64,000 bases of DNA. Source: Escherichia phage A7_1. Location of the stretch: sequence record OP795442; one strand, 5' to 3'. How positions within the stretch are numbered: the stretch's first letter is position 1; each line of letters starts with the position of its first letter. Shown in pieces: positions 1 to 64,000 of the stretch. The notes beneath the pieces are model-generated. The model saw nothing but the letters and a program-made list of their open reading frames with translations, was not told the origin of the DNA and searched no databases. The position numbers and the translations under genes were made by a program.

Positions 1-2
1 TG

Positions 3-374
3 GCTAAAAATACTAACGTTTGTGATTACGCTGATCTGGTTACTCTGAATGCAGATTCTAAAATCAACCTGTCAAACGTGGAAGCGGTGCACGTCCTGGC
101 CCGCCGCTGGTTCCAAAAGTTATATGGTAATACTTATTTCTCTTTAAGTGTAGATGTGGAGATCGCTGGTAAATTGGTAGAAGTAGTTAACGTCCCGTTT
201 ACATATGGTTATGGTGATCATTTCGATACCGTGGCACTGGAAGAATTTAGCAAGGTTATCAACATGGAAGGAAAAGAGTTTTCAGAGTATAGTTACCTTT
301 CCCGTTTTTGCCGTGACAATAACATCCCTGTTTATTCGAACGCTGTTGATGTTAAACGCAAAAAAGATATGTAA
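3..374 (+). CDS. hypothetical protein, probably 5'-partial
   Basis: Frame is open from window start to TAA 372-374; track start GTG 78 has no RBS. Confidence 0.4.
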   Translation, partial: AKNTNVCDYADLVTLNADSKINLSNVEAVHVLARRWFQKLYGNTYFSLSVDVEIAGKLVEVVNVPFTYGYGDHFDTVALEEFSKVINMEGKEFSEYSYLSRFCRDNNIPVYSNAVDVKRKKDM

Positions 375-380
375 TTATTA

Positions 381-440
381 TTGACAGTACATAGAAAACA
401 AGTAAACGGTATTACATAGAAAGCGGGAACACTTCCCGCT
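381..440 (+). promoter_or_regulatory. promoter (TTGACA 381-386) plus 5' hairpin AGCGGGAA/TTCCCGCT 422-440
   Basis: -35 consensus, 17-nt spacer, weak -10 AAACGG, perfect 8-bp GC stem before RBS of 462..713. Confidence 0.5.
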
Positions 441-461
441 TATATTCCAGGAGTAAGAGAA

Positions 462-713
462 ATGATCGAACAAATCAAAACTACGACGGCTAATGTAACG
501 GGTACAATATCGCACTTTATTAGTGATGAATCGCGGGGCGTTCCTTATTGTGCAGTACATGTAAACAAAAATGGCGACTACTGGTTAACGGCGTATGGAT
601 CTTATTCTTTCGGACGTAGTGCACACCAAAAGATCCTGGATAAAGTACAACCAACGGGTAAAAATATTACCGCTGAGATGTTTAATAAATCACTTGCAAA
701 GTTAAAAGCGTAA
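462..713 (+). CDS. hypothetical protein (83 aa)
   Basis: ORF with RBS GGAG upstream, downstream of promoter-hairpin cassette. Confidence 0.55.
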   Translation: MIEQIKTTTANVTGTISHFISDESRGVPYCAVHVNKNGDYWLTAYGSYSFGRSAHQKILDKVQPTGKNITAEMFNKSLAKLKA

Positions 714-753
714 AGTATAATACATCACATCAGGCGGGGAGTGTTTCCCCGCC
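694..753 (+). promoter_or_regulatory. promoter (TTGCAA 694-699, TATAAT 716-721) plus hairpin GGCGGGGA/TCCCCGCC 733-753
   Basis: Consensus -10, perfect 8-bp stem just after predicted start site. Confidence 0.55.
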
Positions 754-774
754 ACAAAATGAAAGGCCAACAAA

Positions 775-954
775 ATGAAATCAAGCATGATGGTAGCGAC
801 TGTAAACATTATCATTGGTAACGGAACTGGACACCACGAAATCATAAAAAACAAGGCTTACTCTATTAGCTCCCTCAAAAACGACATGCGTTTATCTTTG
901 GGCCAAATCCGCGCTTACTTTCGTGAAGGCTATCAGAAAAAAGTAGCAAATTAA
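775..954 (+). CDS. hypothetical small protein (59 aa), absent from ORF track
   Basis: ATG 775 to TAA 952-954 read codon by codon; preceded by promoter-hairpin cassette. Confidence 0.45.
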   Translation: MKSSMMVATVNIIIGNGTGHHEIIKNKAYSISSLKNDMRLSLGQIRAYFREGYQKKVAN

Positions 955-957
955 TAG

Positions 958-986
958 TTGACGCAAAGGTCATTTTAATTTAATCT
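958..986 (+). promoter_or_regulatory. sigma70-like promoter (TTGACG 958-963, TAATCT 981-986)
   Basis: 17-nt spacer; precedes RBS GAGG and ATG 1015. Confidence 0.4.
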
Positions 987-1014
987 ATAACAAATCGACA
1001 AATGAGGCATAATC

Positions 1015-1317
1015 ATGTTTACCAAAGCAAATGAGTATTTCTTTTTAGATTTACTTGATGAAAGTATCTTTGTAGCTATGGGCAAAAAGTCAATGGTCTT
1101 TAAACGCAAAAAAGATAATGGTGACTTTGAAGATAGCGAAGCCGTGCTAACAGTCAAGGAAGGTAAAGATCCTGCAACGTCTGTTTTAATCTACACCTTG
1201 ACCAACGGCGGTGAAGTTATCGCATCAGGGAGTAGCCATCCGATCCCAAAATCGGAAGTGAACACTGTAATTATTGGTTTTGTTGCAGCTTGTTTCTACG
1301 AGGAAAAAAGCAAATGA
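1015..1317 (+). CDS. hypothetical protein (100 aa)
   Basis: ORF with RBS and upstream promoter. Confidence 0.55.
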   Translation: MFTKANEYFFLDLLDESIFVAMGKKSMVFKRKKDNGDFEDSEAVLTVKEGKDPATSVLIYTLTNGGEVIASGSSHPIPKSEVNTVIIGFVAACFYEEKSK

Positions 1318-1478
1318 ATCCGCAAAATTTATCTTATGTAAACTGGCCCAATAAGGCTGAGAAGAAAGAAAACTTGAAACGTCTGGTTAACTTTTATCGT
1401 GAAGCTGGTCATAGTAAAGTAACAGCGGTTAAAATGGCAAAGCGCCACCTTAACAAGCCAAGTACTAAACTAATTTAA
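1314..1478 (+). CDS. hypothetical small protein (54 aa)
   Basis: ATG 1314 overlaps upstream stop TGA 1315-1317 (ATGA coupling); RBS-like AGGAAAAAAG. Confidence 0.4.
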   Translation: MNPQNLSYVNWPNKAEKKENLKRLVNFYREAGHSKVTAVKMAKRHLNKPSTKLI

Positions 1479-1486
1479 AAAACTTG

Positions 1487-1515
1487 TTGACGTTGGCTTG
1501 TGCCGTACCTATAAT
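1487..1515 (+). promoter_or_regulatory. sigma70-like promoter (TTGACG 1487-1492, TATAAT 1510-1515)
   Basis: Consensus -10 with 17-nt spacer. Confidence 0.6.
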
Positions 1516-1550
1516 GGACGGCATAGGCAAACGAAATAGGATTTATAGAA

Positions 1551-1757
1551 ATGAAAAAGAAAATTGTATATAATATTATTAGCTTTATCGCAACTATCCT
1601 CCTGGCTATTGCTGGTCTATCTTTGATTGTTGCAGTAGGATCTCTGTTTCCTGGGGCAATAAGTATTAGCATAGCTTTCGCCGCATTGTCTGTTTTTACA
1701 GGGTATGCAGGGATTAAAGTTACTTACTGGTCAGAAGATTACAAATATTCAAACTAA
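1551..1757 (+). CDS. hypothetical membrane protein (68 aa)
   Basis: Two hydrophobic segments; ORF behind consensus promoter. Confidence 0.55.
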   Translation: MKKKIVYNIISFIATILLAIAGLSLIVAVGSLFPGAISISIAFAALSVFTGYAGIKVTYWSEDYKYSN

Positions 1758-1770
1758 ATTGAGGTGTAAG

Positions 1771-1920
1771 ATGTACAAGCTATTAACCTGGGAAACAGAA
1801 TCATCGTCACCGATCAGCCGGACCTTTTTTGATTTGTGCACGGCTTACAGGCTGGCAAAGGGAGGATATCATAAGGCCCAAATCATTGATGAATTTAATG
1901 TTATCCTTTATGAATTTTAA
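1771..1920 (+). CDS. hypothetical small protein (49 aa)
   Basis: ATG 1771 with RBS GAGGTG, 13 nt after upstream stop; track ORF 1705..1920 starts inside upstream gene. Confidence 0.3.
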   Translation: MYKLLTWETESSSPISRTFFDLCTAYRLAKGGYHKAQIIDEFNVILYEF

Positions 1921-1967
1921 TCAATTCATACACTTAAAAGAAAGTTAGAAAAAGTTTTAAAAAGTGG

Positions 1968-2020
1968 TTGCAACAGGTATTGGATAGTAGTATAGTACTT
2001 TCAACGGGGCGAGATGGCCC
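1968..2020 (+). promoter_or_regulatory. promoter (TTGCAA 1968-1973, TATAGT 1991-1996) plus short hairpin 2007-2020
   Basis: 17-nt spacer; GGGC/GCCC stem downstream. Confidence 0.45.
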
Positions 2021-2049
2021 AAAACGAAAAAACTTGAAAGGTGATTATC

Positions 2050-2142
2050 ATGATGGCAATTTTCTTAGTTTCTCTTCTGGTTGCTGTATGTTCTGCCACT
2101 GCTGCCGCTGTACTTTATGACACTCGCTACAATGAGGAATAA
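2050..2142 (+). CDS. hydrophobic micro-protein (30 aa), absent from ORF track
   Basis: ATG 2050, RBS AGGTG, TAA 2140-2142; sequence MMAIFLVSLLVAVCSATAAAVLYDTRYNEE. Confidence 0.3.
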   Translation: MMAIFLVSLLVAVCSATAAAVLYDTRYNEE

Positions 2143-2147
2143 TAAAA

Positions 2148-2366
2148 ATGAATATTGTCAACATTACAGGTAAGACCGAGATCCTTAAGAATCTTGCACC
2201 AGGTGAGTCCACCGTATGGATCTGCAAAGATGGAGAAGTAGAAAAACAAATGAGATTGTTTACCGCTATTTGTTGTCGGTTAAATATGAAAGTTACACAA
2301 ATCCGATCGATGATTGTTAGTGTGGGAAACATTCCGACTGAATGCATAATTCTTACAAAGATTTAA
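2148..2366 (+). CDS. hypothetical protein (72 aa)
   Basis: ORF 6 nt after upstream stop. Confidence 0.5.
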   Translation: MNIVNITGKTEILKNLAPGESTVWICKDGEVEKQMRLFTAICCRLNMKVTQIRSMIVSVGNIPTECIILTKI

Positions 2367-2373
2367 AAATAGC

Positions 2374-2401
2374 TTTACAACAACGATAAAATCAGTACAA
2401 T
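2374..2401 (+). promoter_or_regulatory. sigma70-like promoter (TTTACA 2374-2379, TACAAT 2396-2401)
   Basis: 16-nt spacer. Confidence 0.45.
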
Positions 2402-2442
2402 ACAAATCAGGCAATAAAGCCAACTAAAGAAAGGTAAAGACC

Positions 2443-2682
2443 ATGCAAACTATTATCACTAAGTTTCTTCCTCCTACGAATACCCGTGGCGCTCGCATCA
2501 AAGCAAAATGTTGGTTGACAGATATCACTATCGCCTATCCGGTAGCCGAGATCAACGAAGCCCATAAACTGGCGGCAGAAGTGTTAATTACAAAATTGAA
2601 GATGACAACAGATATTGATTGGAAAATTGTTGCAAGTGGTGAAACACCGGACGGATCAGGTTATGCATTTATCATCAAATAA
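2443..2682 (+). CDS. hypothetical protein (79 aa)
   Basis: ORF with RBS AAAGGTAAAG. Confidence 0.55.
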   Translation: MQTIITKFLPPTNTRGARIKAKCWLTDITIAYPVAEINEAHKLAAEVLITKLKMTTDIDWKIVASGETPDGSGYAFIIK

Positions 2683-2685
2683 TTG

Positions 2686-2741
2686 TTGACAACAGCAAAG
2701 TAAGCGCGTAGTATTCATTTTACAGGGGCGACAAGCGCCCC
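2686..2741 (+). promoter_or_regulatory. promoter (TTGACA 2686-2691, TAGTAT 2709-2714) plus hairpin GGGGCG/CGCCCC 2725-2741
   Basis: 17-nt spacer; 6-bp GC stem after start site. Confidence 0.55.
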
Positions 2742-2750
2742 GCTTATCAG

Positions 2751-3032
2751 ATGAGACAAATCATGAAAATATCATTGGACGTTGCAATCAAGGCCATCGA
2801 ATCCGGTTACACTCTGGTTAAGGACGATAAGGCTAAAATCGTGCATCACGTTAACAAGGAAACAGGCGAAAGCATGATCACATATAAAGCCGCCTACTTT
2901 CTCCAATCAGTAGCAGATCCGCGCCTGCAACGCCAGGTTACGGCGGCTATCGCTAAAAAATTATGTGCTTTACAAGGTACAAGTTTTAACGAGATCGCCC
3001 CGTGTTTTGATTGGTCAAGCTTGAAAAAATAG
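2751..3032 (+). CDS. hypothetical protein (93 aa)
   Basis: ORF after cassette; start could be ATG 2751 or 2763. Confidence 0.55.
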   Translation: MRQIMKISLDVAIKAIESGYTLVKDDKAKIVHHVNKETGESMITYKAAYFLQSVADPRLQRQVTAAIAKKLCALQGTSFNEIAPCFDWSSLKK

Positions 3033-3033
3033 T

Positions 3034-3091
3034 TTGACAATACGCAGTTATCTGGTAAAGTGTACTACATAGCGCGGAAATACTTCCCGCC
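3034..3091 (+). promoter_or_regulatory. promoter (TTGACA 3034-3039) plus imperfect GC hairpin about 3072-3091
   Basis: Weak -10 AAAGTG at 17-nt spacing, then conserved CATAG and GC stem. Confidence 0.45.
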
Positions 3092-3109
3092 ATTAATGAG
3101 GATAATTTA

Positions 3110-3247
3110 ATGAAAACTTTCAACGCAACAGCCTCGACAATTGGTTATATTATTACAGTGCAAGCCGTAGATCTGGTAGCAGCAGCAAACAAGATTAAAA
3201 GAATGATCCCGCTAGGTAGTGAATTTTCCGTTTGGGAAGTAAAATAA
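3110..3247 (+). CDS. hypothetical small protein (45 aa), absent from ORF track
   Basis: ATG 3110, RBS GAGG, TAA 3245-3247. Confidence 0.4.
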   Translation: MKTFNATASTIGYIITVQAVDLVAAANKIKRMIPLGSEFSVWEVK

Positions 3248-3250
3248 TTC

Positions 3251-3312
3251 TTGACAATAGTTTGTTACTTGATAGAATGTATTTCGTAGGGCGGGGCAAT
3301 GGAGCAACGCCC
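3251..3312 (+). promoter_or_regulatory. promoter (TTGACA 3251-3256) plus hairpin GGGCG...CGCCC 3289-3312
   Basis: Same architecture as neighbouring cassettes. Confidence 0.45.
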
Positions 3313-3330
3313 ATTAATGAGGCTAGCATC

Positions 3331-3435
3331 ATGTTAGAGAAAATTTTCACGGTTGCAGTGGTTGGCCTGGCGTTATCGGTTGGAGTGGTTGCAACTATGG
3401 CTAATATGATCCTATCTTCCCACGGTATCGGTTAA
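3331..3435 (+). CDS. hydrophobic micro-protein (34 aa)
   Basis: ATG 3331 after hairpin; track ORF 3232..3435 starts upstream of the promoter in the same frame. Confidence 0.35.
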   Translation: MLEKIFTVAVVGLALSVGVVATMANMILSSHGIG

Positions 3436-3447
3436 GAGAGACACATC

Positions 3448-3834
3448 ATGAAAACAGAAATCATTATTGAAATCATCAACGGTTACAAAGAGGCTTTTAT
3501 CTTTGCTGAATCAGCCAGGAATCACGAAGGTGATTTTATAGATGACATGACTGATTATGATTTTTCAGATCAAGCCCAGCAACGGATCATTCGTGACGTG
3601 GCGGCTTTTTGTGACGCCAATGATGCCGCTATCTCTGAGGCAATGAGCGACGGCGCAACAGCCAACCAGATCGGGAATGATTTACATTTTACCCGTAACG
3701 GTCACAGCGTAGGCTTTTGGGATCGCCCTGAGATATACACTACTAACACGGCTAACCGTTTGACCAATGCCGCTAAATTTATGCCAAACGTGTCAGCCTA
3801 CATTGGGAAAGATAATCTGATTTATATTGAATAA
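3448..3834 (+). CDS. hypothetical acidic protein (128 aa)
   Basis: ORF with RBS AAGAGAG. Confidence 0.55.
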   Translation: MKTEIIIEIINGYKEAFIFAESARNHEGDFIDDMTDYDFSDQAQQRIIRDVAAFCDANDAAISEAMSDGATANQIGNDLHFTRNGHSVGFWDRPEIYTTNTANRLTNAAKFMPNVSAYIGKDNLIYIE

Positions 3835-3840
3835 AAAGTA

Positions 3841-3895
3841 TTGACAAGCTGAATCAACCTGACAAGATGTATCACATAGGGGCGATAAACGCCCC
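3841..3895 (+). promoter_or_regulatory. promoter (TTGACA 3841-3846) plus hairpin GGGGCG-ATAAA-CGCCCC 3879-3895
   Basis: 6-bp GC stem after conserved CATAG. Confidence 0.5.
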
Positions 3896-3915
3896 ATAAC
3901 AGAAAGGGTAATCTT

Positions 3916-4110
3916 ATGACGTTAGCAACATGTACCGGATCAAAAATTGCTTGCTTTGAGTTTATGGAAGACTACCACACGACCGCAATCACTGACCAAT
4001 ATATTACAGTGATCACGCGTGACGGTATCGCCTGGCATGTTCCGGTTTATGATGGGGATACCTATGAAGTCACCGACAGCGACGGCAATACAGCTATCTT
4101 TGTTGTCTAA
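3916..4110 (+). CDS. hypothetical protein (64 aa)
   Basis: ORF with RBS AAAGGG. Confidence 0.55.
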   Translation: MTLATCTGSKIACFEFMEDYHTTAITDQYITVITRDGIAWHVPVYDGDTYEVTDSDGNTAIFVV

Positions 4111-4121
4111 GGGGGAACACT

Positions 4122-4349
4122 ATGCACAATAACATCATTACCGATCGTGCCGCCACTATGCGCCCTGGCGATCGGGCACGTTTACAGGTTGGCGCTTATC
4201 CGTTCCCTACTTATGACTTTTGCAAGGTGACGGCAGTCGAAAACAATCCCTTTGATCCTGATACTGTGATCATATGGTACGAAGGAAGGGGAAATAAGTA
4301 TGAAGATGTTTTATGGCGGGATGAGCATATCAACATTATTCGTTACTAA
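4122..4349 (+). CDS. hypothetical protein (75 aa)
   Basis: ORF with RBS GGGGGA. Confidence 0.55.
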   Translation: MHNNIITDRAATMRPGDRARLQVGAYPFPTYDFCKVTAVENNPFDPDTVIIWYEGRGNKYEDVLWRDEHINIIRY

Positions 4350-4466
4350 TCGCCACCTAACAGCCTAAATAGTAGGAGGCAATGCAATCCCTACTCAATG
4401 AGAATGGAGCGCCCTGGCTTATGCTGGGGCGTTTTATGTTGTATGGAAATAATTTAGAAAATAAGC

Positions 4467-4525
4467 TTGACGCCGGGAATGTTAGCGCGTATAGTTTATC
4501 ACATAGGGCGGCAATAGTGCCGCTC
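4467..4525 (+). promoter_or_regulatory. promoter (TTGACG 4467-4472, TATAGT 4490-4495) plus hairpin GCGGCA/TGCCGC 4506-4525
   Basis: 17-nt spacer; lies inside track ORF 4382..4717. Confidence 0.5.
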
Positions 4526-4543
4526 ATAATTGGAGTAGAGATC

Positions 4544-4717
4544 ATGGCAATTCTGGCGAAAGATGTAAAAGTAGGTATGACCTTTAATGATTGTGAAGTT
4601 GTCTATGTTGCCGCGCACGGCGACGGTATCATTACCATTGAAACAGAACACTTTGATCGAGATTGTGGCGAGATGGAATATTTTTCTTGCGAGTATCATG
4701 AAAACGATGAGTTTTAA
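4544..4717 (+). CDS. hypothetical protein (58 aa); could extend in frame from ATG 4382
   Basis: ATG 4544 with RBS GGAG downstream of embedded cassette. Confidence 0.4.
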   Translation: MAILAKDVKVGMTFNDCEVVYVAAHGDGIITIETEHFDRDCGEMEYFSCEYHENDEF

Positions 4718-4721
4718 ACTA

Positions 4722-4778
4722 TTGACACTGTAAGTAATTGTGTTAATATTTTTGTGTAGGGCGGCAATGTTGCCGCTC
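4722..4778 (+). promoter_or_regulatory. promoter (TTGACA 4722-4727, AATATT 4745-4750) plus hairpin GCGGCA/TGCCGC 4759-4778
   Basis: Hairpin nearly identical to the one at 4506-4525. Confidence 0.55.
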
Positions 4779-4797
4779 ACTGACTGGAGCTATCACC

Positions 4798-5199
4798 ATG
4801 ACCTTTACAATCACCTCTTACACTGACGTTGCCAGCATTGCTAAAACTTTCGGCCCTGAAGCCCTTAAATATGCGGTATCCAATGGTAATCTGACAAAAG
4901 AGGAATGTTATCTGATTGGAAGCTGTAAACGTTGGGCGGTATCTCGTAACATCGAGATTGAAAACGTAAATGATGGCAACATCGAATATAGCGTTGATGC
5001 AGTATTCCAAGTTGTTGATTTAGGTGGTATCTATAATACCAATCTTAATGATGTGCGTATCGTTCGCACTGGCTTTGGGGCTTATGATGTTCCAGTTCGT
5101 GAAGCTATGGAAAAAGGTTATATTAATCCAGCCATTTTAAGCATGATCATGACTGAGGCCAAACAACGTAACGAGATACGGGCTATCCTGGGCCTGTAA
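4798..5199 (+). CDS. hypothetical protein (133 aa)
   Basis: ORF with RBS GGAG. Confidence 0.6.
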   Translation: MTFTITSYTDVASIAKTFGPEALKYAVSNGNLTKEECYLIGSCKRWAVSRNIEIENVNDGNIEYSVDAVFQVVDLGGIYNTNLNDVRIVRTGFGAYDVPVREAMEKGYINPAILSMIMTEAKQRNEIRAILGL

Positions 5200-5220
5200 T
5201 GAAATATTAATGGAAAACTA

Positions 5221-5272
5221 TTGACACGGATCGTCAATATGCTAATATTTATCACGTAGGGCGGCAACGCCC
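5221..5272 (+). promoter_or_regulatory. promoter (TTGACA 5221-5226, AATATT 5244-5249) plus hairpin GGGCG-GCAA-CGCCC 5259-5272
   Basis: 17-nt spacer; GC stem with GNRA-like loop. Confidence 0.55.
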
Positions 5273-5298
5273 CAGATTAATAAAAATAGGAAATAAAT

Positions 5299-5505
5299 AT
5301 GACTACTTCAATGATCAGATCTTCCGACATTAAAAAGGCTTTATCTGCATTGCGTTATCATCATAGAATGAAAGTAATCAACGATGAGAGCTATCTAGAT
5401 TCATCGTTAGAAAGCGATACGTTGGAAGCCATTTCAAAATTATCTGATTTGCATAAACGCATGACCGAAAGCAACCGATCCGACTTCATAGGGGGCGAAA
5501 TATGA
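5299..5505 (+). CDS. hypothetical protein (68 aa)
   Basis: ORF with RBS AGGAAA. Confidence 0.55.
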   Translation: MTTSMIRSSDIKKALSALRYHHRMKVINDESYLDSSLESDTLEAISKLSDLHKRMTESNRSDFIGGEI

Positions 5506-5762
5506 GCATTGCAATGTTAATCAATACCGTAGAAGAGGCGAAAGCATTAAAGTTACGTGTTGAACTGATTGATCAGCCAGGTGGAGATCTCCTTGTACAA
5601 ATCTATCCCCCAAAGGATGATTCTGGCGCTTATGATTGGTGCTACTCTGACACGTTCGAACAAGTAGACATTAAAGCAATAACATCATTTATCAATAGGG
5701 CTATACTTGAGCAAACGATAGAACTTAACGGGATGTTAAAAACACCCTGGCACATTTACTGA
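5502..5762 (+). CDS. hypothetical protein (86 aa)
   Basis: ATGA overlap with upstream gene. Confidence 0.55.
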   Translation: MSIAMLINTVEEAKALKLRVELIDQPGGDLLVQIYPPKDDSGAYDWCYSDTFEQVDIKAITSFINRAILEQTIELNGMLKTPWHIY

Positions 5763-5772
5763 GTTCGACAAA

Positions 5773-5800
5773 AGGGCTTGACTTGTTCAGCCCTTTTTTG
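5773..5800 (+). terminator. intrinsic terminator
   Basis: GC-rich hairpin followed by TTTTTT. Confidence 0.6.
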
Positions 5801-5939
5801 CTATTCTTATCAAACGGGCGGCACCTGGGAACAGGGGGGAGGTAATCACTGGACGACTCCGCTATATAGTGATAGTAAATAGCTATCAATAATCTCCAAA
5901 AATAAAATAAAACATATCGAATCTTTACAATTCTTTCTG

Positions 5940-5968
5940 TTGACACAACAACCGCATTACAGTATTAT
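5940..5968 (+). promoter_or_regulatory. sigma70-like promoter (TTGACA 5940-5945, TATTAT 5963-5968)
   Basis: 17-nt spacer; no ORF downstream for about 340 nt. Confidence 0.5.
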
Positions 5969-5975
5969 TTATCTC

Positions 5976-6240
5976 GTAGGGCAGCGAAGCAGTGATGTAA
6001 AGTAGTTACTCTATGATGTAAGTTCTGAGAAGTCGAATCCGATAAAGTATCAGAAAGTTTCTAAGTTTTCGAATCGTCCAGATGAAAAAGGCTGGCAAGT
6101 GTTGAGAAAGGGCACGTTGAGTAAGTCCTGAACAGGGGCGCTCCTAGACACCTTCTACTGAGATTGCGATCGAAGTGTTAAACTGTGAGAAACGATAAAG
6201 AGTACCAGGAAAGAAAGAAGTAAAAGAAGTGAAAAAGATT
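5976..6240 (+). ncRNA. candidate small non-coding RNA or long leader
   Basis: Promoter-driven segment with stops in all frames and longest ATG ORF of 7 codons; AG-rich 3' part. Confidence 0.25.
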
Positions 6241-6241
6241 G

Positions 6242-6271
6242 TTGACACGAAGGTAAGTTTTGTACTATTAT
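6242..6271 (+). promoter_or_regulatory. sigma70-like promoter (TTGACA 6242-6247, TATTAT 6266-6271)
   Basis: 18-nt spacer. Confidence 0.5.
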
Positions 6272-6315
6272 CTATCTTGTAGGGCAAACTTCAAAAACAT
6301 TAAAAAGGGTACAAA

Positions 6316-6591
6316 ATGTTACAGCTTAACGCCAAATTAGACAAAGAAATCACTGAATTTTGGGATATGGTAGTAGCTACAGATGTTGACGGTGTAGCAA
6401 GTCCTTACCTCAACAACATCGAATACCACAATGTTGCTGCAATGAATGCAGAATACGCAGAAGAAGGCGGCGCGGATAAGTTTGCTAAAAGCAACGGTTT
6501 CACTGATGCTAACGACATGATGCAATCAGTATTGTGGCAAGCCCAGGAAGATTTTCAAGAAAAAACCCTTGAATTCGCCAGACGTTCATAA
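6316..6591 (+). CDS. hypothetical acidic protein (91 aa)
   Basis: ORF with RBS AAGGG. Confidence 0.55.
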   Translation: MLQLNAKLDKEITEFWDMVVATDVDGVASPYLNNIEYHNVAAMNAEYAEEGGADKFAKSNGFTDANDMMQSVLWQAQEDFQEKTLEFARRS

Positions 6592-6643
6592 TAGAATAAT
6601 CAAACGGGCCGAAAGGCCCACTAACTAACCTAACAGGATTATC

Positions 6644-6916
6644 ATGATGAATCGCATCGACCAATTGAAAGTAGTTCAGCATATGGCCTACCGTATCCTT
6701 GAAGTTCAGAAAGGAAGCAAAAAAGAAGTATGTGAGAAAGCGTACAAGGTATTCAGCCATAAATCTGACGATTGGAAGTTGCAGAAAGTCAAAAAGGCCG
6801 ACATTCTGGGCTATCTTGAAGAAGAGATCCGACTTGCAGACCAAAAACAGATTCGTCGTGATGAGGCTGAACATAACCAGGCTTGGAAAGAATGGTTTAA
6901 AGGGTACACTAAGTAA
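6644..6916 (+). CDS. hypothetical protein (90 aa)
   Basis: ORF with RBS CAGGA. Confidence 0.5.
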   Translation: MMNRIDQLKVVQHMAYRILEVQKGSKKEVCEKAYKVFSHKSDDWKLQKVKKADILGYLEEEIRLADQKQIRRDEAEHNQAWKEWFKGYTK

Positions 6917-6925
6917 TACTAAAAC

Positions 6926-6947
6926 AGGGGTCATATGGCCCCTTTGT
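6926..6947 (+). terminator. intrinsic terminator
   Basis: Hairpin AGGGGTCATATGGCCCCT then TTTG. Confidence 0.5.
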
Positions 6948-6977
6948 AAATATCCTATTAATTTACAATTTTCCCTA

Positions 6978-7007
6978 TTGACAGAGAAGTCAGTTTTGCA
7001 CTATAGT
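6978..7007 (+). promoter_or_regulatory. sigma70-like promoter (TTGACA 6978-6983, TATAGT 7002-7007)
   Basis: 18-nt spacer. Confidence 0.5.
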
Positions 7008-7047
7008 TAAGTTCCTGGCAGCAAACAACAAAACAAAGGATAATAGC

Positions 7048-7467
7048 ATGAACATCAAATCAACTAATCCAGCATACTCTTTCGATAACGCCTTTTGTCA
7101 CGGTAGCGCCGCCAAAGGTTTTGAAATTGATGGTAAACTGGTTATCGTCAATGTTGATGGGGAAGAGGTTGCAGTTTATCCAGTAGCAGACGTTAAAAGC
7201 CGTTTACAATGCCGCATGGATGTTAACGATTATCGCCTTGATCCGGTTCGTGTAGTTGCCCTGGTTCTGGAAGAGGAAATTAAAGCAATGCAGCACAGCA
7301 ACAAATTTATCGGCGATGCACAGGACAACATGAAAGTAAGCCGCCACAAAGTTAATGAAGCACTGAAAGATTTTGGCTTTAAAGATCTAGTTATCAAACG
7401 TGATGAAAAATTCCGCTTTCGTAATGATCTGGCAAATCGCTACTATGAAATATATGAAGCACTTTAA
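7048..7467 (+). CDS. hypothetical protein (139 aa)
   Basis: ORF with RBS AAGGA. Confidence 0.6.
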   Translation: MNIKSTNPAYSFDNAFCHGSAAKGFEIDGKLVIVNVDGEEVAVYPVADVKSRLQCRMDVNDYRLDPVRVVALVLEEEIKAMQHSNKFIGDAQDNMKVSRHKVNEALKDFGFKDLVIKRDEKFRFRNDLANRYYEIYEAL

Positions 7468-7472
7468 TAAAA

Positions 7473-7494
7473 AGGCCGCAATAGCGGCCTTTGT
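7473..7494 (+). terminator. intrinsic terminator
   Basis: Hairpin AGGCCGC-AATA-GCGGCCT then TTGT. Confidence 0.55.
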
Positions 7495-7497
7495 CTA

Positions 7498-7526
7498 TTG
7501 ACACCTGGTAAGCATTTCTTTAATAT
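7498..7526 (+). promoter_or_regulatory. sigma70-like promoter (TTGACA 7498-7503, TAATAT 7521-7526)
   Basis: 17-nt spacer. Confidence 0.55.
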
Positions 7527-7578
7527 GTATCTTGTAGGGCAAGCAATAACGCAAGCCTATAAACAGGACAAACTAATC

Positions 7579-7776
7579 ATGACCATCGCTAATGAACTGA
7601 TCGCTGTACTGAATGAAGCCAAATCTAATGATATCGATGTACAGATTAAAGAGTTACCCAATGGTCTGATCGGTTGTACTTGCACTTGTGTCGGAAGTGA
7701 CTACACAGAAGTAAGCTCACTAGAATCTTTGATCCGTCACCTCAAGGCGATAGTAGAAGATTGGAGAATCATCTAA
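7579..7776 (+). CDS. hypothetical protein (65 aa), C-x-C-x-C motif
   Basis: ATG 7579 downstream of promoter; track ORF starts inside the promoter. Confidence 0.5.
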   Translation: MTIANELIAVLNEAKSNDIDVQIKELPNGLIGCTCTCVGSDYTEVSSLESLIRHLKAIVEDWRII

Positions 7777-7783
7777 TCAACAA

Positions 7784-17031: not shown

Positions 17032-17370
17032 TTATAATTCTTCAGTATTTTCCACAGCATGAGCCAGTTCACTCAAGAAATCTTTCAAGCCGATGGTGTA
17101 CGATTCAACAAGAGCCTCTGCAATTTGGCTCTTAAACTCCGAATCGGCTAACTCTTCCATCCGGCTATGTACGTTGATGTTTGTAATCAGAAACTTAACG
17201 ATATAGCTCGCCTTGTAGAGCAAAGGGAAGTAATCTTCTACCATGTTTTCAATACGGAAGTATTTTTCTGCGTTGTATTCCCACATAAAAACAGCCGTCA
17301 GTTCTTTGGCAAGTTCATGGTCTTTTTTAGCCATTGCAATCAGATGTTCTATCTCTGCTTGTTCAACCAT
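17032..17370 (-). CDS. hypothetical protein (112 aa)
   Basis: Track ORF on the operon strand. Confidence 0.45.
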   Translation of the reverse strand: MVEQAEIEHLIAMAKKDHELAKELTAVFMWEYNAEKYFRIENMVEDYFPLLYKASYIVKFLITNINVHSRMEELADSEFKSQIAEALVESYTIGLKDFLSELAHAVENTEEL

Positions 17371-17582
17371 TAAATGACCTCCTCTTTAAGAATCTCACGA
17401 TGATCTGCGCTGTACCATCCTTTCATCGTATTAACTACACCAACAGCCTCGCCGTATGTTTCAAATTTCGATTCTTCATGTGGGCCAATACGGACAGTTA
17501 CCCAAAACAAGTTAAATACTTTACGATGAACTTCGTAATGCGTTGATTCACCTTTCCGAACTTTAACGATCCGAACTTTCAT
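17370..17582 (-). CDS. hypothetical protein (about 70 aa)
   Basis: Probable start at MKVRIVKV. Confidence 0.4.
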   Translation of the reverse strand: MKVRIVKVRKGESTHYEVHRKVFNLFWVTVRIGPHEESKFETYGEAVGVVNTMKGWYSADHREILKEEVI

Positions 17583-17778
17583 TATACCACCCTCCAAAAG
17601 TCATAAATGCTTGATCAACCATATCTTTCCACTCAGGGTAGAGAGCACAAATCATGATGTAGACCTCTTCATCAATGTCTTCACACTCCTCCATTTCCAA
17701 ATACTCTACCACAGGTATGGGCAGAAGGCAATTTATTTCTTTACCCCTGAATTTCAGACCCTTAACTAATTTTAGCAT
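17563..17778 (-). CDS. hypothetical acidic protein (71 aa) with shared C-terminal module
   Basis: Contains EDIDEEVYIMICALYPEW. Confidence 0.4.
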   Translation of the reverse strand: MLKLVKGLKFRGKEINCLLPIPVVEYLEMEECEDIDEEVYIMICALYPEWKDMVDQAFMTFGGWYNESSDR

Positions 17779-17779
17779 A

Positions 17780-18019
17780 TCAATCCTTAATCACGTAGAA
17801 TCCTGATTCGTTCATCAGGACAAATGACTTGCCGAAGAAATCCTTACGATTATCCAAAACAAGGTAGAATCTTCGCTCAGACGAGAGGTGATGTGGGTCA
17901 GCCATATAGCTTACCCTCGCCGTCATGCCCTTATTCTTCCCTCTTGTAATCCTTACCCTTGTACCATTCTCATATTTAATATCCACCGAACCTCCATCGC
18001 AACTCTTTATGAATCTCAT
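17780..18019 (-). CDS. hypothetical basic protein (79 aa)
   Basis: Track ORF. Confidence 0.4.
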   Translation of the reverse strand: MRFIKSCDGGSVDIKYENGTRVRITRGKNKGMTARVSYMADPHHLSSERRFYLVLDNRKDFFGKSFVLMNESGFYVIKD

Positions 18020-18479
18020 CCAACCCTGGTTTCAGTTTTGGAAGATCTCTTATAAACTCAGGATAGAGGACATTAACGAAGTCAATCTCATCATCTGTGG
18101 GTTTTTGAATATCTTCGAAATACTCGTCAAGATTGAATATCTGCCAATCCTTACACCCTGCCTTTCGGACACCCATGAAGATTTCATTGTTACAGGTAGC
18201 CATCCAGGAGATCCTAGATCCTTTACCATTCGCATTCGGCAATGTTGAAACACAGAAGCGTGGTACTTCCTGAACCTTAAAACCCTCGTCATAGTATCCA
18301 CGACCACGTTGAAATTTAAACTTGGTCTTTCCCACTCTTTGACTAATCTTCATATCTCGGCGAAAGCTGTGGTCCCCCGTATAGATCAGTTGACGAAGAC
18401 ACTGAGTATATCTGATCTTTTTCCAATTCCAATCTCGAATGAGTATTTCATAGACTTCCTTAAATGCTTCATACGCCAT
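17976..18479 (-). CDS. hypothetical protein (167 aa) with shared C-terminal module
   Basis: Contains PTDDEIDFVNVLYPEF. Confidence 0.45.
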   Translation of the reverse strand: MAYEAFKEVYEILIRDWNWKKIRYTQCLRQLIYTGDHSFRRDMKISQRVGKTKFKFQRGRGYYDEGFKVQEVPRFCVSTLPNANGKGSRISWMATCNNEIFMGVRKAGCKDWQIFNLDEYFEDIQKPTDDEIDFVNVLYPEFIRDLPKLKPGLDEIHKELRWRFGGY

Positions 18480-18708
18480 CGGAGGATTCCTTATCTAGAG
18501 CACCAACAATCTCGAACTTTGCTACGCCTAAAACAACCACATGACCCAAGGATTGTACACCTGTCCACGGAGTACCATTCCTCTTAGGTCGCTTACCAGT
18601 TACATCGCAGAAATCATTCCGCATTTCTGTTGCATCAAACAACTCGCCTTTCGGAAAAACATCTTTGAAGTCAGCGATCACGTTAAGACATTTCAGTTTC
18701 ATATTCAA
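18469..18708 (-). CDS. hypothetical protein (79 aa)
   Basis: Track ORF. Confidence 0.4.
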   Translation of the reverse strand: MNMKLKCLNVIADFKDVFPKGELFDATEMRNDFCDVTGKRPKRNGTPWTGVQSLGHVVVLGVAKFEIVGALDKESSDGV

Positions 18709-19045
18709 ACACTCCTCTCTCTAATCTTTGTTTGGCAAGTAACTCCCTTTGTGCTCTAAGTGGCATCCTGAAAAATATCACAACATTCTCCAAATCTGCC
18801 GCCCGTTTTTTAAGCTCTTTGGTGAATTTACCTTCCCGCTTAATTGCATCGTATATCTCTCTATACTCATATTCGATAGAGTTGTCTTCAAATATCCGGT
18901 TGGCGACCATATTATCAATCTCCATACCGATAGCTTCAAAGCTATACCAGTCTACATGTTCTTCTGTAACAGGACCTCTTTCTTTGTACACTTGTCCAGT
19001 TATTTCATTAACTACGATCGTTGTCATTGGAGTATCTCCTTGCAT
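18683..19045 (-). CDS. hypothetical protein (120 aa), paralog of 19008..19352
   Basis: Shares FFRMP-x-x-A-x-R and FEDxS motifs with neighbour. Confidence 0.45.
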   Translation of the reverse strand: MQGDTPMTTIVVNEITGQVYKERGPVTEEHVDWYSFEAIGMEIDNMVANRIFEDNSIEYEYREIYDAIKREGKFTKELKKRAADLENVVIFFRMPLRAQRELLAKQRLERGVFEYETEMS

Positions 19046-19352
19046 TATACGGCATCCTGAAAAAGTTTAAAAGGTTGTAGATAGCAGCAACCCTCTCTCT
19101 TACCTTTTCGTCAGAGAAACAATCAGGACCTTCGCTGCAAAGTTTAAAATCTATATCTTCCCACTCAGCGACCACAGATTCGTCTTCGAAAACTCCCTTT
19201 TCAAACATCATCCGAATCTCCATCTCCATACCCTTGAAGATTGTAAAAGTAACATCTTCAGGATCAAGGTATGATACATTGTCTATAAAGAGGCCCCTTT
19301 CGGGATAAATGACCATATGCAAAATAATCCTCCTGTGTCCAATATAATCCAC
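19008..19352 (-). CDS. hypothetical protein (114 aa), paralog of 18683..19045
   Basis: Shares FFRMP and VFEDES motifs. Confidence 0.45.
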   Translation of the reverse strand: MDYIGHRRIILHMVIYPERGLFIDNVSYLDPEDVTFTIFKGMEMEIRMMFEKGVFEDESVVAEWEDIDFKLCSEGPDCFSDEKVRERVAAIYNLLNFFRMPYNARRYSNDNDRS

Positions 19353-19440
19353 CCAGAAGCGATTTTGACGAGGTTTTCTTAATATAATGATAAATCACCT
19401 TACCTCGTCGTAGACCTCGTTAGAATCGTTCTGAGAGCGT

Positions 19441-19695
19441 TTAAGCCATACCGAGCAAATTCATCTCTTTTAACAGACCTTCCAAGGTAGCATTAAACAA
19501 CACTGGCTTACCTTCCTCCAACTTATTGAAGAAGATTTCATGAATTTCATTATCTATCTTCTCCATCTCTTTTACCACCTCATCTGACAAAAAGATATCG
19601 CTACCTTTTAACCCAGGAAACATCAAGAGGATTGCTATTTTTGAATCAGTTGCCCAACCCCTTCCACCATCGAGACTGAATATCTTAATCATCAT
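19441..19695 (-). CDS. hypothetical protein (84 aa)
   Basis: Track ORF. Confidence 0.4.
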   Translation of the reverse strand: MMIKIFSLDGGRGWATDSKIAILLMFPGLKGSDIFLSDEVVKEMEKIDNEIHEIFFNKLEEGKPVLFNATLEGLLKEMNLLGMA

Positions 19696-19993
19696 TTACC
19701 TCCAGATTAGCCAGTGCAGTTCGGACTTGAAGAAGAGTTGCCCCTCTCGACTCATTTCTCTCTGAGAAATCACGAATCATCATCTTGCACTTCATTTCTT
19801 CTTCAGTACGGAGAATCTTCTGTTCGATCAGTTTGTAAACTTGGCCTGCTCTTTCTGGAAACAACGCTGCAAAGAGATTCCAATCTTCCAATCTACCTTC
19901 GTAAGACTCTCCAGAAGTAAAGTACCGATCTCTTTCGATACTGTCAACAAAATAGTAGCCGAATTCACCATAACGCCAAGTTTCATTTTTCAT
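19685..19993 (-). CDS. hypothetical protein (102 aa), paralog of 20155..20394
   Basis: Shares ERDRYFTS...EGR-EDW motif. Confidence 0.45.
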   Translation of the reverse strand: MKNETWRYGEFGYYFVDSIERDRYFTSGESYEGRLEDWNLFAALFPERAGQVYKLIEQKILRTEEEMKCKMMIRDFSERNESRGATLLQVRTALANLEVNDD

Positions 19994-20151
19994 TTGATGT
20001 ACCGAGCAGCAGCCGTACCGATAAGTAAACCAGCAGGAACTGCGACAATGATAGCTTCAATCATTTTGAGATCTGCTGCAACACATGCTGCACCAACAAC
20101 AACAGAACCAGCCCAGATAGCAATTACACGTTTCAAAAATTTAGTATTCAT
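19990..20151 (-). CDS. hypothetical small membrane protein (about 53 aa), absent from track
   Basis: Read by eye as MNTKFLKRVIAIWAGSVVVGAACVAADLKMIEAIIVAVPAGLLIGTAAARYIK. Confidence 0.3.
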   Translation of the reverse strand: MNTKFLKRVIAIWAGSVVVGAACVAADLKMIEAIIVAVPAGLLIGTAAARYIK

Positions 20152-20154
20152 TTG

Positions 20155-20394
20155 TTAGTCTCCTGATTTTGTTAAGTTTTCTTTTATTTTTACGTACTCG
20201 ATTAAAGATTTTGCGAGATCACCATCGATTTTCTCACAAACCATGAGTATCTCTCTTACCTTTTCGGGATGAACAGATTCATAGAATTTCCAATCCTCTG
20301 TTCTCCCTTCTGTGGTTTGGGAAGTGAAGTATTCTTCTCTGTCCCGCTCCGGTAAGAGATAATATACAAGACTTAGCTTCCTCTCGTCAAGCAT
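20155..20394 (-). CDS. hypothetical protein (79 aa), paralog of 19685..19993
   Basis: Shares ERDREEYFTS...EGRTEDW motif. Confidence 0.45.
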   Translation of the reverse strand: MLDERKLSLVYYLLPERDREEYFTSQTTEGRTEDWKFYESVHPEKVREILMVCEKIDGDLAKSLIEYVKIKENLTKSGD

Positions 20395-20403
20395 TTTATC
20401 ACC

Positions 20404-20778
20404 TTATTCGTAAAAAACCTTATCCGCTTGTTCTTTCAGCCACCCCTGTCGGAAAGCACTCTTAAGTATTTCTGCCCACTTCGGATTTGCTGCCTCTAAG
20501 AGAAGTACCTCTTCTTTCTCTATGTTCATAGGGTCAGCAAAGAAATCCAAAATCTGCTCATTGAAGACACCCTCTATCAAGATCCCTTTGTATTTCAACG
20601 TCAAACGTTTTGCCATAAAACCTTGAGATAATAAAGCCTCATCTAGATCGAGTTTCGTAGTTGGAGGGTTTGGAAAAGGAAAACCCTGCATCGGTGTTGG
20701 TGATGCACCTGTCTTCACAAAAGTGTTCCCACCAGTTTTATTGAAGAAACCTTTCATATTTTTATCGTACAATGACAT
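20404..20778 (-). CDS. hypothetical protein (124 aa)
   Basis: Track ORF. Confidence 0.45.
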   Translation of the reverse strand: MSLYDKNMKGFFNKTGGNTFVKTGASPTPMQGFPFPNPPTTKLDLDEALLSQGFMAKRLTLKYKGILIEGVFNEQILDFFADPMNIEKEEVLLLEAANPKWAEILKSAFRQGWLKEQADKVFYE

Positions 20779-21217
20779 TTTCTACCCTCTCTTGAATTTT
20801 TATCTCTGCCTCATCTAAAGCTTCCCCCATTGCAAGGAGATACCTTGAAATTTCAGGGAACAACGCTTCAAACATCTCCACCTCATCTTCAAGGATATCC
20901 GTTGGATCGAGGAAATACTCTTCAAGGACTATTCGCTTTGTCACGCTCTTGTTGCCGTAAGTAACAAAAACGAAACGATCAGGTTTCCCAATAGAATCTT
21001 TGGAGGTTCTCCATTGGAAAAGATGCCTGTTTGAACTTATGTTTATCCTTTTGTCAGCCTTGTCCAGCGGGATTCTAAAACTTACGGATGCTGACATTCC
21101 TTCGGATTGAGTCCATTTTTCACTCTTCTTAAAAATATTGTTCCGGTATCTGTTTTTACCTAAGGCATTAAAAGTCCACTGCCTGCTCAATCTCTCGATT
21201 ATCTCTTTAGTTTTCAA
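20762..21217 (-). CDS. hypothetical protein (151 aa) with shared C-terminal module
   Basis: Contains PTDILEDEVEMFEALFPE. Confidence 0.45.
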   Translation of the reverse strand: MKTKEIIERLSRQWTFNALGKNRYRNNIFKKSEKWTQSEGMSASVSFRIPLDKADKRINISSNRHLFQWRTSKDSIGKPDRFVFVTYGNKSVTKRIVLEEYFLDPTDILEDEVEMFEALFPEISRYLLAMGEALDEAEIKIQERVENVIVR

Positions 21218-21735
21218 AACGGTATGTCCTCGTCAACAATAAATTTTATAGCATTCTTTACAGCCGCTTTATTCAGATGTTGAACACGCTGGAAGAACAT
21301 TAGGTTCAAGTCAAGAAGAATATCATCATCTCCGTACAACGCCGTGAAAAGATCAAGCTCTTCATCTGTCGGATGCGTGGGATTCTCAAATAAGCCCTCA
21401 AACACCACCTGGGCCTCATTTCTTTTAGCCAGCGTGGTTGAGTCTCGATAGATATTTAATACCGTGTGTACATCATCTACGCTTAGGATTTTGACACATT
21501 CCAGATCTCCTGTGTCACCATTGAGATAAAGAGTGATCGCAGGAGTTGACCAATTTGATTCACTTATTGCATAAACGTAGATGCTTTTGCGATTACCAAC
21601 TGCAATAGACTCTTCAATTTTCTTTTCTGCCGCCTTAAAGAAAGGTTGGTGTTTGATCCAATGCTCCCAACCAATCCAACGAGCACCCTTACCATACGCA
21701 TTCAGCACATGATTCTCAATGTTACGTTTACTCAT
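21214..21735 (-). CDS. hypothetical protein (173 aa) with shared C-terminal module
   Basis: Contains PTDEELDLFTALYGDD. Confidence 0.5.
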   Translation of the reverse strand: MSKRNIENHVLNAYGKGARWIGWEHWIKHQPFFKAAEKKIEESIAVGNRKSIYVYAISESNWSTPAITLYLNGDTGDLECVKILSVDDVHTVLNIYRDSTTLAKRNEAQVVFEGLFENPTHPTDEELDLFTALYGDDDILLDLNLMFFQRVQHLNKAAVKNAIKFIVDEDIPF

Positions 21736-21787
21736 TTAAAACCCCCATAAAAGAAAAGCCAGCCACCTTTCGGTGACTGGCCTAGAG

Positions 21788-22285
21788 TTAGCTACTAATC
21801 ACCACGAATGCAGTAACTATAGCATACAGAAATCCAATTGCAACAAAAATTATCATAATGGGGTCAGAGGTTACTCGCTTAAGTTTTCCTAAGAAAGTTG
21901 ATCGGTATTTGTGTTCCTTCTCCATTTTGTTTATCAAAATGATGAAAGAGTTGATATGAATATCTTCAGCACTCTCTGCAAAAGGTGTGTACTTAAACGT
22001 ACCTTCTGTGTTTGCGACGAAGCTGCTGTGATACTTTTTACCATCATAACTTTCTATGAGAAGACCATCCTTTGTCACCCGATAACTGACCGAACGGAAC
22101 TTGTCATAAAAAACGTATGCTCTAAATCCTTCCTGATCGGGACTGGCCCTTCTGACGAATCCGTCAAAAAACTCCAATCTCTTTCCAGAATTTAGTTCCA
22201 CGTTGTCAGCTAACATAGGGAGTTGACTTACATATGTAAAGTACATAATGACCATCCTTCCACTAAGCTGAACACATTTTATCAT
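21788..22285 (-). CDS. hypothetical protein (165 aa), C-terminal membrane anchor
   Basis: C-terminal hydrophobic helix. Confidence 0.5.
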   Translation of the reverse strand: MIKCVQLSGRMVIMYFTYVSQLPMLADNVELNSGKRLEFFDGFVRRASPDQEGFRAYVFYDKFRSVSYRVTKDGLLIESYDGKKYHSSFVANTEGTFKYTPFAESAEDIHINSFIILINKMEKEHKYRSTFLGKLKRVTSDPIMIIFVAIGFLYAIVTAFVVISS

Positions 22286-22447
22286 ATTATGAAAAAATAC
22301 AACAGCGAAGATCGGTCATGAACACTATGTTGTTAATTTTTACAACAAGACTCCAAAAAAGTATTTAAATAACTTAAATCGATTTTAATACATAGAAAAT
22401 ACCTATGGACCAGATCTGACCCATAGGGTATACCTTAATGTGAAATT

Positions 22448-23026
22448 TTATTCATTTCCTCGATATTTTTGAATCGCGATCGAAGTCCTTGGTTCAGCCA
22501 GGCCAGTTCCGTATGCATACCATTTACCAGTGAGTGTTTTTCGAGCACCGTAGGACCCAATCTCCATATCGTCACAATAAACATCGTAACCGATCGGAGT
22601 CTTAATTAAAAAGAGTACGTCACGAGGAATCCCTAAGAGGGTAAACATCGATATGGCATCTTTTGCGATCTCGTGAGAAATCTTCTCTGCATTCTTTTTA
22701 CTACTGGCACTTCTAAACAGTTCCATCTTTAAGAAGATATTGAAATGAATATCATCAAGAACCATCTCATCACGAAAGCATGGGGTCACAGCCATCCAAC
22801 TGCCATCTTCCAACTTCCCCTCTTTGTCGAGTTGAAGGAATGATTGCTCTGCGGAAGCTACTGCGTATTTCCCGTTCTGGACAATGCGAAGATCAGTAAC
22901 ATCTTCGGGGCATGTATGGTCCATAGCATCATCATCCACATAGCTTGGGACAACCTTATCATTGAAACCTTTACATTTCCACCAACTATGAGCATCAATA
23001 AACAATGTGAAGTCAATGTTTGACAT
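22448..23026 (-). CDS. hypothetical protein (192 aa)
   Basis: Probable start at MSNIDF, just after upstream stop. Confidence 0.45.
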   Translation of the reverse strand: MSNIDFTLFIDAHSWWKCKGFNDKVVPSYVDDDAMDHTCPEDVTDLRIVQNGKYAVASAEQSFLQLDKEGKLEDGSWMAVTPCFRDEMVLDDIHFNIFLKMELFRSASSKKNAEKISHEIAKDAISMFTLLGIPRDVLFLIKTPIGYDVYCDDMEIGSYGARKTLTGKWYAYGTGLAEPRTSIAIQKYRGNE

Positions 23027-23027
23027 T

Positions 23028-23630
23028 TTAGCCTCGCTTACCATTCTGGAATGCACGTTTAGTGATTTTTGACATAACCATCAGGTCTTCCAGTGAAGTG
23101 CTCGGATGATGCTTATTCAAGTAGGCTTCCACAGCACCAACCAGATCAGAAAGCTCTACCAACTCCATGATCTTGCATTTTTGTTTGGCTGCATCCTTAA
23201 GTTCATCAAGTTCTTCTTGAATCTTAGTGATCTCTCCAAGTTCTCCACGAGGGAAAGTATCCAGATGATAACCTGGTTTTTGTTCTTCGATCTCTTCATG
23301 TCCGACAACACGAAATTTTCCGGCAGCGAAACGCCAAACACCTTCAAAATACACAATGTAATGTTCCGACTCTACAATGAAGATAGTGTCGAAATTTTTA
23401 AATTTGAAAAATCCTTCAACAAGATTATCTTCTGTACTGAAACTTCCTAAGAAGTTGAGTTCTTGCTCCGTATGAAATTCGATAACCATATTTTCGTTCT
23501 GGAGTTTCGTCAGCAATTTTAAAATTTTCATTTTCTCTCCTCTTATGGGCAACACCGTGGAGATCTTCCACAGAAGAATTGCCAATTGGTTTCTGAATCT
23601 TTGTGGTTTACAAAACCTATCCTTCCGCAC
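23028..23630 (-). CDS. hypothetical protein (200 aa), weak MazG-like helix
   Basis: EELDELKDA...ELVELSDL segment; too short for a firm family call. Confidence 0.4.
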   Translation of the reverse strand: MRKDRFCKPQRFRNQLAILLWKISTVLPIRGEKMKILKLLTKLQNENMVIEFHTEQELNFLGSFSTEDNLVEGFFKFKNFDTIFIVESEHYIVYFEGVWRFAAGKFRVVGHEEIEEQKPGYHLDTFPRGELGEITKIQEELDELKDAAKQKCKIMELVELSDLVGAVEAYLNKHHPSTSLEDLMVMSKITKRAFQNGKRG

Positions 23631-24031
23631 CCTTTCCCACTACAAACCGCTTCACGAGGATGATAGTCTATACTGCAAGAGTGGGGATGATCAAATGCCT
23701 CCTGTATTTCAACACAGAGTCTACTTAACCAAGCGAACATTTTTGGCATAGAAGCTTCAAGGAGTTTAAGTTCATCGACCGTAGGTTTGTCTTTCTCCAT
23801 GAAGAAGTCATTTATCTCGGAAAACAAAATCACGTTTTGAACTATACCGCTGCTTACCTTGTAAGAGAACTCCTCAGTAAGTCTCACAGTAACTTCCTCT
23901 ATCAATTCTTTTTCATTATCTTGATCTTTTGCTAATCTTTCTTCAATCCATCGGATAACGAAGAATCTTTCTCTCTGAACATCCATGTTCAAAGTATTGA
24001 TTATTTTTTCATAGATTAGGTTTCCTTCCAT
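23543..24031 (-). CDS. hypothetical protein (162 aa), Cys-rich C-terminus
   Basis: Contains KPTVDELKLLEASMPKMF and a C-terminal Cys cluster. Confidence 0.45.
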   Translation of the reverse strand: MEGNLIYEKIINTLNMDVQRERFFVIRWIEERLAKDQDNEKELIEEVTVRLTEEFSYKVSSGIVQNVILFSEINDFFMEKDKPTVDELKLLEASMPKMFAWLSRLCVEIQEAFDHPHSCSIDYHPREAVCSGKGCGRIGFVNHKDSETNWQFFCGRSPRCCP

Positions 24032-25143
24032 ACCTTGTCTTGTGCCTCCAGGATAAGTTTTTCAACAATCTTCAGATCTGTTTTCTTTGGTAAGCTCGAT
24101 TGCTTATAAAGAACATCTGTGATCATTTTATCTTTTTCTTCAGCCCACTCAACAATTTCTTCATAGCGGTATTCACCATTTCGGATTGCGAGGAGTTCTT
24201 CAGCGTCTGGTCGATTCACTAAAACTTTACCTTCTGTGAGGATTTCTTCACCCATCCGAAGAAGCCGGACCAAATGCATAGCATGTTTAGTGTCGTAACC
24301 GAACTTCTCTTCCAGTTCATGACGCTTCTCGTTACGATTCTTAACCCACTCCCAGTAGTTGTGGTGTTTCTCCTTGGCCCATTTATGATCGTCAGCACAA
24401 TACTTAACAATCATCAGAGTCTTGCCTCTTTTAACTTCCTCTGGGATTTCTTCATAGTCTAGCTTACGGATAGAACCATCTTTATTAAACATTGGTTGAA
24501 CATCTTCACTACGATCTTCTACAACACCGTAAATGTTACCACCGTAAGGAACCAAAGTACAGAAGCCTTCCATGTTTTTAAATTTACGAACAAAGTCTTC
24601 GTACTTCAACTCACCTTCTCCGAGATAGCTCTGCACCAGACGGAAATAGTCAAATTGAGTTGGTGGCTCTTTTGGTTGCGGATTATTAATGTGTTTGTTG
24701 TGACCCTTGATCCGCTTTAACTGAGACATTGCATAACCACTGAAGCGAAATGCAACTTCACGAGACAGTAAGGAGTAGAAATGTTCTTTCATCTCTTTCC
24801 AAGCTTCGTGCTCGTACAATGTGGCTTTCGGATCAGTAAAACCCAGTTCAATGATATTTGGGTTCATCTTCGAAAACAGTTGAAGGAAAGTTCCCAATTC
24901 GTAGATCTTGGCATCCTCTTCACCAGGGATGTTTAATTCAGTAACCTCTTTGAATGGGGTACGAACCACATTTGGGGTTGCAACAAAAACCCCACGGATA
25001 TCAATATCACTACCTTCGTTATTCGTACCATACGCATGAGATCCTGCCAGACTCAACATCAGTACCTTCGCTACGTCTGGATGCTTTTCCATCTTCTCTA
25101 CGATACTTTTTACCTTTCCAGCACTCACAACTGAATTTTCCAT
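24016..25143 (-). CDS. Pol-beta-superfamily nucleotidyltransferase-like protein (375 aa)
   Basis: N-terminal GSHAYG...SDIDIRG motif (GS-x-D-x-D). Confidence 0.45.
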   Translation of the reverse strand: MENSVVSAGKVKSIVEKMEKHPDVAKVLMLSLAGSHAYGTNNEGSDIDIRGVFVATPNVVRTPFKEVTELNIPGEEDAKIYELGTFLQLFSKMNPNIIELGFTDPKATLYEHEAWKEMKEHFYSLLSREVAFRFSGYAMSQLKRIKGHNKHINNPQPKEPPTQFDYFRLVQSYLGEGELKYEDFVRKFKNMEGFCTLVPYGGNIYGVVEDRSEDVQPMFNKDGSIRKLDYEEIPEEVKRGKTLMIVKYCADDHKWAKEKHHNYWEWVKNRNEKRHELEEKFGYDTKHAMHLVRLLRMGEEILTEGKVLVNRPDAEELLAIRNGEYRYEEIVEWAEEKDKMITDVLYKQSSLPKKTDLKIVEKLILEAQDKVWKET

Positions 25144-25233
25144 TTATCCTCCAATCATGTAAGTCACACAAGCCAACCCAGTTGGCCTGTTTAATCTTTA
25201 TAAAGTTTACGCAGCTTGTGCAATCTTTTTTAT

Positions 25234-25629
25234 TTATAGGCATTTCACACCATAAATGATCATCAACACAACAAGTGTCAACGTATAAAAGAAGCTCCCG
25301 TAAAGTCCATAACTGGTAATTTTAAGCTTTTTCTTAAAGCACATCATTGTACTATAAATTACACCAGTCCAGTGAATCACTAAAATCGCGGTGGCAATAT
25401 CTGAAACATTACCCGCCCAAAGCATCAGAGAGTATGAGAGGTACATTGCAAAACCTGATAGCAAGAATGTAAACAAATAACCAATTACACTTTTCTTTTT
25501 CTGATCTACGATTTTATTTTTCATGGTATCGATATTCAGATTGTAGTAGGCAACCACCACCATCTGGATAATCAACCCCAGGATAAAGAAAGAGATCAGT
25601 GTAACGTATTCAAAAATTGGTGCAGTCAT
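25234..25629 (-). CDS. hypothetical integral membrane protein (131 aa)
   Basis: Four hydrophobic segments. Confidence 0.5.
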   Translation of the reverse strand: MTAPIFEYVTLISFFILGLIIQMVVVAYYNLNIDTMKNKIVDQKKKSVIGYLFTFLLSGFAMYLSYSLMLWAGNVSDIATAILVIHWTGVIYSTMMCFKKKLKITSYGLYGSFFYTLTLVVLMIIYGVKCL

Positions 25630-26027
25630 TATAATTTCTCCTCAATAATTTCAGAAATGAGATTCGAGATCTCGAAAGTTTCTAACTCTTCGACGTGTGA
25701 CAAGCGCCGGAGGCGCTCGATAACAAAGTCTTTCTTCACAAACACATCCGACAGATGCTCAATGTCCTGCTTACCACGCATTCCGCTAACCAACTGCTTG
25801 TATCGGATGAGTTCAATATACTCTTCTTTGGACATTACTGTCAAGCGTTCATCTGCACAAATATGCAAAAATACTTGCTTGCTGTCCCAGTCGAACCCAT
25901 TGTGCACTGCTTCTACTTCACGGTGAGGTGTCCCGCCAATTGTTACATGACCAACCTCAACGGGGATAGATACCTGATCATCAGGTCGGCACTGCTGCAA
26001 CTCCTCAATCAATTCAGATACTTTCAT
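25629..26027 (-). CDS. hypothetical protein (132 aa)
   Basis: Track ORF. Confidence 0.5.
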   Translation of the reverse strand: MKVSELIEELQQCRPDDQVSIPVEVGHVTIGGTPHREVEAVHNGFDWDSKQVFLHICADERLTVMSKEEYIELIRYKQLVSGMRGKQDIEHLSDVFVKKDFVIERLRRLSHVEELETFEISNLISEIIEEKL

Positions 26028-26029
26028 AG

Positions 26030-26485
26030 TTACCCCTGTTTAAGCTTAAAAGATTTAAAGGCTTCGATAAAGTCCATTTCTTTTTGCGTGTATTTGTGGT
26101 CAATTGTATCAGCGAAAAGAGGGCAACGACCATCAACCAACTTCACATCCCACAGATGTTGAGGGAGAATAAATGCAATGGCTGTAAGTGCACCATTCAA
26201 AGAATCATTCTCCTCGCAGAAAAATGCGTAAGGAATCTTCTCTATGTTTGGAGCTAAAAATCCTTCTGCAAAATTAAGCATCTTAGATTGATAGCCTCCG
26301 TTCAACAAGATCATTGTTTGGTCTTTGCTTTGCCACTGATCTACAAGGTTGTATCTGTCATCATATCGATCGGCATAGGCAAAGCCATAATGACCTACAA
26401 GGTTTGCTGCTGCATGTGCTGCTTGGATACCTGCTTGGATTCCCATCATGTAGCTGTTTACCAATACGTACATCCGAGTTTTCAA
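26030..26485 (-). CDS. hypothetical protein, possibly peptidyl-tRNA hydrolase (Pth2)-like
   Basis: N-terminal MGIQAGIQAAHAA pattern recalled from PTH2; weak. Confidence 0.3.
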   Translation of the reverse strand: MKTRMYVLVNSYMMGIQAGIQAAHAAANLVGHYGFAYADRYDDRYNLVDQWQSKDQTMILLNGGYQSKMLNFAEGFLAPNIEKIPYAFFCEENDSLNGALTAIAFILPQHLWDVKLVDGRCPLFADTIDHKYTQKEMDFIEAFKSFKLKQG

Positions 26486-26802
26486 TTCTTACCTCCGAAA
26501 ATTCTTTTTGCAAATTTTTCATTACCTAACGTCATGTTGTAGAAAACTATAATTGAATAGACAATCCACGCAAGGACATAAAATAAAATCAAGAAAGGCC
26601 AGCCCACAAACCAAAACACTGTCATTATTAACCAGCCCGTCATAAGGAGTTTATAATTAACATTCCCGTGATTTAAAGGGTCAAGTAAGTTACTGTTCTC
26701 TGGCAGGGTGATACGAAACCCACCTTGACGAAGCTTGATCAAAAAGAACCAAGCAGCAGAACTTATAATGCAACATAAAATATATATCAGTAATCCTGTC
26801 AT
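26482..26802 (-). CDS. hypothetical membrane protein (106 aa), tandem paralog A
   Basis: FLLIKLRQGGF motif shared with neighbour; two TM segments. Confidence 0.5.
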   Translation of the reverse strand: MTGLLIYILCCIISSAAWFFLIKLRQGGFRITLPENSNLLDPLNHGNVNYKLLMTGWLIMTVFWFVGWPFLILFYVLAWIVYSIIVFYNMTLGNEKFAKRIFGGKN

Positions 26803-27128
26803 TTTTTAACTCCGAAGATCTTAGATAGTAATTTATCATTCCCGATAGTTACACCACAAAAACTTTTTACTCCGTATACTAGATACGACCCGATTGTAAC
26901 ACAGATAATGATCGGATAAACAAGATACCAAAAGAATGTTGCAAGTATCCACCCTGCCATCACCATACGTAAATTTACATTTTCGTTATTCAGTGGCTCC
27001 AGGATATAAATATCCTCACAATCTTTTGGGAAGGGGATGTTAAAACCCTTCTGTCGTAATTTGATCAGTAAGAACCAAAGCGGGCAACTGATAAAACAAC
27101 CGATCAAATAACCTTCAACCATTTTCAC
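26799..27128 (-). CDS. hypothetical membrane protein (109 aa), tandem paralog B
   Basis: FLLIKLRQKGF motif shared with neighbour. Confidence 0.5.
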   Translation of the reverse strand: MKMVEGYLIGCFISCPLWFLLIKLRQKGFNIPFPKDCEDIYILEPLNNENVNLRMVMAGWILATFFWYLVYPIIICVTIGSYLVYGVKSFCGVTIGNDKLLSKIFGVKK

Positions 27129-28413
27129 TCTCCTTCAATTTGTCAAGATATTGTGTAACGTATCTTACTTTTACATTTCGGATTCTATTCTTGATCTCTT
27201 CTGGACGTCCAGCAAATCTTTCAGAGATCTCTTTACTTTCTTTTGAGATTGCAACGCTGTTTTGAACAATCCCCGCCAGTGCTGAGAATAATACCAAAGG
27301 TTGAGTGTAGCTGTCAAACATTTTTTCAGGACCCCGACCACGAGCATCACAGATGCAAGCATCAATAAATTCAGAGAGGAATGCTTGGTCCTTTTCACCA
27401 CGTAAGGCTACTAACAAGTCATAAACTTTCTTTGGCTTCATTTCTTTGATACGGTGAAGTCGTGTATGATGCTCAGTTACAGCTAAAGCCAACTTCTTCC
27501 AATTATTGGGGACACCAAAGCGATCACAAACTTGTTCAGTTAACTTGATACCATGTTCTTCGTGACCGTGCAGTTTACCCGTTACCCAATAAATACATTT
27601 ACCTAAGTCGTGACACAGAACTGCCCACTTCACAGCTTCACTTGCACGAGTCGCCTGGGCATAATCCATGCAAAGTAAAGTGTGAACAAATGCATCACCT
27701 TCAGGATGGTGCTCCTTGGGTTGAACAACATCGTATAAATCCACAAGCTCAGGAAATTCCCCCAGTTGAGTCAACATACGGATCATTACCGAAGGTTTAT
27801 TCATTTCTGACTGATCACTAAAGCATTTCTTAATCTCTGCAAATTTACGCTCTTTTGGTAATGCACTTAAATCAACATCCTTGCACATTCCCCAAGTGTC
27901 AGGATCAATTGTAAACTCGCCTCCGTATCTGGCATGTAATCTGGCTAATCGATATACACGTAAAGGGTCTTCGATAAATGCCTTAATAGATACACAACGT
28001 AACCGACGAAGTTCAATATCAAGTGCACCACCGCAAGGGTCAATAATTTCACCCGTAGAAATATCCTTAGCGATCGCATTAATGGTCAAATCTCTTCGCA
28101 TCAGGTCTTGTTCGATTGTAACGTCTGGAGAGAACACAACTTCGAAGTCGTGATAACCAGGACCTGTTGATCTTTCTGTCCGAGCAAGAGCATACTCTTC
28201 CTTTGTCTCGGGGTGAAGGTACACAGGGAAAGCTGCACCAACCTTAGTAAATCCCTTCTCAATCATTTCTTCATGGGTCGCTCCAACTACAACGTAGTCA
28301 CGATCCTTGCTTTCAACACTCATTAGTTCATCGCGAACTGCACCACCTACCAAGTAAACTTTCATTCCTTCTTCTTCCATTCTTTCCAATTCTGCATGCC
28401 CGCTCATAGCCAT
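27115..28413 (-). CDS. cca: tRNA nucleotidyltransferase (CCA-adding enzyme) with HD domain
   Basis: LVGGAVRDELM and DRD head motifs; HHPEGD and LCHDLGK HD-domain motifs. Confidence 0.8.
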   Translation of the reverse strand: MAMSGHAELERMEEEGMKVYLVGGAVRDELMSVESKDRDYVVVGATHEEMIEKGFTKVGAAFPVYLHPETKEEYALARTERSTGPGYHDFEVVFSPDVTIEQDLMRRDLTINAIAKDISTGEIIDPCGGALDIELRRLRCVSIKAFIEDPLRVYRLARLHARYGGEFTIDPDTWGMCKDVDLSALPKERKFAEIKKCFSDQSEMNKPSVMIRMLTQLGEFPELVDLYDVVQPKEHHPEGDAFVHTLLCMDYAQATRASEAVKWAVLCHDLGKCIYWVTGKLHGHEEHGIKLTEQVCDRFGVPNNWKKLALAVTEHHTRLHRIKEMKPKKVYDLLVALRGEKDQAFLSEFIDACICDARGRGPEKMFDSYTQPLVLFSALAGIVQNSVAISKESKEISERFAGRPEEIKNRIRNVKVRYVTQYLDKLKESENG

Positions 28414-28598
28414 CCCCTTTCTTTATACCCTTTTGTAAATCCTGATTCCCAATCTTGAAATTGCTCCGGCATGGTGTTTGGATTATACGGGTTGTTTCTC
28501 TTGAACATCCCAAACTTGAATCCAGCGGCTCGGCCCTTCTCGTATGCTGAACTGCTTTTTCTTGTCATACTCTTTCTCCTCTTAAATTTAAAGACCAA
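28404..28598 (-). CDS. hypothetical basic protein (64 aa)
   Basis: Track ORF; start uncertain. Confidence 0.3.
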   Translation of the reverse strand: MVFKFKRRKSMTRKSSSAYEKGRAAGFKFGMFKRNNPYNPNTMPEQFQDWESGFTKGYKERGWL

Positions 28599-28894
28599 TC
28601 TTTTATTTCTTCTTTCCAGTTTGTATTTCTCTTAATGTCTTGCTTTTGACCGCGAAGATAGTTAATGATCTCAAGCGGGTCTTGCTTAACAAAAGAAATA
28701 TTGTCGATCGGGCACTCAACTAACTTAAGCATCCTTTCAAAACGATTATACTCATCTTCCGACTTTGGTGCAACAGGAATAACATCATAATCTTCAAGAT
28801 TATCGAGAGTTTCAAGAGTCACCTTCATCTCGTAGCCTTCTAATTTCTTTGTCTTAATACCAAATACTCTTCGAAAGTAAATGTAATATTTCAT
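28565..28894 (-). CDS. hypothetical protein (109 aa)
   Basis: Track ORF. Confidence 0.4.
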   Translation of the reverse strand: MKYYIYFRRVFGIKTKKLEGYEMKVTLETLDNLEDYDVIPVAPKSEDEYNRFERMLKLVECPIDNISFVKQDPLEIINYLRGQKQDIKRNTNWKEEIKDWSLNLRGERV

Positions 28895-28944
28895 CGTATT
28901 CTCCTAGTTGATGACTATCATTATACACATCCCCGAATTCAAGT

Positions 28945-28973
28945 CAACAAAAAAGGCCACCCGAAGGTGACCT
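28945..28973 (-). terminator. intrinsic terminator
   Basis: Hairpin with GAA loop followed by T-run on minus strand. Confidence 0.5.
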
Positions 28974-28979
28974 TTAAAT

Positions 28980-29489
28980 TTAAGGGTGAATCCAGTAAAA
29001 AGGTTTTGTTAAACCAAGCTTACCTTTCGGGTCCCAAATGAAGTAGGCATACGCCGCACCATCTGTTTTCCCATCCTCAGTAAAAGAGGGTCGCTTGGAT
29101 AGAGTAACCAAATGATCAACAGGATATTCCTTCCAGAACTCCACACGTTTGGTACTCTCAAGGAAACCTAAACGAAGCAGCATTATCACCACATCAGCAT
29201 CCTTGTGAGCCTTCTCTACAAACTCTTGAGCTAAATTATAAGGTGGGTTAGTTAACACACAATCTACCTTATTGTATTTAGTTGCAAGATAATCAACACC
29301 TTCTTGAATCTCTCCCCAAGCTGAACCAATTGGCATTTCATTATAAAAACGTCCAGAGGCTCTGCAAGGTTCCAGATAAGTCCAATCCTGACGGATTGGA
29401 ACTAAATTCAAGAAAGCATCTACTGCCCATTTCGGAGTTTCATAGCGATCATTTTCACGGCGTTCTGCTTTAGGTTTCAATGCTGCCAC
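28980..29489 (-). CDS. small DNA N6-adenine methyltransferase (Dam-like)
   Basis: NPPY catalytic motif (TNPPYN). Confidence 0.65.
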   Translation of the reverse strand: MAALKPKAERRENDRYETPKWAVDAFLNLVPIRQDWTYLEPCRASGRFYNEMPIGSAWGEIQEGVDYLATKYNKVDCVLTNPPYNLAQEFVEKAHKDADVVIMLLRLGFLESTKRVEFWKEYPVDHLVTLSKRPSFTEDGKTDGAAYAYFIWDPKGKLGLTKPFYWIHP

Positions 29490-29491
29490 TC

Positions 29492-30337
29492 TTATTTGCC
29501 CCCTTCTTTTGCCGCAGTGATGATCTGCTCAATCAATTCATCACGATAATAAACATACTGTTCAACACCGAAACATTCTGCAATCTCGTCTAACTCTTCG
29601 AGGTTGTATTCGTCAAAGTCTCGCGGGTTAAGAGTGAAGATGTTGAATTTTTTGGCGTAGCCTTCGTCAAGGACGATTTCAAATTCTCCTTCTCCGATTT
29701 CCTTCTCATCATCAACATTACTCGATTCGATTGGCTCTTCAACCTTAATCCCCCCTGTATTTTGTTGATCGGCTTCCATTTGCTTTTTAATTGCTTCATC
29801 TTCAGCGGTCAGACGGGCTTGCATCTGAGAGGAAGTAAAGTAAATTTCGCCAGCACGATCAAACAGTTCAACGAGTTCATCTTCTGTCATAACACCCTTG
29901 TACAGATCGTAGTATTTCTCTTTGAACAGGTCTTTGTAGAAATCGCTACGTTTAAATACCAGTGCCGAGTCACCGCCCATACTCATCTGAACGTTGTGGA
30001 ACATATAATGAGAACCTGGACGACAAATTCGAACATGACCGGATAAGAAGATCATTGTTGCAGCACTTGCCACTTCACCAATACCGTGTGTTACAACAGT
30101 CGCCTTTGTTTCAGAGATCGCTGTCATGTACATATCGGCGATATCACAATAACCACCACAAGAAGTAATGTATAGATTTACAATATCACCTTCGGGCGCT
30201 GAACGAATCAGGTCAACAGCCTCGATATGTGCTTCAGGTGAATTGTGCAGGTCCGTAACATAAATACGCCAATCGTTAGAAGTTACTGGAGACACCCAAA
30301 TGTTTTTTGCCGGACCATTCATTACGATTTCTTCCAT
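29492..30337 (-). CDS. ClpP-like serine protease (S14-type) with acidic C-terminal extension
   Basis: Resembles ClpP around catalytic Ser (GEVASAATMIF) and His (HYMFHN), from memory. Confidence 0.5.
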   Translation of the reverse strand: MEEIVMNGPAKNIWVSPVTSNDWRIYVTDLHNSPEAHIEAVDLIRSAPEGDIVNLYITSCGGYCDIADMYMTAISETKATVVTHGIGEVASAATMIFLSGHVRICRPGSHYMFHNVQMSMGGDSALVFKRSDFYKDLFKEKYYDLYKGVMTEDELVELFDRAGEIYFTSSQMQARLTAEDEAIKKQMEADQQNTGGIKVEEPIESSNVDDEKEIGEGEFEIVLDEGYAKKFNIFTLNPRDFDEYNLEELDEIAECFGVEQYVYYRDELIEQIITAAKEGGK

Positions 30338-30348
30338 ATTAATTCCCC

Positions 30349-30819
30349 TTAGCTAATTAAAGTACGGATGCGGGTAGCGTTTTGCAGAACCCAGTCTACT
30401 ACGACAGAATGATCAGAGTCAACAATTACTTCATGATGACGTTTGAACATATCAAGAATCTTTGCTGCTTCGGCAGTGTAAAGTGCCGCACGATCTAAAA
30501 AGATAATCTGCTCTTTAAGTTCTTCCGTGATTGGACATAACTTACTTGGGACCTCAATGGCTGATAAATGCTCTATCAACTCCGCTCTGGTAGAGAACAT
30601 AATATCAACTTCCTGATCGATACTAAGAGAGCCTAAGAATAAGCGAGAAAACCATCCACGATACTCATCGTTGTTTTTACGCAAAGTCTTAATTCCAAAT
30701 CTTAACTCTTCGAACAGGGCTGTTGCAATTTCTTCAATACGATCAGGAACAATAGCCCCACAATTTTTCAATTCCATCAGTTTACGATGATCAACTGTTG
30801 CGTACATACCCTTATCCAT
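30349..30819 (-). CDS. hypothetical protein (156 aa)
   Basis: Track ORF. Confidence 0.5.
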   Translation of the reverse strand: MDKGMYATVDHRKLMELKNCGAIVPDRIEEIATALFEELRFGIKTLRKNNDEYRGWFSRLFLGSLSIDQEVDIMFSTRAELIEHLSAIEVPSKLCPITEELKEQIIFLDRAALYTAEAAKILDMFKRHHEVIVDSDHSVVVDWVLQNATRIRTLIS

Positions 30820-30827
30820 ATCACCCC

Positions 30828-31145
30828 TTAAATTCCGATTAAATATTTAAACTTCCCGTCGTTCTCTGCGATCTTGTGGATTACATAGAACCAATTTTCA
30901 ATTCCGTCTTCATCTTCCTCTTTCACACGATCACCAGTTTTCAACTCAACCTCGGAAACGTACTCCTTACTTTCAAGGAAATACTTCCACTGAACCATGT
31001 CTTTAAAATTACAGATTAGTTTATTTTTGCCATCAGTCGTCCAAAGGTCCTGATTGACCCACATACCAACAACGAAATTCTTTTCTTTCTTAGGACGACC
31101 AAGTGCATAAGTGTTGTTTAACATCTTTGCTTTATCTAAGACCAC
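30828..31145 (-). CDS. hypothetical protein (105 aa)
   Basis: Track ORF. Confidence 0.5.
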   Translation of the reverse strand: MVLDKAKMLNNTYALGRPKKEKNFVVGMWVNQDLWTTDGKNKLICNFKDMVQWKYFLESKEYVSEVELKTGDRVKEEDEDGIENWFYVIHKIAENDGKFKYLIGI

Positions 31146-31863
31146 GTTTTGACTCCAAGTTAACTAAGAAACTCTCAAGCACTGCGATGTTGTCTTCTTT
31201 CCAAAGATTAAGTGTTCTTACACCATTCTTCTTTGCCAGATTGACTGCTGTTGCAGTGCCGCCTTTAGGATTACCCGTCTTTGTTTCCTTTGCGTAGTAT
31301 ATCACAAATTTACTTTGCATCAAGTAGGCATTTGAAAGATTTTTACCAAAAATTTGGTGTACGTTTCTTTCGTGTAATTTCCTTGCCCCTTGACTCAACT
31401 TGTCCCATCCACCATGAACTTCCTTTATCCATTCCCATCGCATTTCTGTATGTTCTGGAAATTCTTTATCAATCGTGTTCAGGGAGATATTATACAGATC
31501 TTTAAGTCCTTGTCCACCTTTAAAGTTGTCCCAAGGAACATATATCTCTGCAAGTTTGCTCGGTGATTGAGTCATATTGCAATCTTCATGAAACTTCTGC
31601 ATACCTCTTTGGAAAGCTGCATCTGCACCATCTGCACCGCCAGATCGTAATGTATATCCGACCCTTGCTAATCTCCAACCCGCATCTTCCATAATTTTTA
31701 ATACTTCTTCAGGGGCCTCCCTTGAACCTATTCCTGTATAAGCTGGCACTTTAACCTCCTTCATCTTCAGTTGACCAGTACCCATTAACTTTTTTCCAAA
31801 GTCTTTGGTTATCTGATCCCCTGAATCTTTTAGTTGTAGGTTTGTTTTCATCATACTTGCCAT
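31132..31863 (-). CDS. DprA/SLOG-like Rossmann-fold protein (243 aa)
   Basis: GIGSR...RSGGADGADAAFQRG...GGTATAVNLAKKNG pattern. Confidence 0.4.
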   Translation of the reverse strand: MASMMKTNLQLKDSGDQITKDFGKKLMGTGQLKMKEVKVPAYTGIGSREAPEEVLKIMEDAGWRLARVGYTLRSGGADGADAAFQRGMQKFHEDCNMTQSPSKLAEIYVPWDNFKGGQGLKDLYNISLNTIDKEFPEHTEMRWEWIKEVHGGWDKLSQGARKLHERNVHQIFGKNLSNAYLMQSKFVIYYAKETKTGNPKGGTATAVNLAKKNGVRTLNLWKEDNIAVLESFLVNLESKRGLR

Positions 31864-32233
31864 CCATGATTAAGTCAACGTATTTCTTTATTTCCTCATC
31901 TAAGTCTTGAAAAAGATACCCTGTCCACACCATGATATCTTTACTCTCACCAAAGCACGACTTTACTTCCTTGATAATTCTTTTTACAACATCAATATTC
32001 TCATGGTCAAGAGGTTCTCCACCCATAATTGACAATCCACTGATAAAATTTCGAGAAAGATCTTTTTTCAAACTCTCCATATCTTCATCTGTGAATTCTT
32101 TCCCATACCTATATGACCAAGCCTTTTGGTTAAAACAACCCTTACACTTATGACTGCATCCACTAACCCAGAGAGAGGTTCTTACCCCCTCTCCATTGAT
32201 GAAGTCTGTGCTTTCATATCCGCAAATGTTCAA
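31751..32233 (-). CDS. nrdG: anaerobic ribonucleotide reductase activating protein (radical SAM)
   Basis: CSHKCKGC cysteine cluster; directly downstream of nrdD. Confidence 0.7.
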   Translation of the reverse strand: MNICGYESTDFINGEGVRTSLWVSGCSHKCKGCFNQKAWSYRYGKEFTDEDMESLKKDLSRNFISGLSIMGGEPLDHENIDVVKRIIKEVKSCFGESKDIMVWTGYLFQDLDEEIKKYVDLIMDGKYDENKPTTKRFRGSDNQRLWKKVNGYWSTEDEGG

Positions 32234-34308
32234 ACGTGTTTTTCCCTTTGTAAGACCTCCTGCATCTTACCTTTGTTATAAGGTCTTGCATTTGGTGCAG
32301 ATAAATAACCAGAAACCCTTCGGATTACTGAAATTGTTCCCTCTTCTTTGTTCCCGCAACAAGGGCATTCAAAACCTTTTGCTGTTGCATGAAACTCACC
32401 ACTAAAGTTACACTTAAAGCACTGGTCCACAGGTTGATTGACACCAAAGTAAGGTATCGTATCATAACCATAGTCGATCAATGTTTCAAGCGCCTTAATG
32501 TTATTTTTCAAGTTTGGCGTTTCAACGTACCCGATATTACCACCAGAACTTATTGTTGCAAAACCTGACTCGTACTTCCATTTGCTGAAAGGATCTGAAT
32601 GTTCCCAAACAGGTGCATGAAAGGAGTTTGTAAGGTAATCCCGATCAAGCACCTCTGGATATTTTTCCTTAAGCTTAGTAGCGAAACGATAACATAAACT
32701 CTCAGCAGGTGTTCCGTAGAGGCTAAAGGAAATACGTGAGCGCTCTTTAAATTCATCACATTTTATTTTCATGTGATTGAGGATCATTACCGCCAAACCC
32801 TTATCCTTTTTCCCAACAATAATCTCAACAGTTTCAGATAATCCCACATACCCGACACTGATTGAGGCATACCCATCATAGAATAACTTACCTATCTTTT
32901 CGTTAGCTCCCAGTCTTGCCAAAGCTCCTTCCATAAAAAGCGTGGGGTTTTGAGAAGCTTTTACATTTTTAAGTCGGTTGACACGAACCATATGCGATTC
33001 ATATGCGTTTTCCATGTGCTGGTCAAGAAGTGCATAAAAATCACCACCTTTTGCTTTGTACTCTGCTGCAATCAGCGGTAAATTTATAGAGACAACACCT
33101 AAATTGAATCGACCATCATACTTCTCTCCATGTTCTGTCGTAAATTTGGAAAGGAAGCTCCTACAACCCATACTTGTAACTTTCCCATCTGAAGATCCAG
33201 TAACCTCTTTATTTAATGGCACAGAGATGAAGTCAGGATAGATCCTTTCAACACAGCACTGCATTGCCATTTGTTTAAGGTTATAATTAACATCACCAGG
33301 TTTCAGGTTTACACCATCTTGCAAAAAGAAGACAACCTTCGGAAAAACTGGAGTTACCTTATCCTTGCCAAGCCCCTCAGTATGGACCTTTAGATAGTTT
33401 TTGGTAATCATTCTACCAAACTCTGAAGTTTCAAGACCCATACTGATCGTAATGAAAGGCGATTGACCGTTAACACTCATTAAAGTATTAACCTGATAAA
33501 CCAGTGTCTGCATTGCATCATATACATCACGATCTGTCATTTCCATTGCTAAAGATTCATTAGGTTTTCCGATCTTTTCTAAAAACTCAATATTCTTTTT
33601 GTGGCTCATCTCAACATATGTTTTCAAACCCTCATCGATATGAGCACATGTTTGTCCTCCGTATTGACTGGATGCCACAGCCTGAATGATTTGAGTCAGA
33701 ACTGTTGTTGCAACACCAATCGACTTAGGTTTTTCGATCTTCGCATTTCCAATCTTAAAACCATTTTCAAGCATGTCCCGATAGTTAACAAGACAACAGT
33801 TAGTTAATGGACTAACCAAATAATCCAAGTCGTGAATGTGACCATAACCTTCATTGTGCCAAGCAGCGAGGTCTTTTGGCAAGATCTGGTTAATACTGAC
33901 ATGCTTGCTTAAAATACCTGCCAGCAAGTCCCGATGAGTATTTACCAAATTGCTAGGTTTGTTTGCATTCTCACGAGTAAATTCTTCAGCCGTCTGATCC
34001 AAAAATCCGCTAATATCTGAATAAAGTTTACCTTTGCCTTCACGAACTGAATCCCGATCATGACGGTATTCAATATAGCATCTGGCAGCATCTTGAAGAT
34101 TTTTCTGACTCATTAAGGTATTCTCAACAACCTTATGAATCTCTTCTACAGATATACGATCTTTATCTTCAATCTGACTAACGACTTCAGTAATGAGTTT
34201 ATCAACATCGGCTTTAGTGCCTGCGGATAAAAGAGCGCCCCGAAGGGCTGCTCCGATCTTATCCGTGCACAAGGTTTCTTCACGCCCGTCACGTTTTGCA
34301 ATAATCAA
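32230..34308 (-). CDS. nrdD: anaerobic ribonucleoside-triphosphate reductase
   Basis: C-terminal glycyl-radical motif RVSGYL and CPCCG zinc site; 692 aa. Confidence 0.85.
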   Translation of the reverse strand: MIIAKRDGREETLCTDKIGAALRGALLSAGTKADVDKLITEVVSQIEDKDRISVEEIHKVVENTLMSQKNLQDAARCYIEYRHDRDSVREGKGKLYSDISGFLDQTAEEFTRENANKPSNLVNTHRDLLAGILSKHVSINQILPKDLAAWHNEGYGHIHDLDYLVSPLTNCCLVNYRDMLENGFKIGNAKIEKPKSIGVATTVLTQIIQAVASSQYGGQTCAHIDEGLKTYVEMSHKKNIEFLEKIGKPNESLAMEMTDRDVYDAMQTLVYQVNTLMSVNGQSPFITISMGLETSEFGRMITKNYLKVHTEGLGKDKVTPVFPKVVFFLQDGVNLKPGDVNYNLKQMAMQCCVERIYPDFISVPLNKEVTGSSDGKVTSMGCRSFLSKFTTEHGEKYDGRFNLGVVSINLPLIAAEYKAKGGDFYALLDQHMENAYESHMVRVNRLKNVKASQNPTLFMEGALARLGANEKIGKLFYDGYASISVGYVGLSETVEIIVGKKDKGLAVMILNHMKIKCDEFKERSRISFSLYGTPAESLCYRFATKLKEKYPEVLDRDYLTNSFHAPVWEHSDPFSKWKYESGFATISSGGNIGYVETPNLKNNIKALETLIDYGYDTIPYFGVNQPVDQCFKCNFSGEFHATAKGFECPCCGNKEEGTISVIRRVSGYLSAPNARPYNKGKMQEVLQREKHV

Positions 34309-34310
34309 CC

Positions 34311-35057
34311 TTAATTACCCCCTTTAAGATCCTTTTCACGAGCCTTGACAACTGCCTTACAGAATGGACTACGAACGATTTCTTCACTAGTCGCTTCAAC
34401 ATAATCGGCAAAGTCGTAAAGTTCATGACGATCAATGAATTCGATTGCCCATTCTAATCCAGTTTCACGATTACGCATATCGTTCTGTGTGATATCGCCT
34501 AAGCAGAACAGCTTAGAACTTTCACCTTTACGAGTCATGATCGTGTAAGCCGTATCTTCATCTGTGTTCTGAAACTCATCGACAATAACAACCGCATTAT
34601 CGAAAGAACGTCCACGGATATATTCCAGAGGAACAAATTCAATGTTACCACAACCCAACTGAGTTTCAAAGAAACCGTGACCGTAGCGTTGCTGAATAAC
34701 CTGAATAAGTGCCTGAAGGAAAGGCTCGAATTTCTCACGGATAGTCCCAGGTAGTAACCCGAGGCTGTTCCCCATTCCCAATGTTGGTCGAGTAAGGACG
34801 ATCTTTTCAATCTTACCTTGCTTCAGCCAATCAATAACGGTACTCATAATGACAAATGTCTTACCTGTACCCGCCGGAGCGTTAACGAAAACAACTTCCT
34901 TCTCGTTAACCAGAGATAACAATTCCTTTTGGAATCGGTTCTTTGGAGTAATAGGTTTTTTCAACTCTTCATAGGCTTTAGGTGTTACCTGACGGCCTTT
35001 TGAACGCTTCTCTTCACGACGATCCTGACGAGATTTACGATTAGTATGACGTTGCAT
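34311..35057 (-). CDS. phoH: PhoH-like ATPase
   Basis: Walker A GTGKT; LTRP, EFVPLEYIRGRSF and DEFQN motifs. Confidence 0.8.
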   Translation of the reverse strand: MQRHTNRKSRQDRREEKRSKGRQVTPKAYEELKKPITPKNRFQKELLSLVNEKEVVFVNAPAGTGKTFVIMSTVIDWLKQGKIEKIVLTRPTLGMGNSLGLLPGTIREKFEPFLQALIQVIQQRYGHGFFETQLGCGNIEFVPLEYIRGRSFDNAVVIVDEFQNTDEDTAYTIMTRKGESSKLFCLGDITQNDMRNRETGLEWAIEFIDRHELYDFADYVEATSEEIVRSPFCKAVVKAREKDLKGGN

Positions 35058-35072
35058 AGAGTACCTCGCTTC

Positions 35073-35456
35073 TTAAGGGTAGAGTTTATGAGGGAGTTGG
35101 AAATGAGGACCATCTTTAAATGAAGTCCAATCACCGCCCCACTCAATCGGGATGTTTAATTCTTTTGCTGCATCCTTAACAGCTTCTGCCATCGGGTAAT
35201 AATATTTCCAGTCCCAAGTAACCGATCCGTTAACCAAAGGCCACAAATCTACAGCATGTCCGGTCAGATGACGACTATTCATCGTTTTACTCTTACCTTC
35301 TGCAACATACTTACGTTGGGTTTCTATTGTACGTAGACCTTCACCAACAGTAAAGTCAATCGCACTCTTTTTGATTGCCAGTTTCACAACTTCAACCAAG
35401 TCGGGATGAACGCCCTTAAGACGTTCAATACTCCGTTTACCTAATACAAATCCCAT
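35073..35456 (-). CDS. L-alanyl-D-glutamate peptidase (M15 endolysin)
   Basis: SRHLTGHAVDL and GPHFQL zinc-site motifs; resembles T5 endolysin from memory. Confidence 0.75.
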   Translation of the reverse strand: MGFVLGKRSIERLKGVHPDLVEVVKLAIKKSAIDFTVGEGLRTIETQRKYVAEGKSKTMNSRHLTGHAVDLWPLVNGSVTWDWKYYYPMAEAVKDAAKELNIPIEWGGDWTSFKDGPHFQLPHKLYP

Positions 35457-35464
35457 TAAGTCTC

Positions 35465-35875
35465 CTAGTGAGTAACTTCAGTTTTTACATACCCCAAGAT
35501 CAAATCATCTTGGATCTCTTTCATCGCCACAGACATTTTCAACTGAACTTCAGCGATAGCTTCTGAATATTCAATTTCGTCTAGAAAGCGTTGAAGATGT
35601 TCAGTGGATAACGAATCCATATTTTCCACGATCGCATTCTGCATTACCTTTTCGTAATTTTCAGAAGTCATCGCTTCAACGATCTTCTGTTGATTTCGGA
35701 CCTTAATGATATCTTCTTCTGTCTTATCTTCAATACCTTTCAGGAAGTCCAGCGTCATCACTGCCACTTCAAGATTTGCGTCAATCGCCTTGCCAACAAC
35801 GTACTTTGCAATTTTATGAAGCAGACGCTCACGATCAGTCAGTTCTTTTTCAATTTTATCAACGGTATTAGTCAT
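35465..35875 (-). CDS. hypothetical coiled-coil protein (136 aa)
   Basis: Track ORF, charged helical composition. Confidence 0.5.
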   Translation of the reverse strand: MTNTVDKIEKELTDRERLLHKIAKYVVGKAIDANLEVAVMTLDFLKGIEDKTEEDIIKVRNQQKIVEAMTSENYEKVMQNAIVENMDSLSTEHLQRFLDEIEYSEAIAEVQLKMSVAMKEIQDDLILGYVKTEVTH

Positions 35876-36168
35876 TACAGATCTCCCAGGTCATCGTTAT
35901 TGAAGTCAAGTTCTACTTTGCTCGGCAAATTCTTTGCTACCAGTTCAGTGTAGCCTCCAACGTACTCGCTGTCAATAAAAATCTGAGGAACTGTACGTGG
36001 AACATAACCAACAGCATCGCTTACCTTTTTAACCATCTCTTGCAGATTGCCAGAGTTTGCACCCACGTCAATATACTCATACTCATAACCTTTCTGATCA
36101 AGGAGGGTTTTTGCATTGTCACAGAACGGGCAGTTTACTTTACCAAAAATCACATTACTCATTATCAA
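35875..36168 (-). CDS. nrdC: glutaredoxin-like protein (NrdC-like)
   Basis: CPFCDNAK active site; resembles T4 NrdC from memory. Confidence 0.7.
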   Translation of the reverse strand: MIMSNVIFGKVNCPFCDNAKTLLDQKGYEYEYIDVGANSGNLQEMVKKVSDAVGYVPRTVPQIFIDSEYVGGYTELVAKNLPSKVELDFNNDDLGDL

Positions 36169-36199
36169 TCTCCCTTATACAGAAAACAAAACTATTTAA

Positions 36200-36427
36200 T
36201 CATGCTTCTTTGAACGTTGCAAGCACTGTTGATTCAATTTCGTAATAATTTTCACGAACTTTAATATCTTCATTCAATGCCCAAGGTACACCAAGATCAG
36301 TGCTCACATATTGGAGATCATCTGATCCCTCATAAACAGAATTCTGTTCAAACACAAAACCTTCCACTGCAAAAGTACAAATCAGCTTTTTCACTTTTAT
36401 AATCTCCAGGTTAAGGGCCTTTCGGCC
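36200..36427 (-). CDS. hypothetical protein (about 75 aa)
   Basis: Internal ATG chosen to avoid overlap with nrdB. Confidence 0.4.
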   Translation of the reverse strand, partial: GRKALNLEIIKVKKLICTFAVEGFVFEQNSVYEGSDDLQYVSTDLGVPWALNEDIKVRENYYEIESTVLATFKEA

Positions 36428-36434
36428 CATTTTA

Positions 36435-37532
36435 TTAAAGTTCGAAATCGAAGTCAGATGCACTCACTGAAGAGTCAACCTGACCCGACAGATATTGACC
36501 ATTTTCTAGTTCCTGTGGGGTTACCTGAACGTTTTTGGTATTCAGGTGGCTATTGATCCAAGGAATAGGGTTCTTCAGCGGTTTATCAATGAAACTATCT
36601 AAACCAACTGCTCGCATACGTTGATCAGCCATATAATCTACGTATTGCCACAGAATCTCTTTATTCAGTCCAACCATCGAACCATCTTTGAACAGGTATT
36701 CTGCCCAATCACGTTCTTGCTGTCGTGCCTGCAAGAACAATTCACGAGCCTCATCTTTGCAATCTTCTGCAACTCGTGCAATAAGGTCACCTTCACGACC
36801 ACTTTGCATTTCATTAAGAATATACTGAGTACCAGACAAATGCAAGGCTTCATCACGGGCGATCAGTTCAATAATGTTGGTGTTACCAGTCATGATACTA
36901 CGCTCACCAAATGCAAACGAACATGCAAAGCTCACATAGAAACGAATTGCTTCCAGAGCATTAATACTGTGCATACACAGGTACAGTGCTCGTGCATGTG
37001 CATAACGATCAACTGGCAGGTTCAAAGCGTAACGACTATTCAACTGGAATAAATCGTCATACAACTTCGTAACCGCATCAGCACGTTCCAGAATTTCTGG
37101 AGTTTTCATGATCTCATCAAGAATTGCAGAAGGATCACTAAATACATTTCGAATAATGTGTGTATATGAACGACTGTGGATTGTTTCACTGAAACCCCAA
37201 GTCTCAATCCAAGTTTCCAAAGCTGGATCGGAAACGATTGGAAGTAATACTGCATTCGGACCACGCCCTTGAACGGAATCAAGCAACGTTTGATACTTAA
37301 GATTACTAATGAAAATATGTTTTTCATGGTCAGGCAATCCCATAAAGTCAATTCGATCACGGGTTACATCGATCTCTTCCGGTCGCCAGAAGAATGCCAA
37401 CTGCTTTTCTGTCAGCTTTTCAAATTTGTTATGTTTTTGCTTGTCGTAACGAGAAACGTTAACAGACTCACCAAAGAACATCGGTTGTTCCATGAAATCA
37501 AACTGGTTTTTATTAAAAGTCGTGTAGCTCAC
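36435..37532 (-). CDS. nrdB: ribonucleotide reductase class I beta subunit
   Basis: 365 aa; position and ferritin-like helical composition. Confidence 0.75.
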
Positions 37533-37587
37533 TTATTATCTCCTCTTCGTTAATCTGAAAACCATTATACCTGAACTTACCAAGAAA

Positions 37588-37929
37588 TCAATAGTTATTT
37601 CTTAAAATTTCAATCCCATACCGCTTAAAGACTTCCTTTGCTGCCATAAACTTTTGTGCTGCACTTGGATTTGAAGTGTGAACAAACAGAACAGCAGGAT
37701 ACAGGATCGGTTTGCCAAACACAAGTTTTTCTTCTAACATTTCTAAGCAGCGGTAACCTTCTTTTGAATCTTCACCAAGGTCATTGTCGAAGTGCCATTC
37801 TGTTACCCGACGATACATTTTATTGGGGTCATCAAGGAACTCGATAAACTGGTCAGAATTTTTAAACCAGATGGCATCATCATGCCCGTAATCTTTTGGA
37901 TCTCTCAAATCATCAAGCCAAATCTTCAT
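37588..37929 (-). CDS. hypothetical protein (113 aa)
   Basis: Track ORF. Confidence 0.5.
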   Translation of the reverse strand: MKIWLDDLRDPKDYGHDDAIWFKNSDQFIEFLDDPNKMYRRVTEWHFDNDLGEDSKEGYRCLEMLEEKLVFGKPILYPAVLFVHTSNPSAAQKFMAAKEVFKRYGIEILRNNY

Positions 37930-37983
37930 CTTTTCCTCCTGTCTCGTTTATGTGGTTTATTATACGGATTACCTTACCAAAGT

Positions 37984-38011
37984 CAATAAAAAACCGCCCC
38001 GAAGGGCGGTT
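37984..38011 (-). terminator. intrinsic terminator (AAAAAACCGCCCCGAAGGGCGGTT family)
   Basis: GC stem with GAA loop, then T-run on minus strand. Confidence 0.6.
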
Positions 38012-38015
38012 AATT

Positions 38016-38204
38016 TTAATTGTACTTGTTGAGAATGTTAAACATATCTTTTGCAATATATTTATTGTCTCGACAACCAGCAAGGTTGTTACGAAGTGCA
38101 GCCACATAGATCTCTGTGCCGCAACCTGGGTAGGATGTGCCGAATCTTTTTGCCTGTCTTTTAAATGTCCAACGATCAATAAAGAACCAAGAGATAAATT
38201 TCAT
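38016..38204 (-). CDS. hypothetical small protein (62 aa) between two identical hairpins
   Basis: Strong RBS GAGGAGG 5 nt before ATG. Confidence 0.45.
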   Translation of the reverse strand: MKFISWFFIDRWTFKRQAKRFGTSYPGCGTEIYVAALRNNLAGCRDNKYIAKDMFNILNKYN

Positions 38205-38217
38205 ATTCCTCCTCAGA

Positions 38218-38236
38218 ACCGCCCCGAAGGGCGGTT
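38218..38236 (-). promoter_or_regulatory. GC hairpin ACCGCCCCGAAGGGCGGT without T-run
   Basis: Same stem as the terminator family but followed by an RBS on the minus strand. Confidence 0.4.
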
Positions 38237-38244
38237 ATTTATTG

Positions 38245-40503
38245 TCACAGTTTACAAGCGCCAGATTCGCAGCCTTCATCCTCTTCATCTTCACCATCGC
38301 GAGTTTCTTGATAGTAAACAGTCTTCAGGCCAATCTTGTAAGCATACATCAGGTCACGCAGCACAATCTTAATCGGCAGTTTGCCACCTGGATAATCCCA
38401 AGGTTTGTAGAAGGTATTGGTCGAGATCGATTGGTCAATAAACTTCTGGATGATAGCCATCAGGTTAAGATAAGCTGTCGGTCCATTCATATCCCATTTG
38501 TACTCGTACACCACACCTTCCTCACCAACACCAGGAACCAGCGTCGGAAGCATACCCGCAGGTGACTTCTTAAACGTCACTGGACCACGAGGAGGTTCAA
38601 TGCCGTTGGTAGAGTTAGTAATCTGGCTTGATGTTTCACAAGGCATCATTGTGGACAACGTTGAGTTACGTAATCCGTGCAATGCGATATCCAGACGCAA
38701 ACTTTCCCAATCTTGTTGCAATTCTGCGGTATGCAACTGATCAACTTCTTTCTTGTAGCGATCGATAGGTAAGATGCCACGAGAATAAGATGTTTGATCG
38801 TACCACTCACAAGAACCACGCTCTTTCGCTAACTGAACAGAAGCTTTCAGCAGGTAGAACTGGAATGCTTCCGCAAGTTTATGAACTTCATTGGCAGCTT
38901 CCGGTGAACTATATTTAAGTCCACGTTTAGCTAAGTAATACGCCAAGTTAGTCCAGCCAATACCCAAGGTACGACGCAGTAACGTTTTCTCTGCTGCAAG
39001 AACAGGGTAGTTCTGATAATCAAGCAGGTTATCAAGAGCACGTACCGTGATCATAACAGGTTCTTCTAAATCTTCAAGCTTCTCAATCTTCCCGAGGTTG
39101 ATTGCTGATAAAGTACACAGTGCAACTTCACCAGAATCTTTCGGGTCCTTAATGTTATTGATCGGAGCCGTAGGTAATGCAATTTCCATACACAGGTTAG
39201 ATTGCTTAATCGGAGCCACTTCAGGAAGGAACGGACTGTTGCTGTTGCAATGGTCAACGTTCTGAATATAAATACGACCTGTCTGGCTACGTTCTTGAGC
39301 TAAACGAGTGAAAGCATCAGTCGCTTCAAGCTCTTTGCGAGGAATGGAAGGGTCTGCTTCCAATTTCTCATACAGTTCTGCAAATGCTTCTTGATCCGAG
39401 AAGAAGTATTTATACAGATCACCGTTTGCTACGTTTGGATGGAAGAAACTGATCTTGCCACCTTTCTGTAAGCGAGTATAGAAGAACTTGTTGATCTGAA
39501 CACCATAATCAACATGTCGTGCACGGGTGCTTTCAGTACCACGGTTGTTCTTCATTACGATCAGGTTTTCAAAGTCCCAGTGCCAAATCGGGTAGAAGTA
39601 GTTAGCTGAAGCTTTACGCAGACCACCTTGAGATGCCCAACCTAAAGATTCTTGATACATTCGAACAATGCCAACCGTACCTGCATGTTTAACTTCCCCG
39701 CCGCGAATAGGAGCGTCCTGTCCACGAATAGCACCAAAGTTCAAACCGATACCTGCTCGCTGTGCTGCATACTTACCTTGTGCTTCAACTGCTGCAAAGA
39801 TCTGGTTAATATCATCACCGGACTCAATCAGTACACAAGAACTGAATTGTCGAGTCGGAGTTCGTACACCACCCATAATCGGAGTAGGCAGAGAAACCTT
39901 CATGGTAGAAACCATATTGTACAGATCAATCACTTTTTGTAGACGCTTCTTAGGATCTTCTTTACTCATCAAGCACATTGCGATCAGCATCAGTGCTGTC
40001 TGAGGAGATTCAAAGATTTCACCTGTTACACGATCCTTGACTAGATATTTATCTTCGTACTGACGCATAGCTGCGTAAGTGTAATCAAAATCACGGTCAT
40101 GATCGATAACTGTATCTAAAAATTCAATCTCTTCTTTCGTGTAATCTGAAATAAGATGTTCATCGTATTTACCGCGAGCTACAGTCATAAGAATGTGAGC
40201 GTACAGTGGACGAGGTTCAAAACCACCATAAGCCTGCTTACGCAGTTTAAACAGAAGCAGACGTGCTGCTGGATACTGATAGTTTGGACTTTCTACACTA
40301 ATTAGGTCCGCTGCGGACTTGATCAGGGTATCGTGAATCGCGTCGGTTTCTACACCATCATACATCTGAATCTGAGATTTCATCAGGATATCAGAAGGAC
40401 TTACATCATTAACCCCTTCACAAGACCAAACTACAACACGGTTGATCTTCTCAGCTTCGAATTTCTCTACAGAACCATTACGCTTACGAACAGTAATACC
40501 CAA
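38245..40503 (-). CDS. nrdA: ribonucleotide reductase class I alpha subunit
   Basis: 752 aa; C-terminal CESGACKL redox tail; typical NrdA length. Confidence 0.85.
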   Translation of the reverse strand: MGITVRKRNGSVEKFEAEKINRVVVWSCEGVNDVSPSDILMKSQIQMYDGVETDAIHDTLIKSAADLISVESPNYQYPAARLLLFKLRKQAYGGFEPRPLYAHILMTVARGKYDEHLISDYTKEEIEFLDTVIDHDRDFDYTYAAMRQYEDKYLVKDRVTGEIFESPQTALMLIAMCLMSKEDPKKRLQKVIDLYNMVSTMKVSLPTPIMGGVRTPTRQFSSCVLIESGDDINQIFAAVEAQGKYAAQRAGIGLNFGAIRGQDAPIRGGEVKHAGTVGIVRMYQESLGWASQGGLRKASANYFYPIWHWDFENLIVMKNNRGTESTRARHVDYGVQINKFFYTRLQKGGKISFFHPNVANGDLYKYFFSDQEAFAELYEKLEADPSIPRKELEATDAFTRLAQERSQTGRIYIQNVDHCNSNSPFLPEVAPIKQSNLCMEIALPTAPINNIKDPKDSGEVALCTLSAINLGKIEKLEDLEEPVMITVRALDNLLDYQNYPVLAAEKTLLRRTLGIGWTNLAYYLAKRGLKYSSPEAANEVHKLAEAFQFYLLKASVQLAKERGSCEWYDQTSYSRGILPIDRYKKEVDQLHTAELQQDWESLRLDIALHGLRNSTLSTMMPCETSSQITNSTNGIEPPRGPVTFKKSPAGMLPTLVPGVGEEGVVYEYKWDMNGPTAYLNLMAIIQKFIDQSISTNTFYKPWDYPGGKLPIKIVLRDLMYAYKIGLKTVYYQETRDGEDEEDEGCESGACKL

Positions 40504-40514
40504 TTTATTTCTCC

Positions 40515-40763
40515 TTATTTAGTTTCAGTTTTAGTTGCAGACTTGTTGATCAGGGTATCATATTTATCGACATTTTCAAGTGTCGGTTCACCTAATCGAA
40601 CAGTCAATCCAGAATACTGATCGTGGTAAGTATCGTCATAACCAAACGAATCATCAACCAGATCATTAAACTGCAACCAACCTAAGTATTCATGCTTACT
40701 TGCAAAACCACGCTGGAACCATTTAGTTTGCTCAACCGGAACTGTCAATTTAGCTTTACCCAT
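40515..40763 (-). CDS. hypothetical protein (82 aa)
   Basis: Track ORF. Confidence 0.45.
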   Translation of the reverse strand: MGKAKLTVPVEQTKWFQRGFASKHEYLGWLQFNDLVDDSFGYDDTYHDQYSGLTVRLGEPTLENVDKYDTLINKSATKTETK

Positions 40764-40777
40764 AATATTTCTCCTTA

Positions 40778-41251
40778 TTATTTAATCAGTGTCTCAGAAA
40801 ACTCAGGAAGATCCATAACGATTGTTTCGGAACGATCTTCTTTTCGTGTGTATTTACGGGTATTCACTTTTTCAACAACCGGAATATCAAAATCCAAAGA
40901 ATTAACAAAAGCCGTCGCTTTAGAACTACTAACATCTAGGATATCCATCTTTTCGTAGATATCTACAAGTGGGAATTCTGATTTGTCACGTAGACGTCCA
41001 GAAAACACTGTTGTTTCACGACAAAGGTACGGCTTATCGATACAACGTACATTCACTCGATTAATTCGATCAATCTGACAAGGCTTATACTCTCCAGTTT
41101 CTTCATTAAGAATAGATACTTGAAATCCGATTAGGTGAAGAACTTTACGAAGCGTTTTATCATCCTTTGGATCAAACTTCATGATTTTTGCACATTCCAG
41201 AATGAAATCCAGAGTTACTGCACCGTATTTGACTTCTTTCTTAAAACCCAT
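40778..41251 (-). CDS. hypothetical protein (157 aa)
   Basis: Track ORF. Confidence 0.5.
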   Translation of the reverse strand: MGFKKEVKYGAVTLDFILECAKIMKFDPKDDKTLRKVLHLIGFQVSILNEETGEYKPCQIDRINRVNVRCIDKPYLCRETTVFSGRLRDKSEFPLVDIYEKMDILDVSSSKATAFVNSLDFDIPVVEKVNTRKYTRKEDRSETIVMDLPEFSETLIK

Positions 41252-41338
41252 AATTTTCTCCTCGACAACTCTTTAAAAGAGGGAGCTAATTGCTCCCATT
41301 CCTCGTATAATATAAAATTAACTAACCAATGTCAAACA

Positions 41339-42376
41339 TTATTTTGCAACATTTCCAGGAATTAGTTGTCGATGCTGGACAAAACCTTTCAAGTTACCAC
41401 TCCAGAAATTACCATCACGATCTACATGAGTAATTCCTTCTTCCCAACTGGTAGGGTCCCAAGCCACATTCACCATTGGAACATTAGGGATAAAATCTTC
41501 CTCTGTTTCAGCGATCTCTTTAGCTTGGTGTTCAAAAGGGGACGCGTGTACCTTTTTACCACCCACAAGTCGAGAATAAATATCTAAAGCTTTATCTTTT
41601 GTACTGTCAAGTCGGCGATAACTTACCTGACCGCAGCAAGAAGAGGAAATTCGTAAAGCCTCTTCTTCACTGAGCATAACAGGCTTGCCATCTTCATCCT
41701 CTACATAATAACCAAAGAATACGAAAAAGTCATCACCAAACAATCCAATATTTTCGTAAGCATGTTCAACATAGGGAGTATGCCAAACCCCAGGCTCCAA
41801 TTTTTCTGGATGAGAAGCATCATACGCTTCTTTCATTTTCTTTGCAAGCACTTCGATTGTTGGATCTGCATCTGCATCTACACGCAACCAGAAGAAATTT
41901 TCAAACTCGGTTGCTGTGACTACCGTCTTCATCATTTGGAAAGGTTCAATCAGGCGGTTGGCAATTTGCTTATGATACCCTGCCGTCTCAAATCGTTCAG
42001 CCCATTCAGATGCAGACTCTGCCGCTTTAACCCAAGCTTCTCGGCCTGTACAGAAAAGATTGTGAGCCAGACCATCTTCACCATCAACCCAATCATACCA
42101 AACTTTACCGTCGTGTTCCACACCATGATCTTGCATACCTGGTTTGTTAGCCCCAAATCGAACAGGCATTGCTGTGTTATTACGAACAAGCTCAATCATC
42201 TTCTTGATCGGAACTGCACGAGAAGACATTGCGTTTCGACTAAACAGTCGATGGGTCATCAACTCAGAATGAATAAAACGAGGATACGTCAATTCAAAAG
42301 TTGTGATTCGAGAATTTGTTACCGTACCAATAGAGTCTGCAATAATTTTAACTTCAATTTGATTCAGCTTGTCCAC
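41339..42376 (-). CDS. thyX: ThyX-like flavin-dependent thymidylate synthase (tentative)
   Basis: THRLFSRNAMSSR segment resembles the RHR-x7-S ThyX motif; 345 aa is long for ThyX. Confidence 0.45.
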   Translation of the reverse strand: MDKLNQIEVKIIADSIGTVTNSRITTFELTYPRFIHSELMTHRLFSRNAMSSRAVPIKKMIELVRNNTAMPVRFGANKPGMQDHGVEHDGKVWYDWVDGEDGLAHNLFCTGREAWVKAAESASEWAERFETAGYHKQIANRLIEPFQMMKTVVTATEFENFFWLRVDADADPTIEVLAKKMKEAYDASHPEKLEPGVWHTPYVEHAYENIGLFGDDFFVFFGYYVEDEDGKPVMLSEEEALRISSSCCGQVSYRRLDSTKDKALDIYSRLVGGKKVHASPFEHQAKEIAETEEDFIPNVPMVNVAWDPTSWEEGITHVDRDGNFWSGNLKGFVQHRQLIPGNVAK

Positions 42377-42379
42377 TTA

Positions 42380-42607
42380 TTACTCCTTATTCTTTTCTTT
42401 AAGTACATTCAAATTATATGGTAGATAGCCTTCTAATTCTAACCAATCACCTTTTTCATTAATATATTCTAAAGATTCAATCTTGTCACCCTTTTTCTTT
42501 AGAACATTTAAAACTTGATCAACATCAAGAGAGTTATCGGAAAGCTGAAGTTTATCATCAACATACATACCTTCCCAATCATATCCTCGGAATATTACAA
42601 TTTTCAT
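42380..42607 (-). CDS. hypothetical protein (75 aa)
   Basis: Track ORF. Confidence 0.4.
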   Translation of the reverse strand: MKIVIFRGYDWEGMYVDDKLQLSDNSLDVDQVLNVLKKKGDKIESLEYINEKGDWLELEGYLPYNLNVLKEKNKE

Positions 42608-42789
42608 TTTATTTTCCTGATTTTGTAATCAACACGAACATCATACATAACGTGAAGATACATGTCAAACATTTCTTTGCACATATCGCTTTTTACTTTG
42701 AAGGAAGCCAAAAGGCTTCCATTTTCTTTAGAAAGGATCTCTACATAATCCCCTTCCCTAACTACCCACCTTCCTTTACCACATCTCAA
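42604..42789 (-). CDS. hypothetical protein (61 aa)
   Basis: Track ORF. Confidence 0.4.
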   Translation of the reverse strand: MRCGKGRWVVREGDYVEILSKENGSLLASFKVKSDMCKEMFDMYLHVMYDVRVDYKIRKIK

Positions 42790-43391
42790 GATTCTCTCTC
42801 CAAAATAAATTCAGCAATCGATGCCCAATCGCTAGTTACCAAGTCGTAACATCCGATCTCTTCTTCATCTTGACTGAAGGGTGTATCATACTTGATTTTT
42901 ACTACCTTGTCACTAAATTGATTCAAAAATTTATTACGATCATCAATGATGTAATCACCCGAAACTCCAGCCTTGTACTTTGTAGCATAAAAACCACACC
43001 CGTCTGTTCCATTTTCAAGGTCCAGGTTAGGGAAGTGTCGCTTCAAGAAACGAACCTTACTGCTAAAATGACCTTTCTTGCAATAAGAAACAAACCGAAT
43101 AGGGAATCCTGCGGCATGTAACTTGTTGATTGCATCTACCGCTCCCGCAATAGGGAACATCTTATCATACAAGAAAGGATCTTCCCAATAATCATAAGGA
43201 GGGATAGCCTTCTTACAGCGATCAGGGAAGTACCGAGAAAGATTGTAATCAAAATACCCATTCTCGCTAATGTCCTTGTCCATAAGGTCAGAATCAGCCT
43301 CCATATTATAGATGCTTTCCATCCAGTGCAACCAAGGCCATCCAGAATCAACGATAGTTAAGTCAACATCCACAATGATCGCTTTTTTCAT
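42786..43391 (-). CDS. HAD-family hydrolase (possible nucleotidase)
   Basis: N-terminal VDVDLT (DxD) motif. Confidence 0.45.
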   Translation of the reverse strand: MKKAIIVDVDLTIVDSGWPWLHWMESIYNMEADSDLMDKDISENGYFDYNLSRYFPDRCKKAIPPYDYWEDPFLYDKMFPIAGAVDAINKLHAAGFPIRFVSYCKKGHFSSKVRFLKRHFPNLDLENGTDGCGFYATKYKAGVSGDYIIDDRNKFLNQFSDKVVKIKYDTPFSQDEEEIGCYDLVTSDWASIAEFILERES

Positions 43392-44030
43392 TTACTCTTT
43401 CCCCTCTGAGAGTTTGATAATTAATTTTGCAGTTTCAGTTAGCTTACCATTAACGTTTTCAACGTCGAAATCTCTAGGTCGTGCACTTTCAGGGAAATTC
43501 TCAGAGTAAATATAATTACGAGAATCACCTTCAAAAGTTAATTTATTACCTGTTCGTGGATCAGTACGATGTAAACGGATCAGGGTGTAATCACCATTTA
43601 CCGCTTTAACTACCGGAACACTTTCATGAATAAATCCACCATCAGAGCTAATAAATGTACAAGTATAACCATCCATTTCCATACTTTTCGCAATATCTTT
43701 AACACGCTTGGCAAGAGCAACACCGAAGTATTCTTCCCCGAAGAGAGGCTTCGCAACATTCTCCGAGATGTGGATCAGCCAGTTACGTGGGGACACTTGT
43801 TTACCTGCAACATTAAAATATGGTTGAGGTACTTCTTTATAATCACGGTGGTAAAGTGCATCCCACAGTTCACGATTAATACCTGCAATACGAATAGCTA
43901 GATCGATAAGGGAACCTTTAAACTCCACATGAATACCCACGTTGTTGCCTACGGTAACTAACTGAGCGATCTCACCAGCAAGAGCATCTTTACCAGAAAA
44001 AGCAGGACCATTCAAATTGATAAATTTCAT
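43392..44030 (-). CDS. deoxynucleoside monophosphate kinase-like protein
   Basis: P-loop GPAFSGKD near N-terminus. Confidence 0.45.
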   Translation of the reverse strand: MKFINLNGPAFSGKDALAGEIAQLVTVGNNVGIHVEFKGSLIDLAIRIAGINRELWDALYHRDYKEVPQPYFNVAGKQVSPRNWLIHISENVAKPLFGEEYFGVALAKRVKDIAKSMEMDGYTCTFISSDGGFIHESVPVVKAVNGDYTLIRLHRTDPRTGNKLTFEGDSRNYIYSENFPESARPRDFDVENVNGKLTETAKLIIKLSEGKE

Positions 44031-44052
44031 ATTAATCTCCTCTCAGTTTCAC

Positions 44053-44079
44053 AATAAAAAACCGCCCCGAAGGGCGGTT
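44053..44079 (-). terminator. intrinsic terminator (same hairpin family)
   Basis: ACCGCCCCGAAGGGCGGT then T-run on minus strand. Confidence 0.6.
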
Positions 44080-44088
44080 AAATCAAAA

Positions 44089-45183
44089 TTACAGAATGTT
44101 TGCCAGCGTTTTCTTCATCGCTGCCTTCTCGCGAACATTCTGACGATCTCGTGCACAAGAACCACATTCTTGACAACGATAAATCTTGAACTTAGACAAG
44201 AACGTTACTGCTGACTTACCTTCCTCAATAACCAGGTCGTCACTACCACAACGAACACAACGCATTGCCGTCTGATCTTTGTGGAACAATGCAATGTTCG
44301 GATGTTTACGCATGAAAGGTCGTACAGTCAGATACAGTTCTTCCAGCGTTGGAATATCACCAATGTTATATTCTTCCATCTCTTCAAATGCGGTTGGGTC
44401 ACCTTCAACACAACGTCGCCACAGACTGAAACCTTCGTGCGACAGCTTACGACTATCAAGTTCAAAATAGTTACATGCGGCTTCAAGTGCATTTGAAGGA
44501 AGAGAGAAAGCTTCTTTCAGTGCAGCCAATGTATCGATCGTAATGTAAGGACTTGGTGGTTGCATACCGTAATATGCGAAACGCTGATTTGCCCAACCAC
44601 GGTCAAAGCGAGCATTATGTGCGATGAAGATATCACATTCATCCAGAACTTTCCACAGGTCTTCGATCAACTTACGATCTGACTGGTGATCTCGTGCAAA
44701 CTCTTCTGGATAATCCGTCAGCTTGCGGCTGAAGATCGACGGGTTGTGCAACCACTTACCAGCGAATGTCAGCATGTACGGTTCCATAATTACCTGCTTC
44801 GGTGCAATGAACTGTTTAAATCGTCCAAACGAATATGCAACAGAAGGAGATGTTTCAACGTCACCAAGGAAAACTTTAGCACCTGGGTTCTGCTCTTTGA
44901 TCTTTTCAATGAAATCTTTTTGAATCTTAGCAACAGGTTCACCACCCGACTCTTTCTGCTGCATATATTCTGCATAGTTTTCGTAATCTTCATACGCCGG
45001 AGTCATTTCAAGGAGTTCTTTAACACTTGAAACATCATTCTTTTCAATTTCACGACGGATCATATTACGAACCGTGGATTCCTGAGACTCTTTACCCAAT
45101 TGGCGAGCTACTTCGCGCTGAGACAGACCGTGTTTCATCAGTTGCAGAACTTGTTCAACAGTAAAAGTTACTTTATTAGTCAC
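44089..45183 (-). CDS. DEDDh-type 3'-5' exonuclease with N-terminal HTH-like region and C-terminal Cys4 cluster
   Basis: DVETS (Exo I) and HNARFD (Exo III) motifs; CVRCG...CQECG cluster. Confidence 0.5.
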   Translation of the reverse strand: MTNKVTFTVEQVLQLMKHGLSQREVARQLGKESQESTVRNMIRREIEKNDVSSVKELLEMTPAYEDYENYAEYMQQKESGGEPVAKIQKDFIEKIKEQNPGAKVFLGDVETSPSVAYSFGRFKQFIAPKQVIMEPYMLTFAGKWLHNPSIFSRKLTDYPEEFARDHQSDRKLIEDLWKVLDECDIFIAHNARFDRGWANQRFAYYGMQPPSPYITIDTLAALKEAFSLPSNALEAACNYFELDSRKLSHEGFSLWRRCVEGDPTAFEEMEEYNIGDIPTLEELYLTVRPFMRKHPNIALFHKDQTAMRCVRCGSDDLVIEEGKSAVTFLSKFKIYRCQECGSCARDRQNVREKAAMKKTLANIL

Positions 45184-45193
45184 TAAAAACTCC

Positions 45194-45439
45194 TTATTTA
45201 AAAAATTCGATTACATCGGCAACAGCAAAGTCACGGATATCTTGTTTATCTACATCATACGCTTTCATAAACCACTGTTCGCCACGATGATACGGCGATT
45301 CACCATACCACATCACTGGCGTTCCAGTTACAGTACGATAACCACACTCACCTTTCCAATTGCGATAATAAAACCGCAGGGTTGGTAAACCGTAGGTGTT
45401 ATGGTCAACTTCTTGACTCATACAAATAACCCTCCTCAA
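45194..45439 (-). CDS. hypothetical protein (81 aa)
   Basis: Track ORF. Confidence 0.45.
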   Translation of the reverse strand: MRRVICMSQEVDHNTYGLPTLRFYYRNWKGECGYRTVTGTPVMWYGESPYHRGEQWFMKAYDVDKQDIRDFAVADVIEFFK

Positions 45440-45983
45440 GTTTATCGATAAACGCTTTTACATAAAGAGTTATCATCTCCCCTTTATCCAAGCTCTCATC
45501 GATAACTACATTGTATCTCAATAAAGCGTTCGTTGCAATTGTTTCTTTCTTTAATCTCTTCAAATATTTTTTCAGGTCAGCAACAATCTCACCATGAAAT
45601 TTCCTTGAAGAGTAATCCCTTTCGAGATAGTCAGCCATTCTACGCAGAACTTCACTCATTGTCAAGTCTGTTTTATCTTCCATATGTTTAGACCAAAGTT
45701 TTTGTACACCACCTTCGAAAAGGTTAAGAGTGCTTCCAATAACGCCCCTTACCTTTCCGTCGAAGTGGTCATGGTCCAAACAAGGCTTCTCCATAACTTC
45801 ACCCAGTATAGCACAAACTCCTTGTTGGTCAAGCAATATTTCATCACGATATTTTGCTATTTCTTTTGACCCACTTACCCAAAGATCCTTATTTAGTTTC
45901 ACACGGATAGGTGTAGTCGCCTTATCCTTTGCTGTGAATAGAGGCCTCTTTGACCGCCGCTTCCTCACTCTCGGTACTCGCAT
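45405..45983 (-). CDS. endonuclease VII-like Holliday junction resolvase (T4 gp49-like)
   Basis: CLDHDHFDGKVRGVIGSTLN matches the endo VII zinc/HNH core from memory. Confidence 0.7.
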   Translation of the reverse strand: MRVPRVRKRRSKRPLFTAKDKATTPIRVKLNKDLWVSGSKEIAKYRDEILLDQQGVCAILGEVMEKPCLDHDHFDGKVRGVIGSTLNLFEGGVQKLWSKHMEDKTDLTMSEVLRRMADYLERDYSSRKFHGEIVADLKKYLKRLKKETIATNALLRYNVVIDESLDKGEMITLYVKAFIDKLEEGYLYESRS

Positions 45984-46590
45984 GTACTCCCTCCAAGGCT
46001 AAAGCCATTAATAACTCACCATGTGTTGGTTCAAGAGGGTTTTCAAAATACTCTTCCATTCCGAAACGATAAAGTGACATTGGGAAGTTTATACTACTAA
46101 ACAAGCTGTTGTCAACATTATTTTTAAATTCCGGTGGAACGTTCGTATCAAATTCCCTAAAGAATTCAGATCGACTAGAGTTTATAAAAACCCTTAGAGC
46201 ATTATCAAAAATTGGATTACCTTTTTGCTTAGTCAGATAAAGCAATTCTTTTAGCGAAGCCTTATCAGAAACAGACTTAAAAGAATATCCACTAATGATG
46301 ATCTCGTCAAAACACATACCTCTAACTTTTTGCCAAAAAGACCACTGTGCAGAACTGATCGTCTGAATATGCATGTTCAGCTTAGATCGTTCATTAAACA
46401 GGTTTATATCGTAACCACTACGATCTTTCTGATAAGAACCAAACCCCAAGCTATTTGCAGTGTGCTTCAGTTTAGCAATGAAATCCCCCCTTTCGAGGGT
46501 ATTCCAACAGATCACTAATTTCTTACTCTGGTAAAACTCTTCAGATTCATAGCGTTCAATAACCGTTTCGTTCAAGGTAGCATCTCCCAA
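45922..46590 (-). CDS. hypothetical protein (222 aa)
   Basis: Track ORF. Confidence 0.45.
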   Translation of the reverse strand: MGDATLNETVIERYESEEFYQSKKLVICWNTLERGDFIAKLKHTANSLGFGSYQKDRSGYDINLFNERSKLNMHIQTISSAQWSFWQKVRGMCFDEIIISGYSFKSVSDKASLKELLYLTKQKGNPIFDNALRVFINSSRSEFFREFDTNVPPEFKNNVDNSLFSSINFPMSLYRFGMEEYFENPLEPTHGELLMALALEGVHASTESEEAAVKEASIHSKG

Positions 46591-47134
46591 TTAAGTAGGC
46601 ATCTGCAAGATCTGTAGACCCGCCGTTCTTACCTGTCTTTGAATATCCAGCTAAAAACCCAGGTTCCATCAACTCGCAAACCTTCATCATTTGATCTTTA
46701 TCCATTTTAATTTTTTCCATCTTCGTACCTTTTGCATTCATCACTTCTTGTTCTTCACCAGGTAACTTACCTCGTGCCCAAGATTTAACGGATGTTGGTG
46801 CAATTGTGTGTATGTTGTCCATACTATACCCATCTCGAAGCAGTGTCAACTGAATACAGAAAAATAATCCTGCAAGATCCCTTGTCGCATTACCAGCAGA
46901 GCCGAAACTCAAAGACTCCAATACGATCTTCTCAACCTTAAAAGATTCACAAATATCTGCAATGTGTCTAGAGATGTATGCCATCTGCTCGACAGGGTTG
47001 TCAAATCGAATCTGCCAGTCCTTGGCATTTGCAGATCCGGTGGTTTTTAATACCTCTTTAAAGATCGGTTCATTACCGTCAAAAACTACACATGCACAAG
47101 AAGCCATACTCTGATCGATGGATAAAATTTTCAC
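46556..47134 (-). CDS. RuvC-like (RNase H-fold) resolvase candidate
   Basis: N-terminal ILSIDQS and C-terminal DLADAYLIG resemble RuvC catalytic segments. Confidence 0.4.
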   Translation of the reverse strand: MKILSIDQSMASCACVVFDGNEPIFKEVLKTTGSANAKDWQIRFDNPVEQMAYISRHIADICESFKVEKIVLESLSFGSAGNATRDLAGLFFCIQLTLLRDGYSMDNIHTIAPTSVKSWARGKLPGEEQEVMNAKGTKMEKIKMDKDQMMKVCELMEPGFLAGYSKTGKNGGSTDLADAYLIGRCYLERNGY

Positions 47135-47442
47135 GCTGATTCCCCTTCTTCGGTATTATCAAGATAATGATACTGGTCGATTAAGAACACATAGTTCTTT
47201 ACTTCTCCGTCCATGTAAACCATAAAAGTTACATATTTCTCATCATAGAACGGATCACCAACAACATAGATCTGGCAGATAGAATCAACACGTTTGTCAA
47301 ACCACTGGATTCGCCAAGGCTCCTCAAGCATAGTCCAAGGTTCTTCAATCTTGTAGACCTGGCGCTTTGCGCCAGGAACGAGTGCTGCACGAATTTCGTC
47401 AGCGATCATAACATCATCAAAACTCTCAGAAAAACCCGACAT
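47131..47442 (-). CDS. hypothetical protein (103 aa)
   Basis: Track ORF. Confidence 0.45.
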   Translation of the reverse strand: MSGFSESFDDVMIADEIRAALVPGAKRQVYKIEEPWTMLEEPWRIQWFDKRVDSICQIYVVGDPFYDEKYVTFMVYMDGEVKNYVFLIDQYHYLDNTEEGESA

Positions 47443-48551
47443 TAAATACCTACCCGTTTTAAAGTTGAGGCTAATGTTGTCTTATCATTTTCTGTACGCT
47501 TCATATAAACACACTGGAAAATGACAGAAGCCCACTGACCCGCCGAAAACTTACGATGATTCCCTAAGTGGTCTGTATATTCAACACCCTCAGGAAACCA
47601 CTTCTTATACTGATCAATAATAGCTAACCACATACTCTTCTCGTCTGCACAAGGGGAGATGACCTGGAAAGCCGATGTTTCACCAAAGCGAAGACCCTCG
47701 AAGGTTTGATATGGTTTAACGTTATCCGCTGCATCACCAAATAGCATTTGGTAACCGAAGAATTTCTTACCCCAACCTTTTACCTTACCAGACTCCATCC
47801 AGATCTCACCCATAGAATCATCGATCAACCAAAGTTCAGGATGTTTCCATGTACGCTCTGTTGAGTCACGCATTGTGTTAAACAACAAAGAAGGAACCTG
47901 GACCTGATCCTTATCGAATGATGCCACAATATGACTAAACTTTCCAGTCTTCCGATAATTTAAATATCCTTTATATCCAAGGATCGATAAATAATCATCA
48001 GCCTCAATCCCATCAACAACGATCGCACCATATTTCTGCTGAACGTAACGGCGAGTCTCTCCAAGCAATAAAGGACGTAAAGTGTCTTCACGGTTACCTT
48101 TATAGATCTCGGGAGTTGGGAGTGCAAGACGGAAGTTACCACTCCCACCTAAAACACCAAGCCCGTTTGCTGATCCTACGTGCTCAAGAATAGCATTGAT
48201 CTTAATCTTCAATAAGTGAAGACAGTTCTCAACTGGTTCTGGAGTTTGCTTTTCAATGATCTCGAAATCATCACGAGTCCACGGAGTAAATTCTTTTCCG
48301 CGAGCAACCGCTTTTGCTTCCATATTGATGTTTTGGTCTTTTAACCATCCACCAACAACATTCTTTTGGCGACCCCAAAACTCTGTTTTGTTGCGAAATT
48401 CTTTTTCCCTTCCAGTCTCCTTGTGTCGAGCGATGATCGTTCTTTTTTCTGCACCCGCAGCAGCTACATAGCAAGTTTGATCGAGGTCAAGTGCAATAAC
48501 CACGTTGTCTTCGACAATACCTGACCAATCTTCAATTACTGGATAACCCAT
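47442..48551 (-). CDS. 5'-3' exonuclease / flap endonuclease (T4 RNase H-like)
   Basis: VIALDLDQ, GIEADDYLSI and VASFDKDQ acidic motifs of FEN-family nucleases. Confidence 0.6.
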   Translation of the reverse strand: MGYPVIEDWSGIVEDNVVIALDLDQTCYVAAAGAEKRTIIARHKETGREKEFRNKTEFWGRQKNVVGGWLKDQNINMEAKAVARGKEFTPWTRDDFEIIEKQTPEPVENCLHLLKIKINAILEHVGSANGLGVLGGSGNFRLALPTPEIYKGNREDTLRPLLLGETRRYVQQKYGAIVVDGIEADDYLSILGYKGYLNYRKTGKFSHIVASFDKDQVQVPSLLFNTMRDSTERTWKHPELWLIDDSMGEIWMESGKVKGWGKKFFGYQMLFGDAADNVKPYQTFEGLRFGETSAFQVISPCADEKSMWLAIIDQYKKWFPEGVEYTDHLGNHRKFSAGQWASVIFQCVYMKRTENDKTTLASTLKRVGI

Positions 48552-48730
48552 TTAATCCTCCTTAAGAAATTTTTGCAATACCTTGATAATTTTTTCGCAG
48601 CAATCTTTTTCACTAACAATGATCACTTCTGTTGAATCACCATCGTTTTGTAGGATGCTGACATACTTATGACCATTCGGACTTTTTCTTATTTCAATTC
48701 GAGTATCACCATAATCTTCATATTCAAACA

Positions 48731-49231
48731 TTAAAACGCCCCCCCATAATCTTCATCATCTTGTTTAGCCTCTGGACGCTTAAATTTAAAATCTTGACCC
48801 ATATATTCATACAGATAATCAATATTCAAAGACCATTCTTGCTTACTTCTTTGTCGCCACAATGCCGCAGCTTGCATAATGTATTCTTCAGCAGCCTTCT
48901 TGTCAACACCGTTAACTTTCATAAAGTGTCGTATTGCACGAGCCATGTTACCAGTTGCTTGAGCACGACCGATGTGTTTTACTTCATGGCAAGGAGGGCA
49001 TAAAGCAATCACTCCTCGTAACACAACTTCACCATCAACAAAGTCCCATATTTCATGAGCTTCCACAGCATGTTTACGACCATTACCTCCTTGGCCCCCA
49101 CATACTTCACAGTGATAGTTAGCCTCTTGATAGCATTTACGACGAACTTTGTCCCATCCCGCTTGGGTGAGATAAGACCGAAGGTTGTTGTCCCAAGCTG
49201 TGCTTGGGATTAATTCGATAGTTAATTTCAT
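48731..49231 (-). CDS. HNH-like zinc-binding nuclease candidate
   Basis: CEVCGG...HAVEAHE...CPPCHEVKH pattern. Confidence 0.4.
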   Translation of the reverse strand: MKLTIELIPSTAWDNNLRSYLTQAGWDKVRRKCYQEANYHCEVCGGQGGNGRKHAVEAHEIWDFVDGEVVLRGVIALCPPCHEVKHIGRAQATGNMARAIRHFMKVNGVDKKAAEEYIMQAAALWRQRSKQEWSLNIDYLYEYMGQDFKFKRPEAKQDDEDYGGAF

Positions 49232-49782
49232 TTAGTATGCCTCACATTTACCAATCATATTCATAGCTTCAGAAACATCGATAATCATATCGGTTGCTTC
49301 GTCCCAAGCTTTCCCCAAGAGATTCTCACCATACCAGAAACTTTCATCATCCACCATAGGGTGATTCTCATCCATACCGATCCCCCATACACGATCTCTC
49401 GGAGAGGCTTCTACAAACTTCAAACCCTTTTTACGGTAACCTACCGCAAGTTCACGGAGATTACCATTATCACACATACGACTATACACTAAACGGTTAC
49501 GATGTTAAATTTATTTTCATCCCAAACTGCCTGATCAAAATCCTTAACTTTACGACCTGGCCTTTTAGCACCTTGTGGAGTTACAGATTTAAGGATTCTT
49601 TCCGCTGAAGCTTTGTCACCGAAAAGCATAGCCTTTTCATACATCATGTAATGCTCACCAGTGTGGAAATAAATCCCCTTCATCTTCTGGTCGAAGTTTG
49701 AAAACGGAGAGATCTCCTGGTAATGATTACTAAAAACATCACGATAAGAATAAAAGAACACATGTTTATCAGTGACTCGCAT
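49232..49782 (-). pseudogene. NADAR-domain protein split into two overlapping frames
   Basis: N-part has FFYSYRDVFSNHY...SPFSNF...TGEHYMMYEKA; C-part (GTG 49489) has WGIG...ENLLGKAW; frames differ by 1 nt; RBS AGGAG before ATG 49782. Confidence 0.5.
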
Positions 49783-49918
49783 AAAAACTCCTATAGATCC
49801 AATGCAGATATTGAAATTAAGAATAGCACTACCGAAAGTAATCCATCCGGCGTACTGAAAAATCCAATCCAGCACGCTCTTGTGAACAGGTAGAATGCCA
49901 GTATTAAAACGATAACCC

Positions 49919-50155
49919 CTAAGAATGTTTCGATTTTTCTAACTCCCGAGCCATGATCTTAGTAATGTCAGCAAACGCAACATAAGCATGTTTGTAACAA
50001 CCAACGTCAACCTTAAGGGATTTGATCTCTTCTTCCAGCACATTTATTGCATGGAGTGTTTGACGAATAAGATCAACATCCTTAGTCGTTACATTAGGAG
50101 AATCCGTCATCAATTTTAGTCTTTCTTTAATCGTTTCGATATCTTGATTATACAT
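49919..50155 (-). CDS. hypothetical protein (78 aa)
   Basis: Track ORF. Confidence 0.4.
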   Translation of the reverse strand: MYNQDIETIKERLKLMTDSPNVTTKDVDLIRQTLHAINVLEEEIKSLKVDVGCYKHAYVAFADITKIMARELEKSKHS

Positions 50156-50480
50156 TTACAATCTCCAGTAAAGATCCAGGAATTGAAACAGAACAGTTTT
50201 CTGCCATTGGGAATTTAGCAATCCAATCTGAAAGGCTGCAATAGGCAGACCAATCAAAGTCTTCGTCGAAAACGACAATATTATTAAATTCCACACCATC
50301 AAGATTAACAATCTTTTTAATAATCAGGTCTTCGATCTGACTTGCCTTAAAAAGACCACAGATTTTGGATGGCAAGTTAAGTCCCCACCGTTCACGAAAT
50401 TCAGAATCTTCAAACTTGAAGAAACCAACTGCCTTTGCCAAGTCTGCTGCACGGACCTCTAAAATAATCAATTTACTCAT
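50148..50480 (-). CDS. hypothetical protein (110 aa)
   Basis: Track ORF. Confidence 0.45.
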   Translation of the reverse strand: MSKLIILEVRAADLAKAVGFFKFEDSEFRERWGLNLPSKICGLFKASQIEDLIIKKIVNLDGVEFNNIVVFDEDFDWSAYCSLSDWIAKFPMAENCSVSIPGSLLEIVNV

Positions 50481-50729
50481 TTAATTTCCTCCTCGATCTG
50501 TGTAGTGCTGTATAATCTCATTTAAACACTTACTTGTCAACGAAAATTTCTTAGCTACGTAGCATTCGACAATATGCTCTTTCAAGTCTTTAGAGTCAGT
50601 GTATCCCATCTCTACAATGAAGTGACGAATCTTAGCCTTGTCCTTATCATTTAAAGAATTGAAATAATCACTTTTAGAATCAATTATTCTCATTTTCAAG
50701 TTTCCTGATCTGATAGTAAAGGGAGTCAA
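50481..50729 (-). CDS. hypothetical protein (82 aa)
   Basis: Track ORF. Confidence 0.4.
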   Translation of the reverse strand: MTPFTIRSGNLKMRIIDSKSDYFNSLNDKDKAKIRHFIVEMGYTDSKDLKEHIVECYVAKKFSLTSKCLNEIIQHYTDRGGN

Positions 50730-50961
50730 TGATCTCCTCGTTCATCTTAATATGCATGTCACGCAAGAAAGGTTTCAGCCCATCACGAATAATTGCTAAT
50801 CTGTCACCTTTGCACAAATTAACCAGATAAGGGTGATCCATAGCCTCCCAGGCAGGTTGATTGGTATAAGTGCCCCAGCCTTGATTCATCATCTGGTTAA
50901 GGTGCTCGATTTGTTTTATCTTAAGCTGCAAAGCTTCAATAGTAATCTGTTTAATATCCAT
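50680..50961 (-). CDS. hypothetical protein (93 aa)
   Basis: Track ORF; start uncertain. Confidence 0.4.
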   Translation of the reverse strand: MDIKQITIEALQLKIKQIEHLNQMMNQGWGTYTNQPAWEAMDHPYLVNLCKGDRLAIIRDGLKPFLRDMHIKMNEEIIDSLYYQIRKLENENN

Positions 50962-51425
50962 CAGTAAAGATCCTCGCTGTATAATTCTTTCTCACTTCCA
51001 CCACGTTCAATACGAACTTGTCCGGCATGGGTTGCAATGATCATTGCTTCTTCACGATTCCAATAATTACCGTATTGGTCGATAAACCCTTGATCATCCC
51101 CACAAACTTGCTGGGATACTAATTGCGGCCCCACCACATCAAGCACTTCTGCCATATCCTTAGAGTAATGACGAGAGCCAGGAATAATCAGAGTTCCACC
51201 ATCCTTTAATTTAAAACGATTAGCTGCACATACTATAGTACGCTGAACCTTTTGGTCATTATTCCAATAGCAAGTTTGCCAACAGATCTCAGGAATCTCG
51301 TCCATCATATCATCGAAAGAGTAATCAGCATTCCCATAGGACTGTAGTTTTTCAAACAAACTCTCTGGAGTTTCACGAGACAAAGCTTTATCTAATAATT
51401 CCAGACGTTCTTTAAAAGTTTTCAA
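50961..51425 (-). CDS. hypothetical protein (154 aa)
   Basis: Track ORF. Confidence 0.45.
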
Positions 51426-51429
51426 TTGA

Positions 51430-51618
51430 TCACTCCTTTGCAGTAGAATCTTGCTTGGTCATTTCACGAAGAATAAGTGCTCCAATATTTTCAAGAAGTG
51501 TTACGAGAGTGTCAACTTCAGGTAACTCAATACTCTTAGATTCTTTACTCATCCCATCGCGAACTGACGAAATTTGCATAAACACGGCGATCATTTCTTT
51601 TGTAAGCTTAATATTCAT
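51430..51618 (-). CDS. hypothetical protein (62 aa)
   Basis: Track ORF. Confidence 0.4.
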
Positions 51619-51693
51619 TTTATCCTCTTTAGTTAGTAGATGAATCGTTGATCATGGTTGTGGCCCAAGTTGAACAATCTGAAGTAATTTATA

Positions 51694-51915
51694 TCAATTT
51701 CTCTTGATGTGTTTACTAGGACAGGCTCCCGCACCGTCTTTATATACCACAGCAGACGATCGACCGTTGCTATAAACGCAGACAGTTTGGCTACCGTCGC
51801 GGTATGAATCTTCTAAGTCTAACGTCTGACTGGCGTGAGCCTCGGGGAAGTTCAGTACACTCGTAATTAGGCAACCGAGTGCAAAACCCATAACCAGTGC
51901 TCTATTTTTGCTCAT
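51694..51915 (-). CDS. small secreted or lipoprotein-like protein (73 aa)
   Basis: N-terminal hydrophobic signal with ALGC lipobox-like site; four Cys. Confidence 0.45.
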   Translation of the reverse strand: MSKNRALVMGFALGCLITSVLNFPEAHASQTLDLEDSYRDGSQTVCVYSNGRSSAVVYKDGAGACPSKHIKRN

Positions 51916-51986
51916 CGTTTCATATCCTCTTCGTTGGTTGATATAAGGATTATACAGGATTTGTGGTGGGTGTCAACAGGCAGATA

Positions 51987-52012
51987 AAGAAAAACCGCCC
52001 CTAAGGGCGGCT
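51987..52012 (-). terminator. intrinsic terminator
   Basis: CCGCCCCTAAGGGCGG then T-run on minus strand. Confidence 0.55.
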
Positions 52013-52021
52013 TAAAAATTT

Positions 52022-52264
52022 TTACCAATTCGCATAACCATCTTGTTCATCAGTATCACGATCTACGATTCGTGGCTTTGGAGTAAGATCCATATGAGCA
52101 AGAGGTGTACCTTCTGGAATATCATTCAGTGAATATTCAACATTAACCAGTTGACCTGTGAGTTCATCCATCTTTTGGGAGATATACGCTGCAACTGATC
52201 GGCCTTCCAGAGTAGCCAGGTATTTCAGTTTTTCGTAAGTCGCGTCATTAAAATTAATATTCAT
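52022..52264 (-). CDS. hypothetical protein (80 aa)
   Basis: Track ORF. Confidence 0.45.
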   Translation of the reverse strand: MNINFNDATYEKLKYLATLEGRSVAAYISQKMDELTGQLVNVEYSLNDIPEGTPLAHMDLTPKPRIVDRDTDEQDGYANW

Positions 52265-52326
52265 ATTTGTATCTCCTTTTTGTATTTTTCATTATAAGGG
52301 CCACACTAACGTGGCCCGATCGTTAC

Positions 52327-52548
52327 TTAAGCTACCAGTTCTAAATCTTCAGCTTCTGCGTAGAAACCATCGACGATAACACCGTCCTGACGTGTGAATG
52401 CAACAATAATATCTTTACATTCTTCATCAACGAATTCAACAACACCTGTATCTCCAACTTGAACACCTGACAAACTGTAGCGATCCTCATAATTGCCCAG
52501 TGGATTGAACTTAACTGTCTGACCTGGATTAACTTCTTTGATATTCAC
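52327..52548 (-). CDS. hypothetical protein (73 aa)
   Basis: Track ORF. Confidence 0.45.
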   Translation of the reverse strand: MNIKEVNPGQTVKFNPLGNYEDRYSLSGVQVGDTGVVEFVDEECKDIIVAFTRQDGVIVDGFYAEAEDLELVA

Positions 52549-52588
52549 AGAATTTCTCCTTATACAAATTTAAGATATTAACTTTATA

Positions 52589-52972
52589 TTATTCTTCACC
52601 AACTTCACGGCCCATCAAGATATCAAGTTCGTTCAGTTGTTCAATCTGGCTTTCAAGCGCTGCACGTTTCTTCTCTGCTGCATCTTGCTTATCGTACTCA
52701 CCGTTAATCAAGGTACGCAGGAATTTAGGATCGATGTTCAGGTCTTCTTTAGTGATCGCTAGGATGCTTTTCAGATCTTCAGCAGCATCTTTCTGACGAC
52801 GAACAGCTTCAACACCTTCCTGAACAATGTTAGCCAGACGCTTACGAACTTCCAGGTCAGAAGGCAGGGTAGTGATCAGTTCGATTTTAGATTTAGCCAT
52901 TTTGTATTTCTCCTCTTTAATGTTTAAATAGTAAGTTAACTTCTTTGCTTCGATGGGGTAAGAATACCCCAT
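52589..52972 (-). CDS. hypothetical coiled-coil protein (127 aa)
   Basis: Track ORF. Confidence 0.5.
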   Translation of the reverse strand: MGYSYPIEAKKLTYYLNIKEEKYKMAKSKIELITTLPSDLEVRKRLANIVQEGVEAVRRQKDAAEDLKSILAITKEDLNIDPKFLRTLINGEYDKQDAAEKKRAALESQIEQLNELDILMGREVGEE

Positions 52973-52985
52973 TCAATATCTTATG

Positions 52986-53330
52986 TCAAGCAGGATTTTT
53001 AAGTTCTTTAAAAACAACCTGAAAGACTGGGATTTCATCACTGATCTCTGACACAAGCAGAGCTACAGTTTCACAAGGTAAAGTACACGTTGCAAATGTT
53101 TCATAACCCGTATGGATCTTCAAGGTTAAATTACCTTTTAGTCCAATTTGGAACTGACGGACAAAAGGACTTAATGCACTGACATAGATCTCATGATAAC
53201 CGTTTGGACGACGAGCATATTTTTTACCACTCGCAAGACCTGTAATAACTAAACCATCAAAAGAAATTTTAGTCTGAGAACCATCATACACAGGTAAGCC
53301 AGGTTTTTCAACATCTTTTTCTTGATTCAT
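52986..53330 (-). CDS. hypothetical protein (114 aa)
   Basis: ATG with RBS GGGGGA. Confidence 0.5.
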   Translation of the reverse strand: MNQEKDVEKPGLPVYDGSQTKISFDGLVITGLASGKKYARRPNGYHEIYVSALSPFVRQFQIGLKGNLTLKIHTGYETFATCTLPCETVALLVSEISDEIPVFQVVFKELKNPA

Positions 53331-53515
53331 AATTCCCCCTATCGTACAAACATTTTACCCTGGTCACAATAACCGTTTTTAATTCCTCGTGGAGCAGACA
53401 AACATTTTACTGCAATCTCTCCACACTTGCAAGGAGCATTTTCACGTTCTGCAATCTTTCGGTTCTGATCGAAAACTTCACCACATTTTTCACATTTGTA
53501 AGAATACAACGGCAT
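53309..53515 (-). CDS. zinc-ribbon small protein (68 aa), absent from ORF track
   Basis: Read codon by codon: MPLYSYKCEKCGEVF...CKCGE; overlaps next gene start by 22 nt. Confidence 0.4.
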
Positions 53516-53518
53516 TAA

Positions 53519-54256
53519 TTACATACCCTCCAGGTTTGCTTCAAAATAAGTGATTGGCTTCATGATCTTGCCATTCTTATCTTTAAATACTACACGATCC
53601 ATACCATCACCACCTTTTACGATGCTTCCCTTTACACCTTGATAACGGTTACGGTTACGCAGTTCAATCTGTTCAGCTTCCAAACGCAACATGGCATCAA
53701 GATCAAAATCAGCTTCTGCAAAAAAGTAATACGTCTTGTAGAAACATTCCGTAAATTCTTTCACGGTTGGGATCTTGGAATCATTTGAATCCAAAACCTC
53801 ATTTAAAGCACGACGAGCATTAAAGTTGGAGTTCTGCATGATTGCAACAACCGCCATAACGATCCCGTTTGTATTGTCACTCTCGATAAATTGATCAAGA
53901 GTTCGATAAAGCGAAGTCAGATTATACGTACCAACATTGTCAGCAGGACAGATGTTTTCAGAACCACCTTTCAGGAAGTTGTAATATGATCCAACTACAA
54001 ACAAGTCGCAAAGTGCATCTATGATTTCCTTACGATTCTTTTTAGTTAAACCAAGATCATAAAGTTCATTGTACTCTTCCATAACAAGAGTTTTTTGGAA
54101 TTTTGAAACATCTTCAGAGAAGTCATGAAAACCACGAGCAACAAAATTCCAATTTTTTACTCGCTCTGCTGCTTCCCGAAAGAAGCTATTGCCCTTAACA
54201 TCAATCATCTCGGAAATAAAGGTTTTTTGATCAGTACTCAATTCATTGTATTTCAA
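53519..54256 (-). CDS. hypothetical protein (245 aa)
   Basis: Track ORF. Confidence 0.5.
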   Translation of the reverse strand: MKYNELSTDQKTFISEMIDVKGNSFFREAAERVKNWNFVARGFHDFSEDVSKFQKTLVMEEYNELYDLGLTKKNRKEIIDALCDLFVVGSYYNFLKGGSENICPADNVGTYNLTSLYRTLDQFIESDNTNGIVMAVVAIMQNSNFNARRALNEVLDSNDSKIPTVKEFTECFYKTYYFFAEADFDLDAMLRLEAEQIELRNRNRYQGVKGSIVKGGDGMDRVVFKDKNGKIMKPITYFEANLEGM

Positions 54257-54309
54257 TTTAATCTCCTTTCGTTTAACTTGGGGCCATTATACATGACCCC
54301 TTATCATTG

Positions 54310-54771
54310 TCAACAGTCTTTATAAGTTTCTAGTGCAACTTTACGTGCTTCATCCTTTTCAATCTCAAACTTAGATCGCTTGTCCTTTCTTGAAGCCTTG
54401 TTACGGCGTTTAATGATCCGACGGCAAGCATGATAAAGGCGTGTACCTTCGTAATCATTCATCCAGAACAGATCGCCATTTACAAAAAGGCTGTCGGAGA
54501 AAATACCACAAACCTTTTCAATGTAAGTAACCTTGCCTGTGACCGTATCAACAATTGTATAATCAACATACCAAAGATCATCATTGTCTTCACAAGGGTC
54601 TTCATGACCTTCAGGAACAAAAACTCCAGAATGTATCTCAAACCGAGGAGATCCTTTACGAATCAACTTCAAGATCTTACCTGCTGGCTTACGAGTCATC
54701 AGCACAGGAGCGCCCAAAATTAAAGAAAGGTAAAGCGCAATCCCCACAACAGCGATAATTAAAGCTTCCAC
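54310..54771 (-). CDS. hypothetical membrane-anchored protein (153 aa)
   Basis: N-terminal TM helix. Confidence 0.5.
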   Translation of the reverse strand: MEALIIAVVGIALYLSLILGAPVLMTRKPAGKILKLIRKGSPRFEIHSGVFVPEGHEDPCEDNDDLWYVDYTIVDTVTGKVTYIEKVCGIFSDSLFVNGDLFWMNDYEGTRLYHACRRIIKRRNKASRKDKRSKFEIEKDEARKVALETYKDC

Positions 54772-54773
54772 TA

Positions 54774-56153
54774 TTAAACCTCCTCTGCAATTTTACGAAG
54801 AAGATCCAGAAGAGAGTTCGATGCTTCGATCACTTCTTCCAGGCTGTTGGCTACGCTCTTATCAAAGCGAAGTTCAACAAACTTATAATTTAAACGAGGC
54901 AAAAACAGAGATTTCAGATCTTTGTTCTCTGCATCAGTAATGTCATTAGCCTTGATCGTAATAATCTGCCCAATGAAATACTCACTCGGTTTTTTACGAA
55001 GAGCATCAGTAAGTCCAGATCCTGCACCAACTTCAAGAAGTCCATCACGAGTACGGCAGATCAGAGATCCAATAAGCCCAGGCTTCTTTTTGTGAGGCGT
55101 TGTCGCCACAACTTCAAGATCAACATCGAACTCATTTTTAAGTTTTATCCCTTTCTTAGTTTTGTTATCTCCCCAAGGCATATTCGCCTCTTTAAGAACC
55201 GTACCCTCTTTCTTCTGCAAACGCATTTCAATAAAGTGGTCGATTGCCTCTTTGAGGGTATTGATCTCACGGCCCTTGATAAAGTCAAAATGCTCGCGGT
55301 CTTCTACCAACAAAGCCAATCCTTGTGCAGACATACGACGATCTTTGTAAGGTGTTTTGGATTTGCGCTCAATGTACTCACCCATTGTAACTCGGTCCCA
55401 AATAACGATTCGTACACGATCACGGTCGATATCTTCAGGATCTTGGTTCAGATAACCATTGCCTTCCGCACGTTCCATAACACCATGCAAACCATTCGGA
55501 TCAATTACCAAACCTTCGCCGTGGACAACATACGGCTGTGGAATCCCATCGTCATCTACAGCAGCTTTCATCAGGGCATTCTCAACATGTTCTGGAGATC
55601 GGAAGTTAAGTTCTTTACCGGAGCGAGAACGATACACAACCTGATCAGGCCAAACCATAATGTCAGCATACAGACCATCCATCTTTTCGTCAGAGAAAGC
55701 ACCTTCATAGTTGAAATTACGAAGGAGATCCTCTTTGAAAAGGGTATAGCTCTGGTAAGGTGGCTCTGTAACCAGATCCTTCCAAACCTTGTTGGTCAGA
55801 GTAGTCTGAATACCACATTCAAGATCGCGGTTGATGATCTTCAGCAGTGTTTCTGGTTCTTCACACAGTCGAACGGCATTCGTAAGAACATCACGACCTT
55901 CATGCCCAGTGTACATACGACTCGCAACATCGTTTACGATAAGATCAATACTCTCTTGTAGATTGCGACTTCCTTGATGGAACGTTGCAGGATCAACCTT
56001 GAAATTACGAACAAAAAAGTTTAGCTCTTTGCTGTATGTAACTCGAAACACCTCTCGCAAACCATCATTATCCGCATGACTACGTAAGATCGCTTCTTTT
56101 TCTTTTGTTGAACCAGTGGATGCCAGTTGTTCGATAATCTTAGTTACGCTCAC
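54774..56153 (-). CDS. ATP-dependent DNA ligase (T4 gp30-like)
   Basis: Adenylation motif KMDGL; N-terminal IEQLASTGSTKEKEAIL and DLECGIQTTLTNKVW resemble T4 ligase from memory. Confidence 0.8.
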   Translation of the reverse strand: MSVTKIIEQLASTGSTKEKEAILRSHADNDGLREVFRVTYSKELNFFVRNFKVDPATFHQGSRNLQESIDLIVNDVASRMYTGHEGRDVLTNAVRLCEEPETLLKIINRDLECGIQTTLTNKVWKDLVTEPPYQSYTLFKEDLLRNFNYEGAFSDEKMDGLYADIMVWPDQVVYRSRSGKELNFRSPEHVENALMKAAVDDDGIPQPYVVHGEGLVIDPNGLHGVMERAEGNGYLNQDPEDIDRDRVRIVIWDRVTMGEYIERKSKTPYKDRRMSAQGLALLVEDREHFDFIKGREINTLKEAIDHFIEMRLQKKEGTVLKEANMPWGDNKTKKGIKLKNEFDVDLEVVATTPHKKKPGLIGSLICRTRDGLLEVGAGSGLTDALRKKPSEYFIGQIITIKANDITDAENKDLKSLFLPRLNYKFVELRFDKSVANSLEEVIEASNSLLDLLRKIAEEV

Positions 56154-56162
56154 AGTTTCTCC

Positions 56163-56501
56163 TTAGTTTGCTTTGATTTCTAATGTGTATTTTGCCAGAC
56201 CAAGACCAGTCTTGTCAAGATCTTCTAGGGATTTTTTAACCCCTTCAAAGACCTCTTTAGTTACATTCTTACCACTAATAATATACTGGATATCAGGAAT
56301 TCCATCATCCGTAACAACTTCGAAATCATAGTCCTTAAAAAATACGATCACTCCGGCTGCACCATTCTCGTCACTACCGGACAGCATGATTCCCTCTTCA
56401 TTAGCAACTTCAAAAATTCGATCTTTGAAATCATATACCTTACCAACAACAAACTTAAGAGAGTTAAATTTAGTCTTGTAGCCTTTAAATCGGTATTTCA
56501 T
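56163..56501 (-). CDS. hypothetical protein (112 aa)
   Basis: Track ORF. Confidence 0.5.
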   Translation of the reverse strand: MKYRFKGYKTKFNSLKFVVGKVYDFKDRIFEVANEEGIMLSGSDENGAAGVIVFFKDYDFEVVTDDGIPDIQYIISGKNVTKEVFEGVKKSLEDLDKTGLGLAKYTLEIKAN

Positions 56502-56719
56502 TTAGTCTCCTTTAGTTTTCCACAAAGAGCACCTTCAACATAATCAGGATTCTCTTTAAAGAACTGATCATTCTTTTTAATGAAACCACCAATGTTCCGA
56601 CGGAGAAATGCGAATGCTTTGATCCCTCGATACCAAGCATCAAAGCTTGATTTCTTCAGTTCCCCACCCATATAGACATTGGTGAAATAAAACGGATGAG
56701 TCTTCTTACTTATCCTCAT
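56498..56719 (-). CDS. hypothetical protein (73 aa)
   Basis: Track ORF. Confidence 0.4.
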   Translation of the reverse strand: MRISKKTHPFYFTNVYMGGELKKSSFDAWYRGIKAFAFLRRNIGGFIKKNDQFFKENPDYVEGALCGKLKETK

Positions 56720-56728
56720 TGTTTCCTC

Positions 56729-57082
56729 CTAAACAGAGAAAAGAACCTCTTCTTTCTCCACATGAAACTCAAAACCGTCCACAAGATTAGATTCTCGATC
56801 CTTACTTTCATGATAACTACACGTCCAACGGTAAACACCAGGGCCAGAATCTGAATCAGGTGGAAGACCAATATACTCCGCTTCAGGACCCTCGTCAAGC
56901 AATGCAGGATGAATATTTGGTGCTTTAAGGACGGTTACCCGTCCACTGTAATCAACAGCCACAATCCAAACACTTCCATTCGGAGATTCGAAAACTTCCT
57001 CTTTTGGATCTTCTTTGATAAGAGCTTTGTTTGGCTTTTTCAAGCAGGTTGCCAATCCAGAATCAATCCACTGGTTTGACAT
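56729..57082 (-). CDS. hypothetical protein (117 aa)
   Basis: Internal ATG 57082 chosen just after upstream stop. Confidence 0.4.
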   Translation of the reverse strand: MSNQWIDSGLATCLKKPNKALIKEDPKEEVFESPNGSVWIVAVDYSGRVTVLKAPNIHPALLDEGPEAEYIGLPPDSDSGPGVYRWTCSYHESKDRESNLVDGFEFHVEKEEVLFSV

Positions 57083-57101
57083 TCCTGCATTAAGCCATGT
57101 T

Positions 57102-57470
57102 TCAGACAGACTTTTTCTTTTTGACGGCACGTTTCTTCTCCTTAACCTGTTCAACAGGTTTTCTCTTAGGCTTAGGTTTTGGTTTGTACGGTTCCTCAGG
57201 CTTCTGGTAAAGCCCAAGAACAACTCTTTCTATTGCACTCATAGGTACGGTAGTCATCTTACGCCTTTCTGCGTCAGGAAGCTGTAATTCCCACACACCC
57301 AACCAATAAGTTAAATCATCTATACGTTCCTGAACCCAAGGATCTGGTTTCGGAATAGTTAAGAGTCTAACCAACTCTTCTTCGCATGTCAATAGACATT
57401 CTTTAAGTTTTTCAACTGGCGTATTAAAAACAAAGGCCGTCTTGTCAAAAGGCTTCTTCTCTGTCGTCAT
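57102..57470 (-). CDS. hypothetical protein with Lys/Pro-rich basic C-terminal tail
   Basis: C-terminus KPKPKPKRKPVEQVKEKKRAVKKKKSV. Confidence 0.45.
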   Translation of the reverse strand: MTTEKKPFDKTAFVFNTPVEKLKECLLTCEEELVRLLTIPKPDPWVQERIDDLTYWLGVWELQLPDAERRKMTTVPMSAIERVVLGLYQKPEEPYKPKPKPKRKPVEQVKEKKRAVKKKKSV

Positions 57471-57474
57471 AGCG

Positions 57475-57669
57475 TCACTCTTCAGTATCGTAGGTGTTAT
57501 TCTTGATTGCTTCCAGTAATACGTCCAAAGGTACAGTGAAAGACTCTACAGTGTCCATACCACCAACCTTATAGCCGTGAACAATCTCACCACCTTCGCG
57601 ATTACACACCAGAAGAGAATATCCACCAGCAATGTTTTCACTGATCTCGATATCAACAACTTTCATCAT
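57475..57669 (-). CDS. hypothetical protein (64 aa)
   Basis: Track ORF. Confidence 0.4.
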   Translation of the reverse strand: MMKVVDIEISENIAGGYSLLVCNREGGEIVHGYKVGGMDTVESFTVPLDVLLEAIKNNTYDTEE

Positions 57670-57991
57670 TAGTCTCCTTTTTGTCCTCTACCCAACCATA
57701 AGCCTTCATACACCCCTGGTAATTAGGCCACCTTTTATTTACAACGTTGTCAAGCCACTCAAGATCTGTGCTTACATGGATGTATTCGCTGTACAGTTCA
57801 TCAAGAGTGTCAATAAGATCAGGACGCTCTTTCAAATACTCTCGAACGTCACCGATCCTTTTTCCAAGTTCACAATTTTCACATTTACACACTGCTAGAT
57901 ACCTCCTCCAGAACGCGTAATCTTTCTGCCAATACCCAAGTCCCACCTTGAGACTCAGGCCTTTGAAAATTAACAATGCCTTGAACTTCAA
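57653..57991 (-). CDS. hypothetical protein with CxCxxC motif; N-terminus uncertain
   Basis: Overlaps 57885..58223 by about 107 nt, so real start is probably downstream. Confidence 0.3.
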   Translation of the reverse strand: MKFKALLIFKGLSLKVGLGYWQKDYAFWRRYLAVCKCENCELGKRIGDVREYLKERPDLIDTLDELYSEYIHVSTDLEWLDNVVNKRWPNYQGCMKAYGWVEDKKETNDESC

Positions 57992-58223
57992 CCTTGAACC
58001 ACTTACGGATCTCTCCCGATTTAAGGTTTGTCTTGAGATGAGGAGCTTCAGGTTTAAGTGTACAATGCCAACCTGGTCGTACAGAAAATCCCCGAGTAGG
58101 ATGATTTTCAGCTTCCATCCACTTATTCTTTTCTACGACCAAAGATCTATTGATAAATAGGGGACCTATTGTACCGTCTTTCCTGACTCTAAACAACTTG
58201 TACGCCACAATAGACTTTTTCAT
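57885..58223 (-). CDS. hypothetical protein (112 aa)
   Basis: Track ORF. Confidence 0.45.
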   Translation of the reverse strand: MKKSIVAYKLFRVRKDGTIGPLFINRSLVVEKNKWMEAENHPTRGFSVRPGWHCTLKPEAPHLKTNLKSGEIRKWFKVEVQGIVNFQRPESQGGTWVLAERLRVLEEVSSSV

Positions 58224-58519
58224 TCCATATGCTCCAAAACAAGAAGGTGCTTATAACGATGATTATGTGCATAGACCAATAGGGCCATATCCATCCAAGC
58301 AACCTCGTCAGCGTCACCAATCACAGAGAGGCATAAGTTGTCACAGTTCTGTCTTACTTTCGCCACAGTGAGTTCTACACCCCTTCCTTCGAGGATTTCT
58401 TCGAGATATTTAAACTGGTCATTCAGTTCTGTACACCACAAGTAGAACCGAGGCTTTTCCTGTGCACGAAAGATATTTTCCAACTGTTCACTTAATTCAT
58501 CACTAAAGATCAATTTCAT
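58220..58519 (-). CDS. hypothetical protein (99 aa)
   Basis: Track ORF. Confidence 0.45.
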   Translation of the reverse strand: MKLIFSDELSEQLENIFRAQEKPRFYLWCTELNDQFKYLEEILEGRGVELTVAKVRQNCDNLCLSVIGDADEVAWMDMALLVYAHNHRYKHLLVLEHME

Positions 58520-58659
58520 GATTTATTTTTCCTCTCTCCAATACCTTTGTTAAGATACTTAACCAAACTGATACCAAATGCTATTAGCATCAGAAACCAC
58601 ACTGTTCCAAACTCAACAATGTTCAATCCAAAAGCTACAACATCGTTACACTCTTTCAT
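58516..58659 (-). CDS. hypothetical small membrane protein (47 aa), absent from track
   Basis: ATG overlaps upstream stop; TGA overlaps downstream ATG. Confidence 0.35.
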   Translation of the reverse strand: MKECNDVVAFGLNIVEFGTVWFLMLIAFGISLVKYLNKGIGERKNKS

Positions 58660-58940
58660 CAGATCATCTCCAAAGTTATTAGTACATTATCCAAATCTTC
58701 AGCCACAAGCTGTAAGTCAGGCTTCATACTATCTTCCACACGATGATAAATCAAGCCTTTTTCCACATACTGATTCATTACTCCGTAATAGTTCCCCAAA
58801 ATGGTGTACCAGTCACATTCGTAAACAGTAACAACACATACTTTCAGTCCAGCTTTTGCTGAATGCCAAGCTTCTCTCGTAGCTTGAAGATGACTTAATT
58901 CATTTTCTGATAACTTTTTACATTTATTATTCAAAATCAT
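58659..58940 (-). CDS. hypothetical protein (93 aa), first gene of the minus-strand block
   Basis: Track ORF just downstream of the minus-strand promoter. Confidence 0.45.
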   Translation of the reverse strand: MILNNKCKKLSENELSHLQATREAWHSAKAGLKVCVVTVYECDWYTILGNYYGVMNQYVEKGLIYHRVEDSMKPDLQLVAEDLDNVLITLEMI

Positions 58941-58975
58941 TATAAAGATAACCTGTTGTTTGTTAAAGTAGAGTC

Positions 58976-59004
58976 ACTATACCTATGTAAAAACTCCATG
59001 TCAA
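58976..59004 (-). promoter_or_regulatory. sigma70-like promoter for the minus-strand block
   Basis: On minus strand: TTGACA, 17 nt, TATAGT. Confidence 0.55.
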
Positions 59005-59117
59005 GACTTTAAATTTAAAAAATTTAGTATAAAATCTATAAAAGATCCTTTAAGATCTGTAGATCATATATAAAAAGATCTTATAAAAGATCTTGTTTTT
59101 ATTGTTTTTAATAATAA

Positions 59118-59167
59118 TTATGAATGAAATGAATAATTATTATATAATTTATGAATGAAATGAATAA
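59118..59167. repeat. 19-bp perfect direct repeat TTATGAATGAAATGAATAA, 2 copies
   Basis: Copies at 59118-59136 and 59149-59167. Confidence 0.85.
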
Positions 59168-59251
59168 ATTATAATGATAAAGGGTTTGGCGAGAGGCTTC
59201 GAGCCAGGGAAATCTAATATAGTATTGTATGCCTAAACGGGCATAAAGGGT

Positions 59252-59280
59252 TTGACATGTTGGGATAGTCATGTAAGATA
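59252..59280 (+). promoter_or_regulatory. candidate promoter for the plus-strand block
   Basis: TTGACA 59252-59257 with weak -10 AAGATA. Confidence 0.35.
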
Positions 59281-59307
59281 GCGAAGGTAAGGTTAAGAGG
59301 AGGGATT

Positions 59308-59694
59308 ATGTTTGAGATAAACACCTCTGTTGGGAAGAAGACTTTTGAAGACGATGCGTTCGCCATGCTTCCTCTTCGTTGGGTTACTGAAATGTCCGGC
59401 GAGGATTTAAAGAGGATGATACTTTTGAGGTGGAGATTTTCATTCTTTGCGGAGTTTGCTTCTCGACAGGGCGAATCAGTGGAAACGTGTTTCTATGAAT
59501 CGCAGGTGGCATTGTGTGAGTTGTTTCAAATGTCACCGACCAGTCAAGCCAAGGTAAGTGCATTCCTTAAGAAGATGGAGACTGGTGGTTACATCAGGAT
59601 TTACAGAGATAAAGTGATAATCAACGGGAAGTCGAAACCACGTCATTACATTGTGGTTAACGACCCAATACTTAAAGAGAAGTACGGATATTGA
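59308..59694 (+). CDS. hypothetical protein (128 aa)
   Basis: ORF with RBS GAGGAGGG. Confidence 0.5.
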   Translation: MFEINTSVGKKTFEDDAFAMLPLRWVTEMSGEDLKRMILLRWRFSFFAEFASRQGESVETCFYESQVALCELFQMSPTSQAKVSAFLKKMETGGYIRIYRDKVIINGKSKPRHYIVVNDPILKEKYGY

Positions 59695-59936
59695 TGGAGG
59701 TAATCGTGAATCAGGTTTCAGAATGTCGTTTAAACGCAATAGGAAGCTCTCTCACGAAAGAAACAGATGAAGTTATGTCTTTTCTTGACTGGAGTGCAAT
59801 GAACGCTCAAATCGTTTCTGAGAGGGTTTATGCCGATATTGCATCTCAGTTTATGATACCTTGTAAGGAGATTCAGGTTGAATCTAAGCTTGAAGAAGAA
59901 ATATCTGGACTTCTTCAATCGTTTGAGTTACATTGA
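59691..59936 (+). CDS. hypothetical protein (81 aa)
   Basis: ATGA overlap with upstream gene. Confidence 0.45.
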   Translation: MMEVIVNQVSECRLNAIGSSLTKETDEVMSFLDWSAMNAQIVSERVYADIASQFMIPCKEIQVESKLEEEISGLLQSFELH

Positions 59937-59994
59937 CTATCATTGGTTATGCCAGTAAAATGGAGGTATACTTTTATTTGACTGGTTAACTAAT

Positions 59995-60243
59995 ATGAAA
60001 AACTTTAAACTTGCACTGGAATACGGTGCTGCTGGATACGTAACGGAAGAGTATATCGATACCTTTAACAGCTATGATGAAGCTTTCGATGAGGGTAACG
60101 ACATTGCTTTTGAGACTACAGGGTTTTCTCTGGAGTGTTGGAAAAAGATTGACTTTGGGAAAGGAAATCGAATATACTTCTTCTACCCCAACGAGGGTGA
60201 CTTAACTTCTCGTTACAAGATGACTTTTATGGAGGCAAAATGA
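59995..60243 (+). CDS. hypothetical protein (82 aa)
   Basis: Track ORF. Confidence 0.5.
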   Translation: MKNFKLALEYGAAGYVTEEYIDTFNSYDEAFDEGNDIAFETTGFSLECWKKIDFGKGNRIYFFYPNEGDLTSRYKMTFMEAK

Positions 60244-60464
60244 AATTTAGCATTACATTGAACTTTACCGTAGATAAGACTAATGAAGCTCTTAGCAAAG
60301 AAATGAAAGAAGCTTCTGAGCGTCAAGGTATTACAGTTGAAGAACTCTACAAGACATTCCCGCAGCAATTTCTTGAGGGGTTTGTAGAACAGTTCCCCAA
60401 TGATGATTCAGAATTCCCTGGGTTAACTACTGAAGTTACCGTTTCGGAGATCACCAATGACTAA
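60240..60464 (+). CDS. hypothetical acidic protein (74 aa), paralog of 60457..60675
   Basis: Similar acidic pattern to neighbour. Confidence 0.5.
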   Translation: MKFSITLNFTVDKTNEALSKEMKEASERQGITVEELYKTFPQQFLEGFVEQFPNDDSEFPGLTTEVTVSEITND

Positions 60465-60675
60465 ACAGGTTGTAGAACTCAAGGTTACTTATGAAATCGA
60501 CTACACTAACGAAGATATGGCAGAGATGTTAAAAGCTAAGATGGAAAAGTCCGGCTTGAGCATCGAAGAGATTTTCGAAGCTGTAGAAAAAGAACTTGTT
60601 GAAGGAACTCTTGAATCGATGGAGTTGGAGTGCAAAACTCTACCTGGTTTCAGTGTCGGCGTTGTTAAACTGTAA
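60457..60675 (+). CDS. hypothetical acidic protein (72 aa), paralog of 60240..60464
   Basis: Similar acidic pattern to neighbour. Confidence 0.5.
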   Translation: MTKQVVELKVTYEIDYTNEDMAEMLKAKMEKSGLSIEEIFEAVEKELVEGTLESMELECKTLPGFSVGVVKL

Positions 60676-60796
60676 TAGGAGCAAGATATATGATCGGATA
60701 CACTGGCGGTTGATGAAATATGAAAGATGAATTCGACGGTTTCGTAGGATGGGGAGAAGGTTAATGGGAGAAGAAAATTGGGACGTTTAGAAAAAA

Positions 60797-61009
60797 TTGA
60801 AGATTGGTTCTACGGCGGGATCTCTGGATGCTTTGAAGATGAACACCCAGACTTCTAATTATTTTCCTCTGGAGGATAATCCTCGTAATCATGATTGTAA
60901 AGATTATGATTGTCTATGTTATTGCTGCGGTCATCGATTTGCAGGGCCAAAGAGAAGCATAATGTGTAATCTTTGTCTTAACAAGAAGAAACCTGTTGAC
61001 AATAGCTGA
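60797..61009 (+). CDS. hypothetical Cys-rich protein (70 aa)
   Basis: CKDYDCLCYCCGH...CNLC. Confidence 0.4.
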   Translation: MKIGSTAGSLDALKMNTQTSNYFPLEDNPRNHDCKDYDCLCYCCGHRFAGPKRSIMCNLCLNKKKPVDNS

Positions 61010-61320
61010 TTAAATATGTAAGATTATTTTGTTGCCTGAGAGATTAGTCATCTTGAAGGCTGGGTGGGCAAATATAAGTTGGAACCATTATACCACCGAC
61101 GCGATTTACGCTTTTGGTTGACTGTGACTAAATGGGATGCCCAGTCCATCCTTCTTTAAAACGGGGAGCCGTCGAAGATTGTCTGATTAGTGATTTACGG
61201 ATCACTATAGTTTTACTACCACGACAATCTTTTACGGTGTACCCCTTGTCATGATGACGAGGTTTAAGGTTATCCTGTCGTTAAATATCCAAAACCTGTT
61301 ACCACCCACAAGAGAATTTA

Positions 61321-61403
61321 GCGCGGGTGTATCTCAACGGTCTTCTAAACCGTCGTTAATCGAGTAATTGGAGTATGAAGGTTCGAGTCCTTTCTCCCGC
61401 GCT
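61321..61403 (+). ncRNA. tRNA-like element, cloverleaf unresolved
   Basis: Perfect GGTTCGAGTCC T-arm and GCGCGGG/CCCGCGC ends but no consistent D or anticodon arm. Confidence 0.25.
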
Positions 61404-61420
61404 AAGTTCTTTTGAATATA

Positions 61421-61492
61421 GGCCCTGTAGCTGGACGGTTCAAGCAAGCGACTCATAATCGCCAGACGGTGGTTCGATTCCACCCAGGGCCA
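61421..61492 (+). tRNA. tRNA with CAU anticodon (Met, or Ile2-type)
   Basis: 7-bp acceptor GGCCCTG/CAGGGCC, loop CTCATAA, T-arm GGTGGTTCGATTCCACC, encoded CCA. Confidence 0.8.
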
Positions 61493-61628
61493 CCATATGA
61501 AGTCGGGTCGCTCCCGATAAGTCGTCGGACTGATGTTCCCTGACTACGAGTTCCCTCAACGATAACGACGTAGATCACAGCAGAAACGGCGCACCCTATT
61601 TCATTTCTTAATACATTTCAATAAGTTC

Positions 61629-61657
61629 TTGACATAATCCTATTATACTGCTAATAT
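61629..61657 (+). promoter_or_regulatory. sigma70-like promoter (TTGACA 61629-61634, TAATAT 61652-61657)
   Basis: 17-nt spacer. Confidence 0.55.
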
Positions 61658-61678
61658 AGTTATATCGACTGAATTGAG

Positions 61679-62059
61679 GTGTTTATGGCTAAAGCTGAAA
61701 TCGTTACTCGAAAACGCGGTCGGCCTACTACAGAGGAAAGCATTGCAATCAATACTGAGAGAGCAATTCTTCATGCTCGTTCCGAGTTTGCAAGACTTAC
61801 TCCTCAAGCAATTAAAACTCTGGAAGGTCTACTGACTTCCGGTACAGAGAAAGTTAAAGAAACTACTGCGAAGTATATTCTTGAGCAAGCTGAAAAGGCA
61901 AACAATCTGTACACGATGGAAGATAATGAAGAGGATCTGGCAGGAGGAACTACTTCTGCAAATTCAGAAACTCATCAAGGCCCTTCTGATGCATTTAAAG
62001 ATGCTATTCCATTAACTACTCAGATTCGTGAGTATAAAATGGCAGAAGGTGAAGATTAA
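61679..62059 (+). CDS. hypothetical protein (126 aa) with N-terminal RKRGRP basic motif
   Basis: ORF with RBS GAGGTG. Confidence 0.5.
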   Translation: MFMAKAEIVTRKRGRPTTEESIAINTERAILHARSEFARLTPQAIKTLEGLLTSGTEKVKETTAKYILEQAEKANNLYTMEDNEEDLAGGTTSANSETHQGPSDAFKDAIPLTTQIREYKMAEGED

Positions 62060-62297
62060 GGCTCGCAAGGGCCTTTACTAAGAAGTTCTCTTTAAGGTAG
62101 TTGCTTGGTGTAATTTTTCGGCAGATGGCTGCAACCATCCTATCGATAACTTATAGTTAGTGCTGCAAACACTGGCTACCTTAAAGAGAATTTAACTCGT
62201 CGAATAAGGAAGATGCTGATCTCAAAGTGAGGTCACTTACCGCAAGGGGTGTGCATAGACTCCCGCTTCCGAATAGACTATGTGGCGAGATGTATTT

Positions 62298-62376
62298 GGG
62301 GACGTGGCAGAGCGGTCGAATGCGCCTGACTGTAAATTAGGTATCCCACACGGTGGTTCGAATCCATCCGGCCCCA
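62298..62376 (+). tRNA. tRNA-Tyr (GUA), class II
   Basis: Loop CTGTAAA, D-loop GAGCGG-type, T-arm GGTGGTTCGAATCCATC, encoded CCA; one A-G mismatch in acceptor stem. Confidence 0.65.
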
Positions 62377-62382
62377 CCAAAT

Positions 62383-62455
62383 TTTCCGTTAGGCTTACAG
62401 GATAAGATTCCCACAACGTATCGTTGTGATACTGGTTCGAATCCAGTACGGAAAC
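62383..62455 (+). ncRNA. tRNA-like element with non-canonical anticodon arm
   Basis: Perfect acceptor and T-arm, but central 7-bp hairpin CACAACG-TAT-CGTTGTG replaces a canonical anticodon loop. Confidence 0.3.
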
Positions 62456-62582
62456 CAAATTAAGCCGTGATGTGATGTAATCACTGACCTCTTTGAAGGA
62501 TCATGGCATTTTATACAAAAACCTGAATAATTTAGGTTTTAATTCCTGGGGTTCGTAGCCCTATTACTAAGAGGACTTAACT

Positions 62583-62792
62583 ATGTTTACTATTAAAATT
62601 ATTGATATCGATGGAAATGAGACTGGTGTTTCAACAAGGCACTATAGATGGTACTCAAAAATGAATATTTTTGATCTGGATGGTGGTGAATCTGTTTCTG
62701 TACCACCAAAAAGTCGTGCTTATGTAATGAATGACAAAGGAATAACCATCGGTAGATACACAAATACAGCGGATCAACGCGTTCTTAATTAA
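62583..62792 (+). CDS. hypothetical protein (69 aa)
   Basis: ORF with RBS AAGAGGA; ends 1 nt before tRNA-Gly. Confidence 0.45.
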   Translation: MFTIKIIDIDGNETGVSTRHYRWYSKMNIFDLDGGESVSVPPKSRAYVMNDKGITIGRYTNTADQRVLN

Positions 62793-62793
62793 A

Positions 62794-62865
<72 letters not shown>

Positions 62866-62967
62866 CCAAACCTCTATCCATCTGACGCGTTTATGGGGTT
62901 GACCTGATCACTCTTCTCCTAATCTCGTGTGAAGACACCATGATTGTTGGGATGGATAAACTTCTTT

Positions 62968-63039
62968 TGGGGATTAGCCAAGCGGTAAGGCATCGGATTT
63001 TGATTCCGACATTCACTGGTTCGATTCCAGTATCCCCAG
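62968..63039 (+). tRNA. tRNA-Gln (UUG)
   Basis: Perfect stems; loop TTTTGAT; U1-A72 start as in E. coli tRNA-Gln (from memory); encoded CCA. Confidence 0.9.
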
Positions 63040-63047
63040 CCAATTAA

Positions 63048-63121
<74 letters not shown>

Positions 63122-63170
63122 CCAATTTACCCTCATATAATAACAATAATATAATCTCCTCTCCTTCGCC

Positions 63171-63200
63171 TCAGCCTCCCTCATTTGGGAGGCTTTTTTA
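63171..63200 (+). terminator. intrinsic terminator after the tRNA cluster
   Basis: Hairpin AGCCTCCC-TCATTT-GGGAGGCT then TTTTTTA. Confidence 0.7.
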
Positions 63201-63241
63201 TTTGTGCTTTCGGTGATAAAATATCCAAAAGGAGGATTTAT

Positions 63242-63601
63242 ATGTTACCCGCTAAAAAATATTTCATTTACGCAATGTTCGGCGTTGCGTTATTTACGTC
63301 TGGAAAACTGTATCTCGGACACGTAGAGTCTGTTGGATATGACAAAGGCTACGATGCTGCAAACACGGCTTGGATAAAGAAAGCTACTGAGTACAAAGGA
63401 AAGCTTGACTCTACATTGGAAGAGAATAAGAGGTTGAATGAAGAACTTTCTTATGCAAATGCAAAACGGATCATCGCTGAGGAAAAATTACGTGATGAAG
63501 TAGAGGCAATGAGAATCGACTATGCAAAATCTAAAAAGGGACAAGAAATATTTATGGATGATGAGATAGTTGATATCTATAACAAATCACTGGGGGAATA
63601 A
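63242..63601 (+). CDS. i-spanin-like protein (N-terminal TM helix, coiled coil)
   Basis: ATG 63242 with strong RBS AAAAGGAGG; TM segment then charged helical region. Confidence 0.4.
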   Translation: MLPAKKYFIYAMFGVALFTSGKLYLGHVESVGYDKGYDAANTAWIKKATEYKGKLDSTLEENKRLNEELSYANAKRIIAEEKLRDEVEAMRIDYAKSKKGQEIFMDDEIVDIYNKSLGE

Positions 63602-63900
63602 TGAAGAAGATTATCGCCGGAATTGTCCTTTGTTTTGGTCTTGTTGGTTGTCAGAGTAAAGAAATTTGTGGGCCTACTGAAGAAGTTAAGATAGAAAAGC
63701 TGATCGAAAAGCCGGATCTTGAACTTATGAAGAAAGAAGAACCTAAAATGACTCTGGAAAAACGCTCTGCAAAGACAACTGTTGCTGACGTTCTTAGTCA
63801 TAACAATCTTCGTGCTGCAAGAATAGAAAGACGTGCTGAAGGATTACAGACCTACGTTTGTAATATTTTTAAAGAAAATCCACCAGAGTTCTGCAAATAA
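63601..63900 (+). CDS. o-spanin-like lipoprotein
   Basis: Signal peptide with lipobox LVGC; start overlaps upstream stop. Confidence 0.45.
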   Translation: MKKIIAGIVLCFGLVGCQSKEICGPTEEVKIEKLIEKPDLELMKKEEPKMTLEKRSAKTTVADVLSHNNLRAARIERRAEGLQTYVCNIFKENPPEFCK

Positions 63901-64000
63901 TGTTGACAAGGTCAGTGCTTTTATGCATTGGCCTTTATTTTTTATCCTTTTTATGGTAATATACCTTTTATCGGTTCAAGTCAAGAACTAAAGGAGAATT

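What the first reader, a model, noticed from the sequence alone, without database searches (positions are those of the whole stretch)
45405..47134. Two different junction-resolvase candidates close together
An endonuclease VII-like protein (45405..45983) lies two genes from a RuvC-like candidate (46556..47134), both near a FEN nuclease and the DEDDh exonuclease. Carrying two resolvase folds is unusual; one may have a different role, for example packaging or anti-defence.
Basis: partly seen in the sequence, partly recalled or inferred. Interest (0 to 1): 0.35.

Follow-up and report, generated by a model that had tools for sequence, protein, structure and literature searches.

The report
Paired RuvC-like and endonuclease VII genes
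This E. coli phage carries two intact enzymes of unrelated folds that cut branched DNA, side by side in one operon; this is the normal, conserved state of its whole phage group and is already annotated in public records, so it is real but only mildly unusual.

Summary
Window 45405-45983 (-) encodes a full-length homologue of T4 endonuclease VII (gp49). Window 46556-47134 (-) encodes a RuvC-family nuclease with an RNase H-like fold and all four catalytic carboxylates (D7, E73, D175, D178).

The window is a Vequintavirinae (Septuagintavirus-like) coliphage, 97% identical to phage A5-4. Both genes lie in one tightly packed minus-strand operon: FEN-like exonuclease, small ORF, RuvC-like, inserted ORF, endoVII, WYL-like ORF, DnaQ-like exonuclease, terminator. 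Both are under strong purifying selection (dN/dS 0.02-0.05).

The pairing is lineage-wide. In IMG/VR, 25 of 26 close endoVII loci have the RuvC-like gene immediately upstream, usually with overlapping reading frames. None of 58 short-type phage RuvC loci and none of 54 distant endoVII loci show the partner within 10 kb. A survey of jumbo phages reports that the two families are nearly complementary, so co-occurrence is atypical in general but standard in this group.

The endoVII lacks three of the four zinc-binding cysteines of T4 endoVII, as does a large environmental subfamily.

The most likely function is division of labour in resolving and debranching replicative DNA. That is inferred, not shown. 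No evidence points to anti-defence. Interest is low to moderate.

The parts
47442..48551 (-). FEN-like 5'-3' exonuclease, first gene of the conserved nuclease cassette (context)
   Evidence: PHROG 107 'exonuclease', E=9e-66. Weak Pfam 5_3_exonuc_N, E=0.065. It lies upstream of the RuvC-like gene in nearly all related loci.
47131..47442 (-). Small conserved ORF of unknown function; its stop codon overlaps the RuvC-like start (GTGA)
   Evidence: PHROG 13101, E=4.5e-36. The 4-nt overlap is visible in the sequence. Found only in Certrevirus/Septuagintavirus-type loci.
46556..47134 (-). RuvC-family (RNase H-like fold) junction-resolving nuclease, 192 aa. Catalytic residues D7, E73, D175, D178. Clade-specific insertions at about residues 33-46 and 121-145.
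   Evidence: PHROG 159, E=8e-33. Homologues lead to PF02075. The acidic residues are invariant or nearly so in 55 sequences. AF2 pLDDT 96. The top 12 Foldseek matches are bacterial RuvC, followed by phage bIL67 RuvC, Ydc2 and the fowlpox resolvase. hhalign against E. coli RuvC, E=6.6e-5, with the catalytic residues and the two lysines aligned. dN/dS 0.045.
45922..46575 (-). Fast-evolving ORF of unknown function inserted between the two nuclease genes (TTG start after GGGAG). It overlaps both neighbours.
   Evidence: PHROG 12410, E=9e-19, with no Pfam or NCBIfam hit. Present only in Certrevirus/Septuagintavirus-type loci; elsewhere the two nuclease genes abut.
45405..45983 (-). T4 gp49-type endonuclease VII, 192 aa. 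Catalytic D70, H71, H73, N87, E90. The C-terminal helical domain is kept. A disordered basic N-terminal extension (about residues 1-33) is added. Three of the four T4 Zn-ligand cysteines are missing.
   Evidence: PF02945, E=7e-7. PHROG 423, E=7e-32. PDB 1e7d, E=1.7e-6. The alignment with T4 gp49 shows C23=C57, C26->L60, C58->G83, C61->L86. The AF2 model (pLDDT 86) matches only T4 endoVII significantly, E=5e-8, TM 0.65-0.69. Strong RBS before ATG 45983. dN/dS 0.017-0.031.
45194..45439 (-). Small WYL-like ORF that follows endoVII throughout the clade
   Evidence: Weak Pfam WYL hit, E=1e-3. PHROG 3715, E=8e-25. Conserved position.
44089..45183 (-). DnaQ/DEDDh-type 3'-5' exonuclease, last gene of the cassette
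   Evidence: PF00929, E=1.5e-6. PHROG 403 'DNA polymerase exonuclease subunit', E=1.6e-112.
44060..44079 (-). Intrinsic terminator-like hairpin (8-bp stem, 6 G-C pairs, then a T run) that closes the transcription unit
   Evidence: No comparable terminator lies between the two nuclease genes, and promoter-like hits in the region are at the chance level (15 found against 12.2 +/- 3.3 expected).

Best explanation
The phage encodes two separate, catalytically competent, structure-selective DNA endonucleases in one transcription unit of its replication and nucleotide-metabolism region.

The first is a RuvC-family enzyme. By homology it is a dimeric RNase H-fold nuclease using two-metal catalysis through D7, E73, D175 and D178, and it would nick Holliday junctions. 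Characterised phage RuvC enzymes also nick forks.

The second is a T4 gp49-type endonuclease VII. By homology it is a domain-swapped dimer with a His-Me finger site (D70, H71, H73, N87, E90), and it would cut many kinds of branched, looped or mismatched DNA.

Shown here: both genes are real, their active sites are intact, they are under purifying selection, they are co-oriented with no terminator between them, and they are inherited as a linked pair across a wide phage clade.

Inferred: the two enzymes divide the work on branched replicative DNA. The RuvC-like enzyme would resolve Holliday junctions or forks made during recombination-dependent replication. EndoVII would act as a broad debranching and mismatch nuclease that clears concatemers for packaging, as in T4. 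Which enzyme does which job is not established.
For: Identity and integrity of the RuvC-like protein:
- PHROG 159, E=8e-33.
- Fold match to E. coli, Thermus, Deinococcus and phage bIL67 RuvC, from a model with pLDDT 96.
- D7, E73, D175 and D178 are conserved in 55 homologues. They align with E. coli D7, E66, D138 and D141, and K117 and K146 align with K107 and K118.

Identity and integrity of endoVII:
- establish the family.
- D70, H71, D72, H73, N87 and E90 are invariant.

Selection: dN/dS is 0.017-0.045.

Operon structure:
- GTGA start/stop overlap, short gene overlaps and a strong RBS.
- The only strong terminator lies after the DnaQ-like gene.

Linkage:
- The RuvC-like gene is directly upstream of endoVII in 25 of 26 close endoVII loci and in 13 of 20 assessable long-type RuvC loci. 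The order is always the same, and the frames often overlap by about 45-60 nt.

Functional precedent:
- T4 gp49 removes branches before packaging (as cited in PMC11370258 and PMC7344957).
- bIL67 RuvC cleaves Holliday junctions and forks in vitro and in vivo (PMC3864405).
Against: - There is no biochemical or genetic evidence for either protein in this phage group.
- The RuvC-like protein does not reach any Pfam or NCBIfam threshold itself, and a profile of its family finds no PDB sequence. Its assignment therefore rests on PHROGs, transitive homology and a predicted fold.
- The endoVII lacks three of the four Zn ligands. From my own knowledge, these are important for folding of the T4 enzyme.
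- Related cassettes work with only one of the two nucleases: RuvC-like only in L018-L023, endoVII only in L114-L116, L126, L131 and L139. The two may therefore be largely redundant rather than specialised.
Confidence: 0.62

Rival explanations
1. Simple redundancy, or a frozen intermediate of non-orthologous displacement. Both enzymes do the same debranching job. An ancestor acquired a second resolvase in the same cassette slot, and this lineage kept both as back-up, for instance against loss or inhibition of one.
For: - The same FEN...DnaQ-exonuclease cassette exists with RuvC-like only (L018-L023), with endoVII only (L114-L116, L126, L131, L139), or with both.
- In jumbo phages the two families are nearly complementary (PMC7824862), as expected for functional equivalents.
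Against: - The pair is kept, in the same order and usually with overlapping frames, from Escherichia phages to Vibrio, Pseudoalteromonas and Shewanella phages, at only 30-45% protein identity.
- Both are under strong purifying selection.
- A purely redundant copy would be expected to be lost more often than in the few lineages seen.
Confidence: 0.22
2. One enzyme is repurposed against the host. For example, the RuvC-like nuclease nicks host replication forks to break down the chromosome and feed the adjacent nucleotide-salvage genes. Alternatively, one nuclease counters a host defence.
For: - bIL66 and bIL67 RuvC fragment the E. coli chromosome by nicking forks (PMC3864405).
- The cassette adjoins genes for dNMP kinase, 5'-nucleotidase, ThyX and ribonucleotide reductase.
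- The RuvC-like protein has an extra charged beta-hairpin in the alphaC-alphaD region. That region governs branch selectivity in bIL67 RuvC.
Against: - There is no direct evidence.
- Fork nicking in bIL67 is a side effect of relaxed specificity, not a demonstrated host-shutoff function.
- Nothing links either protein to known defence or anti-defence families. No anti-defence library was available, so this was not properly tested.
Confidence: 0.08
3. One of the two is not a junction nuclease. Either the endoVII-like protein is inactive or purely structural because its zinc site is lost, or the RuvC-like protein is an RNase H-type primer-removal enzyme, as annotated ('RNaseH') in many rV5-like genomes.
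For: - Three of the four Zn ligands are absent.
- The 'RNaseH' label appears in Vequintavirus records.
Against: - Among the 150 best family representatives, 127 keep 0-1 of the four cysteines yet retain D-H-H-N almost universally. The cysteine-poor branch therefore looks like an active subfamily.
- The catalytic residues are invariant in this clade.
- The AF2 model still superposes on T4 endoVII over its full length.
- For the RuvC-like protein, the best structural matches are RuvC resolvases, not RNase H1 or H2.
- A separate FEN-type nuclease for primer removal lies two genes upstream.
Confidence: 0.08

Closest known systems
Bacteriophage T4 endonuclease VII (gp49; PDB 1e7d, 1en7, 2qnc)
   Same: - Homologous over the whole length, including the C-terminal helical domain (E=1.7e-6, TM 0.65-0.69).
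- The catalytic residues D40, H41, H43, N62 and E65 are all conserved as D70, H71, H73, N87 and E90.
   Different: - About 25-28% identity.
- Only one of the four Zn-ligand cysteines is kept (C57). The others are L60, G83 and L86.
- Adds a basic, predicted-disordered N-terminal extension of about 33 aa.
- Encoded next to a RuvC-like gene. As far as I know, T4 has no RuvC homologue.
Lactococcus phage bIL67 RuvC (PDB 4ktw) and other short phage RuvC proteins (PF02075)
   Same: - Same fold (E=4e-5).
- Same acidic tetrad and conserved lysines.
- Sequence-level homology to ~160-aa phage RuvC proteins that hit PF02075.
- A stand-alone phage gene with no RuvAB partner nearby.
   Different: - 192 aa, with two insertions (about residues 33-46, and a beta-hairpin at about 121-145 in the alphaC-alphaD region).
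- Does not itself reach the Pfam threshold.
- Linked to an endoVII gene, which none of the 58 short-type RuvC loci have within 10 kb.
E. coli RuvC (PDB 1hjr)
   Same: - TM 0.80 normalised to the target.
   Different: - 13% identity in the structural alignment.
- No RuvA or RuvB partner was seen in the cassette.
- Phage enzymes of this family are typically less junction-specific (PMC3864405).
Holliday junction resolvase repertoire of jumbo phages (Iyer et al. 2021, PMC7824862)
   Same: The same two families, RuvC-like and T4 endoVII-like, serve as phage resolvases without RuvB.
   Different: There the two show a nearly complementary distribution. Here they are co-inherited as an adjacent pair.

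Membership tests
RuvC / RNase H-like Holliday junction resolvases (PF02075) | RNase H-like alpha/beta fold with the RuvC topology | tested here: met
   AF2 model with pLDDT 96 and pTM 0.91. The 12 best Foldseek PDB matches are bacterial RuvC (E=1e-8 to 1e-5, TM to target 0.66-0.80), followed by bIL67 RuvC, Ydc2 and the fowlpox resolvase. This rests on a predicted structure, not a solved one.
RuvC / RNase H-like Holliday junction resolvases (PF02075) | Four catalytic carboxylates (E. coli D7, E66, D138, D141) | tested here: met
   D7 is conserved in at least 90% of 55 homologues, and E73, D175 and D178 are invariant. They align with the E. coli residues in hhalign. They sit at the end of beta1, the end of beta4 and the start of the last helix.
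RuvC / RNase H-like Holliday junction resolvases (PF02075) | Scores above the curated family threshold (Pfam, NCBIfam) | tested here: not met
   The window protein has no Pfam or NCBIfam hit, and the family profile finds no PDB sequence at E<=0.01. Indirect support is available: PHROG 159, E=8e-33; 20 of 55 aligned homologues hit PF02075, best E=1.3e-9; hhalign against E. coli RuvC gives E=6.6e-5, probability 64%.
RuvC / RNase H-like Holliday junction resolvases (PF02075) | Homodimer that makes paired nicks in four-way junctions | not testable with these tools
   Needs biochemistry. No multimer prediction was available.
T4-type recombination endonuclease VII (PF02945) | Scores above the curated family threshold | tested here: met
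   PF02945, 29.5 bits against a cutoff of 23.6, E=7e-7. PHROG 423, E=7e-32.
T4-type recombination endonuclease VII (PF02945) | His-Me finger catalytic residues (T4 D40, H41, H43, N62, E65) | tested here: met
   D70, H71, H73, N87 and E90 are invariant in 25 clade members and align with the T4 residues.
T4-type recombination endonuclease VII (PF02945) | C4 zinc site (T4 C23, C26, C58, C61) | tested here: not met
   The aligned residues are C57, L60, G83 and L86. Position 60 is an invariant Leu in the clade. The loss is shared by 127 of the 150 best family representatives, which keep 0-1 of the four cysteines. Zinc content itself cannot be tested here.
T4-type recombination endonuclease VII (PF02945) | C-terminal helical domain, which forms the domain-swapped dimer in T4 gp49 | tested here: met
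   The sequence alignment to 1e7d runs through T4 residues 32-150. The model is helical from residue 84 to 191 and superposes on 157 residues of T4 endoVII. Dimerisation itself was not tested.
T4-type recombination endonuclease VII (PF02945) | Cleavage of branched or mismatched DNA; needed for packaging | not testable with these tools
   Needs biochemistry and phage genetics.

The most novel reading that the evidence does not exclude
The RuvC-like and endoVII-like nucleases form an obligate, co-evolving two-enzyme module. They would be translationally coupled and might interact physically or act in sequence on the same branched intermediate. The long, insertion-bearing RuvC variant and the cysteine-poor, N-terminally extended endoVII variant would then be adapted to each other. 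This would be a dual-fold resolvase system not described for any phage.
Probability: 0.12. Interest if true: 0.55.

Novelty: new member of a known kind. Interest (0 to 1): 0.28.

Why it matters
Phage junction-resolving enzymes decide whether branched replicative DNA can be packaged, and they are useful reagents. T4 endonuclease VII and T7 endonuclease I are standard mismatch and branch-cleavage tools.

Vequintavirinae are widely used as therapeutic and biocontrol phages, yet their replication and recombination biology is essentially unstudied.

A clade that stably keeps two unrelated resolvases side by side is a natural system for asking what each fold is specialised for. Close relatives carry only one or the other in the same cassette. 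The practical payoff is modest: it corrects 'hypothetical protein' and 'RNaseH' annotations to RuvC-like resolvase, and it flags a zinc-ligand-poor endoVII subfamily for biochemical study.

Tried and rejected
- Direct sequence searches of the RuvC-like protein against Pfam, NCBIfam and PDB sequences gave nothing meaningful. Searches found no family. One search found only ribosomal protein eS8 at E about 1, which is noise. One search, with the family profile, found no hit at E<=0.01.
I repeated it without T4.
- The sigma-70 promoter scan of the cassette was at the chance level (15 found against 12.2 +/- 3.3 expected) and was not used. Only the strong terminator at 44060-44079 was kept.
- My first phmmer search for the inserted gene used an out-of-frame start (46576) and found nothing. 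With the in-frame TTG at 46575 it worked.
- 'RNase H for primer removal' was considered for the RuvC-like ORF because of GenBank labels in rV5-like phages. I rejected it on the fold matches and the presence of a FEN-type gene.
- 'Degenerate or inactive endoVII' was considered because of the lost cysteines. I rejected it as the leading view because the catalytic residues are invariant and the cysteine-poor branch is large.
- I could not compute a genome-wide intersection of the two families across the phage collection, because only 60 rows per search are listed. Locus-based counts from IMG/VR were used instead.
- I ran no further search on the inserted ORF.
Full report
**What the window is.** Bases 44000-49300 are 95-98% identical to Escherichia phages A5-4, A73, W70, UPEC06 and LTH01, all classified in Vequintavirinae. 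The closest, A5-4, belongs to the recently described genus Septuagintavirus (PMC11370258). More distant relatives at about 80% identity are Certrevirus phages such as CR3, PBES 02 and phiTE. The region is part of a long run of minus-strand genes (GC skew) for replication and nucleotide metabolism. These include ThyX, a 5'-nucleotidase, dNMP kinase, ribonucleotide reductases, DNA ligase and PhoH.

**Check of the observation.** Both ORFs exist exactly as stated.

The ORF at 45405-45983 hits Pfam Endonuclease_7 above its gathering score (29.5 against 23.6 bits). It covers PHROG 423 'endonuclease VII' end to end (E=7e-32). It also matches T4 gp49 in the PDB directly (1e7d, E=1.7e-6), with an alignment that runs through the C-terminal domain. 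An AlphaFold2 model built on 25 homologues (pLDDT 86) has T4 endonuclease VII as its only significant PDB matches (E=5e-8, TM 0.65-0.69 normalised to T4, 157 aligned columns).

The ORF at 46556-47134 has no Pfam or NCBIfam hit of its own. It matches PHROG 159 'RuvC-like Holliday junction resolvase' (E=8e-33). A homologue search leads continuously from 99%-identical phage proteins to ~160-aa phage proteins that carry PF02075 RuvC (20 of 55 aligned members, best E=1.3e-9). The AlphaFold2 model is very confident (pLDDT 96, pTM 0.91). Its 12 best Foldseek matches are bacterial RuvC from Deinococcus, Thermus, E. coli and Pseudomonas, followed by lactococcal phage bIL67 RuvC, yeast Ydc2 and the fowlpox virus resolvase.

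In the 55-sequence alignment E73, D175 and D178 are invariant and D7 is nearly so. It was therefore tested and not met.

**Gene structure.** The endoVII gene starts at ATG 45983, 5 nt after a GGAGGGAG Shine-Dalgarno sequence. The shorter start annotated in A5-4 would drop a basic N-terminal extension that is conserved in many relatives. The RuvC-like gene starts at GTG 47134 in a GTGA overlap with the stop of the upstream small ORF, preceded by GAAGGGG.

One gene lies between the two nucleases. It runs from 45922 to 46575, with a TTG start after GGGAG, and overlaps both neighbours by 20 and 62 nt. The only strong intrinsic terminator lies at 44060-44079, just after the DnaQ-like exonuclease gene. 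Promoter-like matches are at the chance level.

The unit therefore reads:
1. FEN-like exonuclease (47442-48551)
2. small ORF
3. RuvC-like
4. inserted ORF
5. endoVII
6. WYL-like ORF
7. DnaQ-like exonuclease
8. terminator

Against UPEC06 and A5-4, dN/dS is 0.045 for the RuvC-like gene and 0.017-0.031 for endoVII.

**Is the pairing unusual?** In general, yes. [quoted passage not shown] My own loci agree:
- Of 79 IMG/VR loci seeded with the RuvC-like alignment, the 58 short-type (~160 aa) RuvC loci never have an endoVII within 10 kb.
- Of the 21 long-type (~190-210 aa) loci, 13 have endoVII immediately downstream. One is cut by the contig end. One has it 11-12 kb away on the same contig (L016/L096). 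Six (L018-L023) have none within 10 kb.
- Of 80 loci seeded with the endoVII alignment, 25 of the 26 close, full-length relatives have the RuvC-like gene directly upstream. None of the 54 more distant endoVII loci do.

The order is always RuvC-like then endoVII. In Vequintavirus (phage nimi) and in Vibrio phage 5P1c the annotated genes overlap by 49 and 44 nt.

Within this phage group, however, the pair is the norm:
- 274 phage records contain the RuvC-like gene and 254 contain the full-length endoVII subtype, with matching host distributions.
- Both names already appear in public annotation, for example in 5P1c, FENT2 and KE23.
- I found no paper that comments on the co-occurrence.

**Comparative anatomy of the cassette.** The FEN...DnaQ-exonuclease cassette occurs in three states in the loci I fetched:
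- both nucleases
- RuvC-like only (L018-L023)
- endoVII only (L114-L116, L126, L131, L139)

This pattern fits two functionally related enzymes competing for one 'slot'. The dual state is fixed in Vequintavirinae and in related phages of Vibrio, Pseudoalteromonas and Shewanella.

The gene that separates the pair in this window is found only in Certrevirus/Septuagintavirus-type loci. It diverges far faster than its neighbours (phmmer 1e-17 to 1e-24, where the RuvC-like gene gives about 1e-76). It is best read as a later insertion into an ancestrally adjacent pair.

**Peculiarities of the two proteins.**

The endoVII keeps all catalytic residues (D70, H71, H73, N87, E90 = T4 D40, H41, H43, N62, E65). 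It keeps only one of the four T4 zinc ligands: C57 corresponds to C23, while L60, G83 and L86 replace C26, C58 and C61.

This is not unique to the window. Among the 150 best 50%-identity cluster representatives found with the clade profile in 1.84 billion proteins, 16 keep all four cysteines and 127 keep none or one. D-H-H-N is almost universal among them. That list is biased towards relatives of the query.

The protein also has a basic N-terminal extension of about 33 aa, predicted disordered (pLDDT below 60), which T4 gp49 lacks.

The RuvC-like protein has two insertions relative to short phage RuvC proteins. One is a charged beta-hairpin at about residues 121-145, between helices that correspond to alphaC and alphaD. 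In bIL67 RuvC this region controls discrimination between forks and junctions (PMC3864405).

**Interpretation.**

Shown:
- two intact nuclease genes of unrelated folds, under selection and in one operon
- inherited together as a linked pair

Inferred from the families:
- Both cut branched DNA.
- T4 gp49 debranches DNA for packaging and acts on mismatches.
- Phage RuvC enzymes resolve junctions and nick forks.

I therefore favour division of labour between recombination-dependent replication and pre-packaging debranching (confidence about 0.6 for the overall statement). Which enzyme has which role is open.

Rivals:
- Simple redundancy, or a frozen displacement intermediate (about 0.2). The single-nuclease cassette variants support it.
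- A host-directed or anti-defence role for one enzyme (about 0.1). There is no direct evidence.
- One of the two is not a junction nuclease (about 0.1). Residue conservation and the fold matches argue against it.

**Verdict.** Both proteins are uncharacterised members of known families in an already sequenced and annotated phage group. The conserved, often overlapping RuvC-like/endoVII pair and the zinc-ligand-poor endoVII branch are modestly interesting and easy to test. They are not a new kind of system.

Noticed in passing
window 49232-49875 (-): The YbiA/COG3236-like gene is split into two ORFs (49489-49875 and 49232-49489). The cause is a 1-nt deletion in a C run ('gtaa-ccg' against 'gtaacccg') relative to phages A5-4 and UPEC06, where it is a single gene. 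It is either a real frameshift/pseudogene or a sequencing error.
   Followed up: partly
window 45922-46575 (-): An ORF of unknown function (PHROG 12410, no Pfam or NCBIfam hit) is inserted between the RuvC-like and endoVII genes. It occurs only in Certrevirus/Septuagintavirus-type phages and diverges much faster than its neighbours. Its function is unknown, and no structure prediction was made.
   Followed up: partly
IMG/VR loci L018-L023, L114-L116, L126, L131, L139: The same FEN...DnaQ-exonuclease cassette exists with only the RuvC-like gene (L018-L023) or only an endoVII gene (L114-L116, L126, L131, L139). This looks like a natural 'either, or, both' series for the resolvase slot.
   Followed up: partly
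endoVII family representatives P0124, P0157-P0305: Of the 150 best cluster representatives of the endoVII profile, only 16 keep all four T4 zinc-ligand cysteines and 127 keep 0-1. In about 40% of them the E65-equivalent residue is L, I or V, while D-H-H-N is kept. This points to a large zinc-ligand-poor endoVII branch that, as far as I found, has not been discussed.
   Followed up: partly
window 45194-45439 (-) and 47131-47442 (-): Two small conserved ORFs flank the nuclease pair. A WYL-like protein (weak PF13280 hit, PHROG 3715) follows endoVII across the whole clade. A PHROG 13101 protein is translationally coupled to the RuvC-like start, but only in the Certrevirus/Septuagintavirus lineage.
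   Followed up: no
window 48552-49231 (-): An HNH (homing-type) endonuclease gene lies at 48731-49231 (PHROG 5200, E=3e-70), next to a variable spot. A5-4 has an extra 495-nt ORF there, where the window has a 59-aa ORF at 48552-48731.
   Followed up: no
window 12536-16125 (-): Three consecutive genes match PHROG families labelled 'regulator of chromosome condensation' (RCC1-like repeats; E=5e-17 to 4e-50).
   Followed up: no
window 61421-63124 (+) and 27115-28413 (-): A cluster of five tRNA genes (Met, Tyr, Gly, Gln, Pro) lies on the plus strand. A tRNA nucleotidyltransferase gene (PHROG 2244, E=5e-132) lies elsewhere in the window.
   Followed up: no
window 44089-45183 (-): The DnaQ-like exonuclease has weak HTH-type hits at its N-terminus (Pfam E about 0.05; PHROG transcriptional regulator about 1e-3). 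Its C-terminus has paired CxxC motifs (CVRCGS...CQECGS). This is an unusual architecture for a proofreading-type exonuclease.
   Followed up: no

What the first reader, a model, noticed from the sequence alone, without database searches (positions are those of the whole stretch)
49232..49782. NADAR-domain gene split across two frames
ORF 49489..49782 (after RBS AGGAG) contains FFYSYRDVFSNHY...SPFSNF...TGEHYMMYEKA and ORF 49232..49489 continues with ...WGIG...ENLLGKAWDEA. Together they look like one NADAR domain of about 180 aa whose halves are in frames 1 nt apart, overlapping at TAGTG. NADAR proteins are reported to reverse guanine ADP-ribosylation by DarT toxins, so an intact copy would be a candidate counter-defence gene. 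No obvious slippery heptamer is present, so pseudogenisation or a sequencing indel is more likely than programmed frameshifting.
Basis: partly seen in the sequence, partly recalled or inferred. Interest (0 to 1): 0.65.

Follow-up and report, generated by a model that had tools for sequence, protein, structure and literature searches.

The report
Frameshifted phage NADAR (AdfN-like) gene
One missing C has split a phage gene for a NADAR enzyme, of the kind phages use to strip ADP-ribose from their DNA and escape the bacterial DarTG1 defence, so this phage (Escherichia phage A7-1) carries a broken copy of a known gene type, which is ordinary.

Summary
On the minus strand, ORF 49782..49489 (97 aa) and ORF 49489..49232 (85 aa) both match Pfam NADAR (E 1.6e-19 and 1e-10). 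Joined, they cover profile positions 10-158 of 163 (E 5.8e-34).

**Cause:** the window reads ACCGT where four of five related phages read ACCCGT, so one C is missing at 49495-49496.

**Source:** the window is Escherichia phage A7-1 (OP795442), and its two halves are deposited as separate hypothetical proteins.

**Relatives:** all ten other members of the 90% protein cluster are intact (nine of 183-195 aa, one annotated from an upstream start at 214 aa). That rules out a conserved split gene or programmed frameshift.

**Effect:** the break falls inside a long helix and separates catalytic E43 and K50 from E125 and D130. The A7-1 copy also has a private L75P change at a nearly invariant Leu.

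**Family:** the repaired protein is 38% identical to AdfN-Bas60, a validated anti-DarTG1 NADAR. RB69 already provides a published case of a 1-nt frameshift in adfN that makes the phage DarTG1-sensitive.

**Verdict:** an inactivated AdfN-like gene, probably a real mutation (about 0.7), possibly an assembly error (about 0.25). Low interest. Its use is as a natural knockout against phage A5-4.

The parts
49489..49782 (-). N-terminal fragment ORF of the NADAR gene. It encodes 97 aa: residues 1-96 of the intact protein, then a wrong Val, then TAG. It carries catalytic E43 and K50 and the private L75P change.
   Evidence: Pfam PF08719 E 1.6e-19, profile 10-94. ORF and sequence. E43 and K50 are invariant in 51 homologues.
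49788..49792 (-). Shine-Dalgarno AGGAG, 5 nt upstream of ATG 49782. This is the real start of the gene. GenBank's GTG start at 49875 (128 aa) adds 31 residues that no homologue shares.
   Evidence: Sequence. All homologues begin MxVTDKHVFF. The 128-aa annotation appears.
49495..49496 (-). Site of the 1-nt deletion. The window has CC (ACCGT); A5-4, A73, W70 and LTH01 have CCC (ACCCGT), and UPEC06 has ACTCGT. The deletion shifts the frame by -1, creating TAG 49491-49489.
   Evidence: DNA alignment column 396. BLAST gap at window 49497.
49232..49489 (-). C-terminal fragment ORF. It is 85 aa from GTG 49489 (residues 99-183 of the intact protein), or 81 aa from ATG 49477 as deposited. It carries E125, D130 and the WGIG loop plus the C-terminal helix. 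Neither start has a recognisable ribosome-binding site.
   Evidence: Pfam PF08719 E 1e-10, profile 116-158. Sequence. Deposited protein UZZ64144.1. E125 and D130 are invariant.

Best explanation
The region is one gene for a stand-alone NADAR enzyme of 183 aa. It belongs to the AdfN-like group found across Vequintavirinae and related large phages. In phage A7-1 it has been broken by loss of one C from a CCC run.

Translation from ATG 49782 now ends after 97 residues, in the middle of a long helix. The product has the E43 and K50 half of the active site. It lacks E125, D130, the WG loop and the C-terminal helices. The downstream 85-aa reading frame has no ribosome-binding site, so at most it is made in traces by reinitiation. 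The gene is therefore a loss-of-function allele.

- **Shown here:** the deletion, its uniqueness to this record, family membership, and the position of the break in the fold.
- **Inferred (function):** the intact protein removes ADP-ribose from guanine in phage DNA and so protects against DarTG1-type defence.
- **Inferred (origin):** the deletion is a real mutation, tolerated because the isolation host E. coli MG1655 lacks DarTG1.
- **Prediction:** A7-1 is DarTG1-sensitive, and its close relative A5-4 is resistant.
For: - **Family:** both halves and the joined sequence match the NADAR profile.
- **Intact relatives:** five related phages have a single 552-nt gene with one more C at this point. 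The exact split products occur only in phage A7-1, while the ten other cluster members are intact.
- **Fold:** an AlphaFold model of an intact orthologue (pLDDT 97.4) matches P. nicotianae NADAR 8bau (E 4e-10) and YbiA 2b3w. The break at residues 96/97 lies inside helix 84-105.
- **Active site:** E43, K50, E125 and D130 are invariant in 51 homologues and end up on different fragments.
- **Second lesion:** L75P is private to A7-1, at a site that is Leu in 46 of 51 homologues and never Pro.
- **Validated relative:** the repaired protein is 38% identical to AdfN-Bas60 (E 2e-30), which neutralises DarT1 (PMC11825919).
- **Precedent:** in RB69 adfN, a 1-nt insertion causes a frameshift, a non-functional AdfN and DarTG1 sensitivity. 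Loss of only 15 C-terminal residues already lowers AdfN-T4 activity.
- **Sequencing:** the genome was Illumina MiSeq with metaSPAdes, where a 3-base run is not error-prone.
- **Genome-wide check:** this is the only uncompensated mid-gene 1-nt frameshift across the 64 kb compared with A5-4.
- **Host:** MG1655 serves as the DarTG1-free control host in PMC11825919.
Against: - No reads are available, so a consensus error cannot be excluded.
- The same record holds a perfect 55-bp duplication that looks like an assembly artefact. The record was therefore not fully curated.
- No independent assembly carries the deletion allele. An IMG/VR scan for either allele found nothing.
- Anti-DarTG1 activity of the Septuagintavirus protein is inferred from a 38%-identical homologue. 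The family also includes housekeeping YbiA-type enzymes, and in-cell rescue varies among NADAR subtypes (PMC11125620).
Confidence: 0.7

Rival explanations
1. The missing C is a sequencing or assembly error in the deposited A7-1 record. The real phage has an intact 183-aa NADAR gene.
For: - The deletion is seen in one record only.
- The record contains a perfect 55-bp tandem duplication at 13207-13317. Its length equals the largest default metaSPAdes k-mer, and it splits another gene that is intact in A5-4. That suggests limited post-assembly curation.
Against: - Illumina MiSeq data rarely give indels in a 3-base run (general knowledge).
- No other uncompensated mid-gene single-base frameshift exists in the 64 kb compared with A5-4.
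- The same allele carries L75P at a nearly invariant site, which fits a gene no longer under selection.
Confidence: 0.25
2. The two-frame layout is functional. Either a full-length NADAR is made by -1 ribosomal frameshifting or transcriptional slippage, or the two fragments are both made through TAGTG stop-start coupling and assemble into an active split enzyme.
For: - The stop and the GTG overlap (TAGTG), a geometry that can allow reinitiation.
- Only two residues (R97, L98) are missing between the fragments.
- A -1 shift right after ACC would restore the exact wild-type sequence (reading).
Against: - There is no slippery heptamer and no homopolymer long enough for slippage in the only permissive stretch, 49504-49489.
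- The arrangement is not conserved. The other ten members of the 90% protein cluster, five from deposited phage genomes and the rest from metagenome or SRA assemblies, are all single ORFs.
- The break is inside a helix, not at a domain boundary.
- No Shine-Dalgarno sequence precedes either candidate start of the second ORF.
- L75P may damage the N-terminal fragment in any case.
Confidence: 0.03

Closest known systems
AdfN-Bas60 (bas60_0111, Escherichia phage PaulScherrer, MZ501100)
   Same: - A stand-alone 183-aa phage NADAR with the same N-terminus (MR[VI]TDK.VFF).
- It shares E43, K50, the KRLGR motif and the FVEASP.D motif.
- It is 38% identical over 170 aa (E 2e-30).
- It has been shown to neutralise DarT1 and to rescue phages from DarTG1 (PMC11825919).
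   Different: - Bas60's gene is intact; the window copy is frameshifted and carries L75P.
- At only 38% identity, activity is inferred rather than shown.
- The genomic neighbourhood differs.
RB69 adfN (gene 30.3), a natural frameshift allele
   Same: A single-nucleotide indel in a phage NADAR counter-defence gene produces a frameshift and an early stop. The published consequence is a non-functional AdfN and DarTG1 sensitivity (PMC11825919).
   Different: - RB69 has a T insertion that removes only the last 15 residues. Here a C deletion cuts the protein in half.
- RB69's protein belongs to the T4-type NADAR branch, which has His at the E125 position. This protein has Glu there.
DarG1 / DarT1-associated NADAR antitoxins and PnNADAR (PDB 8bau)
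   Same: The fold is the same (Foldseek E 4e-10, TM 0.74), as is the catalytic Glu and Lys pair. These enzymes hydrolyse guanine-ADP-ribose (PMC11543638).
   Different: - No DarT toxin gene lies next to it, so it is an orphan phage gene.
- It has Glu (YbiA/Pn type) where DarT1-linked NADARs use Asp (D171 in E. coli C7).
E. coli YbiA (PDB 2b3w), an N-glycosidase acting on riboflavin intermediates
   Same: It belongs to the same Pfam family and has the same fold, with the conserved Glu at position 125. Some databases label relatives of this gene as 'swarming motility protein YbiA' or 'ribA/ribD-fused'.
   Different: - The sequence match is weak (E 6e-5).
- There is no riboflavin gene context.
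- Per PMC11825919, the AdfN-Bas60 group clusters with non-YbiA bacterial NADARs.

Membership tests
NADAR superfamily (Pfam PF08719) | Sequence match above the curated gathering score | tested here: met
   The scores are 71.2 bits (N half), 42.5 bits (C half) and 118.1 bits (joined), against a cutoff of 35.1 bits.
NADAR superfamily (Pfam PF08719) | NADAR fold | tested here: met
   This was tested on an intact orthologue (P0003) that is 95% identical. The model has pLDDT 97.4. The only significant PDB matches are 8bau (E 4e-10) and 2b3w (E 3e-6).
NADAR superfamily (Pfam PF08719) | Catalytic Glu and Lys (PnNADAR E43 and the Lys seven residues on) plus the second acidic residue (E125 position) | tested here: met
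   E43, K50, E125 and D130 are present in the window sequence and invariant in 51 homologues. Their roles are taken from PMC11543638.
NADAR superfamily (Pfam PF08719) | The whole domain on one polypeptide | tested here: not met
   A stop after residue 97 leaves E43 and K50 on one ORF and E125 and D130 on the other. The window copy is therefore a disrupted member.
AdfN (anti-DarT factor NADAR, phage counter-defence) | Orphan phage-encoded NADAR homologous to a validated AdfN | tested here: met
   It is 38% identical to AdfN-Bas60 (E 2e-30). The neighbourhood shows no toxin gene.
AdfN (anti-DarT factor NADAR, phage counter-defence) | Removes ADP-ribose from guanine in DNA and restores phage growth on DarTG1 hosts | not testable with these tools
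   This needs a biochemical assay and plaque assays.
AdfN (anti-DarT factor NADAR, phage counter-defence) | Full-length product including the C-terminal helix, which AdfN-T4 needs for full activity | tested here: not met
   The protein is truncated at residue 97 of 183. The requirement is described in PMC11825919.
Programmed -1 ribosomal frameshift | Slippery heptamer X XXY YYZ in the overlap of the two frames | tested here: not met
   The only permissive stretch is C ATC GTA ACC GTT TAG (49504-49489), which has no such motif.
Programmed -1 ribosomal frameshift | Two-frame arrangement conserved in relatives | tested here: not met
   All ten other cluster members and all five related phage genomes have a single ORF.
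YbiA-type riboflavin-pathway N-glycosidase | Riboflavin-gene or LexA-operon context, or fusion to ribA/ribD | tested here: not met
   The neighbours are Arn-like and unknown small proteins, an HNH endonuclease and an exonuclease.

The most novel reading that the evidence does not exclude
The two NADAR fragments are both translated, the second by reinitiation at the TAGTG overlap, and reassemble into an active two-piece ADP-ribosylglycohydrolase. Alternatively, the 97-aa N-terminal fragment has taken on a non-enzymatic role. Either would make A7-1 a natural example of a split counter-defence enzyme.
Probability: 0.03. Interest if true: 0.5.

Novelty: new member of a known kind. Interest (0 to 1): 0.2.

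Why it matters
The value is mainly practical.

- **Annotation:** A7-1's two 'hypothetical proteins' (UZZ64145.1 and UZZ64144.1) should be annotated as one disrupted NADAR/AdfN-like gene.
- **A natural test pair:** A7-1 and A5-4 are assigned to the same species in the paper that describes them (PMC11370258). If the deletion is real, they differ in a natural knockout of this gene. That allows a simple plaque-assay test of whether the Septuagintavirus/Vequintavirinae NADAR branch protects against DarTG1.
- **A second example:** after RB69, this is another case of adfN-type genes being lost by single-base indels in phages kept on defence-free laboratory hosts.

It does not reveal a new mechanism.

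Tried and rejected
- **Programmed frameshifting or slippage:** rejected. There is no slippery motif and no conservation of the split.
- **Two unrelated genes:** rejected, from the Pfam profile coordinates and the intact orthologues.
- **A genome riddled with homopolymer errors:** rejected. I listed every indel against A5-4 over 64 kb. All other non-multiple-of-3 indels are intergenic, compensated within a few codons, or at annotated start codons. The one exception is the 55-bp duplication.
- **IMG/VR scan:** a pattern matching both the deleted and the intact allele gave 0 hits. It provides no independent evidence either way.
- **Structure prediction on the close-relative alignment A2:** I repeated it with homologues.
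- **Pfam on eight neighbouring ORFs:** nothing found.
- **Promoter and terminator scan of 49150-50000:** not above chance, 2 found against 2.2 expected.
- **Supplementary tables of the AdfN paper:** not held. The Bas60 accession came from PMC11564622 instead.
- **Metagenome scan:** not run. No cluster member comes from JGI, so a hit was not expected.

Full report
**Observation**

The genes in this part of the window run on the minus strand. An ATG at 49782 sits 5 nt downstream of AGGAG (49792-49788). It opens a 97-codon ORF that ends at TAG 49491-49489. A second ORF starts at GTG 49489, sharing its G with the stop (TAGTG), and runs 85 codons to TAA 49234-49232. It lies in the -1 frame relative to the first ORF.

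Both ORFs match Pfam NADAR (PF08719) above the curated cutoff of 35.1 bits. The first scores E 1.6e-19 and covers profile positions 10-94. The second scores E 1e-10 and covers 116-158. Joined end to end, they give one continuous match to positions 10-158 of 163 (E 5.8e-34).

**Identity of the window**

An exact-sequence look-up finds the 128-aa version of the first ORF, annotated from an upstream GTG, as UZZ64145.1. It finds the 81-aa version of the second ORF, annotated from ATG 49477, as UZZ64144.1. Both are 'hypothetical proteins' of Escherichia phage A7_1.

That phage (OP795442, 144,828 bp) is one of four Septuagintavirus isolates in the subfamily Vequintavirinae. They came from Irish farm samples and were isolated on E. 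coli MG1655. They were sequenced on Illumina MiSeq and assembled with metaSPAdes (PMC11370258). The paper mentions neither the NADAR gene nor a frameshift.

**Cause of the split**

Megablast finds five related phage genomes: A5-4, A73, W70, vB_EcoM-LTH01 and UPEC06. They are 94.6-97.8% identical over this region. All five annotate a single CDS here, either 552 nt or 645 nt when called from the upstream start.

In the DNA alignment, the window lacks one base at column 396. It reads GTAA-CCGTTTAG, where four relatives read GTAACCCGTTTAG (or GTGACCCGTTTAG in LTH01) and UPEC06 reads GTCACTCGTTTAG. One C has therefore been lost from a CCC run, at window 49495-49496. The wild-type reading ...N I V T R L V Y S R M... 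becomes ...N I V T V stop.

The 90%-identity protein cluster has 12 members. The only truncated ones are the two A7-1 fragments. The other ten come from NCBI, ENA and Logan assemblies. Nine are 183-195 aa, and one is annotated from the upstream start at 214 aa.

**Recoding**

The -1 frame is closed by TAA 49507-49505. A ribosome could therefore change frame only within C ATC GTA ACC GTT TAG. That stretch has no X XXY YYZ heptamer and no run long enough for transcriptional slippage. The two-frame layout is also private to one record. Programmed frameshifting is effectively excluded.

Neither candidate start of the second ORF has a Shine-Dalgarno sequence. Reinitiation at TAGTG cannot be ruled out, but it would be weak.

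**What the break does to the protein**

I collected 95 homologues and aligned 51 of them. An intact orthologue (P0003) that is 95% identical to the repaired A7-1 protein gave a very confident model (pLDDT 97.4, pTM 0.91). Its only significant PDB matches are Phytophthora NADAR 8bau (E 4e-10, TM 0.74) and E. coli YbiA 2b3w.

Residues 96/97 lie in the middle of helix 84-105. E43, K50, G76, R77, W87, E125 and D130 are invariant across the 51 sequences.

- In PnNADAR, E43 and E125 contact the ADP-ribose. The equivalent Glu, Lys and acidic residues are needed for guanine-ADPr hydrolysis and for rescue from DarT1 (PMC11543638).
- In AdfN-T4, the corresponding E36 and K43 are needed for full activity (PMC11825919).
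- The frameshift leaves E43 and K50 on the 97-aa fragment. E125, D130, the WGIG loop and the C-terminal helix 155-182 end up on the other fragment.
- Removing only 15 C-terminal residues already lowers AdfN-T4 activity.

The A7-1 allele also carries two private substitutions at sites invariant among its ten close relatives: L75P and I132V. Position 75 is Leu in 46 of 51 diverse homologues and is never Pro. It sits in the AKxLGR helix.

**What the intact gene probably does**

Phage NADARs are now an established counter-defence class. AdfN-T4, AdfN-Bas32 and AdfN-Bas60 remove ADP-ribose from guanine in DNA and overcome DarTG1. They do not overcome DarTG2 (PMC11825919).

Bas60 is Escherichia phage PaulScherrer (MZ501100). 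Its NADAR is bas60_0111, also 183 aa. The repaired A7-1 protein is 38% identical to it over 170 residues (E 2e-30). It shares the N-terminus, the catalytic residues and the FVEASP.D motif.

A tblastn search finds the family in 717 phage records. Identity is 48-54% in Certrevirus-like Pectobacterium phages and in large Enterobacter, Klebsiella and Salmonella phages. It is about 35-40% in rV5-, phi92- and phAPEC8-like coliphages and in large Staphylococcus, Listeria and Bacillus phages.

All four E. coli-associated NADAR subtypes tested so far hydrolyse guanine-ADPr in vitro, although in-cell rescue varies (PMC11125620). Anti-DarTG1 activity for the Septuagintavirus protein is therefore a reasonable inference, not a demonstrated fact.

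The neighbours are Arn-like 'anti-restriction nuclease' family proteins, small proteins of unknown function, an HNH endonuclease and an exonuclease. There is no toxin gene and no riboflavin gene.

**Real mutation or record error**

For a real mutation:
- The data are Illumina, and the run is only three bases long.
- I listed every indel between the window and A5-4 and tested every A5-4 ORF of 70 aa or more against the window. This is the only uncompensated mid-gene single-base frameshift in 64 kb.
- The remaining odd-length indels are intergenic, are compensated within a few codons in divergent alleles, or sit at annotated start codons.
- L75P fits a gene that is no longer under selection.
- MG1655 has no DarTG1. 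It is the defence-free control host in PMC11825919. Loss of the gene would therefore cost nothing during isolation and propagation.
- RB69 is a published precedent for exactly this kind of event.

For an error:
- Only one record shows the deletion.
- The same record contains a perfect 55-bp tandem duplication at 13207-13317, where A5-4 has one copy. It splits another gene. Its length equals the largest default metaSPAdes k-mer, which looks like an untrimmed contig overlap.

I put a real mutation at about 0.7 and an error at about 0.25.

**Comparison and verdict**

The window copy is a disrupted member of the NADAR superfamily, on the AdfN-Bas60-like branch. It is a pseudogene-like allele of a known phage counter-defence gene type, produced by a known kind of lesion. 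It is neither a new mechanism nor a recoding site.

Its value is in annotation and as a natural knockout. A7-1 and A5-4 are assigned to the same species. They should differ in DarTG1 sensitivity if both the inference about function and the deletion are real.

Noticed in passing
window 13207-13317: There is a perfect two-copy tandem duplication of a 55-bp unit; phage A5-4 has a single identical copy. It splits the homologue of A5-4_119 (380 aa, minus strand) into two frames. Its length equals the largest default metaSPAdes k-mer, so it is probably an untrimmed circular-contig overlap left in the deposited record rather than biology.
   Followed up: partly
window 48552-49231: An HNH homing-endonuclease gene (48731-49231, PHROG 5200, E 2.6e-70) starts at the NADAR stop (TAAATG). 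The slot downstream of it varies between relatives. The window has a 59-aa ORF there, and A5-4 has a 495-nt CDS. LTH01 and UPEC06 have nothing, and A73 and W70 have a different gene plus another homing endonuclease.
   Followed up: partly
window 50503-51424: Three small genes include one in the 'anti-restriction nuclease' (Arn-like) PHROG 4452. They are about 78% identical at the DNA level to T4-like coliphages (AV109, OLB35 and others). The rest of the region matches only Septuagintavirus, which suggests exchange of an anti-defence cassette between Tevenvirinae and this Vequintavirinae genus.
   Followed up: partly
window 49783-49875: The deposited annotation starts the first NADAR fragment at GTG 49875 (128 aa), and A5-4, A73 and W70 are annotated likewise at 214 aa. 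Yet homologues begin MxVTDK at the ATG preceded by AGGAG. The 31-residue extension is probably not translated.
   Followed up: yes
window 41260-42330: The thymidylate synthase gene is far more divergent from the A5-4 allele than its surroundings. It has several compensated indel pairs, which looks like allelic replacement or mosaicism.
   Followed up: no
window 28375-28565: About 190 nt lie between the CCA-adding enzyme gene homologue and the next gene, and they do not align to A5-4. There the two flanking alignments overlap instead.
   Followed up: no

What the first reader, a model, noticed from the sequence alone, without database searches (positions are those of the whole stretch)
51694..51915. 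Small exported Cys-containing protein (possible lipoprotein) in the early block
The 73-aa protein has an N-terminal hydrophobic signal with an ALGC lipobox-like site and four cysteines. Early-expressed phage lipoproteins are classic superinfection-exclusion factors that block the phage's own receptor.
Basis: partly seen in the sequence, partly recalled or inferred. Interest (0 to 1): 0.4.

Follow-up and report, generated by a model that had tools for sequence, protein, structure and literature searches.

The report
Small secreted phage protein, not lipoprotein
This is a real early phage gene for a tiny protein that is exported to the space between the two bacterial membranes; it is not a lipoprotein, but relatives sit among anti-phage genes in other mobile elements, so it is a candidate blocker of further phage infection.

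Summary
The 73-aa ORF (51694-51915, minus strand) is a real, conserved gene. It matches phrog_4641 (unknown function), belongs to a family of at least 69 members, and is under purifying selection. It has three cysteines, not four.

The "ALGC lipobox" fails both lipobox patterns. Its Cys15 lies in the middle of the hydrophobic core, and only 5 of 69 relatives have Cys there. The phiTE and PBES02 proteins differ only by Cys/Val at that position. What is conserved is a signal peptidase I-type signal (a -3/-1 site in 69/69; AHA|SQ here), followed by a roughly 45-aa mature domain with two invariant cysteines. That domain is modelled with confidence (pLDDT 90) as four beta strands. It has no informative fold, Pfam or PDB match.

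The gene follows a terminator and a perfect sigma-70 promoter, so it is probably expressed early.

Relatives occur in three settings:
- virulent Vequintavirinae phages;
- 13-kb satellite-like elements, beside true lipoproteins and a T4 Imm-family gene;
- Yersinia and Serratia integrase islands that carry variable defence cargo.

Best reading: a soluble periplasmic superinfection-exclusion or entry-block factor. It would work on the same logic as T4 Spackle but is unrelated to it. The function is inferred, not shown. The lipoprotein receptor-blocker reading is rejected.

The parts
51694..51915 (-). Complete coding sequence (73 codons plus TGA stop) of the secreted mini-protein precursor
   Evidence: ORF list and translation; phrog_4641 E=1.8e-23; 100% identical but unannotated in Escherichia phage A5-4, and annotated as hypothetical protein A73_182 in phage A73; purifying selection.
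51832..51915 (-). Predicted Sec signal peptide, residues 1-28: n-region MSKNR, h-region ALVMGFALGCLITSVL, c-region NFPEAHA, cleavage AHA|SQ
   Evidence: Hydropathy profile. A (-3,-1) small-residue site is found at the aligned position in 69/69 family members although the h-regions have diverged. A 26-aa sig_peptide is annotated on the Cronobacter phage PBES 02 homologue. Cleavage is predicted, not shown.
51871..51873 (-). It lies inside the hydrophobic core and is not conserved.
   Evidence: The aligned column holds V17, L14, I12, A11 and C5 of 69. phiTE has C and PBES02 has V in otherwise identical proteins. No lipobox pattern matches.
51697..51831 (-). Mature 45-aa domain (S29-N73), four beta strands. 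Invariant C46 (51778-51780) and C65 (51721-51723) probably form a disulfide.
   Evidence: The alignments show invariant T31, C46, Y48 and C65. AlphaFold2 on the mature-domain alignment gives mean pLDDT 90.3, with strands at 2-12, 15-21, 26-32 and 40-43. The disulfide is inferred from the invariance and the predicted periplasmic location.
51925..51930 (-). Shine-Dalgarno sequence AGAGGA, 9 nt before the ATG
   Evidence: Read from the minus-strand sequence.
51949..51976 (-). Perfect sigma-70 consensus promoter, TTGACA-16 nt-TATAAT
   Evidence: 12 of 12 matches. It is one of only two perfect sites in 64 kb, against 0.14 expected by chance. Relatives at about 30% identity also carry TTGACA-17-TATTGT or TATACT 56-60 nt upstream.
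51983..52013 (-). Intrinsic terminator ending the upstream unit: 9-bp stem AAGCCGCCC/GGGCGGTTT plus a T tract
   Evidence: Terminator scan. The 89-bp terminator-promoter stretch 51922-52010 is 82% identical to phage phiTE, where a terminator is annotated.

Best explanation
The gene encodes a 73-aa precursor. The Sec pathway probably exports it and signal peptidase I probably cleaves it after Ala28 (AHA|SQ). That would release a soluble 45-aa, four-stranded beta mini-protein into the periplasm, probably held together by one disulfide (C46-C65).

The host RNA polymerase probably transcribes it at the very start of infection, from a perfect sigma-70 promoter, as the first gene of an early unit.

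The most likely role is superinfection exclusion, or more broadly a block to phage entry acting in the periplasm. This is the logic of T4 Spackle or P1 Sim. The protein would bind either a periplasm-exposed part of an incoming phage's injection apparatus (tail-tip lysozyme or hub, tape-measure or ejection proteins) or a host envelope factor needed for DNA entry. Adsorbed phages then could not deliver their DNA.

Shown by tool results: the gene is real and conserved, it has signal-peptide features, it has no lipobox, it has invariant cysteines, the promoter is there, and the genomic contexts are as described. Inferred: cleavage, disulfide formation, early timing, and the whole exclusion function with its target. 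I put about 0.85 on the 'secreted periplasmic, non-lipoprotein' part and about 0.45 on the exclusion or anti-phage function.
For: Signal peptide: positive n-region, 16-residue hydrophobic core and AHA|SQ. A (-3,-1) site is found at the aligned position in 69/69 relatives, giving mature lengths of 43-51 aa. A sig_peptide is annotated on the PBES 02 homologue.

Two cysteines are invariant in 69/69. The mature-domain model is confident (pLDDT 90.3).

Early expression: a 12/12 sigma-70 promoter directly after a terminator. Similar promoters lie upstream of distant relatives.

Context 1: in recurrent 13-kb circularly permuted elements the homologue (phrog_4641, E=7e-11) lies 60 bp downstream of a PF14373 Imm_superinfect gene (45 bits; phrog_1039 'immunity to superinfection'). 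It also follows one or two canonical lipoproteins (LSGC lipobox). All of these sit just after the integrase.

Context 2: in Yersinia and Serratia chromosomes the homologue abuts a 538-550-aa integrase, in a conserved module with one or two other small signal-peptide proteins. The island carries swappable defence cargo: AbiTii, an MmeI-like restriction-modification gene, a C5-methylase restriction-modification system, HATPase_c_3+Ymh, and SMC/AAA_13.

A gene shared by virulent phages (as an early gene), satellites and defence islands is the distribution expected of an exclusion gene. As a precedent, T4 Spackle is an early, signal-peptide-bearing, disulfide-bonded periplasmic protein that acts together with Imm (PMC7677548).

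Against: The Imm adjacency occurs in one lineage of 13-kb elements only. The sister lineage has an unrelated 138-aa membrane protein in that position. No Imm-like gene was found in this window.

Guilt by association in islands is weak evidence. The conserved secreted-protein module could serve the island or the host in another way.

No dedicated signal-peptide predictor was available, so an uncleaved signal anchor is not excluded. Several database records call homologues 'putative membrane protein'.
Confidence: 0.45

Rival explanations
1. One reading: an early lipoprotein, processed by signal peptidase II at ALG|C15 and lipid-anchored, that blocks the phage's own outer-membrane receptor as T5 Llp or T1/phi80 Cor do.
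For: A Cys preceded by Gly lies at position 15 after a positively charged N-terminus. A few close relatives (A73, phiTE, P0002, P0036) share it. Llp is likewise small and has an internal disulfide (PMC9586334).
Against: Neither lipobox pattern matches. The Cys sits in the middle of a 16-residue hydrophobic run and is followed by LITSVL. Only 5 of 69 relatives have Cys in that column, and none of the 69 has a classic lipobox. phiTE and PBES02 differ only by C/V there. A conserved AxA site lies 13 residues further on in every member. There is no sequence match to Llp or any other PDB chain. The gene is not adjacent to a receptor-binding protein gene, whereas llp is adjacent to and downstream of the pb5 gene. 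True lipoproteins with an LSGC lipobox in the related 13-kb elements are separate genes.
Confidence: 0.03
2. A regulator of lysis timing: a periplasmic antiholin like T4 RI, or an inhibitor of the phage's own secreted cell-wall hydrolase. It would hold back lysis until late in infection or when superinfection is sensed.
For: T4 RI is also a small periplasmic protein with a cleavable signal peptide (title of PMC8385771, cited). Certreviruses are reported to encode a cell-wall hydrolase with a signal peptide (PMC9769974), which could need a periplasmic brake.
Against: The gene sits in the early replication block, far from any lysis cassette. Homologues occur in chromosomal integrase islands, where the Pfam calls show no holin or endolysin. 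There is no sequence or fold similarity to RI.
Confidence: 0.1
3. A periplasmic modulator of the host envelope that is not aimed at other phages. Examples: an inhibitor of a host periplasmic enzyme or envelope stress pathway that helps the infection, or a fitness or virulence factor when carried by islands (such as protection from external lysozymes or antimicrobials).
For: The protein is predicted to be periplasmic and has a stable disulfide-bonded fold. In Yersinia and Serratia it belongs to the conserved, not the variable, part of the island, alongside other small secreted proteins of unknown function. A weak domain match occurs at the C-terminus of a 506-aa MORN plus peptidoglycan-binding protein.
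Against: No similarity to the known lysozyme inhibitors or other envelope factors represented in the libraries searched. Linkage with Imm and with defence cargo points towards phage-phage conflict instead.
Confidence: 0.2
4. An uncleaved signal anchor: a single-pass inner-membrane protein with its 45-aa C-terminal domain in the periplasm, as the 'putative membrane protein' labels suggest. The function could still be exclusion.
For: The hydrophobic core is fairly long (16 residues here, longer in some relatives, and an extended N-terminus in the 87-88-aa satellite forms). Database annotations of homologues say 'putative membrane protein'.
Against: A small-residue (-3,-1) motif is kept at a fixed distance from the mature domain in 69/69 members, even though the rest of the signal has diverged completely. 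That is hard to explain unless the site is cleaved. One annotation team called a signal peptide.
Confidence: 0.15

Closest known systems
T4 Spackle (Sp, gp61.3), the periplasmic superinfection-exclusion protein that inhibits the gp5 tail lysozyme
   Same: An early gene of a virulent myovirus. A small precursor with a cleaved export signal, periplasmic, with one disulfide. It works alongside Imm in T4 (PMC7677548). Here a family member lies beside an Imm-family gene in 13-kb elements.
   Different: No sequence similarity. Mature size is 45 aa against 75 aa. The predicted fold is all-beta, against an alpha-helical bundle. Neither the target nor any exclusion phenotype has been tested here.
T5 Llp and T1/phi80 Cor superinfection-exclusion lipoproteins
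   Same: Small phage-encoded envelope proteins with an internal disulfide, acting on the periplasmic side (PMC9586334).
   Different: Those are lipid-anchored at Cys1, and llp sits next to the receptor-binding protein gene. This protein has no lipobox, its candidate Cys is not conserved, it is not near a receptor-binding protein gene, and it shows no sequence similarity.
T4 Imm family (Pfam PF14373, Imm_superinfect)
   Same: A small early envelope protein of phages. It is the genomic neighbour of a family member in satellite-like elements.
   Different: The Imm-family neighbour seen here is a predicted two-helix membrane protein. This protein is predicted to be a cleaved soluble periplasmic domain and does not match PF14373.
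phrog_4641 (PHROGs family, unknown function)
   Same: Direct member: E=1.8e-23 over residues 7-71, covering profile positions 4-67 of 68.
   Different: The family carries no functional annotation. Nothing beyond membership can be taken from it.
T4 RI antiholin
   Same: A small phage protein with a cleavable signal peptide and a periplasmic domain (title of PMC8385771, seen).
   Different: No homology. This gene is not near lysis genes and also occurs in non-lytic integrative islands.

Membership tests
Bacterial lipoproteins (signal peptidase II substrates) | A lipobox [LVI][ASTVI][GAS]-C (or PROSITE PS51257) at the end of the hydrophobic region | tested here: not met
   FALG-C15 matches neither pattern (patterns written from memory). 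The Cys lies mid-way through the 16-residue hydrophobic core and is followed by LITSVL.
Bacterial lipoproteins (signal peptidase II substrates) | The +1 cysteine is conserved across homologues | tested here: not met
   Cys occupies that column in 5 of 69 members, and none of the 69 has a classic lipobox. phiTE (C) and PBES02 (V) are otherwise identical.
Bacterial lipoproteins (signal peptidase II substrates) | Lipid modification and globomycin-sensitive processing | not testable with these tools
   Needs palmitate labelling or a globomycin assay.
Sec / signal peptidase I secretory precursors | Positively charged n-region, hydrophobic h-region, and small neutral residues at -3 and -1 | tested here: met
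   K3 and R5; core ALVMGFALGCLITSVL; A26-H27-A28|S29. A (-3,-1) site at the aligned position in 69/69 members, and at least one K or R in the n-region in 68/69. This is a rule-based check. No trained predictor was available.
Sec / signal peptidase I secretory precursors | Actual cleavage and periplasmic location | not testable with these tools
   Needs fractionation or N-terminal mass spectrometry. Only an annotated sig_peptide on the PBES 02 homologue is available.
T5 Llp / Cor exclusion lipoproteins | Sequence relationship to Llp or Cor | tested here: not met
   No Pfam hit. The profile search of all PDB chain sequences, which should include the FhuA-Llp entry 8A60 (cited in PMC9586334), gave only five chance hits at E around 1.
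T5 Llp / Cor exclusion lipoproteins | Gene adjacent to the receptor-binding protein gene | tested here: not met
   The neighbours are small early-region ORFs, with DNA ligase upstream. llp is described as adjacent and downstream to the pb5 gene.
T5 Llp / Cor exclusion lipoproteins | Binds and inactivates the phage's outer-membrane receptor | not testable with these tools
   Needs adsorption and binding assays.
T4 Spackle | Sequence or fold relationship (alpha-helical bundle) | tested here: not met
T4 Spackle | An early-expressed, exported, disulfide-bonded periplasmic protein | tested here: inconclusive
   The promoter, the signal peptide and the invariant Cys pair all fit. Timing, export and disulfide formation are inferred.
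T4 Spackle | Inhibits the tail-tip lysozyme of superinfecting phage | not testable with these tools
   Needs a binding or lysozyme assay, or complex modelling, which was not available.
phrog_4641 | A significant full-length match to the family HMM | tested here: met
   E=1.8e-23, 83.2 bits, residues 7-71 against profile positions 4-67 of 68. The satellite homologue P0032 also matches, at E=7e-11.
T4 Imm (PF14373) | A match to the Imm_superinfect model | tested here: not met
   No Pfam hit for this protein. Only the neighbouring gene in the 13-kb elements matches. No Imm-like ORF is present in the window.

The most novel reading that the evidence does not exclude
This is the founding member, in this window, of an uncharacterised family of about 45-aa disulfide-bonded periplasmic mini-proteins that block phage entry by a mechanism unrelated to Spackle, Imm, Llp/Cor or Sim. 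Three kinds of rival elements would share it: virulent Vequintavirinae phages (as an early gene), 13-kb satellite-like elements (next to Imm and lipoproteins), and the conserved core of a Yersinia/Serratia defence island. That would make it a compact envelope-level anti-phage module that has moved between phages, their parasites and their hosts.
Probability: 0.35. Interest if true: 0.6.

Novelty: new variant of a known kind. Interest (0 to 1): 0.4.

Why it matters
Few periplasmic exclusion factors are understood mechanistically; T4 Spackle and T5 Llp are the examples checked here (PMC7677548, PMC9586334). A 45-aa, confidently modelled, easily synthesised protein would be a tractable handle on how rV5-like myoviruses cross the periplasm. 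The family is found in at least 101 phage records spanning Klebsiella, Cronobacter, Salmonella, Escherichia, Pectobacterium, Enterobacter and Erwinia phages, and it is also carried by satellites and defence islands. It could also explain exclusion between therapeutic phages used in cocktails. At a practical level, the gene is missing from the annotation of the closest published genome (A5-4) and is labelled 'membrane protein' elsewhere. Both should be corrected.

Tried and rejected
- **Lipobox.** Neither pattern matches and the Cys is not conserved. The lipoprotein reading is rejected.
- **Family libraries.** Pfam, NCBIfam and PADLOC gave nothing for this protein or for diverse homologues.
- **PDB sequence search** with the mature-domain profile gave only chance hits at E around 1.
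- **Exhaustive HMM search** of 1.8 billion representatives returned only 22 hits. P0017 (2015 aa, 25 stretches) is a tandem-repeat translation that matches only the 'GSCPSPH' stretch and was discarded. P0034 (506 aa, MORN plus peptidoglycan-binding domains with two C-terminal copies) is a weak match (E=1.8e-4) and is kept only as a hint.
- **Imm-like gene in the window.** None found. There are no paralogues of the family in the window either.
- **Companion genes from the islands and satellites.** The lipoproteins and the 80/81-aa and 137-aa secreted proteins gave no significant hit in the window. The 112-aa lipoprotein and the 80-aa and 137-aa proteins gave no hit in the phage collection. The satellite Imm hit only a mycobacteriophage membrane protein.
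- **Host of the 13-kb element.** No match in the E. coli genomes, the plasmids, the GTDB genome contigs or IMG/VR.
- **Literature.** Three searches on exclusion, transcriptomes and Vequintavirinae found nothing on this family. One paper's 'superinfection exclusion gp17' concerns an unrelated tail-completion gene.

Full report
**What the window is.** The region around the finding is 98.9% identical over 901 bp to Escherichia phage A5-4, and 96.4% identical to phages A73 and W70. These are 137-145-kb virulent myoviruses, and the A5-4 record is classified in Vequintavirinae. All ORFs of at least 150 aa near the finding run on the minus strand. In A5-4 the neighbourhood holds DNA ligase, a homing endonuclease and many small hypothetical genes. 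This is the early/replication arm.

**The observation.**
- The ORF at 51694-51915 (minus strand) exists as described: ATG start, 73 aa.
- It has three cysteines (C15, C46, C65), not four.
- It is certainly a gene. It matches phrog_4641 at E=1.8e-23 over nearly its full length.
- tblastn finds it in 101 phage records, infecting Klebsiella, Cronobacter, Salmonella, Escherichia, Pectobacterium, Enterobacter, Erwinia and other hosts.
- Against six homologues, synonymous sites are saturated (pS 0.70-0.90) while non-synonymous differences stay at 0.23-0.47.
- The identical ORF is not annotated in A5-4 (H9 'none'; the gap is visible). In A73 it is 'hypothetical protein A73_182'.

**Lipoprotein or ordinary secreted protein?**
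- The proposed lipobox is F-A-L-G-C15. It matches neither the classic [LVI][ASTVI][GAS]C pattern nor a PROSITE PS51257-like pattern (both written from memory).
- The Cys lies in the middle of an uninterrupted 16-residue hydrophobic run (ALVMGFALGCLITSVL) rather than at its end.
- Conservation settles the question. In an alignment of 69 family members, the Cys15 column holds V17, L14, I12, A11 and C in only 5. No member has a classic lipobox.
- The phiTE and PBES 02 proteins are identical apart from Cys/Val at this position.
- By contrast, all 69 members have a small-residue (-3,-1) site two to three residues before the invariant Thr31 (AHA|SQ here; ANA|SQ, AQA|SQ, AFA|TV, VFA|GE and others elsewhere). 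This holds even though the rest of the signal has diverged beyond recognition.
- 68 of 69 members have at least one Lys or Arg in the n-region, and the predicted mature lengths cluster at 43-47 aa.
- The annotators of Cronobacter phage PBES 02 placed a 26-aa sig_peptide on the homologue.
- I conclude that this is a Sec/signal peptidase I precursor. Cleavage itself is predicted, not demonstrated, and no trained predictor was available.

**The mature domain.**
- The alignment shows T-L-x-L-x-[DE]-x-Y ... C-[VI]-Y ... C-P, with T31, C46, Y48 and C65 invariant.
- AlphaFold2 on a 52-row alignment of mature domains gives mean pLDDT 90.3 and four beta strands. The full-length model gave 75.9, with the signal as a helix.
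- Two invariant cysteines in an exported protein point to a structural disulfide. This is an inference; I could not measure the model's geometry.
- In BFVD the only good matches are other uncharacterised phage proteins. They include more distant ones from Aeromonas and Pseudoalteromonas phages.
- An exhaustive HMM search of 1.8 billion representatives found only 22 proteins. One, P0017, is a repeat artefact. Another, P0034, is a 506-aa MORN plus peptidoglycan-binding protein with two weak C-terminal copies of the domain.

**Expression signals.**
- Reading the minus strand, the upstream gene ends at 52022.
- A 9-bp GC-rich hairpin with a T tract follows (52013-51992).
- Next comes a perfect TTGACA-16-TATAAT promoter (51976-51949), then AGAGGA, then the ATG nine nucleotides later.
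- Only two perfect promoters occur in the 64-kb window, against 0.14 expected by chance. The other lies at 54313-54286.
- The 89-bp terminator-promoter stretch is the only part of the 901-bp query that still matches Pectobacterium phage phiTE, at 82% identity. A terminator is annotated there.
- Relatives at about 30% protein identity carry TTGACA-17-TATTGT or TATACT 56-60 nt upstream of their own copies. In PBES 02 the best promoter-like site (10 of 12 matches) lies 562 nt upstream, ahead of the preceding gene, so the homologue there would be the second gene of the unit.
- No terminator separates the ORF from the next gene at 51618, so it probably heads an early operon. In a virulent phage, sigma-70 consensus promoters imply transcription by unmodified host polymerase, which means early expression. 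This rests on general knowledge; I found no transcriptome for this group.

**Where else the family lives.** This is the main evidence bearing on function. It occurs in three settings.

1. *Virulent Vequintavirinae and relatives.* The gene always lies in the ligase-to-exonuclease early region. It is often next to a phrog_839 154-aa protein, though the order varies.

2. *Two related 13.0- and 13.6-kb elements recovered from many metagenomes.*
   - These are 100% identical contigs of the same length with different start points, so the molecule is circular or terminally redundant.
   - They encode an integrase, a capsid-like protein and a phiTE-type adaptor (the 13.0-kb type also ParA), so they look like satellites or mini-phages.
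   - Directly after the integrase in the 13.0-kb type come two paralogous true lipoproteins (MKK...LSGC|VTRE, a canonical lipobox).
   - Then comes a 71-aa two-helix protein matching PF14373 Imm_superinfect (45 bits against a cut-off of 27.9; also phrog_1039 'immunity to superinfection').
   - The family member P0032 follows 60 bp later.
   - The 13.6-kb type has a homologous lipoprotein, a 138-aa membrane protein and the family member P0035.

3. *Chromosomes of Yersinia enterocolitica and Serratia.*
   - A 65-aa family member abuts a 538-550-aa tyrosine integrase at the edge of an island inserted beside rsmI and lpoA.
   - It is preceded by other small signal-peptide proteins: an 80/81-aa one in most loci, plus a 137-aa one in Yersinia (one locus has a single 142-aa gene instead).
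   - Beyond a resolvase, the island's cargo differs from strain to strain: AbiTii, an MmeI-like restriction-modification enzyme, a C5-methylase restriction-modification system, HATPase_c_3+Ymh, or an SMC/AAA_13 ATPase.

**Interpretation.**
- The same small periplasmic protein serves as an early gene in lytic phages, sits beside Imm and lipoproteins in satellites, and forms the integrase-proximal core of a defence island. This is what one expects of a factor that protects an occupied cell from further phage attack.
- The best-studied analogue is T4 Spackle. It is an early, exported, disulfide-bonded periplasmic protein that inhibits the gp5 tail lysozyme and acts together with Imm (PMC7677548). 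P1 Sim is another exported exclusion protein (my own knowledge, not checked here).
- I therefore propose that the mature 45-aa protein acts in the periplasm after adsorption. It would bind either a component of the incoming injection machinery or a host factor needed for DNA passage. This is an inference from context alone.
- The Imm linkage is a single evolutionary event. The window has no Imm-like gene. Island core genes need not be defensive.
- I give the exclusion function about 0.45, and the 'secreted, non-lipoprotein' call about 0.85.

**Comparison with known families.**
- The protein is a member of phrog_4641 (tested, met).
- It is not a lipoprotein: both the lipobox and the conservation tests fail.
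- It is not an Llp/Cor relative. There is no sequence match, no lipid-anchor signal, and it is not next to a receptor-binding protein gene. Llp's features are taken from PMC9586334.
- It is not a Spackle, Imm or RI homologue.
- It may work like Spackle in outline, but it has an unrelated all-beta fold and is a little over half Spackle's size.

**Verdict.**
- The cysteine count and the lipoprotein call are wrong.
- The exclusion idea survives in a different form and gains circumstantial support.
- The family is uncharacterised and cheap to test. It would be of moderate interest if the exclusion role is confirmed.

Noticed in passing
L006-L009 (13,029-13,079-bp contigs) and L010-L011 (13,575-bp contigs): Recurrent circularly permuted elements of about 13 kb from many metagenomes. 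They carry an integrase, a capsid-like gene (Phage_cap_E) and a phiTE-type adaptor (the 13.0-kb type also ParA), plus an integrase-proximal cluster of canonical lipoproteins, a T4 Imm-family gene and a homologue of the finding. They look like satellites or mini-phages linked to phiTE-like myoviruses. No match was found in the E. coli genomes, plasmids, GTDB contigs or IMG/VR, so the host is unknown.
   Followed up: partly
L016-L024 (Serratia CP012096.1 2,931,295-2,947,492; Yersinia enterocolitica CP009456.1 4,123,295-4,139,492, and others): An integrative island beside rsmI and lpoA. Its conserved core holds a 538-550-aa integrase, the 65-aa family member and one or two other small secreted proteins (the Yersinia loci also have YagK/YfjJ). 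Beyond a resolvase lies a slot holding different defence genes in different strains: AbiTii, an MmeI-like restriction-modification enzyme, a C5-methylase restriction-modification system, HATPase_c_3+Ymh, or an SMC/AAA_13 ATPase.
   Followed up: partly
window 51694-51915 compared with OP744025.1 133405-133623: The identical ORF is not annotated in the closest published genome, Escherichia phage A5-4. A 400-bp gap is left between A54_189 and A54_190. Homologues elsewhere are labelled 'putative membrane protein'.
   Followed up: yes
window 50961-51425 (-): The 154-aa phrog_839 protein two genes downstream is labelled 'anti-restriction nuclease' in A5-4. Its first 30 residues match the PADLOC model PD-T4-9_B (E=1.3e-9). 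It stays linked to the secreted-protein gene in divergent phages (phiTE_180, L012, L013), although the order varies.
   Followed up: no
window 51922-52010 and 54286-54313 (-): The window's only two perfect TTGACA-N16-TATAAT promoters are here. The first, together with its preceding terminator, forms an 89-bp non-coding stretch that is 82% identical to Pectobacterium phage phiTE, while the flanking coding DNA no longer matches at that search sensitivity.
   Followed up: partly
P0034 (506-aa metagenomic protein), residues about 430-506: A MORN-repeat plus peptidoglycan-binding (PG_binding_1) protein ends in two tandem copies of a shortened version of the domain (GLRLKDSYRSGGNTMCRY...GICP). This may be a cellular relative of the fold. 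The match is weak (E=1.8e-4).
   Followed up: no
window 53339-53515 (-): A 58-aa CxxC...CxC zinc-ribbon protein. The similarly sized, similarly placed gene in phage PBES 02 is annotated as FmdB-like. It lies in the same early block, three genes after the other perfect promoter.
   Followed up: no

What the first reader, a model, noticed from the sequence alone, without database searches (positions are those of the whole stretch)
53309..53515. Zinc-ribbon ORF missing from the track and overlapping the next gene
Codon-level reading gives a 68-aa protein with an FmdB-like zinc-ribbon signature (YSYKCEKCGEVF...CKCGE). Its 3' end overlaps the start of 52986..53330 by 22 nt. Small zinc ribbons in phage early regions often modulate host transcription or translation.
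Basis: seen in the sequence. Interest (0 to 1): 0.35.

Follow-up and report, generated by a model that had tools for sequence, protein, structure and literature searches.

The report
Small phage zinc-ribbon gene, gp39.2-like

Summary
The ORF exists, but it runs 53339..53515 on the minus strand: 58 aa plus a TAG stop, not 68 aa. It ends 8 nt before the next gene instead of overlapping it by 22 nt.

It is a genuine gene.
- It scores above the curated cut-offs of Pfam Zn_ribbon_8 and NCBIfam TIGR02605 (FmdB family).
- It is exactly 58 codons in ten Vequintavirinae relatives.
- Variable sites fall 25/16/49 on codon positions 1/2/3, and dN/dS is 0.04-0.18.

The window is a Septuagintavirus, about 99% identical to Escherichia phage A5-4. 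The identical protein is annotated there (A54_194) and in UPEC06 as "zinc ribbon domain-containing protein".

It falls in the same PHROG as T4 gp39.2. Identity is 43% to the T4-type protein and 53% to the Krischvirus one. T4 gp39.2 (NwgI) is the only member of this group for which I found experimental work, and it modulates host GroEL, not transcription.

The gene is second in a roughly 2.3-kb unit. That unit starts at one of only two perfect sigma-70 consensus promoters in the window and ends at an intrinsic terminator.

Verdict: a known kind of gene with no tested function in this lineage. GroEL modulation is the best-supported guess (about 0.35). Interest is low.

The parts
53339..53515 (-). 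58-aa FmdB-family / gp39.2-type zinc-ribbon gene (ATG 53515..53513, TAG 53341..53339). Predicted Zn ligands are C8, C11, C29 and C31 (CxxC-17-CxC). Tail residues 40-58 read SAPRGIKNGYCDQGKMFVR.
   Evidence: ORF list and sequence. Pfam, NCBIfam and PHROG hits. Purifying selection. AF2 model with four strands in residues 3-37.
53528..53532 (-). GGAGG Shine-Dalgarno-like motif inside the 3' end of the upstream gene, about 12 nt before the ATG. The upstream stop TAA (53521..53519) lies 3 nt before the ATG, so translational coupling is likely.
   Evidence: Sequence. The CTGGAG motif is conserved at the same place in all nine other Vequintavirinae loci compared; in the eight Certrevirus loci the stop overlaps the start-codon position by one base (TAATG; TAATT in PcCB7V), while in SSBI34 a TAA stop directly abuts a GTG start.
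53519..54256 (-). Upstream gene of the same unit: a 245-aa MazG-like nucleotide pyrophosphohydrolase with an EExxE...ExxD motif.
   Evidence: phrog_671 E=4e-20 and phrog_715. 37% identical to the SSBI34 protein in the same position.
54286..54313 (-). Perfect sigma-70 consensus promoter, TTGACA-16-TATAAT, that probably drives the unit.
   Evidence: one of only 2 perfect matches in 64 kb, with 0.14 expected by chance.
52986..53330 (-). Downstream 114-aa gene. It starts 8 nt after the zinc-ribbon stop and does not overlap it.
   Evidence: phrog_13903 E=7e-10.
51992..52013 (-). Intrinsic-terminator-like hairpin (9-bp stem, 6 GC pairs, T-rich tail) that closes the roughly 2.3-kb unit.
   Evidence: It is followed by the second perfect promoter at 51976..51949.

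Best explanation
Shown: 53339..53515 (-) is a genuine protein-coding gene for a 58-residue Cys4 zinc ribbon of the FmdB family, in the short phage subgroup typified by T4 gp39.2. Residues 1-40 are modelled as two beta-hairpins whose knuckles carry C8/C11 and C29/C31. Residues 41-58 are a conserved tail modelled with low confidence.

Inferred from sequence signals: the gene is transcribed by host RNA polymerase from the consensus promoter at 54313..54286, as the second cistron of a six-gene unit. It is probably translationally coupled to the MazG-like gene upstream.

Inferred from homology only: like T4 gp39.2/NwgI, the protein binds a host protein rather than DNA. The most likely target is the GroEL/GroES chaperonin, which it would shift toward the open, co-chaperonin-accepting state so that phage proteins fold efficiently in hosts where GroEL function is limiting.

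Confidence that it is a real FmdB/gp39.2-type gene is about 0.97. Confidence in the GroEL mechanism is about 0.35, and that is the figure given below.
For: Gene reality:
- Curated-threshold hits.
- Conserved 58-codon length and codon-position pattern 25/16/49.
- dN/dS 0.04-0.18.
- A 100% identical UniProt/BFVD entry and GenBank CDSs.

Subgroup membership:
- Best PHROG is phrog_1076 for this protein, for T4-type (RB3) gp39.2 and for the Krischvirus, Karamvirus and S13 homologues, all aligned to profile positions 91-149.
- 43% identity to T4-type gp39.2 and 53% to Krischvirus gp39.2.
- In an exhaustive search of 1.84 billion cluster representatives, 8 of the 14 best short hits carry the same tail motif, AP..G(I/V)..G(Y/F)x(D/E).
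- The T4 entry Q01434 superposes at 1.4 A over 44 columns.

Function of the homologue: gp39.2 is a 58-aa protein that shifts GroEL toward its open conformation, and a T4 39.2 deletion mutant is blocked on specific groEL mutant hosts (PMC5153855; PMC4396842).

Expression: promoter, terminator and Shine-Dalgarno signals.
Against: - No experiment exists for any Vequintavirinae member.
- Identity to the tested T4 protein is only 43% over 54 residues of a small, motif-dominated domain.
- There is no synteny with the T4 39-goF region.
- The zinc-knuckle spacings differ: CxxC/CxC here, Cx4C/CxxC in T4.
- The N-terminal MPxYxYxC signature and the conserved tail motif (as SAP in most members) also occur in bacterial-type FmdB proteins, so they are not specific to GroEL modulators.
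- The listed samples of the tblastn hits for T4 gp31 and E. coli GroES (12 of 1399 and 25 of 125 records) include no Vequintavirinae record, so no phage co-chaperonin is known here. The lists were not exhaustive.
- The primary paper (Ang and Georgopoulos 2012, Genetics 190:989) was not available to read.
Confidence: 0.35

Rival explanations
1. It binds some other host or phage protein, neither GroEL nor RNA polymerase. On this reading the FmdB/gp39.2 scaffold is a general small adaptor whose target differs between lineages.
For: Contexts vary widely among homologues: goF in T4, dexA in Krischvirus, the terminase large subunit in a Serratia-associated contig, dNMP kinase/NT5C and Acb5 in a 262-kb contig, and dNMP kinase in Streptomyces phage Muntaha. 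The extreme C-terminus G(K/R)M(F/Y)VR is shared with S13-type proteins but absent from T4.
Against: No specific candidate target emerges. The only tested members of the group act on GroEL.
Confidence: 0.25
2. It is a transcription regulator, binding host RNA polymerase, sigma factor or DNA to redirect early transcription. This is the first reader's idea and what the 'FmdB-like transcriptional regulator' label implies.
For: PHROG and RefSeq labels. The gene sits in an early-type unit next to a phrog_639 'transcriptional regulator' gene. The top PDB fold matches are RbpA and RNA polymerase subunit P zinc ribbons.
Against: Those fold matches have E of 0.24 or worse and rmsd of 8-11 A over the full length, which is no more than generic zinc-ribbon resemblance. 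The label is inherited and I found no test of it. No DNA-binding domain is present. The tested homologue has a different function.
Confidence: 0.15
3. It is a partner or regulatory subunit of the adjacent MazG-like nucleotide pyrophosphohydrolase, made in fixed proportion with it by translational coupling.
For: The zinc-ribbon gene lies immediately downstream (a gap of 0 or 3 nt, or a 1- or 14-nt overlap) of a MazG-like gene in three lineages. Those MazG-like genes belong to different PHROGs and show no BLASTP similarity to the window protein: phrog_671 here and in SSBI34, phrog_229 in Certrevirus, phrog_1247 in Karamvirus PG7. Against UPEC06, the MazG-like plus zinc-ribbon block differs by 0.6-0.8% while the flanking genes differ by 9-12%. 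Other homologues sit beside dNMP kinase or NT5C.
Against: No MazG-like gene is annotated beside the homologue in the Tequatrovirus (RB3) or Krischvirus loci examined, and the S13 upstream gene matches no PHROG; by organism name most of the 890 matching records are T4-like Escherichia or Shigella phages. Adjacency may simply reflect placement in early nucleotide-metabolism clusters.
Confidence: 0.15
4. It is a chance ORF, or the signal belongs to the antisense ORF 53389..53553 (+) or to a non-coding element.
For: Short ORFs are common, and the antisense frame is open in most relatives.
Against: The curated family hits, the codon-position pattern and sense identity far above antisense identity. 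No Rfam match at E of 1 or better in 51500..55000. All neighbouring genes are on the minus strand.
Confidence: 0.01

Closest known systems
Bacteriophage T4 gp39.2 (NwgI), a 58-aa modulator of GroEL/GroES (Ang and Georgopoulos 2012; described in PMC5153855 and PMC4396842)
   Same: Same length (58 aa). Same PHROG (phrog_1076). 43% identity, or 53% to the Krischvirus orthologue. Same MPxYxYxC start, ERE motif, SAP..G(Y/F)xD tail and four-cysteine ribbon. The core superposes at 1.4 A.
   Different: A different phage family (Vequintavirinae, not Straboviridae) and no synteny. Knuckle spacing is CxxC/CxC rather than Cx4C/CxxC. The extreme C-terminus is QGKMFVR rather than LLKG. There are two extra cysteines, C38 and C50. 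The GroEL effect is untested.
FmdB family zinc ribbon proteins (Pfam PF09723 Zn_ribbon_8; NCBIfam TIGR02605 CxxC_CxxC_SSSS)
   Same: Scores above both curated cut-offs. The domain starts at the initiator Met, and 17 residues separate the two cysteine pairs.
   Different: The second pair is CxC rather than CxxC, a variant shared by 53 of 119 short relatives. There is no Ser/Gly-rich or GSGWY-type bacterial tail. I found no established family function; recalled from memory, the regulator name comes from one putative case in Methylophilus.
Certrevirus 'FmdB-like transcriptional regulator' genes (for example CR9 gp261, phiTE_184, PBES 02 ADU18_0083)
   Same: Orthologues: 66-78% identity, 58 aa, and the same position in the ligase / membrane protein / MazG-like / zinc-ribbon order.
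   Different: Their upstream MazG-like gene is a 120-aa protein of another PHROG. Some carry an HNH homing endonuclease immediately downstream.

Membership tests
FmdB family zinc ribbon (PF09723 / TIGR02605) | Score above the curated family cut-offs | tested here: met
   PF09723 40.2 bits against 34.4. TIGR02605 46.8 bits against 31.3.
FmdB family zinc ribbon (PF09723 / TIGR02605) | Domain begins at the initiator Met with MPxYxYxC, and two cysteine pairs lie about 17 residues apart | tested here: met
   The protein reads MPLYSYKC8EKC11 - 17 residues - C29KC31. M1, P2, Y4, Y6, C8 and C31 are invariant or nearly so across 26-65 homologues.
FmdB family zinc ribbon (PF09723 / TIGR02605) | Both cysteine pairs are CxxC | tested here: not met
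   The second pair is CxC. This is a common variant inside the family: 53 of 119 short relatives are CxxC...CxC. It does not exclude membership as the HMMs define it.
FmdB family zinc ribbon (PF09723 / TIGR02605) | Zinc-ribbon fold that binds zinc | tested here: inconclusive
   The AF2 model has four strands (3-7, 14-18, 26-28, 34-37), consistent with two hairpins. Metal binding cannot be tested here.
T4 gp39.2 / NwgI group | Sequence homology to T4, RB49-type gp39.2 | tested here: met
   43% identity, E=2e-14 pairwise. 53% identity, E=6e-16. Same best PHROG.
T4 gp39.2 / NwgI group | Size of about 55-62 aa with the tail motif AP..G(I/V)..G(Y/F)x(D/E) | tested here: met
   58 aa with SAPRGIKNGYCD. 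The motif is enriched among the closest hits, 8 of the 14 best short ones.
T4 gp39.2 / NwgI group | Genomic position between gene 39 and goF/dexA | tested here: not met
   Here the gene lies between a MazG-like gene and a 114-aa gene, downstream of DNA ligase.
T4 gp39.2 / NwgI group | Modulates GroEL/GroES: suppresses groEL/groES alleles and is needed on some groEL hosts | not testable with these tools
   The function is known only for T4 from secondary sources. From memory of the primary paper's abstract it also holds for RB69, RB43 and RB49; this was not verified here.

The most novel reading that the evidence does not exclude
The zinc ribbon and a MazG-like NTP pyrophosphohydrolase form a functional two-gene module that has been assembled, or kept, independently with three unrelated MazG-like families in Septuagintavirus/SSBI34, Certrevirus and Karamvirus. 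The zinc ribbon would direct or regulate nucleotide hydrolysis during early infection, for example removal of a host alarmone or a defence signalling nucleotide. That would mean the gp39.2 family does more than modulate GroEL.
Probability: 0.1. Interest if true: 0.55.

Novelty: already known. Interest (0 to 1): 0.12.

Why it matters
It matters little. The gene is annotated in the closest relatives and belongs to a catalogued family.

The practical value is a corrected gene model: 58 aa with no overlap. The finding is also a reminder that annotation pipelines drop this small ORF in several related genomes.

If the GroEL link holds, gp39.2-type chaperonin modulators would extend beyond T4-like phages into Vequintavirinae. 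That is a modest extension of a niche result.

Tried and rejected
- **Read-through or a longer product.** After the TAG the frame reads GGG GAA TTA TGA, so no 68-aa product is possible.
- **Antisense ORF 53389..53553 (+).** Rejected on conservation: 34-47% amino-acid identity against 66-78% for the sense frame.
- **C2H2 zinc finger.** Profile hits to Aart and consensus zinc-finger chains, and long multi-stretch hits in the representative search, come only from the YKCxxCGxxF half-motif. There is no HxxxH.
- **Solved structure of a relative.** None was found by sequence. PDB Foldseek gave no match at E of 0.001 or better.
- **Defence or anti-defence models.** PADLOC gave no hit for this gene or its two neighbours.
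- **Structured RNA.** No Rfam hit.
- **Paralogue in the window.** None was found with a family HMM run over all 1126 six-frame ORFs.
- **Primary gp39.2 paper.** Not held in the library. Searches for 'FmdB-like', 'gp39.2' and 'NwgI' gave no further functional data. The Septuagintavirus paper does not mention zinc, MazG or chaperones.
- **Word-index homologue search with the single protein.** It gave only 5 hits. A profile search and the exhaustive search were needed.
- **Phage co-chaperonin.** tblastn with T4 gp31 and E. coli GroES listed no Vequintavirinae record among the samples shown. The lists were not exhaustive.

Full report
**1. Observation**

Reading the minus strand from 53515 gives ATG CCG TTG TAT..., which translates to MPLYSYKCEKCGEVFDQNRKIAERENAPCKCGEIAVKCLSAPRGIKNGYCDQGKMFVR followed by TAG at 53341..53339. 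The protein is therefore 58 aa, not 68.

The next gene starts with ATG at 53330, eight bases after the TAG. Those eight bases (GGGGAATT), together with the AG of the TAG stop, give an AGGGGG Shine-Dalgarno-like run. The claimed 22-nt overlap does not exist. The quoted peptide motifs and the start coordinate are correct.

**2. Is it a gene?**

Yes. The evidence is as follows.
- The protein scores above the curated cut-offs of Pfam Zn_ribbon_8 (PF09723, 40.2 against 34.4 bits) and NCBIfam TIGR02605, 'FmdB family zinc ribbon protein' (46.8 against 31.3 bits).
- tblastn finds it in 890 phage records.
- In ten Vequintavirinae sequences with 66-75% nucleotide identity to the window, the ORF is always 58 codons.
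- Variable alignment columns fall 25/16/49 on codon positions 1/2/3.
- The sense translation is 66-78% identical, against 34-47% for the antisense frame.
- Nei-Gojobori dN/dS is 0.04-0.18 where dS is not saturated.
- No Rfam family matches the region.

**3. What genome is this, and is the gene known?**

The region is 99.0% identical to Escherichia phage A5-4 and 95-98% identical to A73, W70, LTH01 and UPEC06. These phages form the genus Septuagintavirus within Vequintavirinae (PMC11370258).

The identical protein is annotated as A54_194 'hypothetical protein' and as QUL77233.1 'zinc ribbon domain-containing protein'. It also has a 100% identical UniProt/BFVD entry. RefSeq names the Certrevirus orthologues 'FmdB-like transcriptional regulator'.

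The small ORF is nevertheless left unannotated in PcCB7V, SSBI34 and P7_Pc, and apparently in CR8: only the MazG-like CDS is listed under the match there, and that region was not fetched.

**4. Anatomy**

The cysteines conserved across the Vequintavirinae orthologues compared are C8, C11, C29 and C31, in the pattern CxxC, 17 residues, CxC. The CxC second knuckle is not unusual: 53 of 119 short relatives have it. C38 and C50 are specific to the window lineage.

An AlphaFold2 model built on 65 homologues has mean pLDDT 68.5. Its strands lie at 3-7, 14-18, 26-28 and 34-37, which fits a two-hairpin zinc ribbon. Residues 41-58 are modelled with low confidence, yet that tail is conserved (SAPRGIKNGY..QG+MFVR). 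That pattern suggests a docking segment.

PDB fold matches are all non-significant generic zinc ribbons, with E of 0.24 or worse. By sequence, only spurious C2H2 half-motif matches appear.

**5. Expression context**

All genes in the region are on the minus strand. Only two perfect TTGACA-N16-TATAAT promoters occur in the 64-kb window, against 0.14 expected by chance. They lie at 54313..54286 and 51976..51949.

The first sits just upstream of the 245-aa MazG-like gene at 53519..54256 (phrog_671, E=4e-20). The order after that is:
- the zinc-ribbon gene;
- the 114-aa gene;
- three more small genes;
- a terminator-like hairpin at 52013..51992.

The upstream TAA stop lies 3 nt before the zinc-ribbon ATG. 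A GGAG motif inside the upstream gene's 3' end is conserved in all nine other Vequintavirinae loci compared. In the eight Certrevirus loci the stop overlaps the start-codon position by one base (TAATG; TAATT in PcCB7V), while in SSBI34 a TAA stop directly abuts a GTG start. These signals point to early, host-polymerase-driven, translationally coupled expression. That is inferred from sequence, not shown.

**6. Relatives and function**

The protein and the gp39.2 proteins of T4-type (RB3), Krischvirus, Karamvirus and S13 phages all have phrog_1076 as their best PHROG. Identity is 43% to T4-type gp39.2 and 53% to Krischvirus gp39.2. The T4 entry Q01434 superposes at 1.4 A over 44 columns.

In an exhaustive search of 1.84 billion cluster representatives, the nearest short hits are enriched for the same tail motif. 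A profile search places many homologues on phage-sized contigs.

T4 gp39.2 (NwgI) is the only member of this group for which I found experimental work. It is a 58-aa protein that shifts GroEL toward its open, co-chaperonin-binding conformation, and a T4 39.2 deletion mutant cannot grow on specific groEL mutants (PMC5153855; PMC4396842; primary reference Ang and Georgopoulos 2012, not held). From my memory of that paper's abstract, the RB69, RB43 and RB49 homologues behaved alike. That would make functional conservation across this level of divergence plausible, but I could not verify it here.

**7. Mechanism and rivals**

My best-supported mechanism is GroEL/GroES modulation by protein-protein contact, at about 0.35. 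The rivals are:
- another, unidentified protein target (0.25), supported by the very varied gene neighbourhoods of homologues;
- a partner of the adjacent MazG-like enzyme (0.15).

The last rival rests on a curious observation. Three MazG-like families from different PHROGs, two of which show no BLASTP similarity to the window protein, sit immediately upstream of this gene in three lineages. The MazG-like plus zinc-ribbon block is also far less diverged from UPEC06 than its flanks. Against it, no MazG-like gene is annotated beside the homologue in the Tequatrovirus (RB3) or Krischvirus loci examined.

**8. Verdict**

Its family assignment is right, and its proposed role in transcription or translation is unsupported. 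Novelty: already known. Interest: low.

Noticed in passing
window 54286..54313 (-) and 51949..51976 (-); terminator-like hairpin 51992..52013 (-): The only two perfect sigma-70 consensus promoters in the 64-kb window (0.14 expected by chance) bracket this neighbourhood. With the GC-rich hairpin between them they define a neat six-gene unit of about 2.3 kb.
   Followed up: partly
window 53519..54256 (-); L007:1139-1501; L005:2179-2514: MazG-like pyrophosphohydrolase genes of three different PHROGs (671, 229, 1247) sit directly upstream of the gp39.2-type zinc-ribbon gene in Septuagintavirus/SSBI34, Certrevirus and Karamvirus; the Certrevirus and Karamvirus proteins show no BLASTP similarity to the window protein. 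No MazG-like gene is annotated there in the T4-type (RB3) or Krischvirus loci, and the S13 upstream gene matches no PHROG.
   Followed up: partly
window 54774..56153 (-): The DNA ligase gene differs from A5-4 and UPEC06 at about 16-17% of positions in a MAFFT alignment, while the genes just downstream differ from A5-4 by under 1-3%. This suggests a mosaic or recombinant ligase allele; indels may inflate the figure.
   Followed up: no
L004:3001-3177 (Pectobacterium phage PcCB7V); L010:1501-1677 (Salmonella phage SSBI34): In PcCB7V the orthologue has ATT where the others have ATG, and it is unannotated. In SSBI34 it starts with GTG and is also unannotated. P7_Pc lacks the CDS too, and CR8 appears to (only the MazG-like CDS is listed under the match).
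   Followed up: partly
L011:1674-2177, L013:1674-2177, L004:3174-3677, compared with window 52986..53330: In PBES 02, phiTE and PcCB7V an HNH homing endonuclease gene is inserted right after the zinc-ribbon gene; in PBES 02 and phiTE it overlaps the zinc-ribbon gene's end by 4 nt. The window instead carries a 114-aa gene there (phrog_13903, labelled 'virion structural protein'), an odd label for an early-unit gene.
   Followed up: no
window 52589..52972 (-): The 127-aa ORF probably starts at the internal ATG 52900, giving 103 aa. A strong AAAGAGGAGAAA Shine-Dalgarno run precedes that ATG, the phrog_639 match begins at residue 25, and UPEC06 annotates the short form while A5-4 annotates the long one. 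A TTGACA-17-TATTCT promoter-like site lies at 52989..52961.
   Followed up: partly
window 53339..53515 (-), residues C38 and C50: There are two extra cysteines beyond the conserved four. They are found only in the Septuagintavirus-type lineage (S38 and F/Y50 in Certrevirus) and do not always occur together (P0004 has E38/C50). Their significance is unknown.
   Followed up: no
BFVD entry A0A8T8L630: A 54-aa FmdB-like viral protein (35% identity) has a UniProt accession close to that of the 100% identical entry, so the same phage genome may carry a second family member. None is present in this window.
   Followed up: partly
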